A DNA stretch of 64,000 bases from an uncultured virus (IMG/VR IMGVR_UViG_3300000116_000008) (Duplodnaviria; Heunggongvirae; Uroviricota; Caudoviricetes). Both the position numbers and the translations under genes were made by a program. Where the stretch lies: the IMG/VR virus record IMGVR_UViG_3300000116_000008; one strand, written 5' to 3'. The notes beneath the pieces were generated by a model. The model was given only the letters and a program-made list of their open reading frames with translations. It was not told where the DNA came from and did not search any database. Positions 1 to 64,000 of the stretch are shown here, piece by piece. The stretch's first letter is position 1. Every line of letters begins with the position of its first letter.

Positions 1-151
1 CGAAGAGTGGGATGATGAAGAGTGGGATGATGAAGACGAAGATGACGATGAAGAAGACGAAGATGACGATGACGAAGATGAAGAAGATGAGGACGATTCC
101 TGGGACGACGACGAAGAAGAAGACTGGGATGAAGACGAAGAAGATAAATAA
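1..151 (+). CDS. 3' end of an ORF with an extremely acidic C-terminal tail (partial)
   Basis: Frame from base 2 reads EEWDDEEWDDEDEDDDEE...DWDEDEEDK, then TAA at 149-151; not in the ORF track because its start is outside the window. Confidence 0.8.
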   Translation, partial: EEWDDEEWDDEDEDDDEEDEDDDDEDEEDEDDSWDDDEEEDWDEDEEDK

Positions 152-170
152 TTAAAGAAGGGCGAATCTT

Positions 171-1514
171 ATGGCGGACAGATTAGAAGAAAACTTGGGA
201 AAATATCCATATATTACATTAGCTCAAGTAAAAGATTATCTTTCAATTTCAAGTACAACTGCTGATGCTAGGTTGGCTAATGTTATTAATTACGCTACTG
301 GTATGGTCGAGCATTATATTGGACAAGAGGTGTTAGCTAATGACTATCTTGAAATATTTGATGGAGGTAAAACCTCTGTTATGGTATCGCGTTTACCTCT
401 ATCTAACGTTTATCAAGTAACAGAGTTTAATGGGGTAGAGGATCAAGTTTTAGACGATCCGTCTACCATAGGAAGGCCTAACCAATCTGATAGTGATGAT
501 ATGAATATTGTTTTTAAAAATAATGCTCATTTGAACACAAGAGTTAAAAATTTTGGTACATCATCTTTAGAGGTAGGCTTGAATGATTTTATAGAAAGTG
601 GCACCGTACCAGAACAGTTAAAATTTGAAGAGGGTGATTTTACCATTGAGATGTTTATTCGTGTTAATGAGTCGAGTCTACCTGTAAAAGAGCTATTTTC
701 AATTAACACAGACTCGACAAATTCCTTGAAATTTTCTACAAATGGAACAAGTGGTTTAAAAATTGTAAGTACCATAAGCGGAAGTGCTACTACAGTTACT
801 GGTGCTAATACAAATGTACAGACTCAACAATTTGGTCAGCGACATTTTGCTCATGTAGCTGCATCATTCAATGCGCAATCACAAAAAATGTTTTTGTTTT
901 ATAATGGAAACAATATAACAGGAGCTAGCGGAGAAACCTTTGCTGTAAGCAATAATACTTTTACAACTAATGTCAGAATTGGTACAGATTTTGCTGGTTA
1001 TATTGACGAATTAAGAATTTCTGAAATCGCAAGATATTCTGCTGATTTCACTACACCTACAAAAAGATTTAGACCTGACCAAGATACGGTGATGTTAGTT
1101 CATTTTGATGGTAAAAATAACGCTACTACTGCTGAAGATATTCATAACGCAGTTAGCGAATATACTTTTAGTCGTGATATGGGAGAAGTAACACGTGATG
1201 TTGGTTCTGTTGGAGCAAGAGGGTCATACCCTACTTTAAGAAACAATTATCCTTCTTTAACCTTATCAGGACCTCCAGCTTTCCAACCTTTTCCGTCTGG
1301 TGTTAAGGTAGACTATCGTGCAGGTTATGAATCTTCAGATGTTCCACAAGATTTACAAATGGCAACACTTGATGTTATTAAGTTGATCTATAAACAAGAT
1401 CAAGAAAAGAAAGGCTTTTCTTTTGAAGGTGAACGAGGAGAAAAATACTCTCTTGCAGGAACTTTTCCTCCCCATATACGAAGAATTTTAGATTTATATA
1501 GAATCGTGCAGTAA
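171..1514 (+). CDS. head completion/head-tail connector protein with inserted LamG/concanavalin-like domain
   Basis: N-terminal ITLAQVKDYL and C-terminal VDYRAGY..VPQDLQMA..FPPHIRRILDLYR connector motifs; internal DFTIEMFIR..HVAAS..FAGYIDELRIS LamG-like segment. Confidence 0.75.
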   Translation: MADRLEENLGKYPYITLAQVKDYLSISSTTADARLANVINYATGMVEHYIGQEVLANDYLEIFDGGKTSVMVSRLPLSNVYQVTEFNGVEDQVLDDPSTIGRPNQSDSDDMNIVFKNNAHLNTRVKNFGTSSLEVGLNDFIESGTVPEQLKFEEGDFTIEMFIRVNESSLPVKELFSINTDSTNSLKFSTNGTSGLKIVSTISGSATTVTGANTNVQTQQFGQRHFAHVAASFNAQSQKMFLFYNGNNITGASGETFAVSNNTFTTNVRIGTDFAGYIDELRISEIARYSADFTTPTKRFRPDQDTVMLVHFDGKNNATTAEDIHNAVSEYTFSRDMGEVTRDVGSVGARGSYPTLRNNYPSLTLSGPPAFQPFPSGVKVDYRAGYESSDVPQDLQMATLDVIKLIYKQDQEKKGFSFEGERGEKYSLAGTFPPHIRRILDLYRIVQ

Positions 1515-2857
1515 TGACAAAAATAAATCCATTATCAATTAAAATTGAAGGATTAGATTTAAAGCTAGGCAATATTGAGCCTTTTGTTGCTGCTGAAAAA
1601 CGAATAACGGTTGCACAGAGAAACCAAATCACTCGTTATATATCAGACTATATTTCTGAAGAAATTGGGCTTGGTCGAAAAATGAGTTCTGGTACTATGT
1701 CTAAATACCTAACTCCCCAAGCTGCCCCTGATGGACAAATTGATACAGAACAATTTTTTAATCTTACTGGTATTAAAGTTAGTCAAAGTTCCGTACTTAA
1801 AGATGAAGCTCAACAAGCTACTTTTGAGACAAAAGTTGGTAAAGTGGGTGGCGACGTATCATTTACTGCAATAGATGTTGGTGGAAAAACTAATAAACCA
1901 GGGTTTGAAGCCATTTCAAAAGCATCACAAGATTTTGGAACATCGTACATATCAGGCATAAAAGCTTATCAGTTTTTAGAAAAAGCACCTGAAGTGGCTG
2001 AAGAATTTAAACGTTTAAAAGGTTCTTTGACACAAAAAATGGAAAACTTACTTTTAGTAAAAATAGTAGATGCTGATAAAGGCAAAGGTAAACGAACTGA
2101 ACTAAGTTTTATTAAAAATCCTTTAAAAGGGTTAGATTTTAATAACCCAACAACATTCACAAATTTTATATCATTAAGAATTAGACCTAGAACAAAAAGT
2201 GTAAACGGCTCTAGTGAAAAAACAGTTACTGCTTATAGAATCGAGGCTAAAGCGACTAGTAAATTACTAAAATCTTTTGATTCTAAAAGAATTACTGATA
2301 AAGTTATTAAAGCTCATTCAAATGCTTATTCAACTGGTTTACAAAAGTACGTATTTAGCAGATTAGATAAATTTGTTAAGAGATCTAAAACACGACCAAA
2401 TAATGAACAAATAAGAGCTGTTGCTGCTTATACAGTGGCTCTGGCTAGAGAATTTGAAGCGGGTGGGCAAACACCCTTAGCAACTAAAACAGGGGTACGT
2501 AAGCCAAACTTAAATATCAAGCCTGGTGAATTACGAGTAATTCCTACCAAAAAGCGTGAACGACAAAGTTTCATTTCAGGAGTGCAACTAACTCAATTGG
2601 TACAACGCAGACTAGGTAAAACAATGAGAAAATTTGGTGAACCACAGGCTCCAGAGTTAACTGAACGCTCTGGTAGATTTAGAACAAGTGTTGAAGTAAT
2701 TGCAAACTATAGAAAAAATGTAGTTGCTTATAGATATAACCCAATATACGATAATTTAGATAAGTATGGTTATAAGCCCTCAGAGCAAGTCGGTAAAGCA
2801 ACCCGTGAAGTTGTTCAAACATTGTTCGCGAGAGCTTTCAGTATAGTAAAGGGTTAA
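1514..2857 (+). CDS. putative tail completion protein (T5 p143 position)
   Basis: Lies between head completion and tail terminator genes; C-terminal LTERSGRFRTSV motif. Confidence 0.5.
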   Translation: MTKINPLSIKIEGLDLKLGNIEPFVAAEKRITVAQRNQITRYISDYISEEIGLGRKMSSGTMSKYLTPQAAPDGQIDTEQFFNLTGIKVSQSSVLKDEAQQATFETKVGKVGGDVSFTAIDVGGKTNKPGFEAISKASQDFGTSYISGIKAYQFLEKAPEVAEEFKRLKGSLTQKMENLLLVKIVDADKGKGKRTELSFIKNPLKGLDFNNPTTFTNFISLRIRPRTKSVNGSSEKTVTAYRIEAKATSKLLKSFDSKRITDKVIKAHSNAYSTGLQKYVFSRLDKFVKRSKTRPNNEQIRAVAAYTVALAREFEAGGQTPLATKTGVRKPNLNIKPGELRVIPTKKRERQSFISGVQLTQLVQRRLGKTMRKFGEPQAPELTERSGRFRTSVEVIANYRKNVVAYRYNPIYDNLDKYGYKPSEQVGKATREVVQTLFARAFSIVKG

Positions 2858-2858
2858 T

Positions 2859-3311
2859 ATGGCATCAAGAAGAAAAGAAATAGTACAGTTTATTGTGGGG
2901 CAATTAAAAAATATTGATGGACAAAATTCTACTTATAGTGCATTGTACACTTACAATAATAACTTGTTTGAAAATGTATTCAGAAAATTAAAATTTTTAG
3001 ACGAGGTTAACGACTTTCCTGCGGTATACGTGTCTGCGGGAACCGAAATAAGAAACTTCAATTCTAAAGATTTGACGGTAGCAACATTAGACGTTACACT
3101 AAGAGCATATGTATTTGGAGAAGATAATTCTCAAAGTCTAGCCGATGATTTAGTTCAAGACATTGAACACGTTATATATTCATTGGAGGATAAACCGGAT
3201 ATTGGAATACAGGATATAACCATAGACAATATTTCAACTGATGAAGGTTTAGCTCATCCCTACGGTCTAGCAGAAATAGAATTGACAATAGTCTATAGAC
3301 TAAATAATTAA
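2859..3311 (+). CDS. tail terminator protein (T5 p142-like)
   Basis: LKFLDEVNDFPAVY motif, size, position directly before the tail tube gene. Confidence 0.7.
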   Translation: MASRRKEIVQFIVGQLKNIDGQNSTYSALYTYNNNLFENVFRKLKFLDEVNDFPAVYVSAGTEIRNFNSKDLTVATLDVTLRAYVFGEDNSQSLADDLVQDIEHVIYSLEDKPDIGIQDITIDNISTDEGLAHPYGLAEIELTIVYRLNN

Positions 3312-3322
3312 GGAGAAAGAAA

Positions 3323-4615
3323 ATGGCATCTCTTAACCTACAGAGAAACTCAGAAGTGTTCTTTTCAACTGTTGATATACTTAACGGTGCAGCTATTACT
3401 GACTTGCGTCCAACTAATACTTGGAAACTTGAAGTGTTAGCAGGCTTCGCGGTAACATCATCAGCTGCTACACAAGACATCACTTCATTGGAATCTGGTA
3501 CAGACCCAGACAGATCACAACAGCGATTTAATACAGCTATTAACCCTGTTGACTGGAACTTCCAAACATATTTAAGACCGACCGGTGTACTAACAGGTGC
3601 AGCTGGTGGCACAACTACCGCAGCTACTAATCAGACAGGTAATGTAAAACCGACTGCTGACTGGTTCATGTGGCAATCAATGGTATCTAATACTAAAGTA
3701 GTAGCGACAGATGCTGATGGTTTGCACGAACGTTCTGTTTGGGAAACTGGAGGCAAACTTCGTACAACTACTGTCGCAAAAGGTACAGGATCAAGCGCAA
3801 CTAAGTCTAACTTCTCAGCAGCAGTAGAAAATCATATATACTTTAAACTGGATAACGTTATCTATCAAGTATCTAACGCTACAGTAAATCAAGCCACAGT
3901 TGACGCAGGAATAGAAGAAATTGCTACAACTACATGGGCAGGATTCGGTACAACTATGAAAGAAATTACAGGCAGTGCGCGTAATGTTGCTATCTCAGTT
4001 TTTGGAGGAATTTTAAATAATGGTTCAACCATTACAGCTAATTCTAATTTCCAAAAAATGAGTGCCTCTGCTACTGAAGCAGCTGCTTATCACCCATATA
4101 ATCAGATGAACGTAGCCGGATCAGCAAGTACTAACTCATTTATCAAAAATCGTTTAAGTACAATTGAATTTCATCACAAAGCAACTGCAGGAGGATCAGA
4201 CGAGAAGTTTGTTTTTCCAGTAACTGCATTAAGTTTTGATTATAATAACAATATTACATATTTGACACCAGAAGAGATCTCTGCTCTTAATGAGCCGATT
4301 GGTCAGTTTACTGGTTCAAGAGCTATAACAGGTTCTGCAACTATGTATTTAAGAACTGGTGACTTAGAATCAGCTGGTTTCTTAAGAAATATATCAGAAG
4401 ATTCAAGAACTAACTCTGCACAAACATCTAATGCTAATTTAATTATTGGTGGCACAACAGCCCCATATGTAGCATTTCAATTAGATGCGTGTCAGTTTGA
4501 GTTCCCACAAGTTGCTACTGATGATGTTATATCAATGTCAGTAAACTTTGTTGGACAAGAGCCGACTGCTACTAAAGGCGATGGCGGAGAAGTAACTATC
4601 TTTGCTGCAAAATAA
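3323..4615 (+). CDS. major tail tube protein (T5 pb6-like)
   Basis: LNLQRNSEVFFST..RFNTAINPVDWNFQTYLRP resembles the pb6 N-terminus; strong SD AAGGAG. Confidence 0.8.
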   Translation: MASLNLQRNSEVFFSTVDILNGAAITDLRPTNTWKLEVLAGFAVTSSAATQDITSLESGTDPDRSQQRFNTAINPVDWNFQTYLRPTGVLTGAAGGTTTAATNQTGNVKPTADWFMWQSMVSNTKVVATDADGLHERSVWETGGKLRTTTVAKGTGSSATKSNFSAAVENHIYFKLDNVIYQVSNATVNQATVDAGIEEIATTTWAGFGTTMKEITGSARNVAISVFGGILNNGSTITANSNFQKMSASATEAAAYHPYNQMNVAGSASTNSFIKNRLSTIEFHHKATAGGSDEKFVFPVTALSFDYNNNITYLTPEEISALNEPIGQFTGSRAITGSATMYLRTGDLESAGFLRNISEDSRTNSAQTSNANLIIGGTTAPYVAFQLDACQFEFPQVATDDVISMSVNFVGQEPTATKGDGGEVTIFAAK

Positions 4616-4629
4616 TAGCTAAATGATTC

Positions 4630-4735
4630 TGAGGGGGGTCACTAATTTACTAACCATGAGTGCTCATCACTTGCGATTCAGGTCCCCCTCACCTAAGAAA
4701 AGCAGATATGTGATGAGCATTTTTTATTTGAGGGG
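4630..4735 (+). promoter_or_regulatory. structured intergenic RNA (terminator-like hairpin plus pseudoknot/anti-SD)
   Basis: GTGCTCATCAC 4660-4670 pairs with GTGATGAGCAT 4710-4720, followed by a T-run; TGAGGGGGGTC 4630-4640 pairs with GGTCCCCCTCA 4681-4691. Confidence 0.6.
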
Positions 4736-4740
4736 AAACT

Positions 4741-5172
4741 ATGAGTAAAATCAAAAAAATGATGGCAGAAAAATCATCAGTGTGGATAGAGTATCCAGAC
4801 GTTGCTGAATTTTCTGTTAATCTTAACTACTTAACTCGCGAAGACTTAATGAAGATTAGAAATGCGAGTCTTACCTATAAATTTAATAAACGAACTCGCC
4901 AACGTGAAGAAGAAGTTGATAACGACCGTTTTTTAGAAAATTATGCAGAAAAAGCGATAATTGGTTGGAAAGGGCTTAAAGTAAAGCATATGCCTGCTTT
5001 AATGCCAGTTGACATATCAGGAATGGACATCGAAGAAGATGTAGATTATAGTAATGAAGATGCTATAGAGCTTTTAAAAAATTCAACGGTATTTGATCAA
5101 TTTATTACAGATGCTATGAATGATTTTGAGCAGTTTTCAAAGAAAAAAGCTGAAACTGACTCAAAAAACTAA
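4741..5172 (+). CDS. tail assembly chaperone (gpG-like)
   Basis: Position between tail tube and tape measure genes; ends at a slippery A AAA AAC. Confidence 0.8.
   Translation: MSKIKKMMAEKSSVWIEYPDVAEFSVNLNYLTREDLMKIRNASLTYKFNKRTRQREEEVDNDRFLENYAEKAIIGWKGLKVKHMPALMPVDISGMDIEEDVDYSNEDAIELLKNSTVFDQFITDAMNDFEQFSKKKAETDSKN
5163..5169 (+). other. -1 programmed ribosomal frameshift site
   Basis: TCA AAA AAC TAA; the -1 frame reads open (CTA ACT AAC TAC CTT CAG ACT GCT TTG) into ORF 5193-5540. Confidence 0.8.
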
Positions 5173-5192
5173 CTAACTACCTTCAGACTGCT

Positions 5193-5540
5193 TTGCACGG
5201 AGGTGGAGTATCAGCTGAACAGTACTTTGCTATTTGTGAACAGATGGGGGTAGAGCCAAAAGATGAGGAAATTCCAAAAGATCCTTCTAGTTTTTCTTTA
5301 GAGGCTCAACAAGCATTAGTTATAATGAATGCACTACCAGATATCTGGGAAGGCATGAACGGACTCTGGCTAGGTAAAAACTATAACGGTTTATTTGATA
5401 TACTGAAGTTATATCAAATTGACAATAAACGAGAAGTTTTTGAGCTATTAAAAGTTTGTGAGGCTGAATTAGGAAAATATTATGCTCAAAAACGTAAAGA
5501 GCAAGAAAGCTTAGCGAAGGCTAAGTCCAAGAGAGGATAG
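5193..5540 (+). CDS. tail assembly chaperone, frameshifted part (gpT-like)
   Basis: In the -1 frame of the upstream chaperone; no SD of its own. Confidence 0.75.
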   Translation: MHGGGVSAEQYFAICEQMGVEPKDEEIPKDPSSFSLEAQQALVIMNALPDIWEGMNGLWLGKNYNGLFDILKLYQIDNKREVFELLKVCEAELGKYYAQKRKEQESLAKAKSKRG

Positions 5541-5543
5541 CAC

Positions 5544-8500
5544 GTGGCTACAACAGTTCAGAATATTGTCACTAGGCATACTAGTACTGGTGCTAAAAAA
5601 GTACAAAAAGATACAGAGTCAATCGGTAAGGCCCAAACCCGTTTAGGACAAGCTTCTGCTTCTGCAGGTAGGCAGTTTTCTGCACAAGCTACAGGTTTAG
5701 GGGGTATAGTATCAGCCTATGCTGGCGCTGCTGCCAACATCTTTGCTATAACAGCTGCCTTTTTTGCTTTAAGAAAAGCCGCTGAGTTTACTCAAATCGT
5801 TGCAGGTACTCAAGCTCTAGCTTCTGCAATAGGTGCAAGTGCTGATGAATTAATTGCTGATGTACAGTCTATCACAAAATCTCAACTTTCATTATTAGAT
5901 ACAGTTCAACAAGTTAACCTTGGTTTAGTTTCAGGATTTGACTCGTCTCAAATTACAGAACTATCAGATGTCTCTCTAAGAGCTTCTAAAGCCTTGGGAA
6001 GAAACTTAGCAGATGCTTTTCAAAGAGTTGTTCGTGGTGCTGCAAAACTAGAGCCAGAACTATTGGATGAATTAGGTATTTTTACAAGAATTGACCCTGC
6101 TGTTAGAAAGTATGCTGATAGTGTAGGAAGAAGTGTGACTTCTTTAACTAACTTTGAAAGACGTCAAGCATTTGTAAACGAAGTAATCGATGAAGGACAA
6201 CGTAAATATAGAGATGTTGACACCTCGTCAAGGAGCGCAGCTGTGTCCTTACAAGCATTAGCCGCCGCGATAACTGACATTGGACTTAAGTTTGGTGGTG
6301 CTTTAGCAGAGGGGATAGCTCCTTTTGCTGACTTTATTTCTGGAAACGCCTCTAATGCTATTGCTTTATTTGGGGTGTTAGCTCGAGTTGTAGGTGCCCA
6401 AGCTGTAAGTGTGTTTTCAAAAGGTATTGAAAGTGCTGCTGCGTCAATAGAACGCTTTGGACAAAGTGCTGCTTTATCTCTTGATAGGGTAAGTGCAGGG
6501 TATAGAACCGCTGTTCAAGCAGCTATTAACTACTCAACTACTGCTTCTAGGGTTACCAACTTAGGAACTCAACAAGAGAGAGCACTTAAACAAGAAGCAG
6601 TCGCTCTTTTACAGAAAAATGCTGCTCTTGATACTTTAACTAGGGCTCAAATAAAAAATACTATTGCAACACTAGAAAGCGCAATCGCCGCAGAAACAGC
6701 CTTTAAAGCTAGGACAAAATCTGAAGCTTCAGCTAATAGAGCAACTGCATCAATTGATAGGTTGACTGCTTCATTGAAAAAATACCAAGCTGCCCAACAA
6801 TCTGGTATAGCGGGAACTGCCTTATTTGCTGGAGCTTTAGGAAAAATCTCTGGAGGTATTGCTTTAATTGGTAGAGGTATAGCAGGTGTTATAAATATTA
6901 TACTACGATTTACTGTGTTTTTGTCAATAGCACAGTTAGCTTTAGACACTTTAGCAAAGGTATTCGGATTTAAAGAAGTTAAATTACTAGAAACCATTGG
7001 CGATCAATTCAGAAAATTACTAGAGTTTTTTAAAAGTAATACAAAAGCTGTTAATAGTTTTGCTGGCTCTTTTAGAGAGGTAAAAGACTTATTTAAAGAC
7101 ACAGGTTTAACATTGGCAGAATCCAATGAGGTATTTGCAGCGACTCAAAAGGGCTTTGAAAGATTTTTTAATAGTTTGGACAAAAGCCAAGCACAAATTG
7201 CTGCTATTGCTGAACAAACTGAAAAATCACTACAAAATACTTTTGATGACCCTCTCCAAACATCTCTTTTATTAGAAGCTTTTGATCTTTTAGTGTCGAG
7301 GACTTTGGAACTGAAGGCGGCACTAGACTTAACAGGTAAAGATTTAAAAAACTTTGTTGAATTTTTGCCTCAATTAGAAAAAATAAGTGGAGTGGCAGGA
7401 AGCAAACTTGTAAACATACTTACAACTAGTTCACAAAAACTTCCAGAAACTTTACAGTTTAGTGTAGATAACTTAGGACAAATTTTTGTTACAATTGGTA
7501 AAATAGAGACACAACTTACAAAATCAAATGGAACAGTCGTAAGACTTAATTCTGAGTTTAAAAAAGTAGCTCAAGTTGCCCTTGGTTTTGCTAATAAATT
7601 ACTTACTTTTAATGCTGATTTTGCAGAAGGAATTTTAACAGCTGAAAAAGCTGCATCTAGTATAAAAGCACTTGAAAATGAGATTGGAAGGTTGATTGCC
7701 GAAAAAGTAAAACAAGAAAAACTTGGAAATGAAGTAGCAGCCGATAACCTAGCCAAACAGGTTAAAGAGTTACAAATTCAAAAAAGTATAGCAGGTATTA
7801 AAGCTATTCAATTAATAAACTTAGAAAAAGAAAATAAACTATTGGATAAAGTTTTTGGAAAACCACAAGAAAAACTTGATAGACAAAGGTTTACTGGTGA
7901 GATAAACGGACAAGGAGGAATAGCAGCAACACAGGGTGAAAAACAACTTAATCAAGCTAGACTTTTAACTTCGCTTGTAGCTAGACAGGCTGCTCTTTAT
8001 GCTGAATCTGGTTTCAGGCAACAAGCCCTCTATGATCTTAGAGAATTATCGCTTAAAAGACTTCGTGAAATAACAAAAGAAGAACAAGTTCTTGGACTTA
8101 CTGAAGAAAAAAGACGTGCATTAGCCAAAGAAAGAGTTCAACAAGAAAATGCAGTTGATAAATTNGGTGAGANAATTAATAAGGCAAATTCCGCAGGTGT
8201 TGAGATTTTGAAAGCCTCTGAAAATGCTACAAAAAATTTACTGTTATTAAGAGATCAGATACTAATAAAAGCTCGGGAGGAAGTTGATAAACTTAACATT
8301 AAAAAAATTCAACAAGAACAAAAATTATTCGAAATTAATCAAAAAATTAATACAACTCTTGAGAGAAGACAATTAGTAGTCCAAAAGGCCATAACAGCTG
8401 AGCTGATTGCCCAGGGACAAGCTCAAACTAAATTTTTAAAAGACATTGGAGGTTTAACAGCACAAGAGGACATTTCTAGGACTGAAGCAATTAATACTCT

Positions 8501-9626
8501 AAAAATAAGTGTAGCACAAGCTGATAAAGATTTTGCGGATAAGCAGGCAGCTATACAACGTGATATTGCTGTTAAACGTCTTGAAAGCGAAAATAAAAGT
8601 AGAGAAATCCAAGCTAAAACTTCACTAGCTAATGTAAGAGCAATGATTGGAGTGATTAGATCTTTAGATAATTTATCTAATGCGATAAATAAAGAAGCAA
8701 TCAAGCAAGGAAGAAAAAATGTTTCTAATAATTCTAAAGCGTTGAGTGATCTGGTTGGTGAGAATACTTTTAGAACTGGTAGAGTGACTGAAGGAACACT
8801 AGATGGTTTAGTAAGACAGACTGAAGAGAATAATAAAAAAATATTAGGAGCCAATAAGAATTTAGCTGAACAGGACTTTAGACTTAAGATAGACTCAAAT
8901 AGCATGACATTTAAAGCTTTAAAAGCGTCATTAGCTAGAGAACAAGCCCTCAAAGAACAGAGTGCAGAATTAAGTGTTAGACTGTTCAAAGGAGTAAATA
9001 CTGCAGTTAGAGGTAACTTATCCAAAGGTATAAATGATCTCTTTGATGCAATTGCAAACGGCACGCTTACCTTGAAAAATTTTAGAGAAGGTTTTAACCA
9101 ATTCTTATTCAATATAGTAAATGATATAAGAAAACAGTTATTAAAAGAAACACTCACAGACCCTTTATCAGATATGGCGACTGGCGCCTTAAAAGGACTT
9201 TTTAACATTAAAGGTAATACTTCAGCTATAGGAGCTGCAAGTACTAGCGCTTTTAATTCTGGAGTTAATTTACCAGCATATAGTGGTGCTCCTAATTTTG
9301 ATGCCTTTTTTGCTTCAGGAGGACGAGTTAAGCATCTTGCAGCAGGTGGCATGCAACGTGATAGAGTCCCTGCCTTATTAGAGCCAGGCGAGTTTGTAAT
9401 GAAACGTTCAGCCGCACGTTCTATTGGTGAAAGTAATTTAAATGCTATGAACGCAACAGGAAGTGCAGGTAATGTATCAGTTAATATAATTAATCAAGGA
9501 ACGCCACAAGAGTCTACTCAATCGTCACAACCACGTTTTGATGGTGAAAAATTTGTTATCGATATAGTAACAAGAGATTTAAGAAATAATGGACCTATAC
9601 GTAAGTCCTTAAGAGGAGGAAGCTAA
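5544..9626 (+). CDS. tape measure protein
   Basis: 1360 aa, Ala-rich helical; AAKLEPELLDELGI motif; C-terminal DRVPALLEPGEFVM motif. Confidence 0.9.
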   Translation: MATTVQNIVTRHTSTGAKKVQKDTESIGKAQTRLGQASASAGRQFSAQATGLGGIVSAYAGAAANIFAITAAFFALRKAAEFTQIVAGTQALASAIGASADELIADVQSITKSQLSLLDTVQQVNLGLVSGFDSSQITELSDVSLRASKALGRNLADAFQRVVRGAAKLEPELLDELGIFTRIDPAVRKYADSVGRSVTSLTNFERRQAFVNEVIDEGQRKYRDVDTSSRSAAVSLQALAAAITDIGLKFGGALAEGIAPFADFISGNASNAIALFGVLARVVGAQAVSVFSKGIESAAASIERFGQSAALSLDRVSAGYRTAVQAAINYSTTASRVTNLGTQQERALKQEAVALLQKNAALDTLTRAQIKNTIATLESAIAAETAFKARTKSEASANRATASIDRLTASLKKYQAAQQSGIAGTALFAGALGKISGGIALIGRGIAGVINIILRFTVFLSIAQLALDTLAKVFGFKEVKLLETIGDQFRKLLEFFKSNTKAVNSFAGSFREVKDLFKDTGLTLAESNEVFAATQKGFERFFNSLDKSQAQIAAIAEQTEKSLQNTFDDPLQTSLLLEAFDLLVSRTLELKAALDLTGKDLKNFVEFLPQLEKISGVAGSKLVNILTTSSQKLPETLQFSVDNLGQIFVTIGKIETQLTKSNGTVVRLNSEFKKVAQVALGFANKLLTFNADFAEGILTAEKAASSIKALENEIGRLIAEKVKQEKLGNEVAADNLAKQVKELQIQKSIAGIKAIQLINLEKENKLLDKVFGKPQEKLDRQRFTGEINGQGGIAATQGEKQLNQARLLTSLVARQAALYAESGFRQQALYDLRELSLKRLREITKEEQVLGLTEEKRRALAKERVQQENAVDKXGEXINKANSAGVEILKASENATKNLLLLRDQILIKAREEVDKLNIKKIQQEQKLFEINQKINTTLERRQLVVQKAITAELIAQGQAQTKFLKDIGGLTAQEDISRTEAINTLKISVAQADKDFADKQAAIQRDIAVKRLESENKSREIQAKTSLANVRAMIGVIRSLDNLSNAINKEAIKQGRKNVSNNSKALSDLVGENTFRTGRVTEGTLDGLVRQTEENNKKILGANKNLAEQDFRLKIDSNSMTFKALKASLAREQALKEQSAELSVRLFKGVNTAVRGNLSKGINDLFDAIANGTLTLKNFREGFNQFLFNIVNDIRKQLLKETLTDPLSDMATGALKGLFNIKGNTSAIGAASTSAFNSGVNLPAYSGAPNFDAFFASGGRVKHLAAGGMQRDRVPALLEPGEFVMKRSAARSIGESNLNAMNATGSAGNVSVNIINQGTPQESTQSSQPRFDGEKFVIDIVTRDLRNNGPIRKSLRGGS

Positions 9627-11227
9627 TGGCTACTTATCCTGACGACGCAACTGCTCCTATCACTGCTTTTAGTGTTGTGGCTGACACTACATTTTCTAGT
9701 ACAGGAGCGATTCGCACAGAATTTAATTTACCGTCTGTAGTAACTCATAAAGGTGAGATTACGGCATTTATTGATGGTGTTTTACAACAAACTACTGCCT
9801 ATGACTTATCAAATTCAGGACAAACTGCTTCTTTTTTAGTAGCACCAAATGCTTCTAATCTAACAATTAAAACTATTAGTTTACCTTCACGTTTTAGATT
9901 AACTAGAAGTTTTCCTGCCGTGCGTAGCGTGGACTACTCTAATACCTCTGCTACAGTGGTTGATTCTAATTCTTACTTAATTAACGCAAATACTGAATTT
10001 TTTGCTTTACCTTCAGGAGTTAATGTTTCCTCGTCAACTGACTTTATGGTCTTTTTATCAGGTGTATTTCAGAACTCTGATGCTTATACGTACCCCTCTA
10101 CCACTTTAGGTAATCATGGGATTGATATAGGAGACAACGCAGCGGTAAAACTTTTAACTAATTTTAGTGGTAATTTGACTGATGAAAGCTCTTCGGCACA
10201 TACTTTAAACTTTCGCGATGGTAGCGCAAGTTTTGCTTCGTCTAAACAACTAGACTTAGACGGAACAGCTGGTAATTTTGCAGATATTGCTGATAATGAT
10301 GATTTCAACATATTAAGTAAAGACTTTACTTTAGATACTTTTATTAAGCCAGACACTGGTACCACGATGACTTCCAACCAAACATTATTTGCAAAACATG
10401 CTAAGACTAATAACAATAACTATACTCTAAGACTTGTAGGAGCTAACTCAAATGTAGGTTTTATTGTTAATGATGGTGGGAATATTACTGAGTTGTATGG
10501 GGGTAATGCTAATGGCGGAGTTAATCTACACGTTGCAGTATCGCATGAAAAAAATACGAACAACTTAAGACTTTATGTAAATAACGTTAAAGTTGCTCAT
10601 AAAAATTTCACAGCAGATGACTTTGCAGGTAACGTTATTATCGGGTCCAACTCTAATACAGCATCAGAGGGAGAACGTTTCTCAGGTTTGATCGAATACA
10701 CTCGTTTATCTCACTCGATTCGCTATAGAAGCGGGGGAATATCTCCTATAAATAACCACACTCCCACAATTATATCTGGGGCTCCTCTTGGTGCTATTAG
10801 TAGTGAGGATACTCTTAGCATTAGAGTGTTTGATTCTGAAGTTACCACTTTAGATAGATTTAATTCAATGGCAGATAGAAAACCAGATAAAGGTTTTACT
10901 GCTGAAAGATCTTTTGATTCTGTTACTTTTACTTCTCAGGCAGGTTATGAAAAAAGACGACTTAGGTCTCGCCGTTCAAAGCGTAACTATAGCTTGCAAT
11001 ATACTAACATTACTGGCGTCGAAAAAACTGCGATTGAGAATTTTTATAATGCTCGTAGCGGGCAGTTTGAAGCATTCACATTTGACTTGTCACATCTAAA
11101 TGAATCTGGTACAATTACTACAAGATTTGAAGGACCACTTTCAGTAACGCAAGTTATATCTTCAGGCTCATCTTTAACAGAAAATTTTTATACCGTAACA
11201 TTTAAACTTCAAGAAACGTATGACTAA
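9626..11227 (+). CDS. distal tail protein (lambda gpM-like C-terminus) with LamG-like insertion
   Basis: C-terminal SQAGYEKRR..IENFYNARSGQFEAFTF..VTFKLQE; internal DFTLDTFIK..HVAVS..LYVN. Confidence 0.65.
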   Translation: MATYPDDATAPITAFSVVADTTFSSTGAIRTEFNLPSVVTHKGEITAFIDGVLQQTTAYDLSNSGQTASFLVAPNASNLTIKTISLPSRFRLTRSFPAVRSVDYSNTSATVVDSNSYLINANTEFFALPSGVNVSSSTDFMVFLSGVFQNSDAYTYPSTTLGNHGIDIGDNAAVKLLTNFSGNLTDESSSAHTLNFRDGSASFASSKQLDLDGTAGNFADIADNDDFNILSKDFTLDTFIKPDTGTTMTSNQTLFAKHAKTNNNNYTLRLVGANSNVGFIVNDGGNITELYGGNANGGVNLHVAVSHEKNTNNLRLYVNNVKVAHKNFTADDFAGNVIIGSNSNTASEGERFSGLIEYTRLSHSIRYRSGGISPINNHTPTIISGAPLGAISSEDTLSIRVFDSEVTTLDRFNSMADRKPDKGFTAERSFDSVTFTSQAGYEKRRLRSRRSKRNYSLQYTNITGVEKTAIENFYNARSGQFEAFTFDLSHLNESGTITTRFEGPLSVTQVISSGSSLTENFYTVTFKLQETYD

Positions 11228-12804
11228 TGACAGCAAGAAATTATGATGTAGTAATCAAAGTAGCCAATGCCTCGTCTTTTGAGATGAATAACGTACTTAT
11301 TGGAAATACGTCGGCTGCAATAGGCACCATTGCTAACGTTAACGCTACCACTAACATTTTAAAAGTAAAATTATCTAATTCTATATTAGAGTTTTCTAAC
11401 TTAGAAGTTGTTCACTCTAATGTTATTTCTGTAACAGGTACAGCTAATGGATTATTAGATACTACTTCTTTACCTTTTCAAGCTAATACATACGCGGGTA
11501 ATGTAACAACTGCTATATCTACGATACAAACTATAGGACCAAGCGGTTTTATTGCTGAGAAGAATGCTTTTACACAAAATCCTATTGTTCGTCTATATGA
11601 AATATACTACCCAGGCGAGTGGTACCCAGAAAACGCAGCAGGTAATCCAACAGGTAAAGGTGAGGGTAGAGCTTGGCCTGTAGACTTTCCTATCAGATTT
11701 GCAGATATTCGTGGTGATTTAATTTCTGACTTGAACTATAATGTATCTTATAGTGGTGACACATTTATTCCTTTCCCTTCACAAATTTCTTCTATTGAAC
11801 AGTCTAGCGATGGTAAAATTAATGAACTATCTTTAACTGTGTTTAATGTTGACAATATAATTTCAGCTTTAATAGAAGATCCTTTTTTAGTCGGTAATAA
11901 CACCTCTAATGCGTGTCAGGCATTTGTTAATGGTGAGTTAGTTCACGGTATTGACCCCAGAACGATAAATGCAGCTCCAAGTGCCTTTGGGTCAGCAGGG
12001 ACTGAAGGATTCGACGTATTAACTCGTGCTAGAGCAAATGGTTTAGCTTTTAGTGCCGATGTCACTAATGGGGTGTATGGAAAAGCTAATTCATCTTTTA
12101 CTAGAGATCAAACTATTTCTATAGGTGGAGAGTGGAAAGAAGAAAAGTCAGATACCCGAGACTTACTAGGTGGTGTAGTATCTATTAAAACCACTTTTGC
12201 TAATTTTTTAGACTATTGGCCTGAATATAGCACTGCTAGATTTGTTACTTCTAATGTAGTTGAAGTTTATAACGCACTTCCTTATAGAGTTGGAGATAAT
12301 GTTCGTTCCGAAAACGGTACGACAGAAGGCACAATAGAATCAATTGAAGAAAATCGTTTTTTATACTTATCAAACCCGTTAGACTCTGACTTAGCAGTTG
12401 GTGATGCAGTTTTTATAATAAACTCTGAGGCAGATTCTGAATCTTACATAGAAGATAAATTTAAGATTGACAGTTTAGAGTCTTTAAATGACGAAGTCGC
12501 TGCTTTTAGTCTAATATCATGGCTCCAATATTTTAGAAATCAAATACCTAATAGAAAATACTATAAAAATACTTGTCAATGGTCTTACAAAGGACCTGAG
12601 TGTCAGTACCCTGGACCTGGAAACTTAGCCATACCAGGCACATCATTAACCTCAAATGCAAATCCTATTTCTGCGGACAATACAACAGCAGGATCTGCTG
12701 CTGGAGATGTTTGTGGAAAGTCATTACAAGCGTGCACTATACGTAATAATCAAATTCATTTTGGAGGCTTCCCTGCAACAGGACGAACAGTACCAAAACA
12801 ATAA
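11227..12804 (+). CDS. tail tip protein, lambda gpL-like
   Basis: C-terminal CQWSYKGPECQY..CGKSLQAC..FGGFP four-Cys motif. Confidence 0.8.
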   Translation: MTARNYDVVIKVANASSFEMNNVLIGNTSAAIGTIANVNATTNILKVKLSNSILEFSNLEVVHSNVISVTGTANGLLDTTSLPFQANTYAGNVTTAISTIQTIGPSGFIAEKNAFTQNPIVRLYEIYYPGEWYPENAAGNPTGKGEGRAWPVDFPIRFADIRGDLISDLNYNVSYSGDTFIPFPSQISSIEQSSDGKINELSLTVFNVDNIISALIEDPFLVGNNTSNACQAFVNGELVHGIDPRTINAAPSAFGSAGTEGFDVLTRARANGLAFSADVTNGVYGKANSSFTRDQTISIGGEWKEEKSDTRDLLGGVVSIKTTFANFLDYWPEYSTARFVTSNVVEVYNALPYRVGDNVRSENGTTEGTIESIEENRFLYLSNPLDSDLAVGDAVFIINSEADSESYIEDKFKIDSLESLNDEVAAFSLISWLQYFRNQIPNRKYYKNTCQWSYKGPECQYPGPGNLAIPGTSLTSNANPISADNTTAGSAAGDVCGKSLQACTIRNNQIHFGGFPATGRTVPKQ

Positions 12805-13978
12805 ATCAATTTGTATTTTACCCTGGATGCACCAATATGGCGACATAGCGGGGTCTTATGCCCTTTGTTGTTTTTCAATATTTCAATCAAATAATAATAG
12901 TTTTGGTAAAGGCCTAGCACCTTTGCAGGCATTTAATCACGAGTTTATGAAGTCTACCAGACTAGCTATGCTTAAAGACGAAAAAGTCTCTGCATGTAAT
13001 GTCTGTTATGATTGGGAAAAAAACGGCATTGAAAGTCCTCGACAAAAAATGAACATACGTTTTAAAGATTATAAACAATTATTTAATAAAACGGATAAAG
13101 ACGGATCAGTAACCAATCCTCCGATGTATATTGACTTTAGATTCGGTAATTTATGTAATTTTAAATGTAGAATGTGTGGTTCCTATGCTTCATCGTCATG
13201 GGCTAAAGAAGCTAAATTTCACGGAATGATGAAACAGACTGCCCCTAATCACTATGACTATTGGACTGATAACGAGGATTTTTGGAAAGATATTGATTAT
13301 ATAAAAAAATATATAAGAGAGATATATTTTGCTGGAGGCGAACCTTTTGTGCAGAAGGGCCATTACAAACTACTAGAATTTTTATCTGATAATAACTGCA
13401 CGAATATTCATTTAACTTATAATACAAACTTATCATACGACGGTAAGTTTAAAAGTTACCAAATAGAGGAATTATGGGAAAAATTTAAAAAAGTTTCTTT
13501 ATGGCCTAGCATTGAAGGCTATAAGGCTCATGCTGAGTATGGTAGAACTGGGTTAGAATGGTCGCTATTTGAAAAAAATGTTGATAGGTTTTCAAAGTAT
13601 ATTTCAGATTTTTCATTAGCTGGTAGTGTATACTCTATTACCTCTAATCTTGAACTAATACTTTGGATAAAAAGTAAAGGTAAATCTTTTAATATAACAA
13701 ATGTCGTACAACCTGCGTTTCAATCTACTACTGTTTTCGATCTAAAAACAAAAAAAGATATTATGACAAAGTATAGAAACTTATTAAAAAAATATCAAAA
13801 TGTGTTAAGTAAATATGAACTATCAATAATACTAGACTCTTTAAAACATATGATGTCAAAAGATGATAGTCACTTAGCAAAAGAGTTTAAAGAGTATAAC
13901 GTAAAACTTGACCTATATAGAAATGAGTCTTTTGAAAGTGTATATGGAGAATTAGCAGAATGGTACAAAAATATTTAG
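12656..13978 (+). CDS. radical SAM protein with N-terminal SPASM/twitch-like domain (true start uncertain, near 12773)
   Basis: CILPWMH..CC..CNVC followed by CNFKCRMC, FAGGEP and YNTN motifs. Confidence 0.85.
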   Translation: MQILFLRTIQQQDLLLEMFVESHYKRALYVIIKFILEASLQQDEQYQNNKSICILPWMHQYGDIAGSYALCCFSIFQSNNNSFGKGLAPLQAFNHEFMKSTRLAMLKDEKVSACNVCYDWEKNGIESPRQKMNIRFKDYKQLFNKTDKDGSVTNPPMYIDFRFGNLCNFKCRMCGSYASSSWAKEAKFHGMMKQTAPNHYDYWTDNEDFWKDIDYIKKYIREIYFAGGEPFVQKGHYKLLEFLSDNNCTNIHLTYNTNLSYDGKFKSYQIEELWEKFKKVSLWPSIEGYKAHAEYGRTGLEWSLFEKNVDRFSKYISDFSLAGSVYSITSNLELILWIKSKGKSFNITNVVQPAFQSTTVFDLKTKKDIMTKYRNLLKKYQNVLSKYELSIILDSLKHMMSKDDSHLAKEFKEYNVKLDLYRNESFESVYGELAEWYKNI

Positions 13979-14349
13979 GACTAACTCATGAATACGGTAA
14001 TACCGATTGTATAGAGTTAATTAGAAATTTTTATAAAAATGAATTAAAAATAGATTTTGATCTACCTACTTACCCCCATTCTAGGGTTTGGATGAAAAAT
14101 TTTCATACAGACAAGGTCGATGAGTGGGCATCAAAGTGCTCTATAAAAGTCAAATTGACAGATGCAAAAAATTATGATGTAATGGTATTTAAGTCAGAAA
14201 AGTGCAAACTTGTAATACATTTTGGTATGTTTTTAATGCCATCAAAACTGTTTCACATTGAAGAAGGGGGTTGTTCGTGTGTCCAAACTTTATCAGAATA
14301 TTGGATGAGTAGGCTACACGCAATTTATAGACATAATGACATGGTATAA
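13960..14349 (+). CDS. NlpC/P60 peptidase (gpK-like), copy 1
   Basis: DCIELIRNFY..HFGMF..FH Cys-His-His pattern. Confidence 0.75.
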   Translation: MVQKYLGLTHEYGNTDCIELIRNFYKNELKIDFDLPTYPHSRVWMKNFHTDKVDEWASKCSIKVKLTDAKNYDVMVFKSEKCKLVIHFGMFLMPSKLFHIEEGGCSCVQTLSEYWMSRLHAIYRHNDMV

Positions 14350-14764
14350 TTCCTATACTGGATTCCCTTATAAACATTTAGGTGACGATATGAGTACTGG
14401 CATAGATTGTTTCAATCTTTGTACTCTAGTATACAAAAATGAACTAAATATCGACGTACCTTATAGAACATCTGATTTTTGTAATATAGTAGATGAGGAT
14501 TGGTATTCTAAAACTCACGAAAGGTGGATGGATAAAGCTGCCTCTGAAGTGAATGGGTGGAGAAAAGTAAAAGAGCCAAAACCTTTTGATGTTATACTGA
14601 TGTCACTAGGTTCAACCCATGTTACTAATCATTGTGCTCTTTATGTTGATACAAATAAAATATTACAAACAATGATAAACCATACAAGTTGGATAGCACC
14701 ATATGGAAGATATTATAAACAATACACGACAGGAATATATAGATGGAAAGATTTGATGAATTAA
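14336..14764 (+). CDS. NlpC/P60 peptidase (gpK-like), copy 2
   Basis: GFPYK..GIDCFNL..HCALY. Confidence 0.8.
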   Translation: MTWYNSYTGFPYKHLGDDMSTGIDCFNLCTLVYKNELNIDVPYRTSDFCNIVDEDWYSKTHERWMDKAASEVNGWRKVKEPKPFDVILMSLGSTHVTNHCALYVDTNKILQTMINHTSWIAPYGRYYKQYTTGIYRWKDLMN

Positions 14765-15120
14765 AAGAAGCAATGAATAATCACTCTTTGCGTGACTATC
14801 CTAAAGAAGCTGTTGGGATTGTTACTAAAGATTTTAGTTATATACCTTGCAAAAATATATCACCTACTCCTAAATTAAGTTTTTTATTAGATCCAGCAGA
14901 TTTAGTTAAAAATGACGGAAATATATGGGGCATTTTTCATTCTCATCCAGGAGACGAAAACCCCATACCAAGCAAGGAAGATAAAGTAAGTGCCGCTTTC
15001 CAGGAATATAAATTTTTGGTAGGATTTAATAACAAATTTTTTATTTATTGGCTTGACCAAAATCTTGATGCTCTTGTCTTTGACAAGTTTGAAGGAAATC
15101 ACCTTGTTAGCAACTCTTAA
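14743..15120 (+). CDS. JAB/MPN metalloprotease (gpK N-domain-like)
   Basis: YPKEAVG..FHSHP..PSKED JAMM motif. Confidence 0.85.
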   Translation: MERFDELKEAMNNHSLRDYPKEAVGIVTKDFSYIPCKNISPTPKLSFLLDPADLVKNDGNIWGIFHSHPGDENPIPSKEDKVSAAFQEYKFLVGFNNKFFIYWLDQNLDALVFDKFEGNHLVSNS

Positions 15121-15838
15121 AATTCATTCTAGTTTCCATAAGTTTTTTGATAAATCAGAATATACTGCTGATTTTACTAATTATAATGATATTTTATTTT
15201 ATCTTCAATCAATGCATAGTAAATTTAATAATTATATGCGTTCTGTTCATGATTTACAGACGGAAGAGTCTTTTTCGTTTTTAGACAAAAACTTAAATAT
15301 GATAACTGCTGATCAGTACCATGTAAAAACTATTAAAGATGGGGACGTAATATACTTAGCTCCTGTATTAGTCGGTGGTGGAGGTAAGCGGGGTGGATTA
15401 TTACTTATAATTGGTCTTGGTATAATGACTGGCGGCTTTGGTTTACTAGCCGGAGCAGGATCTAGTGCTGCAGTAGCAGGGGCTGCTGTTGAGGGCGGTG
15501 CTGTCGCTTCTGCTTCCATACAAGGTGGATTGGCTGGTGGAGGAGGAGGTTTAATGGGTGCATTAGCAAAAATGCCTTCATTTGCTCGATCTATGCTAGG
15601 TAATTTAGCTATGAGTTTGGTGACAAGTTTATTTACTAAAAAACCAAAAAAGAATGAAACAGACCAAAGCACTCGACAAAGCGGTATGTTCGGTAATTTA
15701 ACTAATACAACAGAATCTGGAACCCCTATTCCTTTGCAATATGGATTAGTTAGAGTTGCTGGCCAAATGTTAAGTGGTTATGTAGATTCTGATGAGCACG
15801 GTAAAAATGATATTATAAAGGTTGAGGATAAATTCTAA
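15104..15838 (+). CDS. tail assembly protein, lambda gpI-like
   Basis: Beta-grasp-like N-domain ending IYLAPVLVGGG, Gly/Ala hydrophobic stretch, GTPIPLQYG; likely TTG start at 15104 after SD AAGGA. Confidence 0.75.
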   Translation: MLATLKIHSSFHKFFDKSEYTADFTNYNDILFYLQSMHSKFNNYMRSVHDLQTEESFSFLDKNLNMITADQYHVKTIKDGDVIYLAPVLVGGGGKRGGLLLIIGLGIMTGGFGLLAGAGSSAAVAGAAVEGGAVASASIQGGLAGGGGGLMGALAKMPSFARSMLGNLAMSLVTSLFTKKPKKNETDQSTRQSGMFGNLTNTTESGTPIPLQYGLVRVAGQMLSGYVDSDEHGKNDIIKVEDKF

Positions 15839-18800
15839 TGGCTAGACGTTTTTTAAATTATCAAAATCAAGTAGTTCCTGTCATTGGAGGAGCAAAAGGC
15901 GGTAAAGGCGGAGGTGGAGGTGCTGGTGAAGACCCTAACTCCTTATTTTCGACAGATATAGTTTTTATTACTGCAGGGTTAGGCGAAGGGCCTGTTTATC
16001 GCATTAATCCTAATGGCCCTCAAGATATTGAAATACAAGATAACCAAATTGATGATCTTATTGACTTTTCAGATAATACCGCTGATGGGGATAAGTTTGT
16101 TACTTTATCTACTACAGGAACGACTAGTCAAGCTCCTCTTACTGTCTTTGGCGAGTCTATACAAACTCCACAATCTTTTGCGTCTCCTGTGTCCTTGAAA
16201 AAAGGAAATCTAGACGGAGTACCCTCTGTAAAAGTCACAGACCAAGAAACTTCAGCAAATGATTGGGATGCTATAAAGTTTAATTTTCAAATCTCATCAC
16301 TTCAAAAAGTTACCAAAAAGGGTGATGTTAAAAATCACTCTATATCAATTAAGATAACACTTAAAAGAAGAATTTTAACAGGTAGTTTAGGTACTGATAC
16401 TATAACTTCTATAGAAAGAACAATTTCAGGTAAAACTACCACTCCCTTTAGATTTAACGTTAAAATAGTAGTTCCAGATGCTAATAAAGATATTAGTGGT
16501 TATAGATTTACAGTAGAAAAAACTTCCGATGATGATTCAAGTTCTGGAGTGTCTGAAGCAATTCAGCTTGTAAGCTGGTCTGAAATTGAAAATTCAAAGC
16601 AGGCGTATCCTAGAACAGCAGTGGTTGGATATGCACTTAAAGCTGTTGACGAGCATCAAGGCGGGGTTCCTAATTTTACTTCGCTAGTAAAGGGTCTTTT
16701 AGTTAAAGTTCCTTCAAACTATAATCAGCCCACTCTTACGAATGGAGAAATAGATTGGAGAGAGGTTGAAGTCTCAGATGCTAAAAGAACAGGCAATGGG
16801 TATAGACTACAGAATTCAACTTCTGTCCAAACACAATCTCAACCCCAAATTTATGTTGGTACATGGGATGGAACATTCGTATATTCGTGGACTCAAAACC
16901 CTATTTGGATAGTCTATGACATACTTACAAACTCAACTTATGGTTTAGGGATTCCTGAAGATAACATCGATAAATATAAATTTTTTCAAGTTGCCCAATA
17001 TTGTGATGCTTGTGACGCTATTACAGGCAAGTTTGTAGGTGTAGATGGCCAAGCTGATGGTACTTTCCGACATAAACCTAGATTAGATTTTGCAGGAGTA
17101 AGAAATACTTTAATAGGCTCACCTATTGGTACGAAGATTAAAGAAAGGCGTTTTACTCTTAATATTAGTATTGCTGACGACAGTCAGGCTATGGACATGT
17201 TAAACACCATGTGTTCTACTTTTAGAGGAGCATTAGTATACTCTTTAGGAAAATTAACTTTAGCAGTTGATATGCCTGATGAATATCCTGTCATGGTCTT
17301 TAATGAAACGAATATAAAAACAGGTTCGCTTGTGATTTCTGGAACTAAAGAAAGTGACGTTATTTCTGGAGTTGATGTTAGTTATGTTGATCCTTCTAAC
17401 CATTACAAAAGAGAAGTTGTAAGAGTTGATACTGCAGATGCAAATGACGGTGCCGAAAGAAATGTGATTAAAAATGTTCAATCTCTTGATTTACCAGGAG
17501 TTACGAGAAGAAGTCAAGCTCTAAGGTTTGCACAATATCAAATAGCAGCGTCAAGATATTTACGTAGAAACGTAACTTTTACAACAAGTACTGACGCTTT
17601 AACACTAGCTCCTGGAGACGTAATATCTGTTGCTCAGCAACTATCTGGAATTGCCTATGGATTTAGTGGAAAAATTTCTGCAAATTCTGACTCCTCTGGC
17701 GCAGGATCGAATGCAAACATATTTTTAGAACATTTTAGCTCACCATCGCTGGCGTCAACTAATTTTACAGCTAACTCTGGACCTCTAGCTCTTAGAGTAA
17801 TTAAAATGAAAGATGATAGAGTGGATTTATACTTAGTAAGTAATACAAAATTTGCTTTATCTAATGTTGATGTTACGAGCGGGTTTGATCGTGCTGAAAT
17901 CAACGTTATTGCAAAATTTAATAAACAATCAAAACAGTTTCAAAACATTACTAACTTTTCTCCTTCTACTATCGCACCCGTAAAAGGAGATCTCTGGACC
18001 TTTGGAGAAATTGAAAATCCAAATAATTTTTATACTAATAAAGCAGGTAAATTATTTAAAATAACCTCTATTGATCGAGAACCTGATGAAGAAGAAGTGA
18101 CTTTATCGGGTATAGAATATATATCTAATGTTTACGTTGACTCTGATACTTTTATTGACTACACTCCTACAGCTTATACTGATATTATTTCTCCTTTATC
18201 ACAACCTCCATCTCCTGTATTTTCTTTTAATTCAGTACCTAGAGAACGTATAGATGGTTCAGTTGTTGTTGATGGGCAACTGCAAGTTAGAAATGAACTT
18301 ATCGGATATAACCAAGATTTACGTACAGAGTTTTTTATATCAAAACCTGACGTTGCTACGAGAGTCATGAATACTTTTACGTCTTCTGGTGTCTTGAATA
18401 TTGTTGCTAATGATGAATTAAATACTTCTATCCCTGCTAAATTATCAGGTAAAAATGGTTTTTCTGGTTTAGCAGGAGAAATTAGACTATTATGTAACGC
18501 TGTTTCTGAGGTGGATACAGTAGGCGGAACACTAGATGGTAATGTTCAACTTACTCTTGAAGGGTTAAATGTTGCATTTGATGAAAACTTTTTTAAACAT
18601 ATATTAGAAGTTAATGATAATCCTGCAGTTTTTAATAACTTAAAAGGCACAGACTTTATCTCGGTACCTGTTAAAGAAAAAAGTGCTGTACAAGGGACAG
18701 AAGATTTTCCTGGTTTTGCTGGAGATATTGTTGAATTAGCAGTTGAAATAAAAGATTTTGATAAATCTACTAATACCATAAAATTCGAAAATACCAGAAC

Positions 18801-21800
18801 AGGGTCTTTAAAATTTATCGAAAAACTCCCTGATGCTCCTTTCTTTATAAGAATTAATCAATTATTAGATTCTAGATTCTACTCAAATAATAGTTTTTAT
18901 GTGGGAGGTTCTGAGATGTTAATATCAAATACAGGTACATTAACAAGCGGAGTTGTAAATGATATACCTCTCCATGTCGAGCCTCGCCGAGCTGAGTTTG
19001 TTAAATTTTTTGTAGATGGCATTGAAAAAACACCTTCACAATTTACCGTTAATCTTAATTCGACTAATGCTAGAGAGGCTAATATTAATTATACTCCGTT
19101 ATCTAGTGAAGTAAATTTTAGAACAAAGATTGATCACTATACTGTTCCAGCAATTGAACTTGGTGATAATGTGGAATTAGCTTTTAATAACACCTATAGT
19201 GTAACAAAGACCTCTTTTGATCCTGCTAGTCCTACTTATAACGCTGCTCTAACTGCAAATTCTATTTATAGAGTTGAGTTATCAGAGAGTCCAACAATCA
19301 ATGCAATAGGACTAAGTTTTGTAAATATATCTCCAGACATAAGTGGTAATTTAGGCAATATTTCAGGAAATACTGCTACAGTAGACTTTAGCACTACAGG
19401 TACTCCTAGTATATTTAATTTAGGAAATAATAGAATTTATAATGTAGAAGTAGGTGGAGAATTTGAAAAACTTTTCTTAGCAGAAAATGGCCTAGTACAA
19501 GATTTAGATGTAGGAACAACATCTATTCGCGCTAGAAACAGAAATGTATTAGGTAGATTAAGCCCTACGACCACTAGATCAATTACTGTCTCAACTATTC
19601 CAATCAGAAAAGTAACTGGTTTAGCTATTTCTGAATCTTTATATCGTGAGCAAACTGGTGGAGTTGCCATCAGGGCAACTTGTGCGTTTACTCATATTGT
19701 AGGACAACAAGTAACAGACTATGAAATATCGTATAGATTAGATAATATTGATAATGTGGGAAGTGACGATGGTGGGGCAGATTTAACTGCATTCAATACC
19801 GTTAAAGTTCCTGCTACAGGTGTTGATGATGACGGAAAAATTAGGTTTACAGTTTCAGGCATAAACAGAGGTCTAAATAGTGACTCAAACTCAATTCTTT
19901 TCAGAATTACTCCTTTGAATAAATCCATTAGAGGAGATACTGCTAGCATTTCTAAAAGTATAATAGGAAAAACAGCAAAACCTAGTAATATATTTAGTTT
20001 TACTGGAGGTCAGAATACTGATCAGATAACTCTTTTGTGGCAATACCCAAGACAAGCTTCAGGAGATTTACTAGACTTAGACTTAAAAGAGGTTGTAATT
20101 AGACGATCTCCAGGATCTATAACTGCAAGCGTTGAGAATTTTGTTGCATCTGACCCCTTAGTAACTGTGTCTGCAGGTACAGCAAGAAAGTCTATTCCAA
20201 TTGATACTTTTGGCGAGTTTACTTATTTAGCTAGAACTCGTGATACTAGCGGTAATTTAAGTGATGATGTTGTTAGTATAACTTTAACAACAACTAGACC
20301 AGATAGATCTACTGTGGTAGCTGCTTTTAATGAAGACTCTCCTAGTGTAGCTTTTACTGGTATTACCAATACAAACGCTGGTGAGTCAAACTTTCCCTCT
20401 TTTGCAGATTCTACACAAGGAGGAACTGTTGTAGCTGACGGTAATCAGACAGATAATTCTAATGGAACAGCTAGTGGTTTTTCTGCCATAGGGGGATCAC
20501 CGACCGATTTACTAGCAGTAGATGACGCTACTTATATTACTAAAATTAGAGATTTTGGAGCAACAGTAACTGGGTCTGTTTTTGTGGATTTTACAGCTTC
20601 ACAAGAAGTAAAATCAACTTTTAATGATGCGTTTGAAGAAGTTTTGTCAGGTGTGTCAGACGCGTCTGCCCCTAATTCTAATGTTATTAAAGAAACAAGC
20701 TTTGGAGGTCTAGGAACTGTTCTTGGATTTGCAAATACTACTTTATCGCCTAATCCGAGATTTGATGCAAATAACCAAACTTTAATGACAGGTGGTGCTA
20801 GTGGTAATGTATTTGCAATTCTAAATACAGGTAAATTTACAGGAAACGTAAGTTCTATTACTGCAATAACTAAAGCCTCCACTTCCAGAGTGACAACAAG
20901 TGGTTCTGAGCACGGAATTGCTAGTACATCGTCTCCAGGTAAACGAGTAATTGTTCATGATGTTGGTGGTATGACTCAAATTAATAATAGAGAGTTGTTT
21001 GCTAAAAGAATTAATGCAACCACTATCGATTTATTTACAGATTCTGGGTTGACGTCAGGTCTTGACTCCTCTGGCTTTGGAACTTTTACAAGTGGTGGGG
21101 TATTAGATGAAGGCGACTACTCAAATTCAAATGCTTACGCTTTTATTGCTGGAACTATTAATGCTGATCACGTTGAGTTAGGAGCATCCTTTTTTGCTAA
21201 TGGCGCACCTACTGGTTCAAATGCGTTTGCTAACGTTACAGTTAGTGGAAATGCTTATAAATTAATAAATATGACACAATATTCTGATACTGGAGCAGCT
21301 GAAACATTTTCTGGAACATTAGGGGCAGTTTCTTCACAAGTTTTGATTAGAACAACAACTGCAGATAATAGCGCACTTTACGCTTCAACAGGCACAAATG
21401 ATAGAGCTGAGGGAGCAGTACAAACAAGTGAATTTGTCGGATCTTCAGTAAATGATGGTTTTCAAGCATATCAAGCGGGTTCAAGAACTTTTAGACAGTT
21501 CCAATTAAAAATTATCCTAAACAATTCAAAGCCTAATGAATTTGACTTTACAATTGATAAATTTAGGTATAGTATAGAAAAAGATACAGTAACTTTTACG
21601 GATACAGTTACTTATGACGGTGCGCCCAAAACTGTTTCATTTACAAGTGCAGGTTTTTTAAATAGACCCGCAGTTTCTTATGCAGTTTTAACACAACTAG
21701 ATTCTGTTGCAAACCCTTCTATAGTAGTAACTACAGCTGCTTCAAACCAGTCTGTAAGCTTTAGAATGGTAGCAGCTGACGGTACAGGTGAATATAATGC

Positions 21801-21843
21801 AAACAGCACTGCAACAGTAATGGTTACTGCGATAGGAGTATAA
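15838..21843 (+). CDS. central tail fibre/tip attachment protein, lambda gpJ-like
   Basis: GLGEGPV, YPRTAVVG, WTQNPIWIVYDILTN, LAPGDVISV motifs; FN3-like segments; 2001 aa. Confidence 0.85.
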   Translation: MARRFLNYQNQVVPVIGGAKGGKGGGGGAGEDPNSLFSTDIVFITAGLGEGPVYRINPNGPQDIEIQDNQIDDLIDFSDNTADGDKFVTLSTTGTTSQAPLTVFGESIQTPQSFASPVSLKKGNLDGVPSVKVTDQETSANDWDAIKFNFQISSLQKVTKKGDVKNHSISIKITLKRRILTGSLGTDTITSIERTISGKTTTPFRFNVKIVVPDANKDISGYRFTVEKTSDDDSSSGVSEAIQLVSWSEIENSKQAYPRTAVVGYALKAVDEHQGGVPNFTSLVKGLLVKVPSNYNQPTLTNGEIDWREVEVSDAKRTGNGYRLQNSTSVQTQSQPQIYVGTWDGTFVYSWTQNPIWIVYDILTNSTYGLGIPEDNIDKYKFFQVAQYCDACDAITGKFVGVDGQADGTFRHKPRLDFAGVRNTLIGSPIGTKIKERRFTLNISIADDSQAMDMLNTMCSTFRGALVYSLGKLTLAVDMPDEYPVMVFNETNIKTGSLVISGTKESDVISGVDVSYVDPSNHYKREVVRVDTADANDGAERNVIKNVQSLDLPGVTRRSQALRFAQYQIAASRYLRRNVTFTTSTDALTLAPGDVISVAQQLSGIAYGFSGKISANSDSSGAGSNANIFLEHFSSPSLASTNFTANSGPLALRVIKMKDDRVDLYLVSNTKFALSNVDVTSGFDRAEINVIAKFNKQSKQFQNITNFSPSTIAPVKGDLWTFGEIENPNNFYTNKAGKLFKITSIDREPDEEEVTLSGIEYISNVYVDSDTFIDYTPTAYTDIISPLSQPPSPVFSFNSVPRERIDGSVVVDGQLQVRNELIGYNQDLRTEFFISKPDVATRVMNTFTSSGVLNIVANDELNTSIPAKLSGKNGFSGLAGEIRLLCNAVSEVDTVGGTLDGNVQLTLEGLNVAFDENFFKHILEVNDNPAVFNNLKGTDFISVPVKEKSAVQGTEDFPGFAGDIVELAVEIKDFDKSTNTIKFENTRTGSLKFIEKLPDAPFFIRINQLLDSRFYSNNSFYVGGSEMLISNTGTLTSGVVNDIPLHVEPRRAEFVKFFVDGIEKTPSQFTVNLNSTNAREANINYTPLSSEVNFRTKIDHYTVPAIELGDNVELAFNNTYSVTKTSFDPASPTYNAALTANSIYRVELSESPTINAIGLSFVNISPDISGNLGNISGNTATVDFSTTGTPSIFNLGNNRIYNVEVGGEFEKLFLAENGLVQDLDVGTTSIRARNRNVLGRLSPTTTRSITVSTIPIRKVTGLAISESLYREQTGGVAIRATCAFTHIVGQQVTDYEISYRLDNIDNVGSDDGGADLTAFNTVKVPATGVDDDGKIRFTVSGINRGLNSDSNSILFRITPLNKSIRGDTASISKSIIGKTAKPSNIFSFTGGQNTDQITLLWQYPRQASGDLLDLDLKEVVIRRSPGSITASVENFVASDPLVTVSAGTARKSIPIDTFGEFTYLARTRDTSGNLSDDVVSITLTTTRPDRSTVVAAFNEDSPSVAFTGITNTNAGESNFPSFADSTQGGTVVADGNQTDNSNGTASGFSAIGGSPTDLLAVDDATYITKIRDFGATVTGSVFVDFTASQEVKSTFNDAFEEVLSGVSDASAPNSNVIKETSFGGLGTVLGFANTTLSPNPRFDANNQTLMTGGASGNVFAILNTGKFTGNVSSITAITKASTSRVTTSGSEHGIASTSSPGKRVIVHDVGGMTQINNRELFAKRINATTIDLFTDSGLTSGLDSSGFGTFTSGGVLDEGDYSNSNAYAFIAGTINADHVELGASFFANGAPTGSNAFANVTVSGNAYKLINMTQYSDTGAAETFSGTLGAVSSQVLIRTTTADNSALYASTGTNDRAEGAVQTSEFVGSSVNDGFQAYQAGSRTFRQFQLKIILNNSKPNEFDFTIDKFRYSIEKDTVTFTDTVTYDGAPKTVSFTSAGFLNRPAVSYAVLTQLDSVANPSIVVTTAASNQSVSFRMVAADGTGEYNANSTATVMVTAIGV

Positions 21844-23043
21844 ATGGCACTAATAGATTCAAATACCTTTATTGAACCAACCTCGGGTACCTCACTTAAT
21901 ACTGCTCGTTCTCAGTTCAATAACGCAATTAGATCTCTATTAACTAATTTTAAATCTTCATCTCCTCCTGCGACTACTAATATTTCAGCTTTAGGAGATA
22001 CTATTGGCGAACAAGACGGTATGCTATTTCGTATGGCAAACTCTAACGTTTCTGCCTTATATATCTCAGACTCAGTTCAAAAAAAATCATCTGAAATAGG
22101 TGGTAACTTTACAAGAGCTGGTATTGGGAATCGTATAGAAAACGGTATCGTAGCTATGATGGCTAATGTTACTCATTATGAGATCGGAGAGCTAACTGCT
22201 ACTGTTACTGCTGATGCAGGGTTAGCTGGTAATGCAAGACTATACCTAGTAAAAGCAAATGCGGGAACTTCTGCTGATTTTATAGATGTAGGTATACCTC
22301 CAACTAATGGATCTGTTGTTAATACTATGATTGCTGTTGGCGGTGTTACTGCTGATAGACTAAACTTAGCAGGAGACGTAGTAACTTCTGCTCCAGCAAA
22401 TAGACAAAATGCACATTTAAAAGTAGGTTCTGCCAACGGTACAAATACTTCAATACTATTGGGTTCTGCTAATACGACATCAAATGTATCCTTAGTAAAA
22501 CTTCATGGAGGAGTAGCCGAAGACGCAGGTCTTAGTGTTTTTGATCAAAGTTCAAAATATGCTCCTATATCTGCGAATTTACTATCACAAGCTACTATAC
22601 AAGGAACAGATACTGACGTAGCACCACTTATGCCAGCTGGCTCAGTAATTGTATGGGCAACTGGATCAGCCCCTGCTGGTTGGTTATTATGTAACGGTGC
22701 TGCAATAAATAGAACAACTTATTCAGCCTTGTTTGCAATAATAGGCGTAACTTATGGTGTAGGAAACGGATCAACAACTTTTAATGTACCAGACACAACA
22801 GATAGAATAGTAGCTGGAGTAGGAGCAAATAATGCAATTGCAAGCTCCGCAGGTAGACTAAGAGGTACCCATCAAATTATAACTGATTCAGGATCTGCTG
22901 CAATTACAGCAGGTACTTTAGAAGTTTCAGTTGGTGCAAAAGACGCTGGAGGACAAACAGTTGTTAACTCGATTAATGCTGGAGGACATACTCATACAGC
23001 TACATTACCATTAGTAGTAATGAATTATATAATTAAAACTTAA
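21844..23043 (+). CDS. tail fibre protein with tail-collar domain
   Basis: PAGSVIVW..APAGWLLCNG..YSALFAIIG..TTFNVPD and terminal MNYIIKT. Confidence 0.85.
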   Translation: MALIDSNTFIEPTSGTSLNTARSQFNNAIRSLLTNFKSSSPPATTNISALGDTIGEQDGMLFRMANSNVSALYISDSVQKKSSEIGGNFTRAGIGNRIENGIVAMMANVTHYEIGELTATVTADAGLAGNARLYLVKANAGTSADFIDVGIPPTNGSVVNTMIAVGGVTADRLNLAGDVVTSAPANRQNAHLKVGSANGTNTSILLGSANTTSNVSLVKLHGGVAEDAGLSVFDQSSKYAPISANLLSQATIQGTDTDVAPLMPAGSVIVWATGSAPAGWLLCNGAAINRTTYSALFAIIGVTYGVGNGSTTFNVPDTTDRIVAGVGANNAIASSAGRLRGTHQIITDSGSAAITAGTLEVSVGAKDAGGQTVVNSINAGGHTHTATLPLVVMNYIIKT

Positions 23044-23054
23044 AGAGGGAAAAA

Positions 23055-23528
23055 ATGAAATATATAAAGTTTAATATAGACGAAATGCATCAACGAATGG
23101 TGTTTTGCGAGTATAGAGATTTTACTGAAGGTAAAGGTCCAATGCTCACTAGAGCCTTTCCCCTTGACGCCATTGCTGAACAAGAGCCTAAAATTAATGA
23201 ATTAATAGTTGGTAATGAAATCGGTATGTATTATGAACTTAAGGGGTCTACCGAAGTTAGAGAGACCCAATATTTAGAAAGAATAGACTCAATTGATGAT
23301 GAGATCGTTGAGTGGATAAAAGAGTTTGTTGAAAGAGCCTGCGTGCAAGGTTTGTGGGATGAGTTATTAAAACCGCCTACAGTTGATCAACAAGTTGAAG
23401 ATTTTATAAAAGAATTTTTTGACGAAGAAGAAAATCAAGAGGAACCGCTTGAGAAAAAAGACTTTTTAGCAGAGTTTTTTCAAGAGTTAGAAGACGATGA
23501 TAAAGAGGCGGCAGACTCTAAGGAGTAA
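23055..23528 (+). CDS. hypothetical acidic protein, possible fibre chaperone
   Basis: ORF with SD between two fibre genes. Confidence 0.45.
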   Translation: MKYIKFNIDEMHQRMVFCEYRDFTEGKGPMLTRAFPLDAIAEQEPKINELIVGNEIGMYYELKGSTEVRETQYLERIDSIDDEIVEWIKEFVERACVQGLWDELLKPPTVDQQVEDFIKEFFDEEENQEEPLEKKDFLAEFFQELEDDDKEAADSKE

Positions 23529-23530
23529 AA

Positions 23531-24904
23531 ATGTCATTAACAAGAATTACATCAGGAGTTGTTGGTGCTAATGCTATTTCTACAGAGAAACTAGCAAACG
23601 GTGCTATTACTTCAAGACACATAGCAAATACATCTATTGAATTAAAGCACTTAGGTTCTTCCGCTAATCAAGTTGCTGGAATTAATACGATAACAGCTAA
23701 TGTTAACACTGTTCAAGCTAATCTTAATATTGTTCAAGCTAATGTTAATGCACAGACAACAAATGTTAATATAGTTTCCGCTAATGTGGGTAACACAGTT
23801 GCTTTTACAGCTAATGTTGAGGCTAGACGTGTCGCTAATATTGCTGGTGCCATAAGCACTGTTCTTACTGGTGATTTAACGGTGTCAAGAGCTTTAGTAT
23901 CTTCTGGAAGCGGTAAAATCGCAGTATCAGCAGTTAGTGCAACAGAACTTGCTCATTTAGACGGCGTATCTTCAGCTATTCAAACACAGTTAAATGCTGT
24001 TGAGGCTAGAAGAGCTGCAAATAATATTGCTACCACTTTCACTGATGATGTTATTGTTACAGGTAACTTGATTGTTAACGGAGACACTACTACTGCAAAT
24101 TCCATAAATATGGTTGTCCAAGACCGTATGCTTATGTTAGCTAATTCAGCTACGGGCGCACCAGCTGCTGACGTTGGGTTACTTTTCAACAGAGGTAACC
24201 AAGGTAACGCTGCAATTTTCTATGATGAATCAGCAAAAACATTTAAATTAAGTGACACAAAAGACCCTTCAAGTAACACTTCTTTATCCCCTGTTACTGC
24301 GTCTAACTTAGATGTCGGCATTGTCACTGCTGCTACTTTAAACGCTACTGCTATAACACAAAATGGTGCTACTTTAGATAATTTAATAGGGTCTAATGTT
24401 TCTGGAGCTATATCAACTGTAAAATCTACTGATTTAACTGCTTCACGTGCATTAGCATCAAGTGGTTCTGGTAAGATAGAAGTAAGTGCCGTCACAGCTA
24501 CTGAATTAGGATACTTAGGTGGAGTAACAGGAGCTATCCAAACTCAGCTAGATGCTAAAGAATCAATCGCGGCATCTGCAGCTAATGACTTTATTACTTT
24601 TACTAGGTTAAACGCTAATATTAATGTTGTGTCAGGTAACGTTGCATTAGGTTTAACTCAAAAAACAAATGTCATTACAAGTGGCGGAGCAAATACTTTT
24701 CACATAGCAACCCCTCCTGCTAGTAATCCTACTACTATATCTAATGTTCAGGTGTTCATTGATGGTTTAGTACAAAAACCAAAAACAACAAGTAGTGATA
24801 ACGATTATATATACACTGCAGGAAGCGGATTAGTAACAATTACTGATGCTTCTTTACCGTCAGGATTGGCCATTCAAATTACTGCTCTATACCCGCCTTC
24901 CTAA
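23531..24904 (+). CDS. tail fibre-like structural protein with internal duplication
   Basis: ANVN heptads, duplicated GAISTV..ATEL..LxGVxxAIQTQL unit, VTGNLIVNGDTTT motif. Confidence 0.7.
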   Translation: MSLTRITSGVVGANAISTEKLANGAITSRHIANTSIELKHLGSSANQVAGINTITANVNTVQANLNIVQANVNAQTTNVNIVSANVGNTVAFTANVEARRVANIAGAISTVLTGDLTVSRALVSSGSGKIAVSAVSATELAHLDGVSSAIQTQLNAVEARRAANNIATTFTDDVIVTGNLIVNGDTTTANSINMVVQDRMLMLANSATGAPAADVGLLFNRGNQGNAAIFYDESAKTFKLSDTKDPSSNTSLSPVTASNLDVGIVTAATLNATAITQNGATLDNLIGSNVSGAISTVKSTDLTASRALASSGSGKIEVSAVTATELGYLGGVTGAIQTQLDAKESIAASAANDFITFTRLNANINVVSGNVALGLTQKTNVITSGGANTFHIATPPASNPTTISNVQVFIDGLVQKPKTTSSDNDYIYTAGSGLVTITDASLPSGLAIQITALYPPS

Positions 24905-25899
24905 TGCGACCTATCAGACAACTCACCACAGAATTAACTTTTAGATGCAATGCAAAATGTCCTGCGTGCCATCGTCAAAAGCCTTTATCAGTGGATTTAA
25001 ATGCAAAAAAACATACAATATCCCTAGATAACTTTAAAAAACTATTTTACCCTGAATTACTAAAAAAGATGGAATGGCTAGTTCTTAACGGTAATTTTGG
25101 CGATTCCATAATGAATAAACAATTTAGAGATATCATTTCATATGTCAAAGAGCATGATACTAGAATATTAATTCATACTAATGGAGGTATCCATAATCAT
25201 GACTATTGGACTGACGTTGGTAATATTTTAACAGATAAAGACATTATAAATTTTGATTTAGATGGTTTAGAAGACACCCACCATATTTATCGTATAAACA
25301 CTAAATTTGAAAAGGTTTTTAGTAACGCAAAGTCTATTATAGCTACTAACAGGCCTCAAGTTCATTGGAAATATATTGTATTTGAACATAATAAACATCA
25401 GGTTGAAAAAGCAAGAAAATTAGCAAATGATAATGGATTTACTACTTTTTCAACAGTTAAAACATCAAGAGATGTTTTTGCACCCTCTACAGGTAAGTTT
25501 GTTCATTCAAAAAAGACCTCTGCTTATAAACAAGCACGAAGAGAAATTCATTGTGTTTGGGATAATTGGGGTAAATGGTATGTTTCTCCTGAAGGTCTTG
25601 TGTTTAGATGTTGTTGGACGGGAGGACACTACTACGATCAAGGTGAAAAACGTTTTTATTACCCTCCTAAGTTTGAACGTATGTTTAACGGATTTCATGT
25701 TCCCATCGAAAAAATTATAAGTTATGATTATTGGAATAAATTAAGAAATTTTTTAGACGGTTATGAACGATCATTTTCTTTATGTAAATCATCTTGTGGT
25801 AAAATAGTTTCTTCAATAGAAAAGACAGAAGAAAACTTAATAACAGGAGAAACTGTAGTATTCGACTCTAAAAGCAAGGAGACTTCTCGTGTCAGCTAA
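24904..25899 (+). CDS. radical SAM protein with C-terminal Cys-rich (SPASM/twitch-like) domain
   Basis: CNAKCPAC, HTNGG, C..CC..CKSSC. Confidence 0.85.
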   Translation: MRPIRQLTTELTFRCNAKCPACHRQKPLSVDLNAKKHTISLDNFKKLFYPELLKKMEWLVLNGNFGDSIMNKQFRDIISYVKEHDTRILIHTNGGIHNHDYWTDVGNILTDKDIINFDLDGLEDTHHIYRINTKFEKVFSNAKSIIATNRPQVHWKYIVFEHNKHQVEKARKLANDNGFTTFSTVKTSRDVFAPSTGKFVHSKKTSAYKQARREIHCVWDNWGKWYVSPEGLVFRCCWTGGHYYDQGEKRFYYPPKFERMFNGFHVPIEKIISYDYWNKLRNFLDGYERSFSLCKSSCGKIVSSIEKTEENLITGETVVFDSKSKETSRVS

Positions 25900-26092
25900 A
25901 ATAGTGAGCAAAGTAGGAAAATTTAAATTTTTAAGATTCCCTAATCGGGGTATTCGCAGAAATGAACGAATTAGAAAACTTGCCACACGCCGAAAATTAA
26001 GTTATTCTACAATTGAAAAATTAATAAATAAAGAACGTGGTTTAGGTTACCCTATAAAGTATTCTAAACCGATTGGCTTTAAAAAAAACTAA
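25889..26092 (+). CDS. small Lys/Arg-rich protein
   Basis: GTG start after SD AAGGAG; 67 aa, strongly basic. Confidence 0.65.
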   Translation: MSAKIVSKVGKFKFLRFPNRGIRRNERIRKLATRRKLSYSTIEKLINKERGLGYPIKYSKPIGFKKN

Positions 26093-26140
26093 CGTTCATC
26101 TCACAAGAGACGGAAGTAGGTTTATAAACCGAAGGAACGC
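26093..26140 (+). ncRNA. glnA-class (glutamine-I) riboswitch aptamer
   Basis: CGTTC-P2(TCTC/ACAA/GAGA)-CGGAAGTA-P3(GGTT/TATA/AACC)-GAAG-GAACGC: three-way junction with AGUA/GAA E-loop, matching the glnA motif consensus as I recall it. Confidence 0.88.
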
Positions 26141-26165
26141 ACTTAACTGTAACAGGGAGAGTGTT

Positions 26166-26417
26166 ATGACAAATATAATCGAAACTAAGTTTGGTACTTT
26201 AGTTAATACAAAAAAGATAGCAGCAGGAAGTGCCTCTAGCATAAAAAAATCTGGAGCATTTTATAACTTCTCTATCAGAGTAACAAATGACGACATAAGA
26301 GAATACTCATTTACAGATCTTGCAAGAGCTGAATATATGAGAAGAATTATGATCGGTCATTTAGAAGAAAAAATTAAAAAGGAATCAAAGAGTATTCCTA
26401 AAACTACTGTGGCATAA
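26166..26417 (+). CDS. hypothetical 83-aa protein downstream of the riboswitch (start corrected from 26073)
   Basis: ATG 26166 after SD GGGAG 26155-26159; MTNIIETKFGTLVN... Confidence 0.75.
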   Translation: MTNIIETKFGTLVNTKKIAAGSASSIKKSGAFYNFSIRVTNDDIREYSFTDLARAEYMRRIMIGHLEEKIKKESKSIPKTTVA

Positions 26418-26459
26418 AAAATAGATTTTCAAAAGACCCACGTTTATAAGGAATCTAAC

Positions 26460-26801
26460 ATGAAAAATAATAAAGATGGTCATACTGACGTTGCTTCTGC
26501 TAGAAGGCAGTGCGCAAATATAATCGAAGATTGTCAGGATATGCTGAAGGCTTTACCTGATGATAGCGAAGCTTCACTACCTACGTGGTGGACTAACAAA
26601 CTTGCTGTATCAGCTGCTTATATTAATTCTGATAGAGATTACTTAGTTTATACTATGCAACAAAATTCTGAAGAAGAAACCTCTGAAGAGCCTGTTGTAG
26701 TTGATGATGATCAGCGAATGACAATAAATTTTACAGTAGATGAAGATGATATGACACCTCCATCTGCTAAAATGGTTAAAGAAACAGATAATGCCTCTTA
26801 A
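26460..26801 (+). CDS. hypothetical phage protein
   Basis: ORF with SD AAGGA; DGHTDVASA..LPTWWTNKL; acidic C-terminus. Confidence 0.65.
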   Translation: MKNNKDGHTDVASARRQCANIIEDCQDMLKALPDDSEASLPTWWTNKLAVSAAYINSDRDYLVYTMQQNSEEETSEEPVVVDDDQRMTINFTVDEDDMTPPSAKMVKETDNAS

Positions 26802-26994
26802 AAAAGGTAAATCTCAAAAAACCATTTCAACAAATATAAAAGAGCTTATGAAAAACCCCTCTAAAGCTCGTTCTAAGGGTATCGGTACTCTTGCTAAAAA
26901 ACAAGGTATCACACGTAAACAGGCTCACCGTCGTCAAGCAGTTGCAATCGCACTTAGAGCGGCAGGTAAACCTCGTATAAAACGTAAAAAATAA
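26791..26994 (+). CDS. small Lys/Arg-rich protein
   Basis: MPLKKGKSQKTISTNIKEL..QAVAIAL, a common small phage protein pattern. Confidence 0.7.
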   Translation: MPLKKGKSQKTISTNIKELMKNPSKARSKGIGTLAKKQGITRKQAHRRQAVAIALRAAGKPRIKRKK

Positions 26995-26997
26995 ATT

Positions 26998-27026
26998 TTG
27001 ACACATAATTGATTATCTGTGAAAAT
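26998..27026 (+). promoter_or_regulatory. putative sigma70-type promoter
   Basis: TTGACA-17 nt-(TGn)GAAAAT in the intergenic gap. Confidence 0.45.
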
Positions 27027-27059
27027 ATACTATAAATAATCTTTCTAAGGAGAAGAACT

Positions 27060-27707
27060 ATGGCATTAGTCTATAACATCGGTGGCCCTAACTCAAACTT
27101 TTCAACAATTGCAGAAATTGATTCTACAACTTTGACTCAGGGCGATAACACAATACAAATATACCCAGGTACTCACGCAGCCCCAACTTCTATTACTGCT
27201 TCTAACATTGCTTTTAAAGGCATGGGAGATCGCGACGACGTAATTATTGATGGTGCAGCTGGAGCAGCGCTTGGCGTCACTTTAAGTGATAGTTGCTCAG
27301 GCACAATTACTTTCGAAAACTTAACAATTAAAGGACAAGATAACGTACTTACTGGAAATCCAGCAGGTGCTAACGCTGCTATTACTAAATCAGGTAATGA
27401 CGACGTAAAACTTGTTTTCCGTAACTGTAAGTTCACTAACGCAGAACATGCTGTTATTCATAACGGTATTCATGCTAACGCGCTTGGCGTAAACCAAGTT
27501 GAAATGCATTATTGTCAAGCTGACGTGGATAAAGCAATCGTTTCAAATTCAAACGTATTTGCAACATATTCACTTTTTGGTGCAAACGCATATCATACAG
27601 CAGCAGGAGCTGCAACTCCATCAACAGCTATTAAAACAATGTTGTGTGGACCAAACACTGCAAACGTTGGTAACTCAACTGAAACAATACTTGCAACAAT
27701 TGCATAA
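27060..27707 (+). CDS. pectin-lyase-like beta-helix protein
   Basis: FSTIAE..TIQIYPGT..ITFENLTI..FRNCKF pattern; SD AAGGAG. Confidence 0.6.
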   Translation: MALVYNIGGPNSNFSTIAEIDSTTLTQGDNTIQIYPGTHAAPTSITASNIAFKGMGDRDDVIIDGAAGAALGVTLSDSCSGTITFENLTIKGQDNVLTGNPAGANAAITKSGNDDVKLVFRNCKFTNAEHAVIHNGIHANALGVNQVEMHYCQADVDKAIVSNSNVFATYSLFGANAYHTAAGAATPSTAIKTMLCGPNTANVGNSTETILATIA

Positions 27708-27734
27708 TAATAATTCTATTTAAGGAGAAAAATC

Positions 27735-28067
27735 ATGGCTATGATTAATAAAAAAGCAAAACAGCCAATGGAGCAAAAAGCTAGTTATGCTAAAGTCAGT
27801 GACGCAGCTGGTGGCGGAACACAAAGAACTGGTTTTACAGGTTCAAGCGACCCACGTGGAGCTGGAATGCTAGGTCAAACTAAAATGCTTAAAGATGCAA
27901 AAGGTTATATTGACCAAGGTCCAGATACTATGGATACTTCTGGCGATGCTAGAGGCTTTGTCTCTGGTGGTCCAAAGTCTGCTGGTAGCGCAGGTGGTAT
28001 GGTTAGCCCAGCCAAAGAAAACGTTACATCAGGAATGGGTGGAAAAGTCATTAAGGATATGAAGTAA
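27735..28067 (+). CDS. Gly/Met-rich low-complexity hypothetical protein
   Basis: SD AAGGAG; 110 aa. Confidence 0.65.
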   Translation: MAMINKKAKQPMEQKASYAKVSDAAGGGTQRTGFTGSSDPRGAGMLGQTKMLKDAKGYIDQGPDTMDTSGDARGFVSGGPKSAGSAGGMVSPAKENVTSGMGGKVIKDMK

Positions 28068-28268
28068 ATGGCTAGAACCTCATTTGGAAGTGGAATCGGA
28101 GAAGGTAAAGTAGAGACTATTGGCGATAACCGTTATGGTCTTCGTGAAACCTATGATGATGCTGAAATGAAAAAAACTAAAGAGCATTATCGTAAAGGTG
28201 ACACTTTAACTATCAAAGAAGTTAAAAACCCTCTTCTACAAACTGTTAAAACAGTAAAGGCAAAATGA
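28068..28268 (+). CDS. hypothetical protein
   Basis: Starts immediately after the upstream stop; 66 aa. Confidence 0.6.
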   Translation: MARTSFGSGIGEGKVETIGDNRYGLRETYDDAEMKKTKEHYRKGDTLTIKEVKNPLLQTVKTVKAK

Positions 28269-28360
28269 GTATTGCTCCTGACGTATTTAAACGCTCAATG
28301 CCTAAATACAAAAAACGAGCTAAGAAAAAGAATCGTAAAGTTACGAAAAAGAAGAAATAA
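28265..28360 (+). CDS. 31-aa very basic peptide (not in ORF track)
   Basis: ATGA overlap with the upstream stop; MSIAPDVFKRSMPKYKKRAKKKNRKVTKKKK. Confidence 0.6.
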   Translation: MSIAPDVFKRSMPKYKKRAKKKNRKVTKKKK

Positions 28361-28895
28361 GATTACGTAACCAGGTTTTATCATAAGGCGCACAGATATT
28401 AACTTGCGCCTTACTCGTTTTTATAATCTTTTCAATTATTTTTTTACTATCTACATCTACAGAAATAAATACCAAATCATCAATTCCTAACCAGGAATAA
28501 TCATAATCAATTGCATTAGTATTTACAATTTTAATCTTATCCTTACACGGACTTGCTGCTATCAATTTTTTGCTGATTACGCATCTGTTTTTATCAATTT
28601 CAATTCCTATTTGATAAATATTAGGATACTGTCTATGAACATCAAACATTGAATAAGGGTACATACCACTACCTATCAACACTAAATTTTTACATGAATC
28701 AAATTTGTATCTCTGCTTTTTATCTCTTAATGTTCTGATAATCCAAGCATTTTTTTCTGCTAAATCGTACGGTTTACTATAGTCCTTACTTTTAAGGCAA
28801 CTTTTTAAAAGAGCTATTTCGTTCTGGGCGACAAGATTCTTCCAAATTACTTCATCTTTTTTAACATCATCCATTGTGTATTTTTTTAATGACAT
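28341..28895 (-). CDS. nicotianamine-synthase/CntL-like SAM-dependent enzyme
   Basis: LVLIGSGMYPYS..GIEID motif resembles NAS FIGSGPLPLT. Confidence 0.55.
   Translation of the reverse strand: MSLKKYTMDDVKKDEVIWKNLVAQNEIALLKSCLKSKDYSKPYDLAEKNAWIIRTLRDKKQRYKFDSCKNLVLIGSGMYPYSMFDVHRQYPNIYQIGIEIDKNRCVISKKLIAASPCKDKIKIVNTNAIDYDYSWLGIDDLVFISVDVDSKKIIEKIIKTSKAQVNICAPYDKTWLRNLISSFS
28384..28422 (+). terminator. putative terminator of the late transcript, embedded in the convergent gene
   Basis: TAAGGCGCA/TGCGCCTTA 9-bp stem followed by CTCGTTTTT, at the strand switch. Confidence 0.4.
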
Positions 28896-29973
28896 TTGCT
28901 GACTCCGTTGCTCCGTTTAGGTTAAACTTAAATTTTTTAGGTTTACTATTTAATACCTCTTTTAAAGTGTTACCAATAGTTGTAAGCTCTTGACTATTTA
29001 TTACTTTATAGAAACCGTATGGCTCAAAAGTGTACGCTCTAATAAATTGTTCCATTTTTTGCCCGTCTTGTCTAGGAATTATGATAGAGGGTATTCGACT
29101 TTTAAGTATTTCTACAGTAGCATTATATCCACCATAAGTTATATAGGCAGCACAATCTATTAATTTATTTCGTAAGTTAGGAATATACTCAGTCATAATT
29201 ACATTATTTTTTTGTTTAGTTTTTATATTTATGTACCTATTTGCAACCGTCATAATAAATGTATAATCTTTAAAATCTTTAGCTACTGGTAGTAAGTACT
29301 TAAATAATAATAAACCTTCTTCTTTATTAAGCCCTGTGCTGACATATATTATATTATTTTTCTTTTTATGTATAGGCATAGATTCATCGCACACATAACC
29401 TGTATAATGTAACTTATCCGATAAATCATTTATAATTGCAGTACTATTAGCTTGTCTACGTCTATCCGAGTACAGGGGCATAATACTGGGGTCTCCATGA
29501 ACAAGGACTTTTTCTGCATAGTACTTACAAATTAAATTCTGTGTATATAGAACCCAATCTTGTAAAGAGTTATCATGAGGCTCGTCCCACGGAAAATCTC
29601 GAATAGATATTATAATTTTAATATTTCTTTTTTTACACTCTTCAAAGTATCTAACATACTCATGCGCAAATTGATGACGACAAAAAGGAAATCCCTCACA
29701 TACTAAAGTCTTTACACTATATTTTTCTATTGCGGAGATAAAACATTTAATACGGAAATTTATTAGCTTTTCTTGCATTATAAACTGAAACATATTATTT
29801 ACGTCACCTACTTTATAATCTTTTAAAAAAGCGGTATGTGGAACATCGTATTCTAACGGAGGCTCAAATAACTGATCAATAATTACTACATCATTTTTAA
29901 TCTTTTCAGCAATAAATTTTATTCGTTGTGAGTGCCCTAAACCTCTATAGTATTGAGTTAGTAAACCTATCAT
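28867..29973 (-). CDS. GT-B glycosyltransferase (GT28/COG4671-like)
   Basis: QYYRGLGH..CEGFPF..SIRD..GGYNATVEI..EQFIRA. Confidence 0.8.
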   Translation of the reverse strand: MIGLLTQYYRGLGHSQRIKFIAEKIKNDVVIIDQLFEPPLEYDVPHTAFLKDYKVGDVNNMFQFIMQEKLINFRIKCFISAIEKYSVKTLVCEGFPFCRHQFAHEYVRYFEECKKRNIKIIISIRDFPWDEPHDNSLQDWVLYTQNLICKYYAEKVLVHGDPSIMPLYSDRRRQANSTAIINDLSDKLHYTGYVCDESMPIHKKKNNIIYVSTGLNKEEGLLLFKYLLPVAKDFKDYTFIMTVANRYINIKTKQKNNVIMTEYIPNLRNKLIDCAAYITYGGYNATVEILKSRIPSIIIPRQDGQKMEQFIRAYTFEPYGFYKVINSQELTTIGNTLKEVLNSKPKKFKFNLNGATESANVIKKIHNG

Positions 29974-30629
29974 TCAAAGGTATACGGAAATATTTTAGCT
30001 ATTGCTTGTCCGCACGCTTTTGCTATCTCCATGTGTTCCTTCTGCGTACCGTTTGCACTCCTTAATTCAATATAATGAATCCAACTACGTATTGTGCCAC
30101 TCATGTACAGTCTTGTTTTGGTTAATCCTTCTGGTAATACCTTACGAGCTTGTTCTTTGGCAATACCATTCTCAATTGCCCATTCGTAAGCTTCTTTAGC
30201 AGCTTCAATTACTTTATCCTGTTGCACAGTAAACTGGTAGTGTAGTTCTACGTTTTCAGTAGGAATTGAGTTTTGCCTATTTTTTGTATCTTGTAATCTA
30301 CAGTCCGCGTAGGTGAACATGTCACCCATTTCTTTTGGATTAGCATAGCGTTGACTGAACTCTTGAAAACTAAAACTACGATGACGTACGATCTGATGTG
30401 CAATATCACGAGTAGTATCAATCTCTAAACAAGCATTCGCCATTTCAAATGGAGACCAATGCTGGTGCTTTATTAAGTAATTGAGCAATTTTTCTGAGGT
30501 AGCAGTATTGATCTGTGCATTTGGATTTGATACTTTAGCACAAAATGCAATAAGATCTTGTACATTCTCTAATCCTTCTTCCTTCCATTCTTCAGTTGGT
30601 TGTGTATAGCTAACTAATTTAACTTCCAT
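29970..30629 (-). CDS. thyX: flavin-dependent thymidylate synthase
   Basis: HWSPFE and RHRSFSFQEFSQRY signature. Confidence 0.95.
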   Translation of the reverse strand: MEVKLVSYTQPTEEWKEEGLENVQDLIAFCAKVSNPNAQINTATSEKLLNYLIKHQHWSPFEMANACLEIDTTRDIAHQIVRHRSFSFQEFSQRYANPKEMGDMFTYADCRLQDTKNRQNSIPTENVELHYQFTVQQDKVIEAAKEAYEWAIENGIAKEQARKVLPEGLTKTRLYMSGTIRSWIHYIELRSANGTQKEHMEIAKACGQAIAKIFPYTFE

Positions 30630-31254
30630 TGTGACTCCTAATGTAATTATCTATCTCTTCTCTTGAGTAAAACTGAGATAGCCGTTGTTTTTTAATATCA
30701 TAAATATCAGGTGATATTTTTTTCTTAATATCTTGAATAAATTTTTTTGAAGTTCTAAAATTTAAATTAGATTCTTCTATCTGATCAACATAATTTATTA
30801 CCATTTGTGGCAATTGTCGAATAGAAAAAGTTGCTAGTTTTTTTGTCGGATGTATAGTTTGTACTTCTTTAAAATTATTTTTAATTAATAACCAAATTTC
30901 ATTTCTAAACGTATAACTGAAAAGCATAGGTGAGTCAAAAATTGTTAAACCTTCATTGTATGCAAGATCATGATCTGTTCCTACCTCTACTATAAAGTTA
31001 GGGTTTAATAATTGAAGATACATACCTGTTGGGACGGGTAATACTTCTCCTGGCTCTATTGTTATATCTTTTATTAAACAAGCCCTTAAATGGTGATAAG
31101 AATCTAATGGAGTTTCTTGACTAAAACCCCACTCAATTCCATATACCTTTTCTAAAGTTTTTGCTAGAGAACTTTTTTCTATGTTTACTTTACATACTTT
31201 TAAGTTTTTCAATAGGTTCATCTCCATACTTACCTGCACGAATCGCGTCTTCAC
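30619..31254 (-). CDS. degenerate dUTPase-like protein (start uncertain)
   Basis: T5 dUTPase position after D15; LRAC..ITIEPGE..VPTG scaffold but catalytic motifs altered. Confidence 0.55.
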   Translation of the reverse strand: MKTRFVQVSMEMNLLKNLKVCKVNIEKSSLAKTLEKVYGIEWGFSQETPLDSYHHLRACLIKDITIEPGEVLPVPTGMYLQLLNPNFIVEVGTDHDLAYNEGLTIFDSPMLFSYTFRNEIWLLIKNNFKEVQTIHPTKKLATFSIRQLPQMVINYVDQIEESNLNFRTSKKFIQDIKKKISPDIYDIKKQRLSQFYSREEIDNYIRSHNGS

Positions 31255-32038
31255 AGTATCGTCTTAGGTTTATAAGTTTTTCGTTTCTAACTAACAAATC
31301 TTTACCTGCATTTAAGTTTTGAATATACTTTGCTCTACCTTTTATAGGGAGTGCTTCAATCAAATTAGGTAAAGTTTTATATTCTTTAGCTAGCGCTTGT
31401 GCACGTTTTGGACCAATTCCTTCAATGCCTATTATATTATCACTTTTATCCCCCTCAATGTATCTTGATAAAAGATACAGTTCAGGTGATATATCCATAT
31501 CATCATTCATTGATGCATTAGTTATTTCACGTCTACCGAATATATTGAAAATACTAGTTTTTTCACTAACTAATTGGTATAAATCTCTATCTGACGATAC
31601 TAGCCAAATGTGATCATATTTATCAGTTTGTTCATATTTTTTAACCATATAGGCTAAAACATCGTCTGCTTCAACTCCTCTAAATTTAAGCACTTCTTCG
31701 TCTAGTTGGTCTGGTAAATCATTTAAAACTGCAAAAAATTCTTCATATTTTTTTATTTCTTCCTCATCTTGAGGTTTTTTACGCGTACCTTTGTATTCAT
31801 CGAGCATCTCCATTCTGTAATAACTTTTCCCAAAGTCAAAACATACTACAGTTCTAGTAGCTTCATAAGATTTTGAAAGGGATTGAACAGTGCGAACGAA
31901 GTCAGCACCAAAAGATGCGTAATTAGGTCTTTGTAACCATCTGTACGATAAGTTGTTTGCGTCAATTAATAGTAAGTTATTATACGCTTCGTAATCGGGT
32001 GACTGCAAATCTGCTAAGTCATTCCAAGATTTTGTCAT
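31190..32038 (-). CDS. D15: 5'-3' exonuclease/flap endonuclease (T5 D15-like)
   Basis: LLIDANNL, YKGTR, EADD, SSDRD, GDKSDNIIGIEGIGPKRA. Confidence 0.93.
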   Translation of the reverse strand: MTKSWNDLADLQSPDYEAYNNLLLIDANNLSYRWLQRPNYASFGADFVRTVQSLSKSYEATRTVVCFDFGKSYYRMEMLDEYKGTRKKPQDEEEIKKYEEFFAVLNDLPDQLDEEVLKFRGVEADDVLAYMVKKYEQTDKYDHIWLVSSDRDLYQLVSEKTSIFNIFGRREITNASMNDDMDISPELYLLSRYIEGDKSDNIIGIEGIGPKRAQALAKEYKTLPNLIEALPIKGRAKYIQNLNAGKDLLVRNEKLINLRRYCEDAIRAGKYGDEPIEKLKSM

Positions 32039-32065
32039 TGATATATCTCCTGTTAGTTATAATTA

Positions 32066-32094
32066 AATATATCAATTTTTTAACTAAGAAGCAA
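32066..32094 (-). promoter_or_regulatory. sigma70-type promoter for the D15-like gene
   Basis: TTGCTT-17 nt-TATATT, SD AGGAG downstream. Confidence 0.6.
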
Positions 32095-32539
32095 GGTCAG
32101 TTTGCTCTTTTATGCAAGTTAACCAGTCATCTAATTTTGTTACTTTAAAGTGACAATCAAAGGATTTTACCTCAATATAAAGGTCAATTTTTAAATCATC
32201 ATCAAATGCTACAAAATCTTTAGAGCGATTCCATCTAAATATTAATAGTGGTTTCTTTTTCATTACTTCAGCTTCTCGAACTGCTTGCCTCCAAAACTGT
32301 AGCATATCTGTTGTTTTAGAAGTTAGTAGGTTATTCCATTCAATATCTTTATAGTGTTTACACTCTATTGCGTAAGGCCACCATGCTGTATCATGAGGTG
32401 TCCAAATGTCCCCTTTTAAGTAGTCTATTGCTCCAGACAAAGGGACTCGTCTAAACTCTTTTTTAAACTCTGAAGTTAGACGAGTTGCTATTTTTTGCTC
32501 ATAGGCTGAGCCTTTAGCTTTACTTTTATTATGTGCCAT
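32084..32539 (-). CDS. D14: PD-(D/E)XK endonuclease/Holliday junction resolvase (T5 D14-like)
   Basis: SKAKGSAYE..RVPLSGA..GDI..IECK. Confidence 0.85.
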   Translation of the reverse strand: MAHNKSKAKGSAYEQKIATRLTSEFKKEFRRVPLSGAIDYLKGDIWTPHDTAWWPYAIECKHYKDIEWNNLLTSKTTDMLQFWRQAVREAEVMKKKPLLIFRWNRSKDFVAFDDDLKIDLYIEVKSFDCHFKVTKLDDWLTCIKEQTDLAS

Positions 32540-33684
32540 TACTTATCAAGTAAATTACAGATCTTATGTGCTATAGTTTTAAAATCTGCTTCTTTAAGTC
32601 CTCTAGTAGTTTCTGCGGCAGTTCCAAGTCTGAATCCACTTGTTTCGATAAAGCTACGTGGATCATTAGGTATACCGTTTTTATTAACAGTGATACCATT
32701 ATCTTCTAATTTATCTGCAGCCTCTCTACCACTATACTTACTATCACTTAAATTGACAAGAATTATGTGACTGTCTGTGCCATTGGTCTGAATTTTAAGT
32801 CCTCTATCATTAAATACCTCACACATGGCTTTTGCATTTGCAATAACCTGTTTTATATAATCTGTAAAGGATTCTTCAAGAGCTTCTAAATAACATTGTG
32901 CTTTGGCAGCGACAATATTCATTAGTGGTCCACCTTGTGTGCCAGGAAAGATAGCACTATTTATCTTTTTTGTATAACGACTATCATTCCAAAGTATCAT
33001 ACCGCCACGAGGACCACGTAATGTCTTATGAGTTGTACTAGTAACAACATCTGCATAAGGTAATGGACTTGGATATTGTTTTGCAGCTACTAATCCGCTA
33101 TAATGTGCCATATCACATACGAGTTTTGCTCCAACCATATCTGCTATTTCCCTAAACGCTTTCCAATCAATATGTCTTGGGTAAGCACTTGCACCTGCTA
33201 CTATAACCTGAGGTTTATGTGTGGCTGCTAATATTCCAATCTCTTTATAGTCTAACAATCCATGTTCATCAACACCATATGAAACGGGCTTATAAAATTT
33301 ACCACTTAGTGTAGGAGGAGCGCCATGACTAAGGTGTCCACCACTTGCTAAATCCATACCCATAATAATATCACCAGGGTTCATTAATGCTTGATAAACA
33401 GCGGTGTTTGCATTTACTCCACTATGCGGTTGTACGTTTGCGTACAAACAATCATACAGTTTAGTAACAGATTCAATAGCTAAATTTTCTATTTCATCCA
33501 TTTGTTCACAACCGTTATAATAACGTTTTCCTGGATATCCTTCTGCATATTTATTAGTAAATATACTACCACACAAATTCATTACAGCTTCACTAGCAAA
33601 GTTCTCACTTGCTATTAATTCAACAGTATCTTGTTGTCTTTTATACTCATTTGTTAAAATGAAACTTATTTTAGGGTGCGTCAT
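32539..33684 (-). CDS. glyA: serine hydroxymethyltransferase
   Basis: ELIASEN, YAEGYPG, GGHLSHG, TTHKTLRGPRGG (PLP lysine). Confidence 0.97.
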   Translation of the reverse strand: MTHPKISFILTNEYKRQQDTVELIASENFASEAVMNLCGSIFTNKYAEGYPGKRYYNGCEQMDEIENLAIESVTKLYDCLYANVQPHSGVNANTAVYQALMNPGDIIMGMDLASGGHLSHGAPPTLSGKFYKPVSYGVDEHGLLDYKEIGILAATHKPQVIVAGASAYPRHIDWKAFREIADMVGAKLVCDMAHYSGLVAAKQYPSPLPYADVVTSTTHKTLRGPRGGMILWNDSRYTKKINSAIFPGTQGGPLMNIVAAKAQCYLEALEESFTDYIKQVIANAKAMCEVFNDRGLKIQTNGTDSHIILVNLSDSKYSGREAADKLEDNGITVNKNGIPNDPRSFIETSGFRLGTAAETTRGLKEADFKTIAHKICNLLDK

Positions 33685-34363
33685 CTTTAATCCTTTTTAT
33701 TAACCATTTTGCAATTAATCTCTGACCCTCTATAGATATATTATTAGGCAGATTATTGTATTTTCTATGTTCTTCTGCAGTTATATTCATGGAGTCATAT
33801 ACTTTACCAGCATTTAAAGAAACCCATGGGGGTATGTTTTTTGGCCGACATAAATACATAGTTTTTATGCCTTTTGTTTTTAGCCACATATCAATTTGCA
33901 ATAGTGTTCCTGCTTGTCTGTTTATTTGAGCTTCAGAGTTATAAAGATATTTTTTATATAAACTACATAGTTCTATAAATTCTTGTTTATCTTTGAACTG
34001 GTTACAAAGGTTTCTATGGTTACTAAATTTAAGACCAGGTTGTGTACCCTTATAATCAAATATTTGTTCAGCTCTGTTAAGTATAGTATCATCAACTTTG
34101 AAATCAATAGCACAAGTAGGCAAGTATGTAAATTTATAACTACTAAAGTTAACTATCGCAAGATCTAATTTCTTTTTACATTTCTTTAGTTCGTATAGAA
34201 CTCTTTCAGTACTTCCTTGTTGTACTGCTTTATTGAACTGTTCTGCGTTAAAATACTTGCAAACTAAATCATTCCATGAATATGCTATTTTTTTAGTATC
34301 AAGACATTGGTAAGGATAACCATACCAAGCAGTTTCCGATGTTCCAAAAAATCCTATTCTCAT
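33671..34363 (-). CDS. hypothetical protein, possibly SGNH-like fold (start corrected to 34363)
   Basis: MRIGFFGTS..FNKAVQQGS..NNISIEGQRLIA; the ORF-track extension runs through the tRNA-like element. Confidence 0.5.
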   Translation of the reverse strand: MRIGFFGTSETAWYGYPYQCLDTKKIAYSWNDLVCKYFNAEQFNKAVQQGSTERVLYELKKCKKKLDLAIVNFSSYKFTYLPTCAIDFKVDDTILNRAEQIFDYKGTQPGLKFSNHRNLCNQFKDKQEFIELCSLYKKYLYNSEAQINRQAGTLLQIDMWLKTKGIKTMYLCRPKNIPPWVSLNAGKVYDSMNITAEEHRKYNNLPNNISIEGQRLIAKWLIKRIKDDAP

Positions 34364-34435
34364 TGGAGGAGCTGGGGGATTCGAACCTCCATCTCCAGAG
34401 TAAATCTGGCGCATTCCCAAAATGCTACTAGCCCC
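34364..34435 (-). tRNA. atypical tRNA-Ala-like gene / pseudo-tRNA with 5-nt anticodon loop
   Basis: GGGGCT/AGCTCC acceptor with G3.U, D-arm GCAT/ATGC, CCAGA-TTTAC-TCTGG arm, GGTTCGAATCC T-loop, encoded CCA. Confidence 0.7.
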
Positions 34436-34460
34436 ACTGTTATCATATTAATAATCATTT

Positions 34461-34871
34461 TTATCTTAATAAAACTAATTTTCTATTTTCAAGATGACTT
34501 TGTGCTATATCATCTTTTGATTGACCATAGTAAGCCACTGCATGATGTTTTTCTATCATATAGTCATTTATTGATTGATCAGCAAAATTTGTGGTTCTCC
34601 AAACTTCCCCAAGTATTCTACCAAACTTTCCTCTCTCATCTTTATGTGTTTTTAGTATGAGATGAGAATCATCTAACATTTCAGTTAAAAAAGCTTTAGC
34701 AGCTAATCCATATTTCTTTTCCTCTAGGTCACGAGTTCGTGATTCTGGTGTATCAATTCCATACATTCTAATTCTTTGGTTACGTAACCAAACTCCAAAA
34801 CCTAGATCTATGTCAACATCGATTGTATCACCATCTATAATTTTTATTAATTTACATTTATATTCAAACAT
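34461..34871 (-). CDS. thermonuclease (SNase-like) family protein
   Basis: IDGDTID..RIRMYGIDTPE..GKFGRILG. Confidence 0.85.
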   Translation of the reverse strand: MFEYKCKLIKIIDGDTIDVDIDLGFGVWLRNQRIRMYGIDTPESRTRDLEEKKYGLAAKAFLTEMLDDSHLILKTHKDERGKFGRILGEVWRTTNFADQSINDYMIEKHHAVAYYGQSKDDIAQSHLENRKLVLLR

Positions 34872-35573
34872 TTAGTATCCTAACTTATATTTTTCTACTA
34901 TATAGTGTTTTAGAAAATCACTTCTAACAATATCAGGTATTTTAAACTCAACCGTTACAAAATCATCTAAACCTTTCAAGATTTTCATAAAATTTAAAAG
35001 TCCTGAGCGATCACTTTCTCTTGTTAAATCGGTTTGTGTATAGTCTCCACAAAATATTATCTTACTGTTTTTACCAACTCTAGTAATTATACTATCGAGT
35101 TCATGAAAATTTAAATTCTGGCACTCGTCAACTAAAATTACTGCGTTATTAATAGTAATTCCTCTTATAAATGAAGTGCTCATAAACTTAACATTGTTTT
35201 GTTGTTTTAAAGAATCATAAGCATCCTTTAATCCGAATAGCTCTCTACAAATAGATCTGTAAGGAGCCTCATAAATAGACACTTTCTCTTGTTCGTCTCC
35301 AGGTAAAAAACCAATGTCTCTGGTGGAAACTACTGACCTTACAATAAATATATCATCGTATACTGTTGATGGATCTAAAACTTCTTCTAAAGCAAGATAC
35401 AGACTTAAAAATGTTTTTCCAGTTCCTGCAATTCCATGTAATAATAGATGTTTTCCATTTTTATAAGAATTATACGTAATTTCTTGATTATTTGTAATAG
35501 GTGAGAAAGTTAGTAAGTCATCGATTCTGACTCGTTTTAAATGGTGTTTACCATTACCGTTACCGTTGGGGAT
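34872..35573 (-). CDS. phoH: PhoH-like ATPase (extended upstream of the ORF-track call; apparent ATC start)
   Basis: Open frame contains GIAGTGKT Walker A and RDIGFLPG upstream of 35282, then FIRG, VDECQN, CGDYTQTD. Confidence 0.92.
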   Translation of the reverse strand: MPNGNGNGKHHLKRVRIDDLLTFSPITNNQEITYNSYKNGKHLLLHGIAGTGKTFLSLYLALEEVLDPSTVYDDIFIVRSVVSTRDIGFLPGDEQEKVSIYEAPYRSICRELFGLKDAYDSLKQQNNVKFMSTSFIRGITINNAVILVDECQNLNFHELDSIITRVGKNSKIIFCGDYTQTDLTRESDRSGLLNFMKILKGLDDFVTVEFKIPDIVRSDFLKHYIVEKYKLGY

Positions 35574-35593
35574 AAAAAATCTCCTGTTTCTAG

Positions 35594-35854
35594 TTAAGTT
35601 GAAGCAAAATGCTTCATTAATTCAGTATAGCCTCCGACGTATTTATCCTCAAGAAATATTTGTGGAACTGAGCGAGCATTGGGGACGACTTTTAATAAGT
35701 CTTCCTTAGTATACATCAATTCCTTACTCTCTTCTGGAGTTGCTGGTTCTATTATTTTTTTAACTGTAATATTATAATGTCTATGTTCTAGCTCTTTGAT
35801 CGCTAGATCACAAAACCCGCAGGTTTCTTTACTCCATACTACTGCATTAGCCAT
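35594..35854 (-). CDS. glutaredoxin
   Basis: CGFC, SVPQIF, VGGY; adjacent to nrdAB. Confidence 0.9.
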   Translation of the reverse strand: MANAVVWSKETCGFCDLAIKELEHRHYNITVKKIIEPATPEESKELMYTKEDLLKVVPNARSVPQIFLEDKYVGGYTELMKHFAST

Positions 35855-36252
35855 TAAAGATCGCCTTCTTTTCTATTTTCTGAATAGTGAACATCGAATG
35901 CACCGCCTGGATATCTAGCTTTTAATTTTTCTACATTTTCTGCGATTACTTCGTTCGGGTCTAAGTCTAGAGCTCTACAAGAATTAACCCAATACCACAT
36001 GATATCTCCTAACTCTCTTTTCATATGAAATTTTGTATCTTCATCCATAGGCTTACCTTGAAATGTTATTTTTTTAACTATTTCTGAGAACTCTCCACCC
36101 TCACTTGCAATACCTATTGCTCCTGTTAGTAATAACGATATGTTAACACTATTATTTAATTCATGCATTCGGGCTTGTGTGTATGCCCAATCATTTGACT
36201 CCTCAGAAGTCACTTCTTTTACGAAGTCTTTATATTTATTTAAATCTATCAT
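35854..36252 (-). CDS. MazG-like nucleotide pyrophosphohydrolase
   Basis: GIASEGGEFSEIVKK..ELGDIMWY..KLKARYP. Confidence 0.88.
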   Translation of the reverse strand: MIDLNKYKDFVKEVTSEESNDWAYTQARMHELNNSVNISLLLTGAIGIASEGGEFSEIVKKITFQGKPMDEDTKFHMKRELGDIMWYWVNSCRALDLDPNEVIAENVEKLKARYPGGAFDVHYSENRKEGDL

Positions 36253-37430
36253 AAAGAAAACCCTTTAAAACTATCTTGTGTGATATCTTGTTTAGTACCT
36301 CCAATAATATAACTGGATATTTCTGTTTCTTGCGGCGCAACTTGCACCTCTGACCCACTAATCCATTTTTGTGTCCATGGTAGTGGGTTAGCTCTTGGAA
36401 CTGTGTATGGTGATTTCATGTTTACAGCTATCATACGTTTATTTGCAATCCATTCAATATAATTATCTAAAAGTTCTTTATTTAGTCCAATCATTGATCC
36501 GTCTTTAAATAGATATTCTGCCCACTGCTTTTCTTGATTAACAGCATCTATAAACATTTGTACACATTCATCTTTTGTTTCTTCTTTTATCTTAATAAAA
36601 TCTTCGTCATCTTTAGGTAAGAGTTTTAAAAGTTGTTGAGTACTTCCTAAATGGACATTCTCATCTCGTGCAATAAACTTAATAATTTTAGCATTGCCTT
36701 CCATCTTCTTAAGTTCAGCAAATGCCCAACTACAAGCAAAAGATACATAAAATCTTACTCCTTCTAGTATGTTAACACTCATTATTGTTTTCCATAAAAG
36801 AGTTTTTAATTCATACAAATCAACTTTTATGGTTTTAGCCATACCAACTTGATTTTTCTCATTAAGGGAAGATTTAAACCCGCCCGTATTTCTAAAAGTA
36901 CTAACTTCATGCTCACCTTCTCCAAATAGATTGTACATCATTGACTTTTCAATTAACTCATCATAGCACTCTGTTATACTATCTGCACAATCTACTATTT
37001 CTTTAATATCCATCATCTCATCAAATATTTTACTTGGATTACTGTAAATATTACGAATAATGTGAGTGTAACTTTTACTATGAATTGTTTCACTAAAAGT
37101 CCATGTTGTAATCCAATTTTCTAATTCGGGTAAACTAGTGATTGGGTTAAATGCTTCAGCAGGTGCACGTCCTTGCACACTATCTAAAAGTATTTGTCTT
37201 TTTAAATTACTTGTAAAAATATGCTGTTCATGCTCATTTAGCTCTTTAAAATCTTTTGCATCTTTTAAAATATCTACTTCTTCAGGACGCCAAAAGAAAC
37301 CTAACTGTTTATCAGTAAGTTTATCAAAAGCTCGATATTTAACAGTGTCGTATCGTTGCATACCTAACTCGCCGTCAAAAAACGCTTTCTTCTCTGTGTG
37401 ATCAAATTTGTTTGTATTTAGTACTGACAT
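36249..37430 (-). CDS. nrdB: ribonucleotide reductase class Ia beta subunit
   Basis: FFWRPEEV, ETIHSKSY, EGVRFYVSF, RDENVH; start at 37430 after SD AGGAG. Confidence 0.96.
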   Translation of the reverse strand: MSVLNTNKFDHTEKKAFFDGELGMQRYDTVKYRAFDKLTDKQLGFFWRPEEVDILKDAKDFKELNEHEQHIFTSNLKRQILLDSVQGRAPAEAFNPITSLPELENWITTWTFSETIHSKSYTHIIRNIYSNPSKIFDEMMDIKEIVDCADSITECYDELIEKSMMYNLFGEGEHEVSTFRNTGGFKSSLNEKNQVGMAKTIKVDLYELKTLLWKTIMSVNILEGVRFYVSFACSWAFAELKKMEGNAKIIKFIARDENVHLGSTQQLLKLLPKDDEDFIKIKEETKDECVQMFIDAVNQEKQWAEYLFKDGSMIGLNKELLDNYIEWIANKRMIAVNMKSPYTVPRANPLPWTQKWISGSEVQVAPQETEISSYIIGGTKQDITQDSFKGFSL

Positions 37431-37438
37431 TATATCTC

Positions 37439-39721
37439 CTATAGTACGCAGCTTTCGCAATTTTCTTCATTATTTATTTCTTCGACAGGTAAATTATCTA
37501 GTTTACTAACATCAATTTCACCTTGACCATCATTTGTATTAAAGTAGTATAGTTGTTTACCTCCATACTTATAAAACATTAATAAATGTTGAATCATAAG
37601 ACTCATTGGTATTTTCTCATCTTCAAAAAACTGTGGGTTGTAGCTTGTATTTACACTAATACCTTGGTCAATATATTTTTGTAAAACAGCCATAATCTTA
37701 AGATAGCCTTCAGGGGACTGTTGATCCCATAATAATTCATATTTATTTCGTAATTTATGAATACCTGGAACTACTTGTTTTAAAACTCCATCTTTACTTT
37801 GTTTGACGCTAACAAAACTTCTTGGAGGCTCAATACCGTTAGTAGCATTACTAATTTGTGCAGATGTTTCTGCAGGCATAAGCGCCATAAGAGTACTGTT
37901 TCTAATTCCATGCTTTTTTAAATCAGTTCTTATGCTATTCCAGTCTAATCTTTCTGTATGCGGAACCAACTCATCAACATCTTGTTTTCTAGTATCTATA
38001 GGAACTAGACCTCTACTATATTTAGTTTCACTAGATAAAGGGCAAGATGTTTGTTCTTTAGCTAGCTCTATAGATGCTTTAATTAAGTAGTAACTCCATG
38101 CTTCTGCCCACTCGTCTATTAATGCAAGATTTGGGTTTTGATATGAAGTATTATTTTTTGCTAACCAGTAGGCTAAATTTATTATTCCTATTCCTAATGG
38201 TCTCCTATTCATAGTACTATTCTCTGCTGCTTTAACAGGATAATTTTGATAATCTAATAAAGCATCCAGCCCTCGAACTGCTAACTCACACGGCTTTTCA
38301 AAATCAGAAGGCTTTTTAATATTACCCCAATTTATTGCGCTTAGAGTGCATAAAGCTATTTCCCCATTTTCGTCACTAAAATCATTTAATGGTTTTGTAG
38401 GTAAATCTATTTCACAACATAAGTTTGACTGATGAATAGGAGCAATTTTTTCATCAAAACTACTATGCGTATTAGCATGATCTACATTCATCAGGTATAT
38501 ACGTCCTGTATTCTTACGCTCTTCCATAAATGAACTAAATAATTCTATTGCAGGAATCTCTTTTTTTCTTATATTTGGGTGTACTTCCGCTTTTTCGTAT
38601 AAGTATTTGAACTGCTCTTGGTCATTAAAAAATGCTTCATATAATCCTGGTACATCACTTGGACTAAATAAGGTAATCGTACCTCCACTCAATAATCTTT
38701 CATACATTAGTTTATTAAACTGTACGCCATAGTCCATATGCCTAACTCTATTGTCTTCTGTGCCTTTATTATTTTTTAGTACAAGTAAATCTTCAACTTC
38801 TAAATGCCAAATTGGGTAGTATAGAGTAGCAGCACCATTACGAACACCGCCCTGACTACAACTTCTAGTAGCACTTTGAAACATCTTGTAAAACGGAACA
38901 ACACCTGTATGAAAAGCATCTCCACTACGAATTGGAGAGCCTAAAGCTCTTATATTACCTGCTCCTATACCTATTCCAGCTTTTTGACTTACGTACTTAA
39001 CGATACTGCTAGTAGTAGCATTAATACTGTCCAAGCTATCTGCAGTTTCAATGAGTACGCAGGACGAAAACTGCCTTTGCGGCGTTCTAACGCCAGCCAT
39101 AACAGGAGTAGGCAAACTAATATCAAAGGTAGATACTGCATCATAATATTCCTTTATTATTTTAATTCTATTCTCACCATAGTGTTGAAACAGAGTCATG
39201 GCGATAAGCATATAGGCTATTTGGGGAGTTTCAAATATTTCTTTAGTTACTCTATTTTGTACGAGATATTTACCTCTAAACTGCTCCATTGCCGCATAAG
39301 TTAAATTATCATCTCTTTGATGTTTAATGTAAGAATTTAACTTATTAAACTCTGCTTTAGAAAATGAAGATATGATTTCTTTATCATAAAAACCTCTTTC
39401 TATATTTTTTGTAACTATACCGTGTAAATGTGGAGGGTCAAATTGTCCATAAACCATTTTTCTTAGATGATAGTTTATTAATCTTCCAGCAACCCATTGA
39501 TAGTTGGGTGTTTCCTCACTTATTAGATCAGCGGCACTTTTTATTAATGTTTCTTGAACATCTTCTGTCTTGATTCCATCAAAAAATTGTATTTTACTAT
39601 TTAATTCTACTTGGCTAACACTAACCCCTGCTACATTTTCACAAGCAAAATATACAACTTTATGTAGTTTTTCAATATCTAAAGGCTCTCTACCGCCGTC
39701 TCTTTTAATAACCTCTGTCAT
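37439..39721 (-). CDS. nrdA: ribonucleotide reductase class Ia alpha subunit
   Basis: ATP cone VIKRDG, QFSSC, SNLCCEI, C-terminal CESC. Confidence 0.97.
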   Translation of the reverse strand: MTEVIKRDGGREPLDIEKLHKVVYFACENVAGVSVSQVELNSKIQFFDGIKTEDVQETLIKSAADLISEETPNYQWVAGRLINYHLRKMVYGQFDPPHLHGIVTKNIERGFYDKEIISSFSKAEFNKLNSYIKHQRDDNLTYAAMEQFRGKYLVQNRVTKEIFETPQIAYMLIAMTLFQHYGENRIKIIKEYYDAVSTFDISLPTPVMAGVRTPQRQFSSCVLIETADSLDSINATTSSIVKYVSQKAGIGIGAGNIRALGSPIRSGDAFHTGVVPFYKMFQSATRSCSQGGVRNGAATLYYPIWHLEVEDLLVLKNNKGTEDNRVRHMDYGVQFNKLMYERLLSGGTITLFSPSDVPGLYEAFFNDQEQFKYLYEKAEVHPNIRKKEIPAIELFSSFMEERKNTGRIYLMNVDHANTHSSFDEKIAPIHQSNLCCEIDLPTKPLNDFSDENGEIALCTLSAINWGNIKKPSDFEKPCELAVRGLDALLDYQNYPVKAAENSTMNRRPLGIGIINLAYWLAKNNTSYQNPNLALIDEWAEAWSYYLIKASIELAKEQTSCPLSSETKYSRGLVPIDTRKQDVDELVPHTERLDWNSIRTDLKKHGIRNSTLMALMPAETSAQISNATNGIEPPRSFVSVKQSKDGVLKQVVPGIHKLRNKYELLWDQQSPEGYLKIMAVLQKYIDQGISVNTSYNPQFFEDEKIPMSLMIQHLLMFYKYGGKQLYYFNTNDGQGEIDVSKLDNLPVEEINNEENCESCVL

Positions 39722-39731
39722 TTGTAATTCC

Positions 39732-41558
39732 TTACTTTATTAAACTTATGTTTTCTTGTTTTTCAATAGATATTTTTTCTATCAATGGGTGAGTAAAATC
39801 ATGAGAAATTAAAAATACATTGAGATTTCCCTCAGTCTGTAATACCTCAATAAGTTTCTCTTTTCCTTCTTCGTCAAGGACTCCTGTTATTTCATCAAGA
39901 AATAAAAGATTTACACTACTGCCACCAAGTTTTGATAGCAGGCTACGAATTGCTAATAGTATTGAAGTTTGTATTCGGGAGAACTCTCCGCCAGATACAG
40001 TCTCTATAGGTGTTCCTATACCATTATTGATAACTGAGATATTCAGTTTTTCTTTGTCTAATTTGAACTCTACCTGAAACTGTCCATCACTTAATAAAGA
40101 TAAGTAATGATTTATGGTAATTTCTAATTCTTTTGTTAAATTCTCTAATTTAAAGGCTACGATCCCAGATGTTGAAAAAGCTTTTTTTAAAATATTTAAA
40201 GAATTTATCTGATTTTGTAAAGATACTGTATCATTCTTTAGAGTAACTTGTCTATTATTAAAATCTTCTTTTTGATCAAGTAGAGCATCTACTTTAGCAT
40301 TGTGTGCTGAGACACCATTATTGTGATCAATGGCTTTTTCTCTGGCTACTTTTTGCTCTTTATATGTTAATGTACAAGCATCTATTTCATTTTGTATCTC
40401 ATCTATTTTTGGATAAACTCTAGGAATATTATTGTCTATTAATTGAGTTAGTTGTTCAAACTTTTCTATAGCTTTTTGATTCTTTTGATAGGCATAGTTT
40501 TCTTTATCAAAAAGGTCTTTCTTTTGTTGTAAACTTTTTGCGATGCCTATATAGTGTCTCTCACTGCTCTCCTCTTGGTAAATCTTATTTTCTAAATCAA
40601 TTCGCACATTTCTAGCCTCATCGTTATTAATTGATTGGCCACATGTCGGACAAGTGTCTCTATCATCTACACCTGATAACTCTCTTCTGAGACTTTTTAT
40701 GTCGTTTTGGGTTATCAGTAAATTTTGTTTGTGCTGATCTAAAAGTTCATACTCTTCAAAAGGTACAGGTTCTAACAAGTTCATTACAAAATCAATGCTA
40801 TCTCTTTCTTTTACATACATTGTGTTTTTGTCAATTTTTTTACAAGTTTCTGTATAACTTTGTATTTCTAGTTGTAAGACGCCTATTCTTTGCTGTATTT
40901 CTGGATCTATCTCTGGAACGCTTATCATTTCTTGTTTAACAGGTATTGAAGTATACTTTAAGAAATCTTTAACTGACTTTAGTTCTCCTTGTAGTTTAAG
41001 ATTTTCTCTATCTGTCGTAGTGGCTTTAGTTTTTATCTTATCCCCTATTTGAATATATTTTTCTAAATTAAATAAATTGATTAAAAACTTTTTACGATTT
41101 GTATCGGTTGCTTTTAAAAATTCTAATAAGTCTGTAGAAGATTGGTAAGTAAGTTGAGAAAATACTTCAAAGTCTAATCCAATAATTTGTTGTATCTTTT
41201 TATAAGTATCTAAAACTTTATGGTCTGAGATATCAATTCCGTTTTCGATCAGCTTAACTTTAGTTTGTGCCCCGCTTCTAATAACTGATATTTGATATTC
41301 TATTTCTCCTACACTAAATTCTAAACTTCCTGACCACTGCTTTGTTTTAGACCATCTGTTTAAAATATCGGACTTTTTAATGCCTTTAACATTTTTATTA
41401 AAGAGTATCTCTTGTATAATCATTGCTATAGACGACTTACCGCTACCATTAGGAGCCGTAAGTTGAGTTATTCTATTTTTATGTAAATTCATTTCATTAT
41501 CATTTCCATATGAAAACATATTAGAGAATGATAAGTTTTTTAGTTCTATACTAGGCAT
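39732..41558 (-). CDS. D13: SbcC/Rad50-like ATPase (T5 D13-like)
   Basis: NGSGKSS, CPTC zinc hook, VSGGE, LFLDE. Confidence 0.92.
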   Translation of the reverse strand: MPSIELKNLSFSNMFSYGNDNEMNLHKNRITQLTAPNGSGKSSIAMIIQEILFNKNVKGIKKSDILNRWSKTKQWSGSLEFSVGEIEYQISVIRSGAQTKVKLIENGIDISDHKVLDTYKKIQQIIGLDFEVFSQLTYQSSTDLLEFLKATDTNRKKFLINLFNLEKYIQIGDKIKTKATTTDRENLKLQGELKSVKDFLKYTSIPVKQEMISVPEIDPEIQQRIGVLQLEIQSYTETCKKIDKNTMYVKERDSIDFVMNLLEPVPFEEYELLDQHKQNLLITQNDIKSLRRELSGVDDRDTCPTCGQSINNDEARNVRIDLENKIYQEESSERHYIGIAKSLQQKKDLFDKENYAYQKNQKAIEKFEQLTQLIDNNIPRVYPKIDEIQNEIDACTLTYKEQKVAREKAIDHNNGVSAHNAKVDALLDQKEDFNNRQVTLKNDTVSLQNQINSLNILKKAFSTSGIVAFKLENLTKELEITINHYLSLLSDGQFQVEFKLDKEKLNISVINNGIGTPIETVSGGEFSRIQTSILLAIRSLLSKLGGSSVNLLFLDEITGVLDEEGKEKLIEVLQTEGNLNVFLISHDFTHPLIEKISIEKQENISLIK

Positions 41559-42468
41559 AATATTTTCCTTCAAATCCTTTTTTAACAAATACTTTTCTGA
41601 TAAAAGCTAGCGTATACTCTTCCCACGTAATAAATGATTGATATCTAAAGTTAGATTCTTCTCTTATTAAGTTTGTTAATTCACCTATTACATTATCACT
41701 CTTTTCCCAACCTGTCATCTTAATTCGACGTTTGAGCTGTGGAAACGCTTCATACAAAAAGTCATTATTCTTGTCTCCTGGTTGGCTATGGTCATAATTA
41801 GCTGCATAGTGACAAAATATAGGTTCAAGGGAAGTAAATGTAAAAAATTTATAATATTTTGCTAACGCATACTTTACAATATTAGGAGAATCTTCCCACC
41901 AACCGATACCTATATCAGTATGAAAGTCAGGGTTGTGTCCTGAGTTAATTAATATTTCTTTTGCAGGATCTATGTAGTTAAATAAGTTACACAAAGCTAT
42001 TTGAGAGTATGAATGAGTAAATTCCCCATGCTTTACTGCATCAGGAATGACTTCCTTCTTTAATTTTTCTAAAGAGAGGTCTATGATCTTAAATGGGATG
42101 TTTCTATGTTGGCAGTATTTAACGGCAAAGATAATGTCGTGGTCATTTGCGCCTTTAAACAGTCTCTGTATAACTGCTCTGAAAGGAATTCCACACTGAT
42201 AAAATGCCTCAGCTGTTACTTCTGAATCTATCCCTCCCGAAAGAGATATTACATAATTAAAGTGAGGATACTTCTGTATAAATGCTTTTATCAGCCCAGT
42301 TAAATCATGGTAAAATGACTTACCTCTACGTTTATATACTGGAACTGTTGCACGCACTCCTAAACATGGTATTAGAGATGAACACAAATAGTCTTGCTGA
42401 GGTCTAAGATGAGTTTTATTTTGTACATACTCCCAATAAACACGATTAAGCGATAGATCGATATTCAT
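41551..42468 (-). CDS. PP-loop (SGGxDS) adenine-nucleotide alpha-hydrolase-like protein
   Basis: VISLSGGIDSEV. Confidence 0.65.
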   Translation of the reverse strand: MNIDLSLNRVYWEYVQNKTHLRPQQDYLCSSLIPCLGVRATVPVYKRRGKSFYHDLTGLIKAFIQKYPHFNYVISLSGGIDSEVTAEAFYQCGIPFRAVIQRLFKGANDHDIIFAVKYCQHRNIPFKIIDLSLEKLKKEVIPDAVKHGEFTHSYSQIALCNLFNYIDPAKEILINSGHNPDFHTDIGIGWWEDSPNIVKYALAKYYKFFTFTSLEPIFCHYAANYDHSQPGDKNNDFLYEAFPQLKRRIKMTGWEKSDNVIGELTNLIREESNFRYQSFITWEEYTLAFIRKVFVKKGFEGKYYA

Positions 42469-43402
42469 TCATCACCGTCTCAATGTCAGTTACTTTTATA
42501 TGGTCTAAATATATCTCAAGTTCTTCATAGATAGTTTTACCTTTTAAATCTAGTGTAGAGTCATCTGCGGGTTTTTCGACCATCTTTTTATCTAATAACT
42601 CTGTGTTCTCGATTTTAGCTAACTCATCTAGTGACCCTTTAACTTCATATATTACATGATTCTTTGCATCTGCGGGCATAGCTTCTCCAGCTGCAATTGT
42701 TCGTCTAACTAACTTTGGTAAATTTAAATTATGAAAGCGTCTAACATATGTACCATCTGATTGATAGTCATATAAATCTATTCCATATTCACGAGTTGCA
42801 TCTCGATCAAAAGTAGTATTTAGAGGACTACCAGGATAGTAACAGTTAGTGTCGCCATAACGATGATTAAAGTGTAGGTCACCAAGTAAACACAAGCCCC
42901 AAGGGGAGAGACGGGAAAAATCATATTCTGGCGATATATGAGGCGGAACTTCTCCACGAATGTGTGTAACCAATATATCCCCTTTGACATATTGTGGTAA
43001 ATTATTGTTCTGCATCTCACCGTACGGGAAGAAGCAAAAGCTAACTTCACCCACACTCGCACGTCCGTTTCTAGTAAAAACATGAACGTTCTCATTTTTG
43101 ATAGCGTTCTCCTGAGTAAAGTATTCAAAAAATGATTCTCCTTTTTTAGTTGCTTCATGATTACCTGGTATGATGTAGGTAGGTATTGTGACTGAATTGA
43201 TATAGCTTAAGAACAAACAGACTTCGTCTGGCTCTGGCTTTTTATCAAATATGTCACCAGCTATAATATGCACATCACAACTTTGCTCAAGTGCGATGAG
43301 TTTTCTAAACATTTCACGGAATCGATTCACTTGCCAATCGTATGGAACTTTCTTTTTGTGAAGGATTATGTGCCAATCAGCTGAACATAAAATTTTTATC
43401 AT
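42446..43402 (-). CDS. D12: SbcD/Mre11-like nuclease (T5 D12-like)
   Basis: ADWH, GDIFD, PGNHE, GDLH, YPGSP. Confidence 0.92.
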   Translation of the reverse strand: MIKILCSADWHIILHKKKVPYDWQVNRFREMFRKLIALEQSCDVHIIAGDIFDKKPEPDEVCLFLSYINSVTIPTYIIPGNHEATKKGESFFEYFTQENAIKNENVHVFTRNGRASVGEVSFCFFPYGEMQNNNLPQYVKGDILVTHIRGEVPPHISPEYDFSRLSPWGLCLLGDLHFNHRYGDTNCYYPGSPLNTTFDRDATREYGIDLYDYQSDGTYVRRFHNLNLPKLVRRTIAAGEAMPADAKNHVIYEVKGSLDELAKIENTELLDKKMVEKPADDSTLDLKGKTIYEELEIYLDHIKVTDIETVMNEYRSIA

Positions 43403-43454
43403 TGCATTTCCTTTAAATATATGCTAATTTAGTGATTAGCTATTGAATAACGCT

Positions 43455-43540
43455 TCCAACGTAGTTGAAAAGCTGTTGAACACGACTCGCCTATATGAGT
43501 TAGCGAGGGCACGTAGTGCCCCAGCAAGGAACGTAGTTCC
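43455..43540. repeat. three ACGTAGT-core mini-hairpins in the intergenic region
   Basis: CAAC-GTA-GTTG, GGGCAC-GTA-GTGCCC, GGAAC-GTA-GTTCC. Confidence 0.8.
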
Positions 43541-43572
43541 GCAGTTTGTGTTATGCCACACTTGCGTCTAAT

Positions 43573-44391
43573 TTAAGACTGTGTTGAATCCGCACGATTA
43601 ATAATTTTTCCCACGTCACCTTCAAAAGTATAGGTTCCTATATGATTTAACTTAGTATTTGGGTCTAACCATATTTCCCCACCAATCTTTTGCCATCTTC
43701 TACAAAAAGTATAATCTTCTGAAAGATAACGATTATCGTCTGGATCGTGAATTGTATCAAAAAATGAATAACAATATTTATTATACTTAGGATCAATATT
43801 AGAATCATTACGATAATGTAACTCTGGATATTCTGACATCATCTTTTCAATTACTTCACGTTTGATTAGAAAAAACCCTGTTGACGCATCTAATACTTCT
43901 ACGGCACCATTTTCAATTCTAATCTGCTTTGTAGCTTGATCAATAAATTTAAAATTAATTGCATACTGCACTGGTAGTGCTTTTTTAGGATATGCTGCTG
44001 CCATAATCGGTTTATCATAAGCTAGAGCTCTTAATACAGATTCAGCATCAAACTCTATGTCAGCATCAATAAACAGTAAGTGGGAACAATCAGATTCTAA
44101 AAACATGGCTGTAAGAATATTTCTGGCTCTAGTTACTAATGATTCATTTCTTAACGTGGTAATTCTAAAGTTTATTCCATGCTTCATAAAGTCTTGTGAT
44201 ACTCTAAACATAGATAAAAAGAATTGATCCGTTACCATACCTCCGTAACAAGGAGTCGCAAAAAATATATTATGTTTTCGCAAAATATTAAGATCTATTT
44301 GTGCTTGACTACCTTCAACGTTTGTAAAAGCACCAAAGGATTTCTTTGGTGCTTTTTTATCCGTAGTCATATCTGCTAGGGATTTTTTCAT
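43573..44391 (-). CDS. GT-A (GT2-like) glycosyltransferase
   Basis: ATPCYGG..RARN..FIDADI (DxD)..STGFFLI..SEDYTFC. Confidence 0.8.
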   Translation of the reverse strand: MKKSLADMTTDKKAPKKSFGAFTNVEGSQAQIDLNILRKHNIFFATPCYGGMVTDQFFLSMFRVSQDFMKHGINFRITTLRNESLVTRARNILTAMFLESDCSHLLFIDADIEFDAESVLRALAYDKPIMAAAYPKKALPVQYAINFKFIDQATKQIRIENGAVEVLDASTGFFLIKREVIEKMMSEYPELHYRNDSNIDPKYNKYCYSFFDTIHDPDDNRYLSEDYTFCRRWQKIGGEIWLDPNTKLNHIGTYTFEGDVGKIINRADSTQS

Positions 44392-45047
44392 GCTAAGTCA
44401 TCCACATCTTCTTGAGGTTTAAACTCATCAGAAACATCGCCTGCGAAGTAAGAGGTGTTCTGCAATAACCACTCTTTTTGCTCTTCGTATGTTTGACGTT
44501 TATAGATTTTTGAAAGATCAAAAAGTTCTAAGGCTGTTTCTTCATCAGTAAGAGGTGAGTTATTACGAGCAGGTAAACAAGAATACTTTACATTTTGTGG
44601 TAAAGGCCCTGTTTTCTCTTTTTTGATAGTTATATCATAACCATCTGAATCCCCAGCTGGATTTCCATAATCTGGGTTAGTTGCATAGTCTACGATCTGT
44701 GAATAAATGGTTGAACGTAAATCAAATAGTTTGATTTTACCGTCAGCACGATCTATTACGTTACAGACATATGAAAACTGAGGTTTATCCGAAAAAATTG
44801 ATTCATCAATTTCTTTGAAAGGGTCTTGAGCAGAGTTATCAAATGACTCAGTTTCTCTACTGAATTGCAGACACTCAACAGGCATTTTTTTACCTTCTGT
44901 AGTGACTACCCAATAACAGTATCTAGGCATTACATCACCTATTAACCTAACTTTAGTATCTCCGATACTCATAGTTAATCTTTCGATTTCTCTTCTTTGT
45001 TGATTTCCAGAGGATTGTTTTCCTTTGGCTTTATCCCATGCGACCAT
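44388..45047 (-). CDS. D11: T5 D11-like protein (putative ssDNA-binding)
   Basis: VRLIGDVMPRYCYWV..PVECLQF..VIDRADGKIK; acidic tail; synteny. Confidence 0.8.
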   Translation of the reverse strand: MVAWDKAKGKQSSGNQQRREIERLTMSIGDTKVRLIGDVMPRYCYWVVTTEGKKMPVECLQFSRETESFDNSAQDPFKEIDESIFSDKPQFSYVCNVIDRADGKIKLFDLRSTIYSQIVDYATNPDYGNPAGDSDGYDITIKKEKTGPLPQNVKYSCLPARNNSPLTDEETALELFDLSKIYKRQTYEEQKEWLLQNTSYFAGDVSDEFKPQEDVDDLA

Positions 45048-45083
45048 AGTTGTCTCCTTTTTGTTGAACGTTGGTTCTTTTGT

Positions 45084-45527
45084 TTAGGTATTCCTCGCTA
45101 CCGAGGACTCTTGTGTAAAATAAATTTTATTTCCTTTTATATTGATAAAAGGATTTTGTAAATCTTTTCTAATATAATTCTTAGATATATAATCATGTTT
45201 TTCACTGATTCTACGCATTGATAACATTTGTATATATTCAGTTTTTTTAATAATAGAAACATTTTGAGTCATAAAATAAGGGTTATTTATATAACTCATT
45301 GGTTCTTGTGTTTTATAATGACAGATTAGACTGTCTTTTTTCTGTTCTAAAATACCCCATGTAAATAAATGTATAGGTATATGGTTTATTTTTAGAGCTT
45401 TCATTAATCCTTTAGTAGTATACGGATTATACAATGAAGTTTGTGCAAAAGTCAAGATTAATATCGCTGTCTGATCTTTTCTTGCCTTTGACAAAATTTC
45501 GTACCAATTAAAGTATGTAATACCCAC
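45084..45527 (-). CDS. hypothetical protein
   Basis: ORF between D10-like and D11-like genes. Confidence 0.55.
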   Translation of the reverse strand: MGITYFNWYEILSKARKDQTAILILTFAQTSLYNPYTTKGLMKALKINHIPIHLFTWGILEQKKDSLICHYKTQEPMSYINNPYFMTQNVSIIKKTEYIQMLSMRRISEKHDYISKNYIRKDLQNPFINIKGNKIYFTQESSVARNT

Positions 45528-46794
45528 GTTGCTTATACCATTCTAATCTTTTTGATTGCTGTCTTGAAGCTATTGCTCCTGATAACCACCAATCTACAAC
45601 CATAGGCGCTTGTTTTTCGGGGTGCTCTCTAATAATTCTTCCAATTCGTTGCTCTAATTTAATAGGATTATTAGAAGGACAAGTAAGATAAAGAGTATCA
45701 AGCCGATGGCAAGATATACCCTCATCAAATAATTTGGTTGAAAGAACACATTTGTATTTTCCTCCAACATTTTGAAGAACATCTTCTCTAGTTGATTCAT
45801 CAGATTCTCCTATTAAGCACATACTATCAGGAATTAACTCCTGTAAATCTTTTAACATTTGAACTCGCTCACCTAAAATTAAAGGACACCGACCAGTGAC
45901 TATTTGACTTTTAGCAAAATTTGCGATAGCTTCCAAGTACTTTTGATTACTACAAAGTTTGTTCAGCTGGCGCGCCCAATCTCTTTTCGGATCAATAACT
46001 GGAAATCTAACATCAGTTCTTTTAATTAATACTACTGGGTCTTGTAGTTGGCGAGGATCTCTAGCTTCAACCATAAATGGCGAAAAAAAGTCACCAAGAA
46101 AAACGTGTTTACCATCCTTACGTTTAGGGGTTGCACTAATACCAATTTTAATTTTTGCATTAAGAGAGTTTAAAGCAGTTGAGAACATTTCTGCAGGACA
46201 AAGATGCGCTTCATCTACTAGTACCATTGAAAAATGCTCACTCATTTCATCTCTTCGGTTGTAAACAGACTTATAAATACCAACTGTTACTTCTTGTATA
46301 TCATATAAGCCATCACCAACCCTACCTATTTTAACACCTGGTATTTGTCTCTCAAGCTCTTCTATCCATTGTCTAAAAAGTAACTTTGTGTGAACTAGCA
46401 CAAGGGTTTGAGTTTTATTACGAGATATAATTTCACAACCTGTAAATGTTTTGCCCCAGCCACAAGGTGCCTGAAGTATTCCTGATCTTGCTCTGCCTCG
46501 CTTGAAAAATTTATCTACTACCTCTTCTTGTTCCCACCTAAGTTTTCCGACGAAATTTAAATCTGCTGTGGTTTGTGTAAAGTTTCTATTATCCTCTATC
46601 TCATCCCATTCTAGTTTATGATAAGAATTAGATGGTACTATATAGTAATCTTCATCTTCAGAAATAGTAGTGAGAAACTCATCTCCATTATCGTATGTGT
46701 ATAAAGATATTAATAGATCTTCATCATACACATCATCTTTTTTGATGTATATCTTCTCTGATAAATATATCTTTTTTACTTTAGCTTTTTTCAT
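45508..46794 (-). CDS. D10: superfamily 2 helicase (T5 D10-like)
   Basis: APCGWGKT, DEAH, SAT, QRIGR. Confidence 0.9.
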   Translation of the reverse strand: MKKAKVKKIYLSEKIYIKKDDVYDEDLLISLYTYDNGDEFLTTISEDEDYYIVPSNSYHKLEWDEIEDNRNFTQTTADLNFVGKLRWEQEEVVDKFFKRGRARSGILQAPCGWGKTFTGCEIISRNKTQTLVLVHTKLLFRQWIEELERQIPGVKIGRVGDGLYDIQEVTVGIYKSVYNRRDEMSEHFSMVLVDEAHLCPAEMFSTALNSLNAKIKIGISATPKRKDGKHVFLGDFFSPFMVEARDPRQLQDPVVLIKRTDVRFPVIDPKRDWARQLNKLCSNQKYLEAIANFAKSQIVTGRCPLILGERVQMLKDLQELIPDSMCLIGESDESTREDVLQNVGGKYKCVLSTKLFDEGISCHRLDTLYLTCPSNNPIKLEQRIGRIIREHPEKQAPMVVDWWLSGAIASRQQSKRLEWYKQRGYYIL

Positions 46795-46802
46795 GTTTAT
46801 GC

Positions 46803-47324
46803 TCAATCATTATATTCAACCCCTGCATATACTGGTATACCTCTATCTCGTATTTTACTAGATCCTAATAAAAAAGGTAAATCTACTAAACAACTAACAG
46901 CGATAACTTTGCCTCCTAATTCTTGGACAATATCGATCGCAGCATTCACTGTTCCTCCTGTAGCTATTAGATCATCAATGATAACTACATTATCATCCAT
47001 CTCTATAGAGTCAGATTTTATCTCAAGATTAGCAGTCCCATACTCTAAATCGTATGACTTTGACTTAACAGGGGGAGGTAATTTACCTGCTTTACGTGCT
47101 AATATTAAGGGTTTTCTACTTCTGTCTGCTAATACAGATGCAAAAATAAATCCTCTTGCGTCTATGCCCATAACTTTATCTACTCCTATTGAACCAATAG
47201 AATTATAAATAAAATTATTCGCCTCTCTAAAGCCTTGAGCATGTTGACAAAGACTAGCTATACATTTAAAGTCTATTCCTTTTACAGGAAAATCTTTATA
47301 TCGTTTTATATATTGTTTAATCAT
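46803..47324 (-). CDS. apt: adenine phosphoribosyltransferase
   Basis: DFPVKGIDF, DARGF, RKAGKLP, LEYG, IIDDLIATGGT. Confidence 0.93.
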   Translation of the reverse strand: MIKQYIKRYKDFPVKGIDFKCIASLCQHAQGFREANNFIYNSIGSIGVDKVMGIDARGFIFASVLADRSRKPLILARKAGKLPPPVKSKSYDLEYGTANLEIKSDSIEMDDNVVIIDDLIATGGTVNAAIDIVQELGGKVIAVSCLVDLPFLLGSSKIRDRGIPVYAGVEYND

Positions 47325-47815
47325 TATATCCTCGCATAAACTGTTTTTATTGGTTCATAAGAAAACTCTTTTAAATACCACTCATTATCAACTTTTACAA
47401 GAGTGCCGAATATATCCTCGTTCAACTCTAATTTTTCTTTTGTAGGAATTTCAAAAGGGTAAGAGACCTTATGTACCCACACCAAGTTTTCATTTACTTT
47501 TGTAATTTTAGCACAACGAACAGAGGCAACAAGTGATTTTGATAAATCATGAGGATTGGCTTCGCTATCCATTCCCCATTTACAACCGCTATATATTAGC
47601 TCTTGGAGATTTTTACAGGTATAATCAAATTTTAATCTGTGATCCATTTGAGCAAGTCTTGCAAAATAATCTCCGTTTAATCTTTTATCATCAACACTTT
47701 CAAGATGTCCTGTATATGTTCTTTGTACTTGTATTTTATGTAAGTCATATACAACATTCCATGGCTTATGTTTGATTCCGAAAAATGGGTACTTTATATT
47801 AGAAAATTTATTCAT
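47324..47815 (-). CDS. hypothetical protein (T5-like position downstream of pol)
   Basis: ORF track; synteny. Confidence 0.55.
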   Translation of the reverse strand: MNKFSNIKYPFFGIKHKPWNVVYDLHKIQVQRTYTGHLESVDDKRLNGDYFARLAQMDHRLKFDYTCKNLQELIYSGCKWGMDSEANPHDLSKSLVASVRCAKITKVNENLVWVHKVSYPFEIPTKEKLELNEDIFGTLVKVDNEWYLKEFSYEPIKTVYARI

Positions 47816-48024
47816 TTTCTTTTAGCCCACTCCTCCTCAAATCCTTTATCATCTGCTTCTTCATTATACCATACTCTTTTAAAGTAACTATCATAACAAG
47901 CTATTACAGTTTCTTCATCAATATTAATGTGACCTTTTACTATCCAAAATATTCTATACTTTTCCTTAAGAAACTTTTTCCACTGAGTCTCTAATCCCAG
48001 TATTACAGGTTCGTCATACCTCAT
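47812..48024 (-). CDS. hypothetical protein
   Basis: Stop/start overlaps on both sides. Confidence 0.55.
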   Translation of the reverse strand: MRYDEPVILGLETQWKKFLKEKYRIFWIVKGHINIDEETVIACYDSYFKRVWYNEEADDKGFEEEWAKRK

Positions 48025-50276
48025 TGCTCAGTGAGGTCACCCCAACTTGGCCCAATTTCGAAATCTACTTTAATAGGGCATTTTGGAATTGATAGTCCTC
48101 TATCTGTTTGAATACACTTTCTAGCATTTTCAATATATTCATCTACTAAATCTTCTCTAACTTCTGATACGATTGAGTCATGAACAACAGTAAAAGGCTT
48201 AATATCATCTGTATACTTTTTATGTTCTATCCATTTAACTAAATCAATTACACCTAAAATATTTATATCTGATGCTACTGACTGAACTAAGAAGTTTACC
48301 CCTGAACGAATTGCGTGCTGAGAAACTCCTCTGTTTGGAGATTTAGCTTCAGGTAGTCTACGTTTTCTACCGAAGAAAGAGTAGATAAAAGCATGATTTT
48401 CAATTTGTCGGTTTGAAGAGTCAATAAACTTTTTAAGTGAACGAGCTTCGTTAAAATACTTTTGAATAAATTGTTTTGATTGAGCACTAGTAATTTCTTC
48501 TCCTGCCTTAGCATCTTTATTAACAGTTTCTGCTATTTTCGCAGGTCCCGCTTGATACATGATTCCGAAAGTAATAGCTTTTGCGTATTGTCTCTCATTT
48601 GGGTGGAGTTTTTTAACATCGTTAACTTCACATGATAAATTGAACATTTGTTTCGCAACATACGAGTGAAAGTCAAGTTTATCAATAAAAGCTTTTTGCA
48701 GAAACTGATCACCACTAAGCATAGCTGCATAATAAACCTCTGCAGTACCAAGATCACATTGTACAATTTTGTAACCAGGCCTAGCTTTAAATAGTTTTTT
48801 GATATCTTTGTTATCTCTCGGTATATTTTGGTAGTTGAGATTCCCACTACTACTAAGGCGACCACTGGTGGTCCCATGAATATTAAAGCCACTTCTAAGC
48901 CTTCCATCACGATCTACTCCATTTTTGATATTTGAAATATAAGTACCAGCCATCTTAGATTTTTCTCTAAGTTCTAGTACTGCTTCAGATAAAGGATGCC
49001 CAAGATTTGATAATACTTCTTTATCAACTGACCAAGCACCTGTCTCTGTTTTTTTGGTTGGTTTTAGTTTTATAATATTAAAAAAGAGATCTCTAAGCTG
49101 CATAGTTGAGTTTGGATTAAAAGTTTTTTCATATACTCTTTCAAAACGTTGAACTGCCTCATGAGTGTTTATCTCTTCTAAACATTCTTCTACATCAATT
49201 TGGTATTGTTCTGCTAACCATGTAACTTGTTCTATATTGATAGGCCCACCGTTCTTTTCTAGAGTTTTCATAGCATGAGTTGCAGGCATTAGAATATTAT
49301 TATATAAATCATTAAATTCTTCACTTTTTTCAACAAGAGGTCTAAACTTACCATATAATTGAAAGGTTGCATCAGCATCTTTACAAGCATAAGGAGCTAA
49401 AATGTCGCTTGGTAACATACCATAATTAAAATCTGCTAGTTTTACTTTATTTTTCCTAGCCCATGATTTTTTATAGTCATCTAATTCTCTTTCATAATCT
49501 CCTAAATCTGTAAATCTAAGTGCTAAAGGCTTAAGACCATGAGTTCCGACAGACTCTTCTAAGCAATAATGTAATAACATTGTGTCTTCATACTGTGGAA
49601 ATTGAAATCCCATCTCAGTTTCCATATAATTTGTATCAAACTTAGCATTATGAAAAATACATAATTTGTTTACAAATAAGTCATGAAACCATTGTTTATG
49701 TTTATTAACTATATCTACCGATACATATATACCTTGATGAGGTCTTGTAGATATAGCAATACCTAGAATTGTACCAGTGTGAGGAGATACAGAAGTAGTT
49801 TCAATATCCACTACTAGTTTCTCTGCGTCTTCTAACTGATCTTTATATTGACTAAACTGTTCTTCAGTTTNTATAAAACAATAGTCTTTCTCAGCTTGCT
49901 TACCTACGTCTTCGCCTTGTAAAAGTTTTGGAATTTGTAAAAAGGCTNTTTTAATATCATCTTGTAATTGTGGTTTGATGATAGTTATATTAGGATGCAT
50001 AATAGGTAAATACTTTTTTTCTAAGAAAACCCCATTATATTTTTGTATGCCTGTCATACCTGCAACATATTTTAAAGAATCAGCGCCTATAGGAGCTAAT
50101 ATTTTGTAATTATCTAATTCCGTCATTTCTAAATCAATATCTTTTTTTAGAATTTTTTCTTTTCTACCAGAATGTAAATATTTTACATCGTAATCTACAT
50201 CTTTTAAGTATTTATCAATTATTTTATTTGCATCTTTTTCTATAGCACTTGCAAATACAAAACACACATCATTCAT
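48021..50276 (-). CDS. polA: family A DNA polymerase with 3'-5' exonuclease
   Basis: DIETT, HNAKFD, YACKDA, TTSGRLSS, RQYAKAITFGIMY, VHDS. Confidence 0.97.
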   Translation of the reverse strand: MNDVCFVFASAIEKDANKIIDKYLKDVDYDVKYLHSGRKEKILKKDIDLEMTELDNYKILAPIGADSLKYVAGMTGIQKYNGVFLEKKYLPIMHPNITIIKPQLQDDIKXAFLQIPKLLQGEDVGKQAEKDYCFIXTEEQFSQYKDQLEDAEKLVVDIETTSVSPHTGTILGIAISTRPHQGIYVSVDIVNKHKQWFHDLFVNKLCIFHNAKFDTNYMETEMGFQFPQYEDTMLLHYCLEESVGTHGLKPLALRFTDLGDYERELDDYKKSWARKNKVKLADFNYGMLPSDILAPYACKDADATFQLYGKFRPLVEKSEEFNDLYNNILMPATHAMKTLEKNGGPINIEQVTWLAEQYQIDVEECLEEINTHEAVQRFERVYEKTFNPNSTMQLRDLFFNIIKLKPTKKTETGAWSVDKEVLSNLGHPLSEAVLELREKSKMAGTYISNIKNGVDRDGRLRSGFNIHGTTSGRLSSSGNLNYQNIPRDNKDIKKLFKARPGYKIVQCDLGTAEVYYAAMLSGDQFLQKAFIDKLDFHSYVAKQMFNLSCEVNDVKKLHPNERQYAKAITFGIMYQAGPAKIAETVNKDAKAGEEITSAQSKQFIQKYFNEARSLKKFIDSSNRQIENHAFIYSFFGRKRRLPEAKSPNRGVSQHAIRSGVNFLVQSVASDINILGVIDLVKWIEHKKYTDDIKPFTVVHDSIVSEVREDLVDEYIENARKCIQTDRGLSIPKCPIKVDFEIGPSWGDLTEQ

Positions 50277-51477
50277 TTATTATCTCCGTTATTTGTCTAG
50301 CTGTATACGCACTTAATGTCCACCCTAAATGTCCATGTCCTGTATTATACCAAACATTAGGGTGTTTGCCAACTTTAACTATCGGCATCATGTTAGGAGT
50401 CATAGGACGTAAACCTGCCCATGACTTGTAATCTCGTAGCTCTAATTTTGGGAAATACTCTCTAACCCAGTTCATTAAAGGCGTGATTCTATCTATTCTA
50501 ATATCTCTATTTTGGCCATTAAATTCAGCTGTTCCAGCAACTCTGAATACACTTCCTAATGTAGAGGTAACTATTTTAGCTTCATCATCTAATAAAGAAA
50601 CTTTAGGAGCATGTTCTTCTTGCCCTTTTATATTTATACTAACCGAGTAACCTTTTACTGGGTATATAGGTATATTATCACCTAATTCCTTACCTATTTT
50701 CTTTGAGTATACTCCCCCACAAATTACAAGACCTTCATAATGTAAGTCATTTTTATTTCTATCAGTGAGTCTCCATCTTTTCTTATTACGGCTTAATCCC
50801 AGACAGGCTTTATTATACCAATCAATTCTAGTGTCATATCTAAACTTAACACCCATAGTTTCACATTTCTTAGCTAGATTATAACAGAACTTGTGTATAT
50901 CTCCAACTCCGTCATAGCTAGTATACATACCCCCAACAATACCGTCTGCTTTTAGTGTAGGCTCTTTTAGCTTAACCATATTTTCATTTATTACACTACG
51001 ATGTAAACCTCCAGATTTATATAACTCGTTTACCTTTTTTGCATGATTATACTCTTTTTCACTCTTGTATATGTGCATAATTCCACAATCACTTCTATCA
51101 TATTCGATATCTTCAAATTCTGTTCTCATAATACGAATAGAGTGCATTGCCATTTCAGTAGTGGTCATTGTATTTTCTTTGGCGTGTTTAATATTAGCTA
51201 TAAATTGCAACAACCATTTATATTTTGCGAAATCTAAATCATAACGCATTTTAAGTGGTGCATCTCTCTTAAAAGACCAGGCTATACCTTTAGCAACATT
51301 TGCCCATGAGTTCCACACTTCTGAGTTCGAGGCTGACAGTTGACCTCCATTTGCGTGCGATGCAAGCATTGCGGGATGCATGTTTGCATCTATAACAGTG
51401 ACTTTGTGCCCTGACTGTCGTAAAAAATACGCAGTTGTCACTCCTGTTATTCCTGCTCCAATTACTGCTAATTTCAT
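50269..51477 (-). CDS. dadA: D-amino acid dehydrogenase (FAD)
   Basis: GAGITG, ASHANGGQLS, IYPVKGYS, WAGLRPMTP, NTGHGHLGWT. Confidence 0.9.
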   Translation of the reverse strand: MKLAVIGAGITGVTTAYFLRQSGHKVTVIDANMHPAMLASHANGGQLSASNSEVWNSWANVAKGIAWSFKRDAPLKMRYDLDFAKYKWLLQFIANIKHAKENTMTTTEMAMHSIRIMRTEFEDIEYDRSDCGIMHIYKSEKEYNHAKKVNELYKSGGLHRSVINENMVKLKEPTLKADGIVGGMYTSYDGVGDIHKFCYNLAKKCETMGVKFRYDTRIDWYNKACLGLSRNKKRWRLTDRNKNDLHYEGLVICGGVYSKKIGKELGDNIPIYPVKGYSVSINIKGQEEHAPKVSLLDDEAKIVTSTLGSVFRVAGTAEFNGQNRDIRIDRITPLMNWVREYFPKLELRDYKSWAGLRPMTPNMMPIVKVGKHPNVWYNTGHGHLGWTLSAYTARQITEIINE

Positions 51478-52331
51478 CGAATGTAATCCTTTGCTTGTAT
51501 TAAGTTTAAATCACCTGGATCTACTCCTATCGGTAATTTTATGTTTCTTGAGACAATATTTCTTGAGTCTAGTAACCCTGCTATCTTATTCGCCGCCATT
51601 TGGCCTGGGGCATCAGGGTCCATTAGTATATCAACCTTTGTTACGCCAATCCTATCTAATATTTCTAATTTATGTTTACCAAAGTTAGCTGCACCGAATA
51701 TACACATAGTATTTTTATATCCTAGTTGCCACATATTTAACATATCAAATATTCCTTCGACTAAAATAACATAATTAGTATTTTTAATCTTATCTAACGG
51801 AAATAAAATATTACCTACACGACCATTTTTTGGTTGTCTGTAATATTTTGATTTTCCTGTAACTGACTTCATTAATCTTCCTTCTATAAATTTAAGTTTA
51901 CCAAATTGATAGACGGGAAAGCAAATATAATCTTGAAACCCCATCTGCTCTGTTGTAAACGCTTGAAATTCTTTCATTGTTCTTGCATCTATATTTTTAA
52001 ATTCACCAACATACACCTGTCGTTCAGAAGGAATCCTAATATCATCTGCCTCTATAACATTTCTAATTTTATCTCGTAATTTTTTAATTTTATAAGGTTG
52101 TTTACTATCAACATCCAATATAACTGTTTCACCTATAGATTTCATGAATTTAGTTATACCACCACTAAAATCACAACTCCAACAATGGAATACATTTTTC
52201 TCAAGATTATATGAAAGACTAGGAGATTTGTCTGTATGTTCTCCGCTAGTACAAGAGATTAAAATTTCTGTAGGATTATTAGTTTTTTTATATTCTATCC
52301 CTCTACTGTCCAGTAATTCTACTAGATCCAT
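51474..52331 (-). CDS. DNA primase (Zn finger + TOPRIM)
   Basis: C..H.D..PS..HCWSC; LVEGIFD; MDPD. Confidence 0.9.
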   Translation of the reverse strand: MDLVELLDSRGIEYKKTNNPTEILISCTSGEHTDKSPSLSYNLEKNVFHCWSCDFSGGITKFMKSIGETVILDVDSKQPYKIKKLRDKIRNVIEADDIRIPSERQVYVGEFKNIDARTMKEFQAFTTEQMGFQDYICFPVYQFGKLKFIEGRLMKSVTGKSKYYRQPKNGRVGNILFPLDKIKNTNYVILVEGIFDMLNMWQLGYKNTMCIFGAANFGKHKLEILDRIGVTKVDILMDPDAPGQMAANKIAGLLDSRNIVSRNIKLPIGVDPGDLNLIQAKDYIR

Positions 52332-52522
52332 TTTCTGTTTCCTAGTAAAACTCGTTTAGCTTTATTCATAAAAATTATCTGATCGTTATCTAACCCAGCA
52401 TAAAATCTTAACAGTTTTAAATAACTATCCCAAGCAGTTTGCGCAATTATCTTATCTTTCATGTGTTGATTAGTTTTTAGTAAGGTTATTAGTTCTTCAA
52501 TATTTTTTTGTACTATACTCAT
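52322..52522 (-). CDS. hypothetical protein
   Basis: Overlap-coupled between helicase and primase. Confidence 0.5.
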   Translation of the reverse strand: MSIVQKNIEELITLLKTNQHMKDKIIAQTAWDSYLKLLRFYAGLDNDQIIFMNKAKRVLLGNRKWI

Positions 52523-53907
52523 AAATCTTGTGACCTTTCTTGTTTATCTGATCCGAATTTTACTGCGTTATGGGGTTTTTCATTAATTACGTTTGAGGTG
52601 TTTGGATTGATTTTTACACAACTCCAATCCATTAATACATCAAAACTCATATGCTTACCGTTTCTCATTTTTGTTGTGTGTATTGATATTTTACTTTCTA
52701 ACTCTCTGTCTTCTCCCTCAGCTGGAGGAAAAAAGTTAAAACTACGATCTGCAGAATCAAGTATACCTTTTGCAAACCTAGCTTCTCCTGTAGCATCTAT
52801 TTGATATGGAGAAATCATTGTTAAATCATACTTTCTTGATAGACCTTTTAGGTTATCTGCTATTGTGATTTGTGTTTTCCAATCTTTTTGATCATCATGT
52901 TTTACAATATTTATATAATCAACAACTGCCATATTATAATCTGGATACTTAGAAGAAAACATATTACAATAATGATCTATTCTATTAAGAGTTAGCGACT
53001 CATCATCTATCATAAATAACCTATGATCTTTTAAGCCTGGTCGTTCTATCTTCACTCTTTTTTCAAAATTTTTAAAATCTTTTGTATATTCTAATTCTTT
53101 TATCATCTTATCTATTTTGTCTGAAGGTTTGTAAAAGTTTTCAAACTTTGCTTTAGCCATTTGTATTTTTTGTTTATCATTAAGTTTATTCCTAAAAATA
53201 TCTAAAAATGGAACACCAGAAATAATAGATAATACTCTATCATAAACTTCTTTATACCTCATCTCGATTGTAAAGAACGCTACAGTATTTCCTTGTAAAA
53301 ATCTATTGAGGGCTAAGTTAAGCGATATAATAGATTTACCAGAGCCTCTTCTACCTCCTAGTAATACCAGCTCCTGTGTAGCAAACCCTCCGTTTATTGC
53401 GTCAAATTCATTTGATAATCCTGATGGATATATTTTAAAATCGTCTTCGTTTGGAAAAAATTCTAGCTCTGCAACATCGTAGAGTTCATCATCATGGGGT
53501 ATAGCCTGATTCAAGTGTAATAGATGATTTTGGAATTTGTCAACAATTTCTACTTTTTCTAAATCTTCAAGTTGATCAACGAATTTATCCATAAAATTAA
53601 TTGTTTCATCACGAATGTAAAAGTCTTGTAACTGTGCAACTAAGAATTCATCTTGTATTTGGTCATTACTATTATCGTCTGCACAAATTTGATTTTCTAT
53701 ATACTCTTGTAATCCTGTATCTTTTCTTATAGTAAGAATCTCATCAGTCGACGGTAGACGAGTATTTGCCTTATAAAAAGACTTAATCTTTTCATATAAA
53801 ACAAAATTAATACCTGTAAAATATTGATTTAGTAATTTAGAATAAAGGTCGTTACTCTGCGTATCAAGTAATCTACGCAGAGTGAGTTTTTGTAAATCTA
53901 TTGCCAT
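52519..53907 (-). CDS. DnaB-like replicative helicase (T5 D6-like)
   Basis: GRRGSGKS, FTIEM, VVDY, SPYQ, KMRNG. Confidence 0.9.
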   Translation of the reverse strand: MAIDLQKLTLRRLLDTQSNDLYSKLLNQYFTGINFVLYEKIKSFYKANTRLPSTDEILTIRKDTGLQEYIENQICADDNSNDQIQDEFLVAQLQDFYIRDETINFMDKFVDQLEDLEKVEIVDKFQNHLLHLNQAIPHDDELYDVAELEFFPNEDDFKIYPSGLSNEFDAINGGFATQELVLLGGRRGSGKSIISLNLALNRFLQGNTVAFFTIEMRYKEVYDRVLSIISGVPFLDIFRNKLNDKQKIQMAKAKFENFYKPSDKIDKMIKELEYTKDFKNFEKRVKIERPGLKDHRLFMIDDESLTLNRIDHYCNMFSSKYPDYNMAVVDYINIVKHDDQKDWKTQITIADNLKGLSRKYDLTMISPYQIDATGEARFAKGILDSADRSFNFFPPAEGEDRELESKISIHTTKMRNGKHMSFDVLMDWSCVKINPNTSNVINEKPHNAVKFGSDKQERSQDL

Positions 53908-54680
53908 TAAGCCGCCTTGACAGGAAAAAGTTGGTCACGAGTAGCATTTACATAGCCTCCGTGATCGCCTTGTCTATATAGTAGGTAAGATTCCCTACCT
54001 GTTTCTTCTATTATTCTACTAACATTATTACGTTTATGCAAGAAAGCACTTAACTTACGTGTCGGCAAAACCTCTCCTTCAATCATCCAATAAATCTCGT
54101 AGTGAACTCCCTCAGTAGGTTCTGAATATCTACCTGCCTTGCCATTGGCCCCAGGTTTAAAAGGGTATATTTCGATGTATTTTTGATAACCGTTTTCATA
54201 GGTATCAATCCATTCTTCATCATAAACTTCTTTTACTACTGCAAAAGTATTTTCTTTTGCTAAAAACACTTTATCTCCAGTTCTAAATCTTACTTCAAGA
54301 TCTTGTATAACATGCTCGACATTAGCTGCTTTACCTTTACCTCTGGCACGTATAGGCACATTCATCTCTATTAAAATATTTTTAATTCTTTGAGGCGAAA
54401 TATAATATGTCTTAGCTAAGGAAGATTGAGTATCTCCATTAAGATAAGAGTCTGCTATGGATTTCTTTTCTTCACTAGTAAACTTCTTGAGACGCGCCTT
54501 CTTTTTTAGGGCAGCTTCCTTGTCAATATTATTATGAAATTCTTGAATGATATTATCAAGTCTTTTGGTATTATATGCTATACCTAGATGTTCGCAGACT
54601 TGTTTCTTAGTCTTTTTTGCTTTTAACATCCAAATAGCTTGTCGGATTTTGGCTTCCGATATGCCTGTTGCTTTTGCCAT
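53907..54680 (-). CDS. putative helix-turn-helix DNA-binding protein (start corrected to 54680)
   Basis: KKQVCEHLGIAYNTKRL and a second HTH-like segment; SD AGGAG. Confidence 0.6.
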   Translation of the reverse strand: MAKATGISEAKIRQAIWMLKAKKTKKQVCEHLGIAYNTKRLDNIIQEFHNNIDKEAALKKKARLKKFTSEEKKSIADSYLNGDTQSSLAKTYYISPQRIKNILIEMNVPIRARGKGKAANVEHVIQDLEVRFRTGDKVFLAKENTFAVVKEVYDEEWIDTYENGYQKYIEIYPFKPGANGKAGRYSEPTEGVHYEIYWMIEGEVLPTRKLSAFLHKRNNVSRIIEETGRESYLLYRQGDHGGYVNATRDQLFPVKAA

Positions 54681-54702
54681 GAATACTCCTGTGATTTTCT
54701 TT

Positions 54703-54731
54703 ATTATAATAAAAGTCAAGCAGTTTGGCAA
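54703..54731 (-). promoter_or_regulatory. sigma70-type promoter
   Basis: TTGCCA-17 nt-TATAAT. Confidence 0.7.
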
Positions 54732-54739
54732 TAATTATC

Positions 54740-55048
54740 TTAGTGAGTTATGAGATCATCGTCTGTATAATATAAATCTGACCATACGTTTCTTATTAAA
54801 CCAGTTTGGGTATACACTATTATAAACTTTTCATTAAAGAACCTATTAGATCTATACATTTTTTCTACATAAAAGGAACTAACGTAATTTTCTAATATAT
54901 CCTTAAATTGAGCTGAGTTTTCGTCTATTTTAGGGTAAAACTTTTTAGCTAATTTTGTGAAATACAGAGATTTTGCCTCTGGATGTAGAGACAAAACATG
55001 ATCTAAAGCCTCTTCAGGTATATTTTCTAAAATAAATTCTTCAGCCAT
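54740..55048 (-). CDS. hypothetical protein
   Basis: ORF track; coupled to neighbours. Confidence 0.55.
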   Translation of the reverse strand: MAEEFILENIPEEALDHVLSLHPEAKSLYFTKLAKKFYPKIDENSAQFKDILENYVSSFYVEKMYRSNRFFNEKFIIVYTQTGLIRNVWSDLYYTDDDLITH

Positions 55049-55265
55049 TTAACTCTACTTTCCAACTACCAGGATTATGTGGTTCTGTCTCCCATGAACT
55101 TGCAGGATTACAAGCTTCACACCAACTTGGGAACTCTTTTTGTATTGCACCTTGTCCTGTAATTACTCTAATATATTTTTCTTCTTTATAATTTATATGT
55201 GCAAAATCCATAAATATTTTCCATGCTTCGTGAAGGGTTTTTCCGTGTAAATCAACTGTTTTCAT
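55041..55265 (-). CDS. stand-alone Smr domain protein
   Basis: VDLHG..VITGQG..NPGS. Confidence 0.8.
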   Translation of the reverse strand: MKTVDLHGKTLHEAWKIFMDFAHINYKEEKYIRVITGQGAIQKEFPSWCEACNPASSWETEPHNPGSWKVELNG

Positions 55266-55711
55266 TTTTCTTCTCTTAATATATCTTTATAGTAAGTATT
55301 TGTCCATAAATTATAGTATGTAGTGGTTTTTAAATGTGTTCTCGCTTTTTGTAAATCTTCTTTAGACTGAATTAAGAACAAAATACGTTTTCCATTACCT
55401 GTATAGTTACCGTCAATATATCCTGGCTTGTCTGGATGGTCTAAAAGTGTTATCGTGTCTTTTGCAAATAGATTACACTCATATTCTATATAAGATGCTT
55501 CTTCTACTGTCATGGAGGAATCTGCTAATTCACAAATCATCAAATCGTACTCACCTTTCCAATAAATTGCATATTTTAGGAGTGTAACTCTATCTAAGTG
55601 CGTATATATTTTGTATTTTGCTTTTCTTGCGTATGGACATATTTGATACCCGTTAATAGGGGTTGTTATTCGTTTAATCCATTTTTCTATATCTTTATAG
55701 ATATTGCTCAC
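55262..55711 (-). CDS. hypothetical protein (DUF1415-like)
   Basis: WI..CPYA..DHP pattern. Confidence 0.4.
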   Translation of the reverse strand: MSNIYKDIEKWIKRITTPINGYQICPYARKAKYKIYTHLDRVTLLKYAIYWKGEYDLMICELADSSMTVEEASYIEYECNLFAKDTITLLDHPDKPGYIDGNYTGNGKRILFLIQSKEDLQKARTHLKTTTYYNLWTNTYYKDILREEK

Positions 55712-56729
55712 AATTACCTTCTCTTTCTAGATCAAGCGACATACAGTGTACCCCGCCGTCCCAAAAAAATCTATGTCTAACAGGGCATATTATCGGTTCT
55801 ATTTTGTGTTTTTTAAAGTAATCAAAAACTTCTTTTCTATAATGCGAAACAATTACGTGGTTCTCATCTAAAGATAAACAATTTACATCAAATAAGGTTT
55901 CTTTTGCATACCCTACCCAATCTGAAAACCATGTTGTTATTGTTTGGTTCCAAACATCATCAATGTATTTGCTATCTTTAAATAAATAAGATTTTGTGTC
56001 GTTTTGATAGATATTCCACTTTTTCATCGATTCAAACGCTGGTTCTACTTGAAAAGCATCCCAATCTTTAAATATGTTCTTTGTATAGCCTTCTGCCTCT
56101 AAACAAGTTAATATAACTCCTGGTTTTAGTACTGAAAAAACCCCATCTGCGTGACTTATATTAGCTTTGAATTGAAAATTATGTGTAGTAAGATATATTA
56201 TGTTATACCCTAAAGGCTCTAACCAGCTTTTTAAATATTCAACAGACTCTGGATCATTAGACTTCATATCTCTCTGTCTATCAATAATAATATCCTTACC
56301 CAATCTAACAATTGAAGGAGGCATTAAATTATAAGTTTTGCTATTACGGACAATTCTGTTCTTATACTTTTGTAGTGGGTACAAGTAATCTACAGATGTT
56401 ATTAAAGCTTCTTGCGCGCATACCAGCTTATTGTCTAAAACTATTAGATCATCACGAGGATTCATAAGATAAGGAGTAAATTCTATATCTTCTGACTCCC
56501 ATTTTATACTATACTCGGGTCTTATTACTTTAGCACCAAAGTCTGTACAAATTTTTGCTAAGTTTTGATAATCTTCCTCAGTCTCGTCAAGTAAATCAAC
56601 TAATAATCTTTTAGTGCTTGGACTTAATTTTGATCGCATATATGGATTTTTAACTATTGTACTAGGTAACCCTCTACCTATTAAAACTGTTTTTAATTTT
56701 TGAAATTCTGTGTGTGCTTTTATTCCCAT
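55695..56729 (-). CDS. amidinotransferase (glycine/inosamine-phosphate amidinotransferase-like; start corrected to 56729)
   Basis: LKTVLIG, PRDD, HADG, GGVHCMSLDL pentein catalytic pattern. Confidence 0.85.
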   Translation of the reverse strand: MGIKAHTEFQKLKTVLIGRGLPSTIVKNPYMRSKLSPSTKRLLVDLLDETEEDYQNLAKICTDFGAKVIRPEYSIKWESEDIEFTPYLMNPRDDLIVLDNKLVCAQEALITSVDYLYPLQKYKNRIVRNSKTYNLMPPSIVRLGKDIIIDRQRDMKSNDPESVEYLKSWLEPLGYNIIYLTTHNFQFKANISHADGVFSVLKPGVILTCLEAEGYTKNIFKDWDAFQVEPAFESMKKWNIYQNDTKSYLFKDSKYIDDVWNQTITTWFSDWVGYAKETLFDVNCLSLDENHVIVSHYRKEVFDYFKKHKIEPIICPVRHRFFWDGGVHCMSLDLEREGNCEQYL

Positions 56730-56742
56730 GTACGTCTTTCTA

Positions 56743-56824
56743 TTCAAATTTTTGACAAAAAATATCGTCAATATTTTGACTATGCCAAATTATTGACGCT
56801 GACGCAAGTGTCAAATATTTGACA
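56743..56824. repeat. four GTCAA-N4-TTGAC palindromic sites
   Basis: Copies start at 56743 (TTCAA), 56767, 56784 (GCCAA), 56810; the last is a perfect 16-bp palindrome TGTCAAATATTTGACA. Confidence 0.8.
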
Positions 56825-56846
56825 ACTTTTTCCCATCAATTATAAT
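56819..56846 (+). promoter_or_regulatory. consensus sigma70 promoter on the antisense strand
   Basis: TTGACA-16 nt-TATAAT. Confidence 0.5.
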
Positions 56847-56925
56847 GCTTTTAGGAGATGCATCATGCTTATTTATATTTTTTACTTTTTAGTGTTTTTA
56901 ATACTTTACTTTTATTTTTAGAAAC

Positions 56926-56960
56926 AAAAAAAGGGCGACAATAGAACCTGCCACCCTTTT
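56926..56960 (-). terminator. intrinsic terminator after the D5-like gene
   Basis: Minus strand GGGTGGCA-loop-TGTCGCCC-TTTTTTT; wobble pairs form only on this strand. Confidence 0.8.
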
Positions 56961-56988
56961 ATATCCCCCCAAGGATTCGATTACTCGA

Positions 56989-57672
56989 CTACTCGTTAGA
57001 TGCTTTAGGAGTATAGTCTGCACAAGCAAGACCACGTCTTGTAAGTACAGTTTTGACACCTCTAACTGTTTTGTCAAATGCTTCTGCAATCTCTTCAACA
57101 GTTTGGTCAAGCATATCTTCGATACCAGCATATGGATCTGCTTTTGAATCTTTTTTATCTCTTTGTGGAGCTTTAAGACCCATAGACAGTAACTTACCTC
57201 TTATTGAGTTTACTGATCTACCCATGGCATCAGCAATCTCTTCTAAGTATGAACCGCCTTCAACCATATCACTGATTTTTGACTCTTCGTCTTCTGAATA
57301 AGTTCTAGGAGTAACTTTCTTTTCAGCAGGCTTGACATGTGATGTCATCTCTAATGATAATGCTTTACCATTGATTTGCCTTGCTGTAAATTTATTTCCA
57401 GCAAACTGTTGAGCAATTTCTTCAGCTGTAAGATTTCCAGAATTTGCCTCTAGGAAAGATGCTAATTCGTCTGTCTCATCAGCAGAGAACACAGGAGCAG
57501 CGCCTGGCTTTTTAGGAACGTCGTAACCTAGTTTTCTTAACTTAGCAGTTACAGAACGTCTTGGAAAATCGAATTCTTCCATTAAAGATTCGATTATTTC
57601 TTCAGTTACACCACTACCTGCAACGTCGTGCATACGTGTAACCATGTCTTCAGTGTATTCAAATTTTGACAT
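56989..57672 (-). CDS. D5: T5 D5-like DNA-binding protein/transcription regulator
   Basis: RSVTAKLRKLG, GKALSLEMT, SIRGKLLS, RGVKTVLTRRGL HTH repeats; position after ligase. Confidence 0.88.
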   Translation of the reverse strand: MSKFEYTEDMVTRMHDVAGSGVTEEIIESLMEEFDFPRRSVTAKLRKLGYDVPKKPGAAPVFSADETDELASFLEANSGNLTAEEIAQQFAGNKFTARQINGKALSLEMTSHVKPAEKKVTPRTYSEDEESKISDMVEGGSYLEEIADAMGRSVNSIRGKLLSMGLKAPQRDKKDSKADPYAGIEDMLDQTVEEIAEAFDKTVRGVKTVLTRRGLACADYTPKASNE

Positions 57673-57742
57673 ATTATGATCCCCTCTGATCGTTAGTTAT
57701 TGAATTTTTCAAGAGTTTCTTTTTCTCTTGACTTGTATAAAG

Positions 57743-57771
57743 ATATTACCGAAAATATTTATAAGAAGCAA
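57743..57771 (-). promoter_or_regulatory. sigma70-type promoter for the D5-like gene
   Basis: TTGCTT-17 nt-TAATAT; TCAAGAG/CTCTTGA hairpin in the leader. Confidence 0.6.
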
Positions 57772-57815
57772 CTGAAAATTAAAGGTAACTGCTTTCATGG
57801 TTCTTTTTAATTCTC

Positions 57816-59549
57816 TTAAAAATTACCCGATAACACATCTTTTTTGCTTGACCAATAGTCAATTATAGTTACTCCTAAAGTATTAGCTTTAGTGTGTTTT
57901 GAACTACCACTGTCTCCAGCAACTAGTGCATAACAATCTTTAGTAACTGTAGATGTTATTTGAAAACCTTTTTCTTCCAGTATTTCACTAAGTTGTTTTC
58001 TCGTCATATCAAGTTTACCCGTAATACAAACTTTTCTTTTGGATACTAATACTTCTTCAACTTGAACATTTTGTTCTAACTGTAGAGGTAATTGTAATAC
58101 CCAATACTCATTATCGTCAAGCCAAGCAAGGATTGACTCAATCGTTGAAGGACCAATACCTTTAATATAGGTAGTTTCTATATCTCTAAGGTTTCTGAAA
58201 GCTGGGATATGAGGAACTATCATTTTAGATGCTCGTCTCCCAACCCCAGGTATTCCTAGGGATGCTAGTACTATGTCATAAGGTTTGGTGTTGGTTCTTT
58301 CAACCTCAGCCTCAACTTTAACTCCGTTTGCACCGAGTTTGCTCCAGTCAGGATTATCAAATAAATCGACTGGATGTGTTAAGCCTAGCTTCTTTACAGA
58401 AGCAGGACCTAATCCTTTTATTTCGAGTATCCTTATAAAATACTCTAAAAACTTTATAGAACTTATATTACTCTTATCATTAACGATAAGTCTAGGACCA
58501 TCTCGCTTTGTCGTGGCACCAATGGCACGTTCTGCCGTAAGTTTTGTTACCTTTTGGTTATGTACTGAGTGTTCTATTACTCTTAAGAACTTAGGTATAA
58601 CTCCGCCAGCTCGTTCTACTTGGATCATGTCTCCAAGACCTAGATTGTGTTCTTCTATTATTCCGATATTATGAAGAGTAACTCTTCTAAGAGTTGCATC
58701 GTCTAAAATAACAGGCTCAATGATTCCTGTTGGGTTTACTGTTCCAGTTCTACCTATCGCCCATTCTACTGAAAGCAGAGTAGTAACTGCAGTTTGAGAT
58801 TCTCTTTCTTTGAGTGCTACAGCAAACTTAGGATATTTTGAAGTGTGACCTAATGCTTGTTCTTGTTCCCAAGAATCTGTTCTATATACAATTCCGTCTT
58901 GAGGATAGCTCCAGGACTCTTCGTCTAATGCTGTATAAAATCCCATGTTTTTAATTGATTTCATTCTAGCTTGATAGTTCATTTTAACTCCAAGCCAATC
59001 ATGAGCGATAAATTTTATATTTCTCTGTTTAAATTCTTTTGCGCTTTTTAAGCCTAATGCTCCGCTTACATAGTTTCTATAATTTTCAACTTCGTTATTT
59101 GTTACGCACTCGCCGTTTATAACGACCTCATCTTGAAGAGTATCAATCATGGCGGGAGCGCCGTTCAAGAATTGAGTTAAGTGCGTAACATTTTCACCAC
59201 GCTCGCCATTACCTCTTGTTAGTGCTAATTTAAGTTTACCTCTTTTATAAATAAGAGTTAAGTTAGTACCATCAATTTTAGGTAACTTTACCGTCATAAA
59301 CTTATCTACTTCTTCTAGTTCATAGACTTTACGAAGTGAATACAGTTTAAACGGATGCGAGACCTTCCCAGCAACACCACCTACTTTAACTGTAGGGGAG
59401 TCGTGATCCTTCCAACCTTGTGCCTTTTCGATCTGTTCTAATTTGTCGTAGAGCTGGTCGTATTCAGAATCTGTTATTTCAGAAGCTGACCTGTCATAAT
59501 AGGCTTGGTTATGTTTTTCAATAATTCTTTTGAGTTCTTTGTAATTCAT
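57816..59549 (-). CDS. ligA: NAD-dependent DNA ligase, single chain
   Basis: YY..ITDSEYD, KIDG, TRGNG, DGIV, TLHN, HhH motifs, C-terminal BRCT. Confidence 0.95.
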   Translation of the reverse strand: MNYKELKRIIEKHNQAYYDRSASEITDSEYDQLYDKLEQIEKAQGWKDHDSPTVKVGGVAGKVSHPFKLYSLRKVYELEEVDKFMTVKLPKIDGTNLTLIYKRGKLKLALTRGNGERGENVTHLTQFLNGAPAMIDTLQDEVVINGECVTNNEVENYRNYVSGALGLKSAKEFKQRNIKFIAHDWLGVKMNYQARMKSIKNMGFYTALDEESWSYPQDGIVYRTDSWEQEQALGHTSKYPKFAVALKERESQTAVTTLLSVEWAIGRTGTVNPTGIIEPVILDDATLRRVTLHNIGIIEEHNLGLGDMIQVERAGGVIPKFLRVIEHSVHNQKVTKLTAERAIGATTKRDGPRLIVNDKSNISSIKFLEYFIRILEIKGLGPASVKKLGLTHPVDLFDNPDWSKLGANGVKVEAEVERTNTKPYDIVLASLGIPGVGRRASKMIVPHIPAFRNLRDIETTYIKGIGPSTIESILAWLDDNEYWVLQLPLQLEQNVQVEEVLVSKRKVCITGKLDMTRKQLSEILEEKGFQITSTVTKDCYALVAGDSGSSKHTKANTLGVTIIDYWSSKKDVLSGNF

Positions 59550-59615
59550 ATATAGATAATATAAGAAAATTAAGCATTAAGAAAGTTTAATGTGTATTTA
59601 AATAGTGAAACTACT

Positions 59616-60275
59616 TTATTTAGTTTCATCATGCGGCAAACTTCCGTCATTCATAAATCCACCTTTTTTTCTTTTGTCTAACCAACTATGTTCTACATAA
59701 TGAACATACTTAGCGTTTGGATCTTTGTTTAGAATGTAGTGAAGTTGTTCATTCTTATCATCTATAGGTATATTAAGTATATCATTCAAACTTTTTACAT
59801 AATGATGTCTGAACATATATAAAAGTTCTACACTTAAAAATGTATGAGGAAATTGTGTTATGTCAGCTAACTTGTTTAAAAAGTTATGATAACTTTCAAC
59901 ACCTCTTTTTCTAGTTTGGTTTTGAGCGGTAATGTTTTGATCTCTTCCGATGATTCCTACTAAAAGATTACCTTTTTTACTTAATCGTTCTAAAACTTCA
60001 GTGTAGTTGGGATAAACCGTTTGTTTTTTACCATCGATATCATCAATAAAAGGGCCACTAACACTAATTAAGTAGTTTTGCTCTTTCCAAAAATAACTAT
60101 CAATTTTAGATGGATCAGACCATATATCTGCAAAAGGAGCTACGTGGTGAGGAATCCAGTATTCTTTTAAAAGTTTACCCCATCCATACACATCTTTGTG
60201 CATAGATAGGACTTTAGAAAATACATGATTACCAGTACCTTGCGGTCCTGTAATAACTAATATATTAGGCTTCAT
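59616..60275 (-). CDS. P-loop/sulfotransferase-like protein
   Basis: LVITGPQGTGNHVFSKVL..IIGRD. Confidence 0.5.
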   Translation of the reverse strand: MKPNILVITGPQGTGNHVFSKVLSMHKDVYGWGKLLKEYWIPHHVAPFADIWSDPSKIDSYFWKEQNYLISVSGPFIDDIDGKKQTVYPNYTEVLERLSKKGNLLVGIIGRDQNITAQNQTRKRGVESYHNFLNKLADITQFPHTFLSVELLYMFRHHYVKSLNDILNIPIDDKNEQLHYILNKDPNAKYVHYVEHSWLDKRKKGGFMNDGSLPHDETK

Positions 60276-61327
60276 TTTATTAGCTCTTGTTTATAAATTG
60301 CTTTAATCCCGAAAGCCTCTTTATTAAATTTAACTAAAGTTTTCAAAGCATCAGCAGTGATAAAAGTCATTAAAGTTTTTACGTGATCGTTTCCTTTGTC
60401 ACCTAAAATCCACTCATATTTACCTACCTTCTTTTGTATTTTTTTAACTGACTCGGGGTCATTTGCTACTTTTCTTAAAGCTTCTACAAGTTTTGCTCTG
60501 TTAGGATTACCTTTGTTTACCCATAATGCTTTTTGTAAACCATCTCTAAAGCTCTTAACTAATTTATAGGCTTTATACAAATCACTATGCGGTTTAACTC
60601 TGTTTGCGCCATAAAATAAATCTTCCATTAATATTCCTGGGTAGTTTGGGTCATCTGCATGACTTCCGTCTGATTGAAGTATGCCGTGATGGAACCAAAG
60701 AGTTGCTTGACCTTTATCAATAATAGGTTGTACATGCTTTTTAAAAGCTGCTGGGTTATCTCTAGTGCCGTGTAGTTCTCCTCGCTTAAATGCTAAACGT
60801 CTCTCACTACCTTTCATACCTTTAATCCAATTTACTTTCTTTTTAAAACAAGCGATATATTCATCTGTCGTAAGTCCGCTACCGCATTTTAGTAAAGTCA
60901 TTGCAATACCTTCAGGTATTTTACCTCCACCACCAGAAAATGACGTTGGCTCGCTGCTATAAGGATCGTGTGATTTTTGAACTGCTGTAATAATATTAAG
61001 ATTCATTAATCCTACACTATCATAATCACGATAGTTATAATCTACCTTTTCATTTAAAAATGAAACCCCATTGCCGCCATTTGATACCATGATAGTTTTA
61101 TCATTAAAACGTAGATCATTGTGGAACTTATTAAACCCTGGTATGTCTCTAGCACCTCTTATATGTTTTAGGATGATTTTCTCTCCTAAATGTTTTTCTA
61201 ATTCTGTAGCTACTATCTGAGCCCATTGGCTAGTGCCGCCTCCAGGTTTTTGTGGAATAATCATTGTATAGTCAGCCCATGCAGATGCTGAAAATAACAA
61301 CATTGATAATACTATTAATTTATGCAT
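60272..61327 (-). CDS. tctC: tripartite tricarboxylate transporter substrate-binding protein (TctC/Bug-like)
   Basis: Signal peptide (..SASAWA), IIPQKPGGGT motif; adjacent to tctA. Confidence 0.75.
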   Translation of the reverse strand: MHKLIVLSMLLFSASAWADYTMIIPQKPGGGTSQWAQIVATELEKHLGEKIILKHIRGARDIPGFNKFHNDLRFNDKTIMVSNGGNGVSFLNEKVDYNYRDYDSVGLMNLNIITAVQKSHDPYSSEPTSFSGGGGKIPEGIAMTLLKCGSGLTTDEYIACFKKKVNWIKGMKGSERRLAFKRGELHGTRDNPAAFKKHVQPIIDKGQATLWFHHGILQSDGSHADDPNYPGILMEDLFYGANRVKPHSDLYKAYKLVKSFRDGLQKALWVNKGNPNRAKLVEALRKVANDPESVKKIQKKVGKYEWILGDKGNDHVKTLMTFITADALKTLVKFNKEAFGIKAIYKQELIK

Positions 61328-62756
61328 AATCTATTTTACCTTTTCTAATTATACTGTACGTGAAAACACCGATTATTAATACGACTAGACATATGAATAT
61401 CGGTCTTATACTTAATGTTTCTAGGGTGTATAACCCTGTAATTTGTAATGTTAAACCTTCAACTTTTTCTGCAAGAATATAACCTATCAACAAAGCAGGT
61501 CTACTAAATTTAAAATGCTTACATGAAAATCCTATTATAGAAAAAATTCCTAACATTGCCAAGTCCTCCCATCCTCCTGTGTACTGCATAGAAGTAAAAA
61601 TGATTAATGCTAATAAAAATGGAAAGTAATACTTGTACGGTACTCTTGCAAGGGCACTTATTGGTCGAATTAAAAGTATACAGATTAAAGCAACGATAAC
61701 AGTAGCCCCAAGAAAACCAAAAGTCATGCTAGTAAATAGTTCAGTATCTTCTGCTATATCAGGTGTACCAAGTTCAATATTTAGGTACATGAACAGACTC
61801 ATAAGAATCGCTGCAAACTTAGCTCCAGGTATACCAAATATAACAGTCGTAATCATTGATGTTGCTTTTTGAGAGTTATTTGCACCTTCAGGTCCGATGA
61901 CGCCCTTAATATTACCATTTCCAAATTTTTCTTTTGGATTTGTAGCAACAGCTGATCCGTAAGCCATCCAGTCTGCCATTTGACCGCCTAGACCAGGCAA
62001 AAGTCCTATGAAAGCACCTATAAATCCTCCTCTAAGAGCTAACCATCGATTAGTCCAAACTGCTTTCATTCCTTCTAATAATTCACCTTTTTTCAATCCG
62101 CTATTAGATGTACTAGTTTTAGTAAATAATCCTTTTGTTAATTCTGGTATTGCAAACAATCCAGCAGCAACTGCTATTATCTGAATACCATCTTCTAAGT
62201 AAAACCACCCCATAGTAAATCTCGGTTCATTATTATCAGGGTTTACTCCAACCATACCAATAAGTATGCCAAAAGCAATAGCTAAAATACTACGAAACCA
62301 GTACTGATTACTTAAAAAACCTACTGTTGCGAGTGCTAGCATAGTAAAAGCCCAAAGTTCAGGAATTCCTAGAATCATTATCAAGTTTGTGTACCACGGT
62401 AAAAGTAAAAAAACTAAACATCCCCATATTAATCCATTTACTGTAGAAGTTGTAACTGCAGCACTAATAGCATAGCCAGCTCTACCTTGTTGCGCTAAAG
62501 GAAATCCATCAACCATTGTAGCAGCAGCACTATTTGCTCCAGGTATTCCTAATAATATTGCCGTAAAACTATCACCAGTCGTACTAGCGGCTACAACTGC
62601 CATTAAAAAAATAACACCAAGATAGGGATCATGCACAAAATAACTTATGAAACCAAAAAGAGCTACAAGACCTGTTGTGGCGCCTGCACTTGGTATAATT
62701 CCAACTATTAAGCCATAGAATACTCCTGCTAAAAGAGTAGCTATCATCTCAATCAT
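61320..62756 (-). CDS. tctA: tripartite tricarboxylate transporter permease
   Basis: GIIPSAG, ILLGIPG..DGFPLAQQG, GLLPGLG, GPEGANN; many TM segments. Confidence 0.9.
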   Translation of the reverse strand: MIEMIATLLAGVFYGLIVGIIPSAGATTGLVALFGFISYFVHDPYLGVIFLMAVVAASTTGDSFTAILLGIPGANSAAATMVDGFPLAQQGRAGYAISAAVTTSTVNGLIWGCLVFLLLPWYTNLIMILGIPELWAFTMLALATVGFLSNQYWFRSILAIAFGILIGMVGVNPDNNEPRFTMGWFYLEDGIQIIAVAAGLFAIPELTKGLFTKTSTSNSGLKKGELLEGMKAVWTNRWLALRGGFIGAFIGLLPGLGGQMADWMAYGSAVATNPKEKFGNGNIKGVIGPEGANNSQKATSMITTVIFGIPGAKFAAILMSLFMYLNIELGTPDIAEDTELFTSMTFGFLGATVIVALICILLIRPISALARVPYKYYFPFLLALIIFTSMQYTGGWEDLAMLGIFSIIGFSCKHFKFSRPALLIGYILAEKVEGLTLQITGLYTLETLSIRPIFICLVVLIIGVFTYSIIRKGKIDYA

Positions 62757-63277
62757 TTTGGGAATTTTTTAGCTATTAGAACATCATAGTGTTTATGATG
62801 GTGCTTCCATTTCAATTTATGTTTGTGAGCAAATTTAAGAATTGCCTCGTTTTGAATAGCGATATGTTTTGCCATAGTTTGCTCATCTTTATAATAGTCA
62901 TAGTTGGGATAAGCAATATTAAATCCTCCTGCTTCAAGCCACCAAGCTAAGGCAGCTTCGTTAGGTCTATATATTAAAATAATACCATCCTTGGGATAAA
63001 AATAATTTATAGTACTAAGCATTAAACTCCATTCATGACTTTTATGAAGTTTAGGTTTTTTACCTTTCTTTTCATAAGGTAAGTCTAGGTTTTTAGTGTC
63101 AAGCATTGCAGGAAACTCCATGCCTTTGCCAAAGTATACGCCAACGTGGTTTCCTTTATCTGTATAGCTTCTTTCAGGAGTACGATCACTTATATCGTAG
63201 TTTCCTTCATTTTCTAATTCTTGTGCTATTCCGCTCCAACGACTACCAGGAACTCCTGTTAAAAATATTCTGTTCAT
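62753..63277 (-). CDS. P-loop/sulfotransferase-like protein
   Basis: IFLTGVPGSRWSGI..KSHEW..IYRP. Confidence 0.5.
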   Translation of the reverse strand: MNRIFLTGVPGSRWSGIAQELENEGNYDISDRTPERSYTDKGNHVGVYFGKGMEFPAMLDTKNLDLPYEKKGKKPKLHKSHEWSLMLSTINYFYPKDGIILIYRPNEAALAWWLEAGGFNIAYPNYDYYKDEQTMAKHIAIQNEAILKFAHKHKLKWKHHHKHYDVLIAKKFPK

Positions 63278-63819
63278 ACTAAAGCATAAATATCCTCTAC
63301 TTCTTTTATATACGGATAATCTGATCTTACATAGTCAAATTTAAATCTACCCCCTGTAGAACCTTTTGTTCTAATGTTTTCAATAACTAAACCATATTTA
63401 TAGGAAACATCACGTGCATAGTCCATTGTCCATGGAAAAAACTCTAGCATAGTTCCATCAGCATGGGGATTGCCAGGATTTACCTTCATACAAATGCGAG
63501 AGCCTGGAGTCTCCTCTAATAAATTAACTACTTTAGCCAGTCTATCCTCAACCCATTTTTTGTCGTAAAAATTAATTGATCCGTAACAAATAATTAAATC
63601 AAATATCTTATCAGTTTTATAATCTAAAACGTCTATTACTTCGTCAGCCTCTTCATTAGCAATATCTATACCTTTGAAGTACTGAGGTAACTTAGCATAC
63701 TTTTTGTACTGATTAAAACCGCACCCAACATCTAGTATGAGAGAAGATTTTTCCATACAGTCTATAATATGAGTATCTTCTTCAGTTTGTTGCCAATGAT
63801 TTTTAAAGTAATCAATCAA
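63274..63819 (-). CDS. class I SAM-dependent methyltransferase
   Basis: ILDVGCG..GIDI..FDLIIC. Confidence 0.8.
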   Translation of the reverse strand: MIDYFKNHWQQTEEDTHIIDCMEKSSLILDVGCGFNQYKKYAKLPQYFKGIDIANEEADEVIDVLDYKTDKIFDLIICYGSINFYDKKWVEDRLAKVVNLLEETPGSRICMKVNPGNPHADGTMLEFFPWTMDYARDVSYKYGLVIENIRTKGSTGGRFKFDYVRSDYPYIKEVEDIYALV

Positions 63820-64000
63820 TAATCTTTTTTTCTAACTGTACTATTAAATCATTGAGATACCATTTTGCTTTGGCTAAATCTTCTCTTTGTTTTCTTAAAT
63901 CACTGTGTTTTAGATTATATCTAGTCACATATTTTATAACATTACCTTGTGGATAACTCATTTCCCAAGAATTAATATATTCTGACGTTTCAATACCCTT
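63812..64000 (-). CDS. DUF3310-like protein (partial, 3' end)
   Basis: KGIETSEYI..GNVIKYVTRY..EDLAKAKWYL; runs off the window edge. Confidence 0.75.
   Translation of the reverse strand, partial: KGIETSEYINSWEMSYPQGNVIKYVTRYNLKHSDLRKQREDLAKAKWYLNDLIVQLEKKIID

Follow-up and report, generated by a model that had tools for sequence, protein, structure and literature searches.

A type-1 glutamine riboswitch in the leader of a SAR116-type gene carried by a distant T5-like phage

Introduction

Weinberg et al. (2010) report the glutamine motif in cyanobacteria and marine metagenomes, tandem copies included. The type-1 switch of Synechocystis sp. PCC 6803 gifB activates expression as glutamine rises, according to Klahn et al. 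(2018; PMC6212724), who draw on the crystal structures in Ren et al. (2015) to propose a helix between the ribosome binding site (RBS) and the C that follows P1 with its adjoining bases; glutamine binding would melt this helix. In the account of a 2024 review (PMC11477058), a junction G is inserted into P1 in a ligand-dependent manner and pairs with that C to form a 'linchpin'; the pair, G23-C60, is described there and in PMC6212724. Phage copies are reported by Buchholz et al. (2022; PMC9004378) for Methylophilales phage Melnitz, Pelagibacter phage Mosig and a Prochlorococcus phage, together with 10 pelagimyophage MAVGs and 5 GOV2 contigs.

Here we describe such an element in a 64,000-nucleotide stretch of DNA from an uncultured virus (IMG/VR IMGVR_UViG_3300000116_000008), hereafter the window. 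Its leader resembles that of gifB (IF17) in Rfam family, three-way junction and linchpin C and, as far as the platform is set out in PMC6212724, also in having post-P1 bases that pair with the RBS in a helix that glutamine would melt to turn expression on. The two differ in carrier, a cyanobacterium versus a phage, and in cargo, which in the window is an 83-aa protein without DUF4278/IF17. A preliminary description of the window had implied that a phage-borne glutamine switch was a novelty. This must be withdrawn in view of the 2022 publication (PMC9004378) and of our pattern scan of IMG/VR for the aptamer core, by which at least 120 stretches carry the motif; both the riboswitch class and its presence in phages are already known, and no new RNA class is presented here. 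What is new is the T5-like siphovirus setting, which extends phage glutamine riboswitches beyond T4-like myophages, the host-derived cargo, the history of the locus as an insertion hot spot with a remnant of older cargo, and the comparative backing for the anti-RBS helix. A literature search that reached a minority of subscription journals returned nothing relevant on the switch in SAR116 bacteria, in siphoviruses or with the 83-aa cargo.

Results and discussion

A complete type-1 aptamer with covariation support

An Rfam cmscan of the whole 64-kb window gave two matches only, one of which was the type-1 glutamine riboswitch, RF01739 (Table 1). This match reached 62.1 bits against a gathering score of 35 (E 2.5e-11), covered model positions 1-53 of 53 and is far above chance level. 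The preliminary description had proposed a glnA-class glutamine riboswitch at this place and suggested the Rfam glnA covariance model as a check. The match bears the proposal out, and P1, P2, P3, the junction, the GAAG segment and C26140 all lie where they had been placed, by direct reading as well as by RF01739. The element also begins right behind the stop of the upstream ORF, as had been said: the stop codon TAA occupies 26090-26092 and the aptamer runs from 26091 (model match) or 26093 (P1). Its supposed place at the end of a virion operon does not hold, since small plus-strand ORFs run on to 28268.

Table 1. Features of the riboswitch locus in the window
Feature	Position	Strand	Basis
Conserved 67-aa gene, left cassette flank, stop TAA 26090-26092	25889..26092	+	ORF list; relatives
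Spurious N-terminal extension from TTG 26073	26073..26165	+	ORF list; relatives start at ATG 26166
Aptamer, type-1 glutamine riboswitch	26091..26143	+	Rfam RF01739, full model
P1 enclosing P2, junction, P3 and GAAG	26093..26139	+	direct sequence reading
P1, CGUUC/GAACG	26093-26097/26135-26139
P2, UCUC/GAGA, ACAA loop	26099-26102/26107-26110
Junction, CGGAAGUA	26111-26118
P3, GGUU/AACC, UAUA loop	26119-26122/26127-26130
GAAG, between P3 and the P1 3' strand	26131-26134
'Linchpin' C, directly after P1; also first base of the anti-SD helix	26140	+	nearly invariant alignment column
Predicted SD-sequestering hairpin	26140..26163	+	MFE folds, -6.1 kcal/mol; covariation
Anti-SD helix, CACUU/GAGUG	26140-26144/26159-26163
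Shine-Dalgarno (SD) region GGGAGAG	26155..26161	+	sequence reading; kept in the leaders
Controlled gene, 83-aa protein	26166..26417	+	284 relatives; AF2 pLDDT 86.4; 83 bacterial relatives; tree
Non-coding remnant, 3' end of older 49-aa peptide cargo; cassette right end	26418..26459	+	L266 match
113-aa 'KDGHTDVAS' gene, right cassette flank	26460..26801	+	follows the 67-aa gene directly in most relatives

The conserved junction CGGAAGUA, the GAAG and the 3' linchpin C are all present in the window copy. We assembled 108 distinct leaders (aptamer through start codon) from the IMG/VR scan, Melnitz and the loci of the relatives of the 83-aa gene. In the alignment of these 108 distinct phage copies, the window copy conforms to every one of the 20 invariant and 6 nearly invariant columns. 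P1 is paired in 100%, P2 in 99.7% and the first P3 pair in 99.1%, and changes on both sides were found for 3/3 P2 pairs counted and for 5/9 aptamer pairs counted. The covariation score was reached by 0/500 shuffles, and sliding the partners against each other brought pairing to 29-59%. Covariation among the phage copies thus backs the P1/P2/P3 three-way junction of the RF01739 class to which the window copy belongs. By covariance-model score and covariation, we regard the element as a bona fide glnA-class (type-1) glutamine riboswitch; that the window RNA binds glutamine is a probable consequence, by analogy with the class.

A predicted helix joined to P1 covers the ribosome binding site

The aptamer sits in the 5' leader of the 83-aa gene (26091-26165), with a predicted RBS-occluding helix joined to P1. 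The hairpin is present in the MFE folds of the window; its 5' strand, made of the five bases after P1, is paired with the spacer and the 3' half of the SD region, and inner pairs reach G26155-G26156. The distance from P1 to the start codon is 26 nt, which is also the median over 95 distinct leaders. Across the 108 leaders, the anti-SD helix is paired in 72% of alignment cells and unpaired in 28%. One of its pairs (alignment positions 73-121) is C-G in 37 and U-A in 32 of the leaders; another is C-G in 58, U-A in 5 and A-U in 2. Between P1 and the ATG, the leaders fold more stably than their shuffles (mean z -2.17), with z below -1 in 80/108. More than 100 natural leaders hence give covariation support for an anti-RBS helix that was merely postulated for gifB. 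Roughly one leader in four departs from this helix. Some of these make up a second platform class, CACCAAUACC...GUAAAGGAGCA, in which the alignment of leaders gave no anti-SD helix of this type. A different pairing, with the P2 5' strand as the anti-SD, was discarded, as a P2 of GGC/GCC, present in some copies, is unable to pair with GGAG.

The ORF list extends the controlled gene over the switch from TTG 26073 and so hides the element, as the preliminary description had remarked. This extension is an artefact, because the relatives (284, bacterial ones included) start at the Met of ATG 26166, which on this comparison is the true start of the gene.

Scanning 25600-28500 for promoters gave weak sigma-70-like sites only. 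A TAAATA box, which we take to resemble the T4-type late promoter box, lies at most 22 nt upstream of 70 of the 115 distinct first-copy aptamers (IMG/VR loci L002-L121), mostly 6 nt before P1, against a background of 70 in 3600 random 22-mers. No such box stands upstream of the window's aptamer.

Instead of translation of the downstream ORF, an RNA of this kind might affect transcription, the stability of the RNA or the gene upstream. The Melnitz copy is described as controlling an upstream tmRNA (Buchholz et al., 2022; PMC9004378), and the aptamer of the window adjoins the upstream stop codon. We nevertheless consider such action very improbable here: the scan of 25600-28500 gave no terminator-like element between the aptamer and the ATG or nearby, P1 is followed by the start codon after only 26 nt, and SD and ATG are kept together with the aptamer across many unrelated cargos, among them an unannotated 32-aa ORF of Melnitz itself.

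The arrangement favours a translational ON switch

The anti-SD helix begins with C26140, the linchpin itself, and because of this double role we read the element as a translational ON switch. At low glutamine, the hairpin formed by 26140-26144 and 26159-26163 would hide the RBS. Once glutamine is bound, a junction G (26112 or 26113) would enter the base of P1 and pair with C26140, and this would take away the first pair of the hairpin. The RBS would then be free and the 83-aa protein translated. The anti-SD helix alone is weak, at -1.9 kcal/mol for its five pairs.

The same junction between P1 and hairpin could in principle work in the opposite sense, with glutamine stabilising P1, the hairpin stacking on it and the RBS being hidden at high glutamine. 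Such an OFF switch keeps some weight because P1 and the hairpin adjoin without a spacer and the nearest-neighbour energy model favours their coexistence, through a stacking gain, at -11.5 versus -9.1 kcal/mol. Against it, C26140 is unable to pair with the junction G and with G26163 at once, and the sole in vivo data for the class, obtained with the same P1-adjacent anti-RBS layout and given in PMC6212724, are of activation by glutamine. We judge an OFF switch unlikely, and by analogy with gifB the window switch would be of the ON type.

With a start codon 26 nt away and a helix that would occlude the RBS, control by the phage of one of its own genes in response to the glutamine pool, as the preliminary description had it, is therefore the best reading. 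The purpose of the translational ON switch would be to have the host-derived 83-aa protein made solely in nitrogen-replete cells; what benefit the protein brings under the switch is a matter of conjecture. Taken as a whole, the account of a glutamine aptamer and an anti-SD helix that together form a translational ON switch of the 83-aa gene, on an inserted cassette of ~370 nt with SAR116-type cargo, seems to us probable.

The switch and its gene lie on a cassette inserted at a hot spot

The 67-aa protein encoded just upstream has 143 relatives at E <= 0.001, the best 120 of which are 66-100% identical to it. Its gene was found in 67 viral loci, and 64 of these have enough downstream DNA for the neighbourhood to be tested. 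The 'KDGHTDVAS' gene directly follows the 67-aa gene in 53/64 loci. A glutamine-riboswitch cassette separates the two genes in 3/64, namely the window's twin with the 83-aa gene, and L266 and L267 with a 49-aa peptide. Another five (L270, L283, L285, L298 and L304) hold a different insert of ~555 nt without the switch, and in 3/64 the 'KDGHTDVAS' gene was not found within 700 nt of the 67-aa gene. Because five related contigs carry another insert there, the junction after the 67-aa gene is an insertion hot spot. Judged by these gene orders, the riboswitch and the 83-aa gene are a cassette of ~370 nt inserted between otherwise adjoining genes of a conserved operon.

The right end of the cassette holds a trace of earlier cargo. 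The 45 nt after the 83-aa stop (26418-26462) agree with the 3' end of the L266 cassette at 37/45 positions, a level reached by 0/300 shuffles; the remnant reads KNRFSKDPRL and a stop, and L266 reads KNILSNDPRLQGI and a stop. The 83-aa gene therefore replaced an older 49-aa peptide behind the same leader.

Properties of the 83-aa protein

The confident AlphaFold (AF2) model of the 83-aa protein (pLDDT 86.4) shows a small beta sheet and, at the C-terminus, a long helix. The protein belongs to no Pfam family, has no DUF4278/IF17 domain, and among PHROGs it finds a weak match only (E 0.0041). It has no match among 50,697 GenBank phage records, falls in the Atlas into its own viral 'hypothetical' clusters only, and in Foldseek searches of PDB and BFVD gave nothing at E <= 0.001; in a wide VIA-align search the best Z was 5.0, inside the tool's stated noise. 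Weak matches of residues 15-58 to the repeats of giant SdrD_B/DUF11 proteins were taken as a beta-strand pattern and not as homology. A relationship to the gp33-like late-transcription coactivator that follows the Melnitz switch was rejected, as BLASTP gave no alignment. A tie to a DUF4278/IF17-like or nitrogen gene, which is typical of the class without defining it, was not found for the window cargo, nor was anything linking it to glutamine synthetase.

In some other viral cassettes, YRG-motif peptides stand behind the switch. In L039 (697-873, -) such a cargo scores 30.5 bits with Pfam DUF4278, the domain of IF17 (cut-off 25.3), and in L007 (736-870, -) another gives a weak DUF4278 match of 19.9 bits. 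Many other viral cassette cargos are unrelated basic peptides of 17-65 aa.

The cargo is a chromosomal gene of SAR116-type bacteria

A scan of one genome per prokaryote species gave 83 bacterial relatives of the 83-aa protein, mostly from the SAR116 cluster (Puniceispirillales) and from other marine Alphaproteobacteria; the top ones are 92-95% identical in the aligned part. Four SAR116-type genomes share the chromosomal order polA, ABC ATPase, GIY-YIG protein, 114-aa ORF and 83-aa gene; in one genome the 114-aa ORF and the GIY-YIG frame are fused. No prophage or nitrogen genes were found near the 83-aa gene in these four genomes. From these relatives and their gene order we conclude that the cargo stems from SAR116-type Alphaproteobacteria, whose chromosomes carry it as a small gene.

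The switch is absent upstream of the bacterial gene in all loci inspected (0/80), and the gene there has its own promoter-like leader. Among 57 viral loci with the 83-aa gene, six carry the strict motif and one (L124) a divergent copy with a compensatory P1 change; the other 50 lack the switch, and their copy of the gene stands in a structural module with a coding gene immediately before it. An Rfam spot check found RF01739 in 7/7 expected loci and in 0/11 sampled switch-less loci. The preliminary description had held that the motif should persist in close relatives that keep the gene. This is so for the closest relative (G001, a 29.8-kb viral contig), which has the same switch with the same score, but not for the wider set of 50/57 viral and 80/80 bacterial loci; this distribution argues that the switch is a modular addition, not a spurious element. 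Some of the switch-less phages with the 83-aa gene carry Mu-gpT-DE RNA (RF03012, 67-68 bits), at 105-158 in L143, 1285-1338 in L147 and 1276-1329 in L153.

Is the aptamer then a mere passenger, which arrived with the cassette and now regulates nothing in phage or host? The riboswitch-gene unit is indeed an insertion, most copies of the gene (50/57 viral and 80/80 bacterial) do without the switch, and the window copy lacks both a promoter of its own and a TAAATA box. Yet every invariant position is intact and the score is as high as that of other copies; in the switch-linked gene copies the P2 and P3 sequences differ while pairing is kept, and L124 has the compensatory change in P1. Unselected sequence does decay at this locus, since a decayed remnant adjoins the switch unit. 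A passenger appears quite improbable to us, and the kept pairing suggests selection on the switch after its fusion to the gene.

We also built a quick maximum-likelihood tree of the gene from 95 distinct nucleotide rows and 237 columns, leaving out 20 short, partial or N-containing bacterial loci. A branch with SH-aLRT 89, which is below the 95 mark, sets the switch-linked copies apart, next to the chromosomal copy of Ca. Levibacter; the switch-less viral copies form a separate clade (97), and both viral groups lie inside the SAR116-type rows. The tree fits two captures from SAR116-type bacteria; in one of them the gene would have joined a riboswitch leader a single time and later passed between T4-like and T5-like phages. 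Because the 83-aa gene is short, this history stays a lead.

Pieces of the phage turned up in contigs of four metatranscriptome runs. These are short exact matches to 25765-25915, 26309-26475, 26513-26663 and 26593-26800, which may be DNA carry-over, and the same runs hold pieces of other cassettes that share 26130-26169. No piece in the contigs of these four runs bridges the switch and the 83-aa gene.

Related leaders in Melnitz and in a SAR116-type chromosome

Melnitz gave the only blastn match to the window leader among 50,697 phage records, the two being 83-84% identical from inside the aptamer to the ATG. Both are phage-borne and share the same CACUUAAC...GGGAGAGUGUUAUG platform. They differ in setting: Melnitz and the pelagimyophages are T4-like myophages whose switch is said, in PMC9004378, to control an upstream ssrA, whereas the window belongs to a marine T5-like siphovirus and has its switch between two genes without a late-promoter box. 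The cargo also differs, an 83-aa host-derived gene in the window versus a peptide of ~32 aa in Melnitz. The Melnitz record (L001, MZ577097) annotates the switch, at 3986-4150, inside 'SsrA'. In its sequence the same platform for anti-SD pairing recurs together with an SD and an ATG, and behind these comes the unannotated 32-aa ORF on the plus strand; the annotated gene at this place lies on the opposite strand. L042 and L077 have related peptides behind their switch.

RF01739 was found in 2/5 SAR116-type genomes tested, as tandem copies. The Ca. Levibacter chromosome (L261), of the lineage from which the window cargo stems, has the same aptamer class and the same anti-SD platform, in the form CACCU/AGGUG. 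It differs from the window, with its single aptamer and 83-aa gene, in having a tandem glutamine riboswitch (1358-1611, -) before a 38-aa basic peptide (MTYRPYQW...), the family of which also stands behind the switch in viral contigs L005, L017, L028 and L109. The switch class is thus at home in the SAR116-type lineage, and glutamine sensing in such a putative host is therefore plausible.

One could go further and view the leader as a portable, promoter-independent module that unrelated marine phages, T4-like and T5-like, swap to capture cargo, by which a small SAR116 protein was rewired to host nitrogen status. We offer this tentatively, as a possibility on the doubtful side. Were it true, the 83-aa protein would regulate host physiology in a way so far unrecognised, and be of use to the phage in glutamine-replete cells only. 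The locus offers a concrete history, with an insertion hot spot, the replacement of cargo, of which a decayed remnant is left, and the capture of a bacterial gene under a metabolite sensor; the documented insertion, replacement and capture therefore make the switch-plus-cargo unit a tractable model of phage accessory genes tied to the nitrogen state of the host. The very conserved 83-aa SAR116 protein merits characterisation.

The window derives from a distant T5-like siphovirus

PHROG matches place in the window a siphovirus tail module with a major tail protein, a 1360-aa tape measure and a 2001-aa J-like central fibre. The replication module holds a family A polymerase (PolA), an NAD-dependent ligase, SbcCD, RNR and a DnaB-like helicase. 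The best 15 matches listed for the polymerase are all from T5-like coliphages or Salmonella phages, at ~40% identity over 94-95%. The assignment to a T5-like phage in the preliminary description agrees with the long non-contractile tail module and with this polymerase, read from a 64-kb fragment; with its nearest T5-like phages at ~40% identity, 'T5-like' is fair as a distant relationship.

Two minor features of the window may be added. Rfam gave a weak tRNA at 34368-34434 (-), with 33.3 bits and acceptor-stem mismatches, and ARAGORN found no tRNA in the window. Two radical-SAM-like proteins are encoded in the tail/tail-fibre block, at 12656-13978 and 24904-25899 (+), with PHROG E-values of 1.8e-08 and 2.4e-28, respectively.
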